Shown: positions 1 through 21,474, numbered from the stretch's first letter. The stretch: 21,474 nucleotides of DNA from Anaerolineae bacterium (GCA_027021705.1 JALUTT010000178.1:1-21474); one strand, 5' to 3'. Notes: generated by a model from the letters alone, not told the origin. Made by a program: numbers and translations.

Positions 1-55
1 CGTGCAGGTACTCCCTTTCCTCTTCTGTGAGACGAACTATGTATCTCTTGTTCAT
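1..55 (-). mobile_element. 5' end of a probable IS630-family transposase (HTH N-terminus), truncated by the window edge
   Basis: Reverse strand reads GGAGG-N7-ATG then MNKRYIVRLTEEEREYLH, which resembles the 'YIVRLTxEER' N-termini of IS630-family transposases. The AT-richer tract ends at ...GACAAGCCAC|TA (124-126), consistent with a TA target. Only 18 codons are visible. Confidence 0.6.
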
Positions 56-90
56 GGAACCACCTCCGAGAAGAATTGATTTCTCCCCGG

Positions 91-119
91 AGTATAACTC
101 ATAAAATCAAGTTTGACAA
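91..119 (-). promoter_or_regulatory. Sigma70-type promoter for the putative transposase
   Basis: Minus strand TTGTCA (119-114), 17 nt, TATACT (96-91), about 35 nt upstream of the ATG at 55. Confidence 0.55.
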
Positions 120-131
120 GCCACTAGGGGC

Positions 132-415
132 TAGGGGCGAAAAATGGGGGGGGCGAAAAATGTTTCGCCCCTACACGGCCCCAATGTCGTGGACCCGGAT
201 GTAGGGGCGAAAAACCTTTCGCCCATAGGGGCGAAAAACGGGGGGCGAAAAATGTTTCGCCCCTACACGGCCCCAATGTCGTGGACCCGGATGTAGGGGC
301 GAAAAACCTTTCGCCCATAGGGGCGAAAAACGGGGGGCGAAAAATGTTTCGCCCCTACACGGCCCCAATGTCGTGGACCCGGATGTAGGGGCGAAAAACC
401 TTTCGCCCATAGGGG
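132..415. repeat. About 3 tandem copies of a 92-bp unit, each containing an inverted pair of GTAG-type REP palindromes (BIME-like)
   Basis: TGTTTCGCCC starts at 161, 253 and 345 (period 92). Each unit has GGGGCGAAAAATGTTTCGCCCCTAC and GTAGGGGCGAAAAACCTTTCGCCC separated by an identical linker. Confidence 0.85.
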
Positions 416-441
416 TTCACACCCACAAATTCAGGGTTGAC

Positions 442-593
442 GGTCCGCTAGGTCGCCAGGCCGCTAGGCCGCTTGATCGGCGGTCAGCGGTCAGCCGTCG
501 GCGGTCTCGCTTGGTCGCGTGGTCGGGTGGTCACTTGGCCCTTGCCGCTTGGCCCTTGCCTCTTGTTCCTTGCCGCTTGGCCCCTGCCCCTTG
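442..593. repeat. Mosaic short tandem repeats: degenerate 8-mers, CGGTCAG heptamers, then 9x NNNCTTG heptamers (531-593)
   Basis: tcacttg gcccttg ccgcttg gcccttg cctcttg ttccttg ccgcttg gcccctg ccccttg, preceded by aggccgct/tggtcgcg-type octamers. Confidence 0.8.
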
Positions 594-601
594 CGCCGGG
601 G

Positions 602-1054
602 GTGTTGCGGGAGCGGGGGGTGGGAGAAGAGGTCGAGGCGGCGCTGGCCTTGTTCGCCAGCTTCGTGATGGAGCCGGAGCAAGTACGGCAGATTGTGAGG
701 TGGGATATGGCCGTTCTGAAGGAATCACCCTGGTACAAGCAAATCCTAGAAGAGGGCCTCCAGCAGGGCCTCCAGCAGGGCCTCCAGCAAGGGCTCCAGC
801 AGGGCCTCCAGCAAGGGCTCCAGCGGGGACGCCAGGAGGGATTGCGGCAGGGGGTGCTGGAAGGCCGGCGGGAGGACATCCTGCACCTGCTGCGGGTGCG
901 GTTCGACCCCACCGGGCCGGCGCTGGAGTCCATTGCTGAGCGGTTGGCGGCCATCGAGGATGCCGGTCTGCTCCAGGACCTGCTGGTGGCGGCAATACAG
1001 GTCGAAAGCCTGGACGTCTTCCAACGGAGGTTGCCAGAAGTCGGTGGAGAGTGA
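602..1054 (+). pseudogene. C-terminal fragment of an Rpn/YhgA-like protein (DUF4351-type tail); probable small protein from ATG 707 (115 aa)
   Basis: Contains 'MAVLKESPWYKQILEEG(LQQG)n...EGRREDILHLLRVRF...L.DLL.AA', typical of Rpn C-termini. No PD-(D/E)XK nuclease N-terminus is visible; upstream the frame runs into tandem repeats. GAGGTGG precedes ATG 707. Confidence 0.7.
755..826 (+). repeat. 12-bp coding repeat encoding (GLQQ)5-GLQR
   Basis: GG(C/G)CTCCAGCA(G/A) repeated, six units including the final GLQR. Confidence 0.9.
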
Positions 1055-1088
1055 CGCCGGCATCGGCCTGGAAGCGCCGGTGGAGGAG

Positions 1089-2896
<1,808 letters not shown>

Positions 2897-2897
<1 letters not shown>

Positions 2898-3118
2898 TGG
2901 ATTTGACTTGCGTTTACGTGGCCCAGGGGCTGACCGAGGCTGAGGTGATCAAGGCCAAACTGGAGGCCAACGAGATCCCGGTCCTATTGCAGTACGAGAG
3001 CCTGGGGCCTGTCATCGGCCTGACGCTGGATGGGCTGGGTGAGGTGCGCGTGATGGTGCCAACCCGTTTAGCTACTCTGGCCCAGGAACTTCTGGAAGAG
3101 GCTCCGACGGTAGAGTAG
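2897..3118 (+). CDS. DUF2007-like small protein
   Basis: EAEVIKAKLEANEIPV...GEVRVMVP motif. The ATG overlaps the lepA stop (TGATG) and follows a GGAGGA RBS. Confidence 0.8.
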
Positions 3119-3137
3119 ACACGACCTGTTGGCCGTG

Positions 3138-4034
3138 ATGTCTGAGGAGAGGTTGATCTGCCGTCACTGCGGTGGCCCCATCGCCGTGCCGGCCTCCCGC
3201 TGCCCCTGGTGTGGCCGGCAGGTCATGGTCATCTGTGCGGCCTGCAAGGCTTACACCGACGACACCCAGGAGACTTGCCAGGTCTGCGGAGCCCCGCTGG
3301 TTGTGGACACGATGGAACGGGTCCGCACCCTCCCCGATCCCCTCTACCACTTGGTGCGGGATCAGGCGCGGGCACGCCTGCTGACCAGCACCCTGGTGGC
3401 CTTGCACGTGAAGACCTTCTTCTTCGGCGGTGGGGTTCAGCGCCAGGGTCTCCTGGCCCTCCTCTTTGGTCGCCCGACGGCGCGCGCCCTGGCCGCTGCC
3501 CTTGTCTTCGCTGCCTACGCTCACCTGAGCCGCGAGGGGTACATCGTCGTAGGGGAGCCGGCAGAGGTGGATACGGCGGAAGTGTCCGGGGGCCAAGAGC
3601 CATCCGGGCTGCCCTTGCGGGTGGCTGCCACCTGGGATGGGCCGGAGAGGAGCCTGGAAGGGGAGCTCTAGCAGCAGGCGACCTGGACCCGGACGACCCA
3701 GGCGGCCACCCGCGCCCTCGTCGCCCGGCTGATGGGATTCCGTCCTCAAGTACGGGGGCTGCGCTACCGCACCGGCTGGAACCTGCGCACTCGCATCACC
3801 GATCGGTCGGAGCGGGACTACGCCACTGCCATCGTGCACTTGGCCCGGCTGACGCCCCGGCCCGACTACGAGCCGGCTCCTGCTTGCCAGGAGGCTCAGA
3901 AGCGGTTGACCGCCTTCATCCGGGAATCGCCGGCCCGAGCCAAAGCGCTGGTCCGGGAGACCCGATCCGTGATGGACTGGTTTGAAGCCTATCAGCGCGA
4001 TCCCCATATCGTCCTGCGCCGCCGGCAGCTATGA
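3138..4034 (+). pseudogene. Double zinc-ribbon domain protein interrupted by one in-frame TAG (3669-3671)
   Basis: Four CxxC pairs (CRHC, CPWC, CAAC, CQVC). ORFs 3129..3671 and 3732..4034 are in the same frame, and the codons between them are open apart from the TAG. Confidence 0.7.
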
Positions 4035-7000
4035 GGCCAGCGGCAGGGTGATGGTGAAGGTGCTCCCCTCGCCCTCCTTGCTCTCCAGGTGGATCTCCCC
4101 CCCGTGAGCTGCGATAATCTCCTGGACCAGGGCCAGCCCGATCCCCATCCCCCCGAAGCGCCGAGAGGCCGAGCCGTCCACCTGGTAGAAGCGCTCGAAG
4201 ATCCGCTCCTGGTGCTCTGGGGGGATGCCGATCCCCTCGTCGCGGACCGCCAGCTTCGCCTGATCTCCCTCCTGCCAGACCCGCAGGGTGACCTTGCCTC
4301 CACCGGGGCTAAACTTGATGGCGTTGTCCAGGAGGTGGACGATGGCCAGGCTCAGCCGCTCCGGGTCCCCTTTCACCTGAGGGGTGGCCTCTGACTGGAA
4401 GTGAAGGCCGACGCCGACCTGGTCTGCCCAGACCTGGAACTGACTCAGGGCCTCCTGAGCCACCTCGACCAGGGAGAGGGGCACCATCACCAGCGTGCCC
4501 GAGGGGATGGTTTTCAGCGAAGTTAGGTTGTAGATCAGCCGGGAGAGGACGGTCGCCCGGTCCCCCACCACCTCCAGCGCTTGCCGCTGAGCGTCTGTGA
4601 GCGGCCCCAGTGTCCCCCCCAGGAGCAACTCCGTGTAGCCCTTGATGAGGGAGAGGGGAGTGCGCAGTTCGTGGGAGACGTTCTGCACTAGCTCCGTGCG
4701 CAGCCGGTCGGCCTCCTGAAGTTCTTCGTAGGCTCGCTGGAGCTCAGCAGTGTAGGCCTCCAGGTTCTCGTAGAGGCGGGCGTTCTCCACGGCGATGGCG
4801 GCGGAGGATGAGAGGGACTCCAGCAGTTGCTGGTCCCGGGACGTAAACTCCCCCTCTCGCTTGTTCATCACCTCGATCACCCCCAGCGTGCGCCCTTTGG
4901 CTTGGAGGGGGACGCACAGGATGGAACGGGTGGTGAAGCCACTGGCCTTGTCCACATCCGGGCAGAAGCGGGAGTCGGCTCGCGCCTCAGGGACCCGCAG
5001 GGGCTTGCCCTCCCGGGCGACCCATCCGGCGATCCCTTCGCCCAGCCGCAGTGTCCAGCCGACCACCGTCTCCGAACCGGCCCCGACGGAAGCTCGGAAG
5101 ACCAGGCTCTCCCCGTCCGGCTCGAGCAGGGCCACCGAACTGGCCTCGCATCCCAGCAACTCGTTCGCTTTTTCCAAGATGAGGTCCAGGACCGATTGGA
5201 GCCGCAGGGTGGAGGTGATCGCCTGACCCACCTCGTTGAGGAAAGCCATCTCCTGAGCCCGCTGGTGCACCTGGGTGAAGAGGCGGGCGTTCTCGATGGC
5301 GATGGCTGCCGGCCCGGCCAGGGAGTTCAGCAATCGCAGGTCATCGTCGGTGAAGGGGCCGTCCGCTTTGTTGAGCATCTCGATCACCCCGATCACCTGT
5401 CCTCGGACGATGAGGGGGACGGCCAGGATGGAGCGGACGGGGAGCCCCGTCTTGCCCTCGATCTGGCGGTAGTAGCGGTGGTCGGCGTGGGGATCGGCGA
5501 TGGAGAGGGGCTGTCCGTGCTGCACTACCCAGCCGGCGATGCTCTCTTCCACGGGGATGCGCATATCCTTCAGGGTAGAGGCCGCCTCGCCGGTGGAGAC
5601 GGCGAAGCGGAGGGTGTCGGTTTCCTCTTCGTAGAGGAGGACCGAACCGAGCTCCACGCCCAGCACCCGCTGGGCCTGGCGGATGATGCTGGTGAGCACC
5701 TGGTCCATCTCCAGGCTGGAGGTGATGATCTGGCTGGCTTCGTCTAGCAGGGCCAGCTCGTCGGCCCGGCGCTGGGCGCGGGCGTAGAGGTGAGCGTTCT
5801 CCAGGGCGACGCCCAGTTGAGCCGCCACTGCCGAGAGGATTTGCAGGTCGGCTTGGGTGAAGGCATTGAGCCGGGGACTCTCCGCGTTGAGGACGCCGAC
5901 GACCCGGTCCTCCACTTTGAGGGGCACGCAGAGTTCGGAACGGGTGTCGGGGAGCACTTCGTAATAGAAGGGCACCTCCCGCACGTCGGAGATGAGCAAC
6001 GGCCGCCCGGTGCGGAAGACCCGACCGCTCACGCTCCGTTCGGTGGGGATCCGCTGGCCCTGAATGGGGGTGAAGCCGATCATCGAAGGGTGGGGGACCA
6101 GGTAACGCTCCCCGGCGTCAGCGGGATCGGGCAGGAGACAGGCCAGTCGCTCGATCCCCAGCCGCTCGTGGAGAACCTGTAGGGCTCGGGTCAGCACCTG
6201 GTCGAAGTCCAGCGTGGAGGTGGTGGCCAGCATCACCTCGTGCAGGATCGAGGTCTCGGCCAGTTGGCGGGCCATTGCCCGTTGGAGGCGGCTGTTCTCC
6301 AGCACGACGGCCATCTGCTCGGTGATGGCGGTTAGCAGGGCCAGGTCACCGGGGGTGAAAAGGCGGGGGTGGGAGGAGCCGATGCCTAGCAGGCCGGCCA
6401 GCTTGCCCTGGATCATCACCGGAATGGCGGCAAAGGCCCCCAGGCTGGAGAGGCCGATGGCCTCCGAGTCCAGGGCGGCCGAGGTCTGGGGGTGTTCCAA
6501 TACCCAGGACTGGCCCTGACGGAGCCGGTGAGGGGGTGTTTCCCGGAGCACCGTCCGCCGGAGCCATTCCACAAAGGCGGGAGGGAAGCCCCGCGAGGCG
6601 ACGACTTCCAGGTTCTCCTCGTCTTCAGAGAGGAGCATTAGGACGCCCCGATCTACGCTCAGGGCGTTGAGGATGGCGTCCAGGGAGCGGCCCAGCACCG
6701 TCTTCAGGTCAGGGGTGGCGCCGGAGGCGGAAGCGAGGGCGTAGAGGGCGGCGGATTCGGCGTCGGGCCGGCGGCGGGAGAGACGAAGAGCCGGCGCTCC
6801 CTCCTCGACCGGCAGCCCCATCGTCCGGCGGATGGCGGCCACCAACTGCTGGCTGGTGGCCTCCTTGGAGACGACGGCGTCGGCCTGGTTGCCCAAGGAT
6901 GGAGCTCCGGAGGGGACCTGGTCGAAAAGATCTCCCGGCAGGGTCTCGGGATCGGAGAGGAGGATGACCTGGATGCCGGGTTGGATCGCTTTCAGGGCGC

Positions 7001-7217
7001 GGGTGGCAGCCGGCCCGTCCAAGCGGGGCATGTGGAAGTCCATCAGGACGACGTCGGGGGACAGTTCGCGGGCTCGGGCCAGGGCCTCCAGGCCATCAGC
7101 CGCCTCCCCCACGACCTCCATATGAGGCTGGGCGGCGATCAACCCGCGCAGGGCACGTCGGAAGCTAGGGTTATCGTCAACGATGAGCAGGCGGATCTCG
7201 TCCATAGAAGCCCCCAT
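4029..7217 (-). CDS. Hybrid sensor histidine kinase: N-terminal receiver, 4 GAF domains, HisKA, HATPase_c (start may be ATG 7205)
   Basis: LLIVDD...PDVVLMD receiver; four segments ending in A.A.EN(A/S).L; H-box SHELRTPL; N-box NAIKF; G boxes DEGIGIP and GMGIGL. Confidence 0.93.
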   Translation of the reverse strand: MGASMDEIRLLIVDDNPSFRRALRGLIAAQPHMEVVGEAADGLEALARARELSPDVVLMDFHMPRLDGPAATRALKAIQPGIQVILLSDPETLPGDLFDQVPSGAPSLGNQADAVVSKEATSQQLVAAIRRTMGLPVEEGAPALRLSRRRPDAESAALYALASASGATPDLKTVLGRSLDAILNALSVDRGVLMLLSEDEENLEVVASRGFPPAFVEWLRRTVLRETPPHRLRQGQSWVLEHPQTSAALDSEAIGLSSLGAFAAIPVMIQGKLAGLLGIGSSHPRLFTPGDLALLTAITEQMAVVLENSRLQRAMARQLAETSILHEVMLATTSTLDFDQVLTRALQVLHERLGIERLACLLPDPADAGERYLVPHPSMIGFTPIQGQRIPTERSVSGRVFRTGRPLLISDVREVPFYYEVLPDTRSELCVPLKVEDRVVGVLNAESPRLNAFTQADLQILSAVAAQLGVALENAHLYARAQRRADELALLDEASQIITSSLEMDQVLTSIIRQAQRVLGVELGSVLLYEEETDTLRFAVSTGEAASTLKDMRIPVEESIAGWVVQHGQPLSIADPHADHRYYRQIEGKTGLPVRSILAVPLIVRGQVIGVIEMLNKADGPFTDDDLRLLNSLAGPAAIAIENARLFTQVHQRAQEMAFLNEVGQAITSTLRLQSVLDLILEKANELLGCEASSVALLEPDGESLVFRASVGAGSETVVGWTLRLGEGIAGWVAREGKPLRVPEARADSRFCPDVDKASGFTTRSILCVPLQAKGRTLGVIEVMNKREGEFTSRDQQLLESLSSSAAIAVENARLYENLEAYTAELQRAYEELQEADRLRTELVQNVSHELRTPLSLIKGYTELLLGGTLGPLTDAQRQALEVVGDRATVLSRLIYNLTSLKTIPSGTLVMVPLSLVEVAQEALSQFQVWADQVGVGLHFQSEATPQVKGDPERLSLAIVHLLDNAIKFSPGGGKVTLRVWQEGDQAKLAVRDEGIGIPPEHQERIFERFYQVDGSASRRFGGMGIGLALVQEIIAAHGGEIHLESKEGEGSTFTITLPLAS

Positions 7218-7340
7218 AGCAAACGCCAGGCACCCTCATCCGCGCCCCTTCGAACTACCCGTGGAGTGTTCCCCGCGTCGTTAGAGCGGTTCCCGGCGGC
7301 CTCAGGTGCCTGGCACCTTGCTTGTGATCTGCTGCTGTAG

Positions 7341-7369
7341 ATTATACTCGCGAAGGCTCAGTTGTACAA
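7341..7369 (-). promoter_or_regulatory. Sigma70-type promoter upstream of the kinase
   Basis: Minus strand TTGTAC (7369-7364), 17 nt, TATAAT (7346-7341). Confidence 0.6.
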
Positions 7370-7435
7370 GGGGGCAACCCCTGGTAATCCTGTCGCAGTG
7401 TGGGTTCCCAAATTCGTCTGGGCTGCCGCAGCGCC

Positions 7436-7504
7436 GGGGTAGCAATGGAAAGCCGCCCTACGCTGTTCCGTGTCGTGTCGTAGGGCGGGTCTCCATACCC
7501 GCTC
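7436..7504. repeat. Inverted pair of GTAG-type REP-like palindromes
   Basis: Plus strand GTAGGGCGGGTCTCCATACCCGC (from 7480; stem GCGGGT/ACCCGC) and minus strand GTAGGGCGGCTTTCCATTGC (from 7461). Confidence 0.6.
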
Positions 7505-7511
7505 ATACAAG

Positions 7512-10094
7512 TTACCACCGCAGCACCAACGGCAGGTAGGTCCTGTGTTCGTGGATGATGGTGATGGATCGAACCCGGCTGACTGCGCCACCGCAGTTCC
7601 GGGCGGTGACGGTGATCTGTTGGGTGCCGGTGACGTTCCAGGTGAAAGCGACGGCGTCGCTCAGGCCGGCGCCGCCGTGGACGACGGACGACTGGCCCGT
7701 CGCCTGCCAAGTGTAGGTGATCGGCAGCGTGGCCGTGGGCGGGCTGACGGTGGCGGCGAAGGTGTGGGCCGTGCCGCTGATGCCTATGGCAGGGCCGGTA
7801 ACCGCGACGTCGGTCAGGGCGTAACAGGGAGGTGGGGGGGCTTGGAGGGTGATGAGGTGGGTGTCGCTGACCGTCCCGCCCCAGTTCCGAGCTGTGACGG
7901 TGATCTGCTGGGTGCCGCTGACCTGCCAGGTGAAGGTCACCGTGTCGCTCAGGCCAGCCCCACCGTGGACGACGGGGGGCTGGCCCGTCGCCTGCCAGGT
8001 ATAGGTGATCGGCAGCGTGGCCGTGGGCGGGCTGACGGTGGCGGTGAAGGTGTAGGCAGTGCCGCTGAGGCCCGCCGTGGGGCCGACGATGGTCACCCCT
8101 GTCGGCGGCCGGACGACGATGGTGATGGCGTGGGTGTCGCTGGCCGTCCCGCCCTGGTTCTGGGCCGTGACGGTGATCCACTGGATGCCGCCGACCTGCC
8201 AGGTGAAGGTCACCGTGTCGCTCAGACCGGCCCCGCCGTGGACGACGGGCGGCTGGCCCGTCGCCTGCCAGGTGTAGGTGATCGGCAGGACGAGGGTGGC
8301 CGTCGGGGGGGCGGTGGTGGCGGTGAAGGTGTAGGCGGTGCCACCGAGGCCCGTCGTGGGGCCGGCGATGGCCACCTCCGTCGGCCCTGGGATGACGATG
8401 GTGATGGCGTGAGTGTCGCTCACCGTGCCGCCGCAGCTCTGGACGGTGACGGTGACCCGCTGGGTGCCGCTGACGTTCCAGGTGAAGGCGACGGCGTCGC
8501 TCAGGCCGGCGCCACCGTGGACGACGGGCGGCTGCCCCGTCGCCTGCCAGGTGTAGGTCATCGGCAGGGTGGCCGTGGGCGGGCTGACGGTGGCGGTGAA
8601 GGTGTAGGCGGTGCCGCCGAGGCCCGCCGTGGGGCCGGTGACGATCACCCCCGTCATCGGCCGGCAGATGCGCTCGTCGGCGCCCAGGTCGTAGCCCAGG
8701 CCCATTGGCCGGGGGTCGCCGTCCACGTCGGTGGTCACGCCGGCGTCGAGCCCCCGGTCTATGGCCGCCGAGCCGGTCAGCAGGTGATAGCCGTCGGCGG
8801 CCAGGGCGGGGCTGCCCGTGTAGGCGTAGGTGACGCTGATGGCCCCCTCGCCGCCGATGTTCAGCCCGTTGTTGTACCACAACACCCCCCTCACCACGGC
8901 CGAGCCGTTCATCGGCACGGTGATGCCCACGGTGTGGCTGACCACGATGGCGTTGGTCATCGTGATCACGCCTTCCAGGATGTAGACGCCGCTGCCGTCG
9001 CCGCCGTAGTTGTGGAAGAGGGTGGTGTGCGTCAGGTACGAAGCGCCCAGGTCCAGGGCCAGGGCCGCCCCGCCGGAATCGGCGGTAGGCCCGCTGACGT
9101 TGCTCACCAGGACCGTGTTGACCAGCCGGGCATTGCTGTCTAGCCCCAGCATCAGGCCGCCCCCCAACCCTTGGTCTACGGTGCTGGCCGCATTCTCCCG
9201 CACGATGTTCCCCTCCAGGAGGGGGGCGGCGGAGTCCACGTAGATGCCTCCACCCACGCCGTAGCCGGCACGGCTGGCGGTGTTGTTCCGCACCACGTTG
9301 CCGATCAGGGTGGCGTCGCCCTCGGCGATGAAGATCCCACCTCCTTGGCCGCTTGGCCCCACCGTGGTGCTCATCCCGGCGGTGTTGCTGAGGATGGTGT
9401 TGCGGACCAGGGTGCCGGTGCTCCTGAGCAGGTAGACGCCCCCGCCGCTGGCCAGACCGTTGCGGCCGGCGACGTTGCTGTAAATGGTGCAGGAGCTGAT
9501 GGTGACCGTGGCGGTGACGACGTAGACGCCGCCGCCGGCACCGTCGTAGCTCGGGCCACTGCCCCCCAATCCGGTAGCGTCCCCGCCGGTCAGGCGCAGC
9601 CCCTCGATGGTGGGGGTGACCGCCCCGACGACGACCAGCACCCGGCCCTGCCCCTGGGCGTCCAGCGTGGTGGGGTAGGAGATGGGGTTGGACGTGGTCC
9701 AGTCGGTGGTGGTGTAGCCGCCCCGGAGGGTGAGGCTCTTGCTGATGTAGACCACCTGGGTGATGAGGCCGCTGCCCGGCGGGTTGGGGTAGCCGCCGGG
9801 GGCCGGACGGCCCTGGACGCCGCTGTAGGTGCCGGCGGCCACCTTGATGAGGTCGTTAGGATCGTCCACCGCGTCCACGGCCGCCTGGACGCTGGTGTAG
9901 CAGGGGGTGACCGAGAGCCCCGTGCAGTCGGGGGCGACGTAGTAGGTGCTGTAGCCGTCGGGGCCCTGGGCCCGGACGACGGGGGGCCGGCTCGTCCAGC
10001 TCCCCAGCAGGGCCAGGGTGGCGGCCACGAGCCCCAGACCGATGAGCACGCTCAAGGGGATGCGCAGCCCCGATCGCTTGATGAACCCACTCAT
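7512..10094 (-). CDS. Secreted right-handed beta-helix (pectin-lyase-like) protein with four PKD/Ig-like repeats and a C-terminal YLPLV motif
   Basis: Signal peptide; GGG(V/I)Y..N.A parallel beta-helix repeats; 'DYHLLTGSAAIDRG-like...D.DG.PRP...DLGADE' segment; four ~87-aa repeats; ends TYLPLVLRW; AAGGAGAG RBS. Confidence 0.85.
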   Translation of the reverse strand: MSGFIKRSGLRIPLSVLIGLGLVAATLALLGSWTSRPPVVRAQGPDGYSTYYVAPDCTGLSVTPCYTSVQAAVDAVDDPNDLIKVAAGTYSGVQGRPAPGGYPNPPGSGLITQVVYISKSLTLRGGYTTTDWTTSNPISYPTTLDAQGQGRVLVVVGAVTPTIEGLRLTGGDATGLGGSGPSYDGAGGGVYVVTATVTISSCTIYSNVAGRNGLASGGGVYLLRSTGTLVRNTILSNTAGMSTTVGPSGQGGGIFIAEGDATLIGNVVRNNTASRAGYGVGGGIYVDSAAPLLEGNIVRENAASTVDQGLGGGLMLGLDSNARLVNTVLVSNVSGPTADSGGAALALDLGASYLTHTTLFHNYGGDGSGVYILEGVITMTNAIVVSHTVGITVPMNGSAVVRGVLWYNNGLNIGGEGAISVTYAYTGSPALAADGYHLLTGSAAIDRGLDAGVTTDVDGDPRPMGLGYDLGADERICRPMTGVIVTGPTAGLGGTAYTFTATVSPPTATLPMTYTWQATGQPPVVHGGAGLSDAVAFTWNVSGTQRVTVTVQSCGGTVSDTHAITIVIPGPTEVAIAGPTTGLGGTAYTFTATTAPPTATLVLPITYTWQATGQPPVVHGGAGLSDTVTFTWQVGGIQWITVTAQNQGGTASDTHAITIVVRPPTGVTIVGPTAGLSGTAYTFTATVSPPTATLPITYTWQATGQPPVVHGGAGLSDTVTFTWQVSGTQQITVTARNWGGTVSDTHLITLQAPPPPCYALTDVAVTGPAIGISGTAHTFAATVSPPTATLPITYTWQATGQSSVVHGGAGLSDAVAFTWNVTGTQQITVTARNCGGAVSRVRSITIIHEHRTYLPLVLRW
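7560..8660 (-). repeat. Four ~260-bp intragenic repeats encoding PKD-like domains
   Basis: GP..G..GTA.TF.AT..PPTATL..P.TYTWQATGQ..VVHGGAGLSD.V.FTW occurs four times with near-identical DNA. Confidence 0.9.
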
Positions 10095-10120
10095 CTCTTC
10101 TCTCCTTTCCCTACGCGAAT

Positions 10121-10175
10121 TGCTGTGCCGCTATGTCGCTACGCCGCTATGTCGCCAGCCGCTATGCCGCTATCT
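10121..10175. repeat. Octamer tandem array (CGCTATGY-like) overlapping the pyrC stop
   Basis: tgctgtgc cgctatgt cgctacgc cgctatgt cgccagc cgctatgc cgctatct. Confidence 0.75.
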
Positions 10176-11454
10176 CCACCCTCCGCCCATACCCCGGCTC
10201 CACCAGCACCTCGCCGTCGGCGTAGGCCAGCCGGCCCCGCAAGTAGACCCGCCGGACCCGTCCCTTCACCTCCCGGCCGGCGAAGGGCGTCCATCCGCAG
10301 CGGGTGAAGAGCCCCTCGTCGCTCAGTTGCCACCGTTCGTCCAGAGCGACCAGCGTCAGGTCGGCGTCGTAGCCGGGGGCCAGCCTCCCCTTGCGGGCCA
10401 GGCCGTAGACCCGGGCCGGCCCGCTGCTGGTCAGCCGGATCAGCGTCTCCAGTGTCAGCCGTCCTTGATGGAAGGCGGTCAGCAGGAGGGGGAGCATCGT
10501 CTCCAGGCCGGGAACGCCGGCCGGTGCCGCCTCCATCCCCTGGGCCTTCTCCTCCAGGGTGTGGGGGGCGTGGTCCGTGGCGATGCAGTCCACCCCGTCC
10601 AGGCCGGCCCACAGGGCCTCCACCTCCTCCCGCTCCCGCAGGGGCGGGTTCATCTTGCCCAGCGGCCCCAGCCGGGCCTCGTCCTCCCGGCTCAAGAAGA
10701 GGTGGTGGGGCGTCACTTCACAGGTGACGGGCAGCCCCCGGGCCTTGGCCGCCTGCACCAGGGCCAGCTCCTGGGCCGTGCTCAGGTGGCAGATGTGGAG
10801 CCGCCGCCGGGCGGCCTCGGCCAGGGTGAGGGCGCGGGCGACGGCCAGGGCCGCGCAGAGGGGCGGGCGCCGCTCCCCCTGCCGGGCGAAGTGGCGAACC
10901 GCCTCCTCGTCCTCGGCGTGGACGGCCAACACCCGGTCCGGTGGATAGGTGGTGAAGTGGGCCCACTGGGCGGCGAAGTCGGCGACCAGGAGGCTGCCGG
11001 TGCTGGCCCCCATGTAGAGCTTGAGGCCGGCGGCCTCGGGGATCTCGGCGACGAGGGCGGCGTTCTCCGGCGTGGCCCCCACCAGCAGGCCGAAGTCGCA
11101 GACCGCCTTCGCCTGGGCCAGGGCCAGCGCCCGCTCCAGCGTGGCCCGGTCGGTGAGGGGGGGATCGGTGTTGGGCATGGCCAGGACGGTGGTGACGCCG
11201 CCGGCCAGGGCGGCCCGGGTGCCGCTGGTGAAGTCCTCCTTGTGCTCGCCCCCCGGCTCCCGCAGGTGAACGTGGACGTCTATCAGGCCGGGCAGCACCA
11301 GCAGCCCGCTCACGTCTACAACCTGGGTGTCGTCGGGGGGGATGATGGCGCGGGAGACGGCGGCGATCCGCTCGTCGGCGATGAGGATCTCCATCGGGGC
11401 GGCGGTGTCCCCTTGAACGACCCAGCCGTGGCGCAGCAAGGTATATCGCGGCAT
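10162..11454 (-). CDS. pyrC: Dihydroorotase (type I, amidohydrolase fold)
   Basis: PGLIDVHVHLREPG, GGVTTV.AMPNT.P, CEVTPHHL, KMNPPLR, IATDHAPH; clustered with pyrD and pyrK. Confidence 0.92.
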   Translation of the reverse strand: MPRYTLLRHGWVVQGDTAAPMEILIADERIAAVSRAIIPPDDTQVVDVSGLLVLPGLIDVHVHLREPGGEHKEDFTSGTRAALAGGVTTVLAMPNTDPPLTDRATLERALALAQAKAVCDFGLLVGATPENAALVAEIPEAAGLKLYMGASTGSLLVADFAAQWAHFTTYPPDRVLAVHAEDEEAVRHFARQGERRPPLCAALAVARALTLAEAARRRLHICHLSTAQELALVQAAKARGLPVTCEVTPHHLFLSREDEARLGPLGKMNPPLREREEVEALWAGLDGVDCIATDHAPHTLEEKAQGMEAAPAGVPGLETMLPLLLTAFHQGRLTLETLIRLTSSGPARVYGLARKGRLAPGYDADLTLVALDERWQLSDEGLFTRCGWTPFAGREVKGRVRRVYLRGRLAYADGEVLVEPGYGRRVEIAA

Positions 11455-11471
11455 CCTTCCTCCTCACTCGG

Positions 11472-11569
11472 CGCAACAGACGGCACGCAACACGCAACAC
11501 GTTTCACGCGACACGTTTCACGCGACACGTTTCACGCGACACGTTTCACGCAACACGTTTCACGCATCA
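11472..11569. repeat. 14 heptamers, mostly alternating CGCRACA/CGTTTCA
   Basis: Exact 7-nt phasing from 11472 to 11569; the last unit supplies the TGA of the 5-FCL gene. Confidence 0.9.
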
Positions 11570-12133
11570 CCCTTCTCCGCTTCGTACCTCGCAGAGGCCG
11601 CCGGGGGTGACCAGCCAGTCCACCCGGCTGTCCCATGCCTCCACCGGCAGCCTTTCGACGAAGAGTTCGTCGTAGGTGACGCCGACGCGCAGGGCCGGCG
11701 TCGTGGGCAGGAAACGGTCGTAGTAGCCGCCGCCGAAGCCCAGTCGGTAGCCCCGCCGGTCGAAGGCGATGCCGGGGACGAGGACCAGCTCGACCTCCTC
11801 CGGCGACACGGTGGGGAGCGCCGGGTCCGGCTCCAGCATCCCGAAGGGGTGGCGGACCAGCCGCCGAGGATCGTAGGGGTGGAGCACCAGGTGGGGGGAG
11901 GGCTCCCGGGCGATGCGGGGGAGGACCCAGCGCTTGTCGGGGAAGGCGTCGAAGAGGGGCGAGAGGTCAATCTCGTTGCGGAAGGCCAGGTAGGCCATCA
12001 CCGTATGGGCCTGGGCCAGGGGGGGCCATTCGGCCAGGTGCCGACAGACGGCCCGGCTGGCCTCGGCGACCTGGGAGGGGGAGAGGCTTTCGCGTAGCGA
12101 ACGGTAGCGGCGGCGTAGGGCGGCCTTGTCCAT
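11567..12133 (-). CDS. 5-formyltetrahydrofolate cyclo-ligase
   Basis: MDKAALRR...; FGMLEP; LVLVPGIAFDRRGYRLGFGGGYYDRFL; ATG 12133 follows AGGAG. Confidence 0.93.
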   Translation of the reverse strand: MDKAALRRRYRSLRESLSPSQVAEASRAVCRHLAEWPPLAQAHTVMAYLAFRNEIDLSPLFDAFPDKRWVLPRIAREPSPHLVLHPYDPRRLVRHPFGMLEPDPALPTVSPEEVELVLVPGIAFDRRGYRLGFGGGYYDRFLPTTPALRVGVTYDELFVERLPVEAWDSRVDWLVTPGGLCEVRSGEG

Positions 12134-12147
12134 TCTCCTGCTCCCGG

Positions 12148-12981
12148 TCACCGTGTTCCCAGGGGGAGTCGCCTCCCCGTCGTCGTGCGGTGGAAGCGTC
12201 CGAAGTCGGCCACGCCCTCCAGTTGGTCCAGCGTCAGGACGGGGCCGTCCAGGCAGACCAGCAGGCCGTCCAGGGCGCACTGACCGCAGACGCCGAAGCC
12301 GCACTTCATGTAGCGCTCGACGCTTAGTTGGGCCTCCAGCCCCTCCTCGCGGGCCAGGTGGTAGAGGGCGACCAGCATCGGTTCGGGGCCGCAGCCGTAG
12401 AGGACCGGCGGCGGGTCGGCGGGGTGGTCGGCCAGGTAGGCCCGCAGGGCCTCGGTGGCGAGGCCGGGGAAGGTGGGATGGCCTTCGACGGGGCCGGAGC
12501 CGTCGTCGGTGGCCAGGAGGAGGTGGAGGGGGGCAGCCTCCTGGGCCTGGAGCTGCCGGAAACGACGGACGAAGATGAGGGCGTCGGCGGTGCGGGCTCC
12601 CAAGACGACGGTGGTGGGGATGCCGGCCTCGACGGCCCGTCGGGCCAGGAAGTAGAGGGGGGCGGCTCCGTAGCCCCCGCCGACGAGGATCGCCGGGCGG
12701 TCTGGGCGGAGCCGGAAGGGCCGGCCAAAGGGGCCGCGCCAGCCCAGGCGGTCGCCAGGCCGGCAGGCGTGCAACGCCGTGCTGAAGGGGCCGACCCGGG
12801 CCACCGTGAGCGTCAGCGGGTCGGGGTGGGCGATGCTGATGGGCTTCTCGTCCACGCCGGGCAGCCAGAGCATCACGAACTGGCCGGGCTGGGCCTCGGG
12901 CAGCCGGGCCTCCAGCACGAAGGTCTTCACCGTCGGCGTCTCTTCAACGATCTCTGTGATGGGTACGGTCTGAGGGAGCAT
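12148..12981 (-). CDS. pyrK: Dihydroorotate dehydrogenase electron transfer subunit (ORF extends to GTG 13023)
   Basis: PGQFVMLW, KPISI, GPFG, VGGGYG.APL, YGCGPEPML, ERYMKCGFGVCGQC...VC.DGPV [2Fe-2S] motif. Confidence 0.92.
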   Translation of the reverse strand: MLPQTVPITEIVEETPTVKTFVLEARLPEAQPGQFVMLWLPGVDEKPISIAHPDPLTLTVARVGPFSTALHACRPGDRLGWRGPFGRPFRLRPDRPAILVGGGYGAAPLYFLARRAVEAGIPTTVVLGARTADALIFVRRFRQLQAQEAAPLHLLLATDDGSGPVEGHPTFPGLATEALRAYLADHPADPPPVLYGCGPEPMLVALYHLAREEGLEAQLSVERYMKCGFGVCGQCALDGLLVCLDGPVLTLDQLEGVADFGRFHRTTTGRRLPLGTR

Positions 12982-12982
12982 G

Positions 12983-13012
12983 TTGGTGAGCGGGCTCCAA
13001 ATATGGTATAAT
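12983..13012 (+). promoter_or_regulatory. Extended -10 promoter for the toxin-antitoxin module
   Basis: TG-G-TATAAT at 13004-13012, about 40 nt before ATG 13054, with a weak TTGGTG -35 at 12983. Confidence 0.55.
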
Positions 13013-13053
13013 CGGGTTGTCACGCTTCTTAGGCGGTTTCAGAGGAGACACCA

Positions 13054-13566
13054 ATGACGATCCATCCCATCTACCGGGTAGTTGACTTTGAGATCGTTGG
13101 CCCGTACACGCTCCGGGTTGTGTTTGACGATGGGACGGAACAGGTCATCGCGTTCCGTCCTGTGCTGGAAGGGGCGTTGTACGGACCTTTGCAGGACGAG
13201 GAGTTGTTCAACCAGGTCGAGATTGACCCGGAGACGCACACTTTGGTTTGGCCAAATGGCGCAGACTTTGATCCTGAGACCCTGCATAATTGGCAAAGGG
13301 AGGGCAGGATGGACGAGCAACAAGCCCGTCACGAGATCACCGTCCAGGTCGTCTACGACTTTCCTGTGCTCATTGAGTACGATCCTGAAGAAGGAGTCTA
13401 CCTGGCCGATTGTCCGGCTCTACCGGGTTGCTATACCGATGGTGAGACTTACGAGGAAGCCCTGGCGAACATCCAAGACGCCATCCGCCTCTGCATCGAG
13501 TCACGCTTGGCCGTGGGGGATCCCATCCCTGTGCCCCAAGCCGTGCACGTGGGAGGCGAGACGTGA
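13054..13566 (+). CDS. DUF2442-like domain fused in frame to a HicB-family antitoxin (internal start ATG 13309)
   Basis: Residues 1-80: LRVVFDDG...F..V.ID...TLVWPNGADFDPETL (DUF2442-like). Residues 86-170: YLADCPALPGCYTDGETYEEALANIQDAI (HicB). GGGAGG precedes ATG 13309. Confidence 0.85.
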   Translation: MTIHPIYRVVDFEIVGPYTLRVVFDDGTEQVIAFRPVLEGALYGPLQDEELFNQVEIDPETHTLVWPNGADFDPETLHNWQREGRMDEQQARHEITVQVVYDFPVLIEYDPEEGVYLADCPALPGCYTDGETYEEALANIQDAIRLCIESRLAVGDPIPVPQAVHVGGET

Positions 13567-13787
13567 CCCGTCTCCCTTCGCTGAAAGCGCGGCAGGTCAT
13601 CCGGGTTCTGGAATCCATCGGGTTTGAGCGCATCCGCCAGTCGGGCAGTCACGTGACCTTTCGACATCCAGATGGACGGTGGACCATCGTCTCGGTTCAC
13701 CCGGGCAAGACGATTCCTCGAGGCACACTGCGCAAGATCATTCGGGACACGGGATTGACGGTCGAGGAGTTCCTGGAGAAGCTGTAA
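13563..13787 (+). CDS. hicA: HicA-family mRNA interferase toxin
   Basis: LESIGFERIRQSGSHVTFRH...VH...IPRGTLRKIIR with the GSH catalytic motif; GTGA overlap with the hicB stop; GGAGG RBS. Confidence 0.9.
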   Translation: MTRLPSLKARQVIRVLESIGFERIRQSGSHVTFRHPDGRWTIVSVHPGKTIPRGTLRKIIRDTGLTVEEFLEKL

Positions 13788-14714
13788 CTACAGAGCCTTA
13801 CCCCGGAATTCCTCGATCCGTTGGTAGCCGTGCCGCCGCATGTAGTCCCGAAGCTCGGCGCAGAGGCGGGGGAAGACCTCCAGCCCCTGCCAGGCGACGG
13901 CCGAACCGACCCCCACCGCCGTCGCCCCCACCAGGATCATCTCCACCACGTCCCTCCCCGTGGTCACGCCGCCGACGCCGATGACCGGCAGCTCCACCGC
14001 CCGGCAGATGTCGCGCACGCAGCGGACGGCGATGGGGTGGATGGCCGGCCCGCTGACCCCCCCCGTCCCGTGGGCCAGCACCGGTCGGGCCGTCTCGATG
14101 TCCAGCACCAGCCCCGGCCCCAGGCTGTTGATGGCCGTGATGCCGTCGGCGCCGGCGTCGGCCACCGCCCGCGCGATCTCCACGATGTCCGTCACGTTGG
14201 GCGAGAGCTTGACGAAGACGGGGATCTCCGTGTTCCGCTTCACCCGGGCCGTCACCTGGGCGGAGACGTAGGCGTTGGCGGCGAACATCTCCTCGTACTG
14301 GCTGTCCAGGTTGGGGCAGGAGATGTTGACCTCGATGAGGTCGGGTTCCGCCTCGGAGATGTAGCGGGCGATGGTGCCGAAGTCGTAGATGGTGTTGGCG
14401 AAGATGCTGGCGATGAGGGGAACGCCATAGGGGGCCAGCTTCTCCTTGGCCGCTCGGATCTCCTCGACCATCACCTCGATGCCGGGGTTGGAGAGGCCGA
14501 CGGCGTTGATCAGCCCGCCGCCCCAGTCCACGATGACGGGGTTGGGGTAGCCGGGGCGCGGCTTCAGGCTGACCGACTTGGTGGTGATGGCGCCCACGCC
14601 GATGCGGGCCAGCCGCACCCAGGTGCCGTGGCTCAGCCCCAGGATGCCGGAGGCCAGGACGGTCGGGTTGGGCAGCCGCACGCCGCACAGCTCAACGCTC
14701 AGATCGGGCTCCAT
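13788..14714 (-). CDS. pyrD: Dihydroorotate dehydrogenase, family 1B catalytic subunit
   Basis: NPTVLASG, ITTKS, INAVGLSNPG, EVNISCPN, VKLSPNVTDI, GGVSGPAI, IGVGGV; ATG 14714 follows GAGGGG. Confidence 0.94.
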   Translation of the reverse strand: MEPDLSVELCGVRLPNPTVLASGILGLSHGTWVRLARIGVGAITTKSVSLKPRPGYPNPVIVDWGGGLINAVGLSNPGIEVMVEEIRAAKEKLAPYGVPLIASIFANTIYDFGTIARYISEAEPDLIEVNISCPNLDSQYEEMFAANAYVSAQVTARVKRNTEIPVFVKLSPNVTDIVEIARAVADAGADGITAINSLGPGLVLDIETARPVLAHGTGGVSGPAIHPIAVRCVRDICRAVELPVIGVGGVTTGRDVVEMILVGATAVGVGSAVAWQGLEVFPRLCAELRDYMRRHGYQRIEEFRGKAL

Positions 14715-14718
14715 ATCC

Positions 14719-14812
14719 CCTCGCTGCCTCGTTGCCTCATCCCTCTCGTTGCCTCGCTGCCTCATTGCCCCATTGCCTCGTCGCTTCGTCGCCTCGTCGC
14801 CTCACCGCTTCT
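14719..14812. repeat. Octamer tandem array (CCTCRTYG-like)
   Basis: cctcgctg cctcgttg cctcatcc ... cctcattg ccccattg cctcgtcg cttcgtcg cctcgtcg cctcaccg. Confidence 0.8.
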
Positions 14813-15057
14813 CGACCGTAGACCTCATCGAGGTACTCGTCGTGGTGCGTGGAGATGTCGGATTGGCCGGAGCGGAATGCACCGATGATGGACAGGGCTC
14901 GTCTGTAGCGCTCTTCGGGGGGAACGGTGCCGGAGGTTTCCAGCAGCCAGTCCACGGCCTGGCGGATTAGTTCGGCGACGGAAGTGTGTCGGCGCGCGGC
15001 CAGCTCCTTCAGAGCGCGGTACTGGGTCTCCCTTAGCCGGACCTGTGTGCGGATCAT
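14737..15057 (-). CDS. CopG/ribbon-helix-helix protein, VapB-like antitoxin (orphan)
   Basis: MIRTQVRL...LKELAARRHTSVAELIRQAVD (RHH) and SDISTHHDEYL, a tail typical of PIN-toxin antitoxins; GGAGG RBS; C-terminal extension is encoded by the octamer array. Confidence 0.8.
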   Translation of the reverse strand: MIRTQVRLRETQYRALKELAARRHTSVAELIRQAVDWLLETSGTVPPEERYRRALSIIGAFRSGQSDISTHHDEYLDEVYGREAVRRRGDEATRQWGNEAARQREG

Positions 15058-15105
15058 CCCACCCTCCATCGCGTTGCCCCACTGCCTCTCTCAGGGCAAT
15101 GATAA

Positions 15106-15647
15106 GAGTGTGACCAAAATGGGTTGGAGGCGGTAGAAGCGCAACGCCCCTGCATCTTTCCCCCAACAGCCTCCGATCACGCTCGGTCCAAAAGCCCTCG
15201 GAATCACTGAAGCACTGAGGGAAGTGAAGACACTGAGCCGTCGTCCTCCATCCGTTCAATCCGTTCCCCAATCCGTTGACAGCTCGTCCGCTCCGGCCAC
15301 GGCGAGAGACACGAAGGACACCAAGAGCTCAAAGAGCACGAAGCGGTGCGAAAGGCTGGACAAGCCCTCTTGGGAGCACCACCCCCCCATCCGTTCCAAA
15401 TCCGTTCAATCCGTTCCCCAATCCGTTGACAGCTATCCGTTCCCCAATCCGTTGACAGCTTGTCCGTCCGCCAACCAAGCCCTCAGAATCACTGACGCAC
15501 TGAGGGAGGTGAAGACACTGAGCCTTGGGCAGTGCGGCCCAGGTCATTGGCAAGGCCGTGACCCGACGCCGGGGAGGGGGCGCACAACCCCTCAGTGAGC
15601 TCATTTCTTTCAGTTGCTCAGTGATTCAACAGCTTTTGGTCACGCTC
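15106..15647. mobile_element. 542-bp non-autonomous element (MITE-like) with 14-bp TIRs and a 9-bp target-site duplication
   Basis: Left end GAGTGTGACCAAAA (15106-15119); right end reverse complement GAGCGTGACCAAAA (15647-15634), 13/14 identical. CAATGATAA directly flanks both ends (15097-15105 and 15648-15656). No transposase ORF inside. Confidence 0.8.
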
Positions 15648-15649
15648 CA

Positions 15650-15678
15650 ATGATAACGCCGATGGGGCCGGTCGTCAA
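15650..15678 (-). promoter_or_regulatory. Sigma70-type promoter whose -10 box lies within the duplicated target
   Basis: Minus strand TTGACG (15678-15673), 17 nt, TATCAT (15655-15650). Confidence 0.6.
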
Positions 15679-15730
15679 CGTCTGAACCGGTAATCACCGG
15701 CGGACGTGTAGTTCCCGCGGGAACACTTCT

Positions 15731-15820
15731 CTCCGTTCAATCCGCTCTTAATCCGTTGACAGCAGTTCGTTTGGGAACGGAAGGCTGTCAGCGGATTTGA
15801 GAACGGATTGAGCGGATGGG
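15731..15820. repeat. Inverted pair of the ATCCGTT-family repeat (long imperfect hairpin)
   Basis: TCCGTTCAATCCGCTCTTAATCCGTTGACAGC ... GCTGTCAGCGGATTTGAGAACGGATTGAGCGGA. Direct copies of the left arm occur at about 15250 and 15400. Confidence 0.7.
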
Positions 15821-15882
15821 AGGCGACTGCTCCGTAAGCTGAAAGCGCCCTCGACCGGTGACCTGCGGGAGGGTACCGGGGG

Positions 15883-17367
15883 CTACGGACCGTCCAACAC
15901 CAGCGGCAGGTAGGTTTTGTATTGGAACTCGTCCGCTCCGAGGTCGGGAGCTGCGCCCACGGGCCGGGGGTCGCCGTCCACGTCGGTGGTCACCCCGGCG
16001 TCCACCCCCGCATCCACCGCCGCCGAGCCGGGGCCGATGTGGTAGTCGCCGCCGGCGGGGTCCGCGAAGGCCGGGTCGCCCCAGAGGTTGACGGTGCCGG
16101 TGACGATTGCGCCGTCGCCGCCCCAATCGGCGCCGTTGGCCCACGCCCCGCTGCCCCACAGCGTGCCCTCCAGCGTGGCCGTGCTCCCCGTCGCCACGGT
16201 GATGCCCACCGTGTGGCTGACCAGGATGGTGTTGGTCAGGGCCACGCCGGCCCCCGTGCCGACGTGGACGCCCGCGCCATCCCCGCCCCCGTTCTGCGCG
16301 ATGGTGTTGTGCAGGAGGACGGGGGAGGCATTCCCGATGTAAACGCCGGCCCCCTCCTCCTGAGCCTCGTTGTGGGCGATGACGTTGTTGTAGAGCCTGG
16401 CATCGTTGTACTGGATGATGATCCCCCCGCCCTGGCGGCCGGCCGTGTTGCTCAAGATGGTGTTCCCGGAGATGACGGCGGGCGATCCCGAGGCGACCCC
16501 GATTCCACCTCCGTAGCTCCCTCGGTTCCCCACGATGCGGTTCCCCACGATGGTGGAGGAGTCGCCGCTCAGGAAGATGGCCCCGCCGCTGCTCGTGGTG
16601 GCCTCGTTGTCCCGGAACCGATTGCCCTCCACGGTGGCGCTGCTCCACATCAGGTAGAGCCCCCCGCCGAAGTGGGCCGTGTTGCCCTGGAAGCGGCTGT
16701 GGCGGATGGTGGGGCTCTTGGAGATGGCCCGCATCCCCCCGCCCCAGGTGGCTGTGTTGCTGATGACGCGGCTCGCTTCCAGCCGGCCGTTGCTCTTGAT
16801 GAAGACGATCCCGCCCCCCGTCCCCCCTTGGACCGCGTTGCTGATGATGGTGCAGTTCCTGATGAGGACATCGGCTTGGTGCACGTAGATCCCTCCCCCG
16901 GCGTCGTAGGAGGAAAAGCCTCCCAATCCGACGGCGTTGCCGTGGGTGATGACCAGGCCGTCGAGCACCGGGGCGATGGTGCCGGTGATGTAGACCACCC
17001 GCCGCTGCCCCTCGCCGTCCAGCAGGGTGGGGTGGGCGTCGGGGTCGCGGGCCACGGGCGTGGTCGTCGTGCCGTCCCAGCCGCCGTAGAGGGTGATGCT
17101 CTTGGTGAGGGTGATGACGGCGGTGCCGGTGCCGGTGTAGGTGCCCTCGGCCAGGTAGAGGGTATCGCCGTCGTGGGCCTGGGCCAGGGCGGTCTGGAGG
17201 CTACAGGGGGCGGCCTGGGAGCAGGCGGTGCCGCTGCCGCCGGGCGAGACGAAGAGGGTGCCGGAGGCGGTGCCGGCCGCCTGCGATGCCCCGGCGAGGA
17301 GCAGCGACAACCCCGCCAGGGCCAGGCCGATGACCGCCGCGCCTAGGATGGGTGCGTGTTTGTTCAT
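15883..17367 (-). CDS. Secreted right-handed beta-helix protein with a C-terminal YLPLV motif (paralog of 7512..10094 without the PKD repeats)
   Basis: Signal peptide MNKHAPILG...ASQA; GGG(I/L)...N.A repeats; DYHIGPGSAAVDAG...DVDGDPRP...DLGADE; ends TYLPLVLDGP; AAGGAG RBS before ATG 17367. Confidence 0.85.
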   Translation of the reverse strand: MNKHAPILGAAVIGLALAGLSLLLAGASQAAGTASGTLFVSPGGSGTACSQAAPCSLQTALAQAHDGDTLYLAEGTYTGTGTAVITLTKSITLYGGWDGTTTTPVARDPDAHPTLLDGEGQRRVVYITGTIAPVLDGLVITHGNAVGLGGFSSYDAGGGIYVHQADVLIRNCTIISNAVQGGTGGGIVFIKSNGRLEASRVISNTATWGGGMRAISKSPTIRHSRFQGNTAHFGGGLYLMWSSATVEGNRFRDNEATTSSGGAIFLSGDSSTIVGNRIVGNRGSYGGGIGVASGSPAVISGNTILSNTAGRQGGGIIIQYNDARLYNNVIAHNEAQEEGAGVYIGNASPVLLHNTIAQNGGGDGAGVHVGTGAGVALTNTILVSHTVGITVATGSTATLEGTLWGSGAWANGADWGGDGAIVTGTVNLWGDPAFADPAGGDYHIGPGSAAVDAGVDAGVTTDVDGDPRPVGAAPDLGADEFQYKTYLPLVLDGP

Positions 17368-17384
17368 CTTGCTCTCCTTACGGT

Positions 17385-17470
17385 CAACGAATGCGCAACC
17401 GGCCAACGAATGCACAACGAATCGGCGAATCGTGCTGCACCCATTCGTTGATTCGCTTTCCATTCGTTGA
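17385..17470. repeat. CAACGAAT repeats followed by their inverted copies (ATTCGTTG)
   Basis: Three caacgaat units, then two cattcgttg units. Related CATTCGTG units lie at about 20834-20860, downstream of the second CLec gene. Confidence 0.65.
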
Positions 17471-17488
17471 CAACCGCCGGCACAGCGT

Positions 17489-20400
17489 TCAGAGGGAACG
17501 GGCCACCACCAGACGGAACCCGATGAACCTGAGGAGGACGTCCGGGTTGTACCAGTCGCGGCACGCGCAGCGGACGAGCCTTGCATAGGCGCTGAACGAG
17601 CCGCCGCGCGAGATGCGGGGAACATCGGATCCTGCTTCCAGGTCCTCCCGCCCGTCCGCCGGGTCATAGGGATAGCTTTTCCAATGGCTGCGCGTCCACT
17701 CCCACACGTTCCCGCTCAGGTCCTCCACGCCGTAGGGGCTGGCCCCGCCGGGGAAGCAGCCCACGGCGCAGGTGTCGCCGATGCCGGTCTTGCTGTAGTT
17801 GGCCCGGTTGGGGTCCGGTTCCTCCCCCCACGGATACACCCTTGCCCCTTCCCTCCCCCCTCGCGCCGCCTTCTCCCATTCCGCCTCCGAGGGCAGCGTG
17901 ACCACCCATCCCTCCTCGCGCAGCAGCGTCCGCAGCGGCTCCGGCGTCCCCTCCCACTCCCGGAGCCGCTCCGTCAGCCAGTCGCAGTACCGGATCGCCT
18001 CGTACCAGGTGACGTACCGCACCGGGTGGTTGTCGGGGTCACGCAGGCTGTCCTCGTCCTTTGGCCTGTGGCCGCTCGCCTCCACGAAGGCCCGCCACTG
18101 GGCCACCGTCACCGGGTAGCGTCCGATGTAGTAGTCCGGCAGGCGGACCTCGTGTTGGGGCTTTTCGTCATCGTAGGCCATCTCATCGTCGTCGCCGCTG
18201 CCCATCAGGAAGGGGCCGGCGGGGATGTGCACGAAGCCCAGCAGGTCATCGTGGGGCAGGAACCAGGCGTCGGGGCGGAAGCGGGGGTCGCCCAGGCGGG
18301 CCAGGGCGCGGCCGGCGGCGGCCCGCAGGGGCGGTTTCACCCTCTGCCAGTCGCGCATGGTCGCCAACAGCGCCTGCACCACCCGCTCCTTGCAGGCCGA
18401 GGTCACGCCGCCGGGCCAGGAATCCACCACCGCGTCTCCGACCAGCACCGCCGCCTGCCCCGGCTCTCCCGGCTCGCGCTCCAGAAGCGCCAGCACCACA
18501 TCCCCCGCCACCTCGTCCCATTGCTGCACGATCCCCAGGTAGCCGATGGTCAGCAAGGAGACCTCACGCCAGGCCGGTTCGCCCACGTGCTCTGCCAGGA
18601 TCTCCACGATGGGCCGGATGTCGCGCTGTCCCAGGCGGGCGATGCCCACCGCCGCCAGGTACTCCTCGAAAGTCAGGTGGATGAAGCCGTACCGCCCCGC
18701 CCCGCGCTCCAGGAGCAGCCCGGCGTACTCCCGCACGTCGTTCAGGAAGCGGAGAGCAGCCCGCTCGGGGTCATCCTCCCCTCGCTCGCGGTAGATGCGC
18801 TCCAGCTCGCGCTGCAGGTCGCCCCGCTTGACCAGCCCCACGCCGGGGCTGACGGTGTGCATCCACAGGGCCAGCGGGGCCAGCACGCGCACCGTCTCCA
18901 CCACGTCCAGGTCCCGTGCCGGAGGCCGCCCCAATCCCCGCGCCCGGTTCCAGGTGGAGAGCAGGGTGCGGACGTACTGGTCGTACACTTCCACCCGCCG
19001 TTCCGGCAGGGTCACCCCCTGGCGTTTCATCAGGGCCAGGATGGTGAGGAGGAGGGGGTTGGCGGCCAATGCACGCACGCCGGGATTGCGCCGTATCGCC
19101 TCCAGCAGCTCCTCCCGTTCCCGCTGCGCCTCCCTGCCCGCTTCCTGCGTCTCGCCTCGCGCCTCTTTCTCCAGCGCCGCCGTCCACTTGGTGACGAAGG
19201 CTTCGATCTGGGCGTCGTCGAAGTCCTCCAGCATACACTCCACCAGCCCTTCCGCCACCGGGCGCACCTCGCGGTAACCGACCACGCGGCTGGTCATCAC
19301 GAAACGGTTGCCCATCTGGCGGTGGAAGGAGTAGAAGGCTGCCACCCGTTCGGCCACCGTCTGGCGCAGGCCGATCTCCCGCACCTCGTCCAGCCCGTCG
19401 AGGAGGATCAACGCACCCCCCTCGGCCAACGCCTCTCGCAGCATCGCGTCGAGCGGCACATCCGCTCCCAGGTCGTGGAAGTAGCGGACGATGAAGTCGT
19501 CCAGGCGCACGTCCCGCTCCTCCAGCGCGTTGGCGTAGGCGGAGAGGGGCACCAGCAGCGGAAGCCGCGCTCCCAGCCCCAGGTCGTCACCGCTGGCCAG
19601 GTGCAGGGTCAGGTACTTGAGGAAGGTGGTCTTGCCGGAGCCGGGGTCGCCCAGGATGATCAACCCGTCGCTCCGGCGGAGGATGTCCAGCAGGGGCTGC
19701 GACTCACCCATCCGCCCGCCGATGGCCTCCCGCTCCTCTTCGGGCAATTCCCGCCCGGCCACCCGCAGGTGTCGCGGCCAGGTCTCTCCCTCCGGCGTGG
19801 AGACGCGGGCTTGGAGGGGAACGTACATCTCCAGCAACGGCAGCCGCAGCGGAACGCGGTCGGAGATGCCCATACCCTTGAAGTCGAGGTAGCGGTAGCG
19901 GGCCACGAGCGCTCTCAGGTAGTGGTCGGTGGCGCGGCGCAGTTCCTCGGCCGGCGGCCGGCGACGGATGGCCCGCCACAGGCGGTCGGGGTCGGCGGTG
20001 ATGATGACATCGCGCCCGGCGACCACGGCGAGGCTACCGTCGCCGGTGGCAACGGCGCTACCGCGCACATCCCCGCCCACGGCCACCGCACGATCCTGCG
20101 CCAGGACCTCCCGGTAGGAGGCCAGGTTGCCCAGGCGGGCCAGCTCCTCCCGCAGCGTCTCGGTGAACCACCGGCGGTCGGATTCGTCCAGCCCGTCGCG
20201 GGCCAGCGCCACGACCTCCAGTTGCTTCAGCACCGTGTCCAGTTCTTCTCGCAACGGAGCGCTCTCCTCGGCGGCCTGGGCCAGCTTCCGGGCTGCGTCC
20301 GTCTCGTCCTTCCAGGACTGGATCTGGTTCGCCAGCAGGTTGCTCCCCACGCCGGCGACGACGCCGCCCAGGGCCATCAGCGCGGCCCACTCCCCCTGGC

Positions 20401-20551
20401 GTACCGCCTCGACCACCGGCCAGAGGGTCATCGCCGAGAGGAAGGCGTACAGGGAGGTCACGCCGGCGGCGCGGGCTTGCTCCCAACGGGTTCGCCATCC
20501 TTCCAGCCGCTGCGCCACCTCCTCACGCCAGGTCCGAAGGTCGAACGCCAT
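17489..20551 (-). CDS. NACHT (STAND) NTPase with a C-terminal FGE-sulfatase/C-type-lectin-fold domain; NLR-like, probable DGR target
   Basis: Walker A GDPGSGKTT, Walker B LILLDGLDE, MTSR, NPLLL, FIHLTFEEYLAA; C-terminal [54 protein letters not shown] before ATG 20551; about 1020 aa. Confidence 0.92.
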   Translation of the reverse strand: MAFDLRTWREEVAQRLEGWRTRWEQARAAGVTSLYAFLSAMTLWPVVEAVRQGEWAALMALGGVVAGVGSNLLANQIQSWKDETDAARKLAQAAEESAPLREELDTVLKQLEVVALARDGLDESDRRWFTETLREELARLGNLASYREVLAQDRAVAVGGDVRGSAVATGDGSLAVVAGRDVIITADPDRLWRAIRRRPPAEELRRATDHYLRALVARYRYLDFKGMGISDRVPLRLPLLEMYVPLQARVSTPEGETWPRHLRVAGRELPEEEREAIGGRMGESQPLLDILRRSDGLIILGDPGSGKTTFLKYLTLHLASGDDLGLGARLPLLVPLSAYANALEERDVRLDDFIVRYFHDLGADVPLDAMLREALAEGGALILLDGLDEVREIGLRQTVAERVAAFYSFHRQMGNRFVMTSRVVGYREVRPVAEGLVECMLEDFDDAQIEAFVTKWTAALEKEARGETQEAGREAQREREELLEAIRRNPGVRALAANPLLLTILALMKRQGVTLPERRVEVYDQYVRTLLSTWNRARGLGRPPARDLDVVETVRVLAPLALWMHTVSPGVGLVKRGDLQRELERIYRERGEDDPERAALRFLNDVREYAGLLLERGAGRYGFIHLTFEEYLAAVGIARLGQRDIRPIVEILAEHVGEPAWREVSLLTIGYLGIVQQWDEVAGDVVLALLEREPGEPGQAAVLVGDAVVDSWPGGVTSACKERVVQALLATMRDWQRVKPPLRAAAGRALARLGDPRFRPDAWFLPHDDLLGFVHIPAGPFLMGSGDDDEMAYDDEKPQHEVRLPDYYIGRYPVTVAQWRAFVEASGHRPKDEDSLRDPDNHPVRYVTWYEAIRYCDWLTERLREWEGTPEPLRTLLREEGWVVTLPSEAEWEKAARGGREGARVYPWGEEPDPNRANYSKTGIGDTCAVGCFPGGASPYGVEDLSGNVWEWTRSHWKSYPYDPADGREDLEAGSDVPRISRGGSFSAYARLVRCACRDWYNPDVLLRFIGFRLVVARSL
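17522..17593 (-). other. Putative DGR variable region VR1
   Basis: 24 codons between RGGSF and GFR; differ from the paralog almost only at codon positions 1-2. Confidence 0.7.
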
Positions 20552-20588
20552 TGCCGCTCCCCTCCTTGTCTCACTCAGGTAACTGTTC

Positions 20589-20686
20589 ACCCTCCCGCAG
20601 GTTAGGCGCGTTTCCGACGCGAAGCTGTGCTTCCAATAGCCCATCGGGGCTGAGAGCGCCCTCGACCGGTGACCTGCGGGAGGGTA
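20589..20686. repeat. 14-bp perfect inverted repeat plus a 38-bp dispersed repeat shared with 15838..15875
   Basis: ACCCTCCCGCAGGT (20589-20602) and ACCTGCGGGAGGGT (20672-20685). GCTGA(A/G)AGCGCCCTCGACCGGTGACCTGCGGGAGGGTA is 37/38 identical at 15838 and 20649. Confidence 0.8.
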
Positions 20687-20927
20687 GGCTCTCTCGGAAC
20701 AACCCCGCCGGAGCGCTGAATCCCTGGGCCCTTGGAATCCCTGACCCACTGAAGGGGGTGAAGGCACGGATTCAGTGGCCTCATCGTCCTCAGCGATTCA
20801 GGGATTCAGGAGCCGCTGCCGGGCGCGGTTTGTCATTCGTGCATTCGTGTCCATTCGTGGACGGCCCGCCGGGGTGATGAAGGCACCGAGCCTCCCTTCT
20901 CGACTCCGGCCTCCGAAGGTCCGGCGT

Positions 20928-21474
20928 TCAGAGGGAACGGGCCACCACCAAGCGGAACCCGCTGATGTTCCAGGGGAGGTCCGGGTTGAGCCTGAGGCGG
21001 CACGCGCAGCGGACGTTCCCTGCATCGTTGAGGAACGACCCACCGCGCACCACCCGGAGGATGTCAGGCCCGGCCTCCAAGTCCTCCCGCCCGTCCGCCG
21101 GGTTGTAGGGGTAACCCTTCCAATGGCTGCGCGTCCACTCCCACACGTTCCCGCTCAGGTCCTCCACGCCGTAGGGGCTGGCCCCGCCGGGAAAGCAGCC
21201 CACGGCGCAGGGGCCGCCGATGCCGGTCTTGCCGTAGTTGGCCCGGTTGGGGTCCGGTTCCTCCCCCCACGGATACACCCTTGCCCCTTGCCCCCTGCCC
21301 CTTGCAACTTGTCCCTTGCCCCTTGCCCCTTGCCCCTTGCCCCTTGCTCCTTGCCCCTTGCCTCTTGTGGCTTGCAACTTGCCCCTTACCCCTTCCCTCC
21401 CCCCTCGCGCCGCCTTCTCCCATTCCGCCTCCGAGGGCAGCGTGACCACCCATCCCTCCTCGCGCAGCAGCGTC
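20928..21474 (-). CDS. 3' end of a second FGE-sulfatase/CLec-domain protein (5' part beyond the window); probable DGR target
   Basis: [13 protein letters not shown]...YPWG...DLSGNVWEW...RGGSF...[10 protein letters not shown]; near-identical to 17489..17930 apart from a 105-nt insertion and the C-terminal region. Confidence 0.9.
20961..21032 (-). other. Putative DGR variable region VR2
   Basis: Aligns without gaps to 17522..17593; 14 of 24 codons differ, all non-synonymously. Confidence 0.7.
21284..21388. repeat. In-frame 15x7-bp (CCCCTTG consensus) array inside the CDS
   Basis: 105-nt insertion relative to the paralog (offset 3439 at the stop codons, 3544 at the window end); encodes 35 aa of (ARGKGQG)-like repeats. 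Confidence 0.92.

Follow-up and report, generated by a model that had tools for sequence, protein, structure and literature searches.

The window analysed here is the whole stretch of 21,474 nucleotides from an Anaerolineae bacterium (GCA_027021705.1, JALUTT010000178.1:1-21474). Two paralogous genes are arranged in tandem towards its end (Table 1). Gene 1 starts with an ATG (20551-20549), and an AAGGAGG Shine-Dalgarno motif can be read from the sequence 9 nt upstream (20561-20567, + strand). Its protein is identical to an existing 1020-aa record (P0003). Gene 2 is cut by the end of the window at position 21474. Its first 887 residues are found on contig C36 (L081:3-2663, minus strand), which overlaps the window by 141 nt with one mismatch. 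The flanking genes of the locus code for beta-helix proteins and for pyrimidine biosynthesis.

Table 1 Features of the tandem locus (positions counted from the first letter of the window)
Feature	Position	Strand	Basis
Gene 1, NLR-like, 1020 aa	17489..20551	-	ORF list and translation
FGE-sulfatase (C-type-lectin fold) domain of gene 1	17507..18235	-	Pfam PF03781, E=2.5e-54, 185 bits; coordinates from genome scan
VR1, 72-nt hypervariable core of gene 1, codons 77-100 of the 111-codon table	17522..17593	-	Codon comparison
CLec-domain tract, 93-100% nt identity between genes 1 and 2	17679..18334	-	Block-wise divergence profile
NACHT P-loop NTPase module of gene 1, residues 297-458	19178..19663	-	Pfam PF05729, E=2.8e-13
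Spacer between genes 1 and 2, 376 nt, short 8-nt repeats	20552..20927	.	TRF rows 20790-20810, 20834-20859
Gene 2, 3' end, 181 codons, of a NACHT + FGE-sulfatase protein of ~1020 aa	20928..21474	-	Translation; C36 overlap; Pfam
VR2, 72-nt hypervariable core of gene 2	20961..21032	-	Codon comparison
Heptanucleotide array in the CLec-coding sequence of gene 2, unit CCCTTGC (+ strand), 16.7 copies	21278..21394	-	TRF

The product of gene 1 consists of an N-terminal region without family match, a NACHT NTPase and a C-terminal FGE-sulfatase/C-type-lectin (CLec) domain. The NACHT module reached 50.5 bits (Pfam cut-off 26.7); its residues were located at 369-530 in a 1092-aa frame, and 72 was subtracted to obtain the numbering of the ATG-started protein. 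The PF03781 match ends 5 residues short of the stop. The part of gene 2 on contig C36 also codes for a NACHT domain (42.6 bits) together with an FGE-sulfatase match (Pfam). As the central NACHT is above the Pfam threshold in both genes, both are NLR-like, and the preliminary description, which had recognised only one such gene, has to be corrected in this point. The N-terminal regions (~290 aa in gene 1, ~205 aa in gene 2) gave no significant match in Pfam or PADLOC, PADLOC matches being only sub-threshold (E about 1e-3), and their Atlas scores of 0.78-0.81 correspond to chance level; sensor and NTPase are present in both genes. Two hydrophobic N-terminal segments were seen in the NACHT protein. 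A PDB sequence search with the CLec domain of gene 1 returned chains of the FGE family. The best matches were ToxD (7spq, 9.3e-29), EgtB and FGE (1y1e), and TvpA (2y3c), a target of a diversity-generating retroelement (DGR), was also among the chains. The C-terminal domain of both genes is presumed to act as ligand sensor.

The N-terminal and NACHT parts of the two proteins show 13-64% amino acid identity per block of 25 codons. The near-identical CLec tract, which ends about 85 nt upstream of the variable region VR1, is probably a gene-conversion tract. For positions 17679-17930 a difference of only 4 nt and one insertion between the paralogs had been described, and global alignment with the counterpart in gene 2 (252 nt aligned) gave the same 4 mismatches and a single insertion of 105 nt in gene 2. 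This in-frame insertion (alignment gap 21284-21388) is accounted for by the heptanucleotide array.

A codon-by-codon table was prepared for the last 111 codons of genes 1 and 2, with codons 48-76 as 5' flank. Within the core 14 of the 24 codons differ, all 14 of them non-synonymously. The 22 nucleotide differences comprise 20 at codon positions 1-2 and two at position 3 (codons CTC/TGG and AGG/AAC), exactly as counted in the preliminary description. No synonymous change is found in the 10 unchanged core codons, and the flanks contain all of those reported before (GGC/GGT, GGC/GGG, CGT/CGC, CTG/TTG). Third positions differ in 14 of 29 codons of the 5' flank (48%) but in only 2 of 24 core codons (Fisher p=0.0022), and the ratio of synonymous to non-synonymous changed codons is 11:7 in the flank compared to 0:14 in the core (p=0.0004). 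If only codons for the same amino acid are considered, a synonymous difference occurs in 11 of 22 in the flank and in none of 10 in the core (p=0.006). All variable codons of both VRs have the form NNC, NAT or NGG.

Chimeric or collapsed strain variants could in principle mimic two true paralogs. The contig ends in the repeat-bearing part of gene 2 with one mismatch in the 141 nt shared with C36, and one stored protein (P0004) combines a gene-2 backbone with gene-1-like residues (NYSKTGIGDTC stretch), as might be expected from such an assembly artefact. We nevertheless regard it as very improbable, since both VRs are located on one 21.5-kb contig, in tandem and 3.4 kb apart, and belong to genes with the distinct NACHT modules described above. 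Furthermore, the same contig is present in the source metagenome assembly, and relatives normally have their targets paired in tandem.

Homologues of genes 1 and 2 in two related genomes are demonstrable DGR targets, as their mismatches between template repeat (TR) and VR are adenine-specific. Genome G012, from the same class, carries on contig C75 a NACHT+FGE target, bAvd, TR and reverse transcriptase (RT), and all 16 TR/VR mismatches lie at a template A. In G001, a member of the same family, two NACHT+FGE targets flank RT, bAvd and TR on contig C4. One of the two VRs has 13 of 14 mismatches at a template A; for the other this holds for 15 of 15, counted from the shared CGGGTGGTG stretch on and excluding the last 7 columns. 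Altogether eight AAC-rich templates with a common scaffold were obtained from eight genomes of the class. They agree with the template predicted in the preliminary description, namely AAC/AAT/AGG codons on a fixed scaffold. None of the eight is cognate to VR1 or VR2, with at least 32 mismatches each, about half of them at non-adenines. Over 114 nt VR1 and VR2 differ at 28 positions, and 17-19 of these fall on adenines of the eight heterologous templates, compared to 10-16 of the 86 identical positions (Fisher 2e-5 to 6e-8). An RGG-x-aromatic motif is present in 112 of 122 stored proteins, including the window's own, and nearly all of these 112 have variable slots in the same invariant scaffold.

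These comparisons strongly support an assignment of VR1 and VR2 as variable regions of the DGR type. In both genes the VR is carried by the predicted C-terminal FGE/CLec fold of a NACHT NTPase. As in the relatives, a DGR is very probably what made them. Diversifying selection on ligand-contact residues, combined with purifying selection and GC3 codon bias on the scaffold, would require no DGR at any time. The variable residues are indeed found at the ligand-binding end of the CLec fold, where changes could concentrate, the genome is GC-rich and so offers few synonymous choices, and the assembly is without mutator. We consider this explanation improbable because it does not account for the finding that 30 of 30 variable codons keep C, T or G at the non-adenine third bases of the templates, nor for the lack of synonymous differences in the conserved core codons directly beside a flank that is rich in them. 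The coincidence of variable positions with adenines of real templates, the TR/VR pairs in homologous genes of relatives and the recurrent scaffold with variable slots also argue against it.

VR1 and VR2 cannot share one template, because third positions that are not adenines differ in codons 97 and 98, as do further non-adenine sites in the 5' part (ATC TCG versus GTG GTG). The possible need for two templates had been raised before and is borne out by these sites.

A search for the mutator was carried out in the genome assembly, a draft of 5.19 Mb in 183 contigs (94.9% complete, 4.5% contamination). The preliminary description had seen no TR or RT in the window, and there is none in the assembly either. 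A blastn search (word size 7) for a non-coding, TR-like copy, as had been proposed, revealed no third copy of the VR in the assembly, and a scaffold pattern in which as many as 3 mismatches were allowed matched only the two VRs. A scan of the whole assembly for frames rich in AAC/AAT returned 4 windows, and none of these resembles a template. An exact-pattern scan of the metagenome contigs was also negative; it kept TGC and GAC fixed, two positions at which most templates of the class have adenines, so that the cognate template in the source metagenome could be missed. In the spacer and downstream no RT, Avd or TR remnant was detected, as comparison with the cassettes of G001 and G012 by blastn and tblastx produced only chance-level matches.

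The proposed search for a DGR-class RT and Avd gave a single RVT_1 match in the assembly, on contig C85 directly upstream of Cas1. It is 28-29% identical to the DGR RTs of G001 and G012, which match nothing else there. At E<=1e-30 the G001 RT had matches in 9 of 41 genomes and none in this one; G001, G010 and G012 contain three DGR-type RTs each. The assembly, which is without DGR RT or TR, has six PF05635 genes, and bAvd of G001 and G012 matched only one of these, on contig C63, with 27-29% identity. Since the assembly is an incomplete draft in many contigs, this does not prove the absence of TR, RT and bAvd from the organism. According to these results the earlier view of both genes as targets of a DGR acting from elsewhere holds for the nature of the VRs, in line with the cassettes of relatives, but a DGR acting from elsewhere is not supported by any TR, RT or bAvd in this assembly. 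The preliminary description had named a lack of TR-like copy and DGR RT in the genome or its relatives as evidence against a DGR; they are lacking in this assembly, while the relatives do possess cassettes.

P0004, the only further allele of gene 2 on record, has 96.4% identity to it over 612 columns (15 substitutions and one gap of 7 aa, by which it is shorter at the heptanucleotide array). In this one allele, compared at the protein level, the VR2 peptide is identical to that of gene 2. No near-identical fragments were found among the short proteins, the best reaching 69%. An unchanged 24-codon peptide at 2.5% background divergence dates the last rewriting of VR2 only loosely, as it is also expected after a short time without DGR activity. 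The reading frames of both genes are intact, VR1 and VR2 have an identical scaffold and the variable codons show no third-base drift, which, compared to 48% third-position differences in the flank, argues for recent writing, a point against the orphan reading favoured below.

We favour the view, with a probability of roughly 55%, that VR1 and VR2 are orphaned or frozen, the DGR or DGRs that wrote them having been lost or having ceased to act on them, with VR2 as the surest case. A template repeat with many AAC/AAT/AGG codons would have been reverse-transcribed with errors at adenines only, and the mutated cDNA would have replaced the VR and left NNC/NNT/NGG codons on an untouched scaffold. In this way a DGR would have written the last 72 coding nucleotides before the conserved GFRLVV tail. 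The VRs would remain in place as sensor alleles, fixed and still open. If genes 1 and 2 behave like the bacterial NACHT/Avs proteins that have been characterised, a ligand on the CLec face may cause NTP-dependent oligomerisation, which may in turn engage a putative N-terminal effector.

A possible but more tentative explanation is that one or two cassettes (RT, bAvd, TR) are unassembled, unbinned or located on a mobile element, and diversify at least VR1 in trans. The fragmented, incomplete assembly would allow for this, as would the several DGR-type RTs in relatives, and codon structure (NNC/NGG) and scaffold are both kept without exception. A kinase-FGE gene on contig C175 also has a VR-like C-terminus. 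DGR cassettes break in drafts, which is a counterpoint to orphaned VRs: the template of G009 lies at the start of its contig and the RT was not found, and in another Anaerolineae genome two VRs are located on separate contigs and have no TR closer than 4 kb. The sections of PMC10907252 used here report loci that are incomplete or act in trans. A cassette in trans would require RT, Avd and TR all to be absent from the bin, with two templates to serve both VRs. It is also opposed by the lack of template-like sequence of any kind in the assembly, by the VR2 peptide shared with the diverged P0004, and by the viral contigs, which were searched without a match.

The locus was compared with known systems. 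Among the closest are the complete cassettes of G001 and G012, which share NACHT + FGE-sulfatase targets and the scaffold RGG-x-F ... VRCA-x-R ... P ... GFR-x-V and, in G001, tandem paired targets. Their targets share no more than 33-39% identity with genes 1 and 2, and their cassettes are located between or after the targets, where the present locus has a spacer without remnant. With the FGE/EgtB/ToxD family (PF03781) the CLec domain shares its best PDB sequence matches; an enzymatic role in genes 1 and 2 is unlikely, because the hypervariable stretch takes up the C-terminal part of this domain, which is moreover fused to NACHT. Treponema denticola TvpA, a DGR variable protein of solved structure (E=4.7e-10), likewise has an FGE-type CLec fold in which the VR lies C-terminally. 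Whereas TvpA is a lipoprotein, and Mtd of Bordetella phage BPP-1 belongs to the tail fibre of its phage, the domain forms the C-terminus of a NACHT protein here. Mtd is the paradigm of a DGR variable protein and shares the adenine-specific mutagenesis, given as the defining DGR mechanism in the part of PMC7159879 considered.

Dore et al. 2024 (PMC10907252) described STAND/NACHT-CLec "antigen sensor" targets that are diversified by DGRs in multicellular bacteria, with RTs of clade 5D and with DGR 3 and DGR 6 of Thiohalocapsa PB-PSB1 as examples; the sections drawn on here state that CLec-bearing STAND proteins are without experimental characterisation. Different from these systems, as far as those sections describe them, genes 1 and 2 have no RT, Avd or TR in the assembly, their VRs need different templates, and peptidase, TIR or adaptor genes were not seen among their neighbours. 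Within the same limits the two agree in a central NACHT NTPase, a single C-terminal FGE-type CLec domain with VR, two duplicated adjacent targets, an N-terminal extension without known domain, hosts that include a filamentous-type phylum (Chloroflexota), and incomplete loci with candidate remote targets. NACHT-CLec sensors that a DGR diversifies, paired targets included, are thus already published there, and the present locus, with the mutator missing from its assembly, is a member of this described class.

The two neighbouring genes of the locus encode proteins with a NACHT module and a CLec domain of the FGE-sulfatase type. The window makes up the entire contig C178 of the draft genome G000 (5.19 Mb, 183 contigs, completeness 94.9%, contamination 4.5%). 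Gene 1 yielded Pfam matches to NACHT (50.5 bits) and to FGE-sulfatase (185 bits), the latter ending 5 residues short of the stop codon. For its first ~290 residues no family match was obtained (Pfam at E ≤ 1, PADLOC and the protein atlas, none above chance), and two hydrophobic segments can be read off the translation of the N-terminus. Gene 2 runs off the end of C178, whose terminal 141 nt overlap with the beginning of contig C36 at 1 mismatch. In its C36 part (887 aa) Pfam again matches NACHT (42.6 bits), together with the N-terminal half of FGE-sulfatase. The preliminary description regarded only one of the genes as NLR-like, which is right for gene 1, but since NACHT is present in gene 1 as well as in the C36 part of gene 2, both genes are NLR-like. 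Both reading frames are open. Sampled words of the window stretch were present in sequencing runs X1, X2 and X3 at fractions of 0.94, 0.50 and 0.30, respectively, and the runs holding the stretch are labelled as hydrothermal vent metagenomes. The names given to homologous proteins are indicative of Chloroflexota (Chloroflexi, Anaerolineae). That the arrangement is an assembly artefact is extremely unlikely.

The NLR-like pair is flanked by two secreted-looking right-handed beta-helix proteins. Pyrimidine-biosynthesis genes are found around it, with PyrD, a PyrK-like protein and an amidohydrolase on C178 and an aspartate carbamoyltransferase on C36. The four-gene block, which breaks up the pyrimidine-biosynthesis set, suggests an inserted island. 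No peptidase, TIR or adaptor genes were detected near the pair.

Coordinates of the target genes, their variable regions (VR) and other features of the genome G000
Feature	Sequence	Position	Strand	Remarks
Gene 1	C178	20551-17489	minus	1020 aa; AAGGAGG 9 nt before ATG
Gene 2	C178	stop end 20928, cut at contig end 21474	minus	continues on C36
VR1	C178	17522-17593		core of gene 1, 72 nt
VR2	C178	20961-21032		core of gene 2, 72 nt
Beta-helix protein	C178	15883-17667	minus	signal-peptide-like start
Beta-helix protein	L081 (C36)	2812-5118	minus	
CCCTTGC microsatellite	C178	21278-21394	minus	16.7 copies, within CLec-coding sequence of gene 2
Tandem 7-8-nt repeats	C178	17381-17470		directly 3' of gene 1
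Tandem 7-8-nt repeats	C178	20790-20860		directly 3' of gene 2
Similar 7-8-nt repeats	C175	near 16951	minus	
Ser/Thr protein kinase + FGE-sulfatase gene	C175 (L002)	168-2300	minus	
FGE-sulfatase frame	C99 (L006)	82097-82882		broken by one TAG
Reverse transcriptase (RT) region	C85	82697-84766 (L001:1228-3297)		RT of 307 aa, RVT_1; directly upstream of Cas1

Comparison of the two genes reproduced the figures of the preliminary description. Between 17679 and 17930 gene 1 differs from gene 2 by 4 mismatches in 252 nt and one 105-nt insertion. Within the 72-nt cores 14 of 24 codons differ, all 14 of them non-synonymously, and 20 of the 22 nucleotide differences are at codon positions 1-2 and 2 at position 3. 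The adjoining 5' flank (29 codons) shows 14 third-position differences, and its changed codons are 11 synonymous versus 7 non-synonymous (Fisher p=0.0022, 0.0004 and 0.0004 for the flank-core contrasts). Among codons for the same amino acid, a synonymous difference was found at 11 of 22 in the flank but at 0 of 10 in the core (p=0.006), which makes it unlikely that codon bias alone explains the identical scaffold. The template-type third base is retained at every variable codon of VR1 and VR2.

The pair has a mosaic structure. In the N-terminal and NACHT parts the amino acid identity is 13-64% per 25-codon block. Across the CLec domain (gene 1 residues 740-952) nucleotide identity is 93-100% per block except one at 89%, and over the last 68 codons it is down to 72-80%. 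Judged from these identities, gene conversion between two old paralogs is the best explanation of the near-identical CLec tract, which stops ~85 nt short of the variable core.

The strongest evidence on the origin of the cores came from relatives. DNA matches to the 3'-terminal part of gene 1 were obtained in 12 of 41 genomes (G000 itself, one of the 12, and 40 relatives), and two contigs with internal repeats were inspected for template repeats (TR) and VRs. The same-class genome G012 contains a 124-nt repeat pair of 87% identity, and at each of the 16 mismatches the downstream copy has an adenine. The NACHT+FGE target is followed there by the accessory variability determinant (bAvd), TR and RT, in this order. 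The same-family genome G001 has a template that is flanked by two NACHT+FGE targets and adjoins RT and bAvd. Template adenines account for 13 of 14 mismatches to one of its VRs. For the other VR this holds for 15 of 15 mismatches from the shared CGGGTGGTG stretch on, with the last 7 columns excluded. The 10 mismatches at non-adenines are confined to these 7 columns and the 5' portion of the alignment.

When 401 genomes of the class were scanned with the scaffold pattern (≤3 mismatches), 21 gave a match, compared to 2 for the reversed control pattern. The loci fetched include eight clear templates, each with the same scaffold and at least 10 AAC/AAT codons, and of the form that had been predicted from the window. 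Over the 114-nt template-homologous stretch, 17-19 of the 28 differences between VR1 and VR2 fall on adenines of these eight heterologous templates, as do 10-16 of the 86 identical positions (p 2e-5 to 6e-8). None of the eight is cognate to VR1/VR2, each having at least 32 mismatches, about half of them at non-adenines. Furthermore, an RGG-x-aromatic motif occurs in 112 of 122 proteins including those of the window, nearly all with the same fixed scaffold and variable slots, and the CLec domain matches TvpA, a solved target of a diversity-generating retroelement (DGR) (2y3c, E=4.7e-10). Both VRs are thus very probably of DGR origin, and a non-DGR origin of the VRs is very unlikely.

At codons 97/98 (CTC AGG versus TGG AAC) the third positions differ, a caveat already raised in the preliminary description; adenine mutagenesis of one template cannot give rise to such differences. 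VR1 and VR2 also differ at non-adenine sites towards the 5' end of the template-homologous stretch. Therefore two templates, or two versions of one over time, have to be assumed.

A DGR acting from elsewhere had been proposed, but no TR, DGR RT or Avd was found in the assembly (94.9% complete). Blastn at word size 7 returned only VR1 and VR2 without a third copy, a pattern scan of G000 found the same two, and a genome-wide scan for AAC/AAT-rich frames revealed nothing template-like. The RT of G001 as query had matches in 9 of 41 genomes, with three copies each in G001, G010 and G012, and none in G000. Queries with bAvd gave only weak matches in G000, to one of six PF05635 genes, and a search for cassette remnants in the 376-nt spacer and the DNA 3' of gene 1 gave chance-level matches only. 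According to this, the genes were filed as DGR-type targets with orphan VRs and not as a DGR; of the earlier reading the observation stands, and its interpretation is supported in part. The sole RT of G000 was ruled out as diversifier, as it adjoins Cas1 and shares 28-29% identity with the RTs of the G001 and G012 DGRs. The order of RT and Cas1 on C85 suggests an RT-associated CRISPR adaptation module.

Searches were extended to other collections. The exact scaffold pattern, which fixed two positions that bear adenine in most templates of the class so that a cognate template could have escaped, retrieved from metagenome contigs the window's own contig and the foreign contig L051 (2939 nt) with a third VR, and no template. 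The L051 VR has AGG at the fourth of six tail codons, as in VR1. Its gene contains an in-frame stop upstream of the CLec domain in the VR-carrying frame and could represent a pseudogene or an assembly with a frameshift. The relaxed pattern had 0 matches in viral contigs. Its matches in species-representative genomes were two remote VRs from an unrelated Anaerolineae MAG, with no template among them. These VRs, on public contigs of 48 kb and 38 kb (L082 and L083), are 85% identical over 123 nt; they differ at AAC/AGG-type slots in the stretch read, have no template within 4 kb of either and are likely remote targets of one DGR. A short-fragment protein search for VR variants reached a best identity of 69%.

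The sole near-identical allele on record, a 605-aa fragment (P0004), is 96.4% identical to gene 2 with 15 substitutions, and its VR2 peptide is exactly that of gene 2. VR2 has thus probably not been rewritten since the two alleles split. A gene-1 ortholog (P0023, 89%) ends before the VR. We favour an orphaned or frozen locus, at a probability of roughly 0.55. It is possible that a remote or unassembled DGR still serves at least one VR: both target frames are open, the variable codons all keep the template-type third base, and drafts do lose cassettes, as in the genome G009, where a template was found at a contig edge and no RT. Such a DGR would provide another case of diversification in trans, with two templates. 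The locus is a concrete case of variable regions present with the mutator absent. If its orphan state is real, it could reveal for what time receptor alleles written by a DGR remain functional once the retroelement is lost, and whether populations share frozen alleles.

Gene 2 contains a heptanucleotide microsatellite that encodes a repetitive G/K/Q/A/R-rich loop. P0004 is shorter by 7 residues (three units) in this stretch, and a change by one or two units would cause a frameshift, with loss of the VR from the protein. At the equivalent site P0023 ends at a contig edge with another low-complexity insertion. The repeats 3' of the target genes are ACGAATG-like and GAATC/CTGAAT-like, and CTGAAT/CTGAT-type repeats are likewise located 3' of VR genes in G001, G012, L051 and the MAG contig L083. 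DNA folds of seven VR or TR 3' flanks, in which a conserved hairpin downstream of VRs was sought, had no common structure. A more speculative and rather doubtful scenario is a hydrothermal Chloroflexota lineage without its DGR(s) that kept once-hypermutated tandem sensors as fixed "germline" alleles, with gene conversion that evens out the CLec domains of NACHT proteins otherwise highly diverged, up to, not into, the VR, and a microsatellite of allele-dependent copy number that could switch one receptor on and off. If true, it would be a natural case of DGR-made receptor diversity outliving its mutator, with a second, slippage-based layer of variation.

Two other FGE-sulfatase genes of G000 have VR-like ends. 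The kinase-FGE gene on C175 shows a DGR-VR-like codon pattern at its C-terminus, with TAC/TAT/ATC/AGG-type slots and a scaffold as in VR1/VR2, and the assembly yielded no template for it. The DNA directly 3' contains a RAYT-like transposase fragment and REP palindromes. The interrupted frame on C99 has a VR-like C-terminus; the arrays downstream consist of a 26-nt motif spaced 124 or 248 nt (five copies seen), with copies on many other contigs.

The target architecture is observed, and a receptor function is suggested by comparison with bacterial NACHT/Avs proteins that have been characterised. Recognition of a foreign ligand would fall to the variable CLec face, NTP binding would cause oligomerisation of the NACHT module, and the response would be carried out by an N-terminal module. 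These steps follow the mechanism proposed for CLec-bearing STAND proteins in a passage of PMC10907252. By our own estimate the AAC-, AAT-, AGG-, ATC- and CAC-type slots allow in principle on the order of 10^13 variants per VR. Passages of the same source describe one RT lineage of DGRs from multicellular bacteria, including filamentous Chloroflexi, that commonly has two targets, each combining one CLec domain with a central NTPase of the nSTAND1 or NACHT type, and state that incomplete loci and remote targets served in trans occur (PMC10907252). DGR-diversified FGS (FGE-type CLec) domains are tied to NTP-dependent conflict systems in a section of PMC7159879, with templates nearby or elsewhere in the genome. 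In the light of these accounts the biology of the locus is already of a published type. Orphan or remote alike, it is of value as a catalogued example more than as a discovery, and it extends the host range of DGR-type NACHT-CLec sensors by one genome, of an uncultured hydrothermal member of the Chloroflexota.
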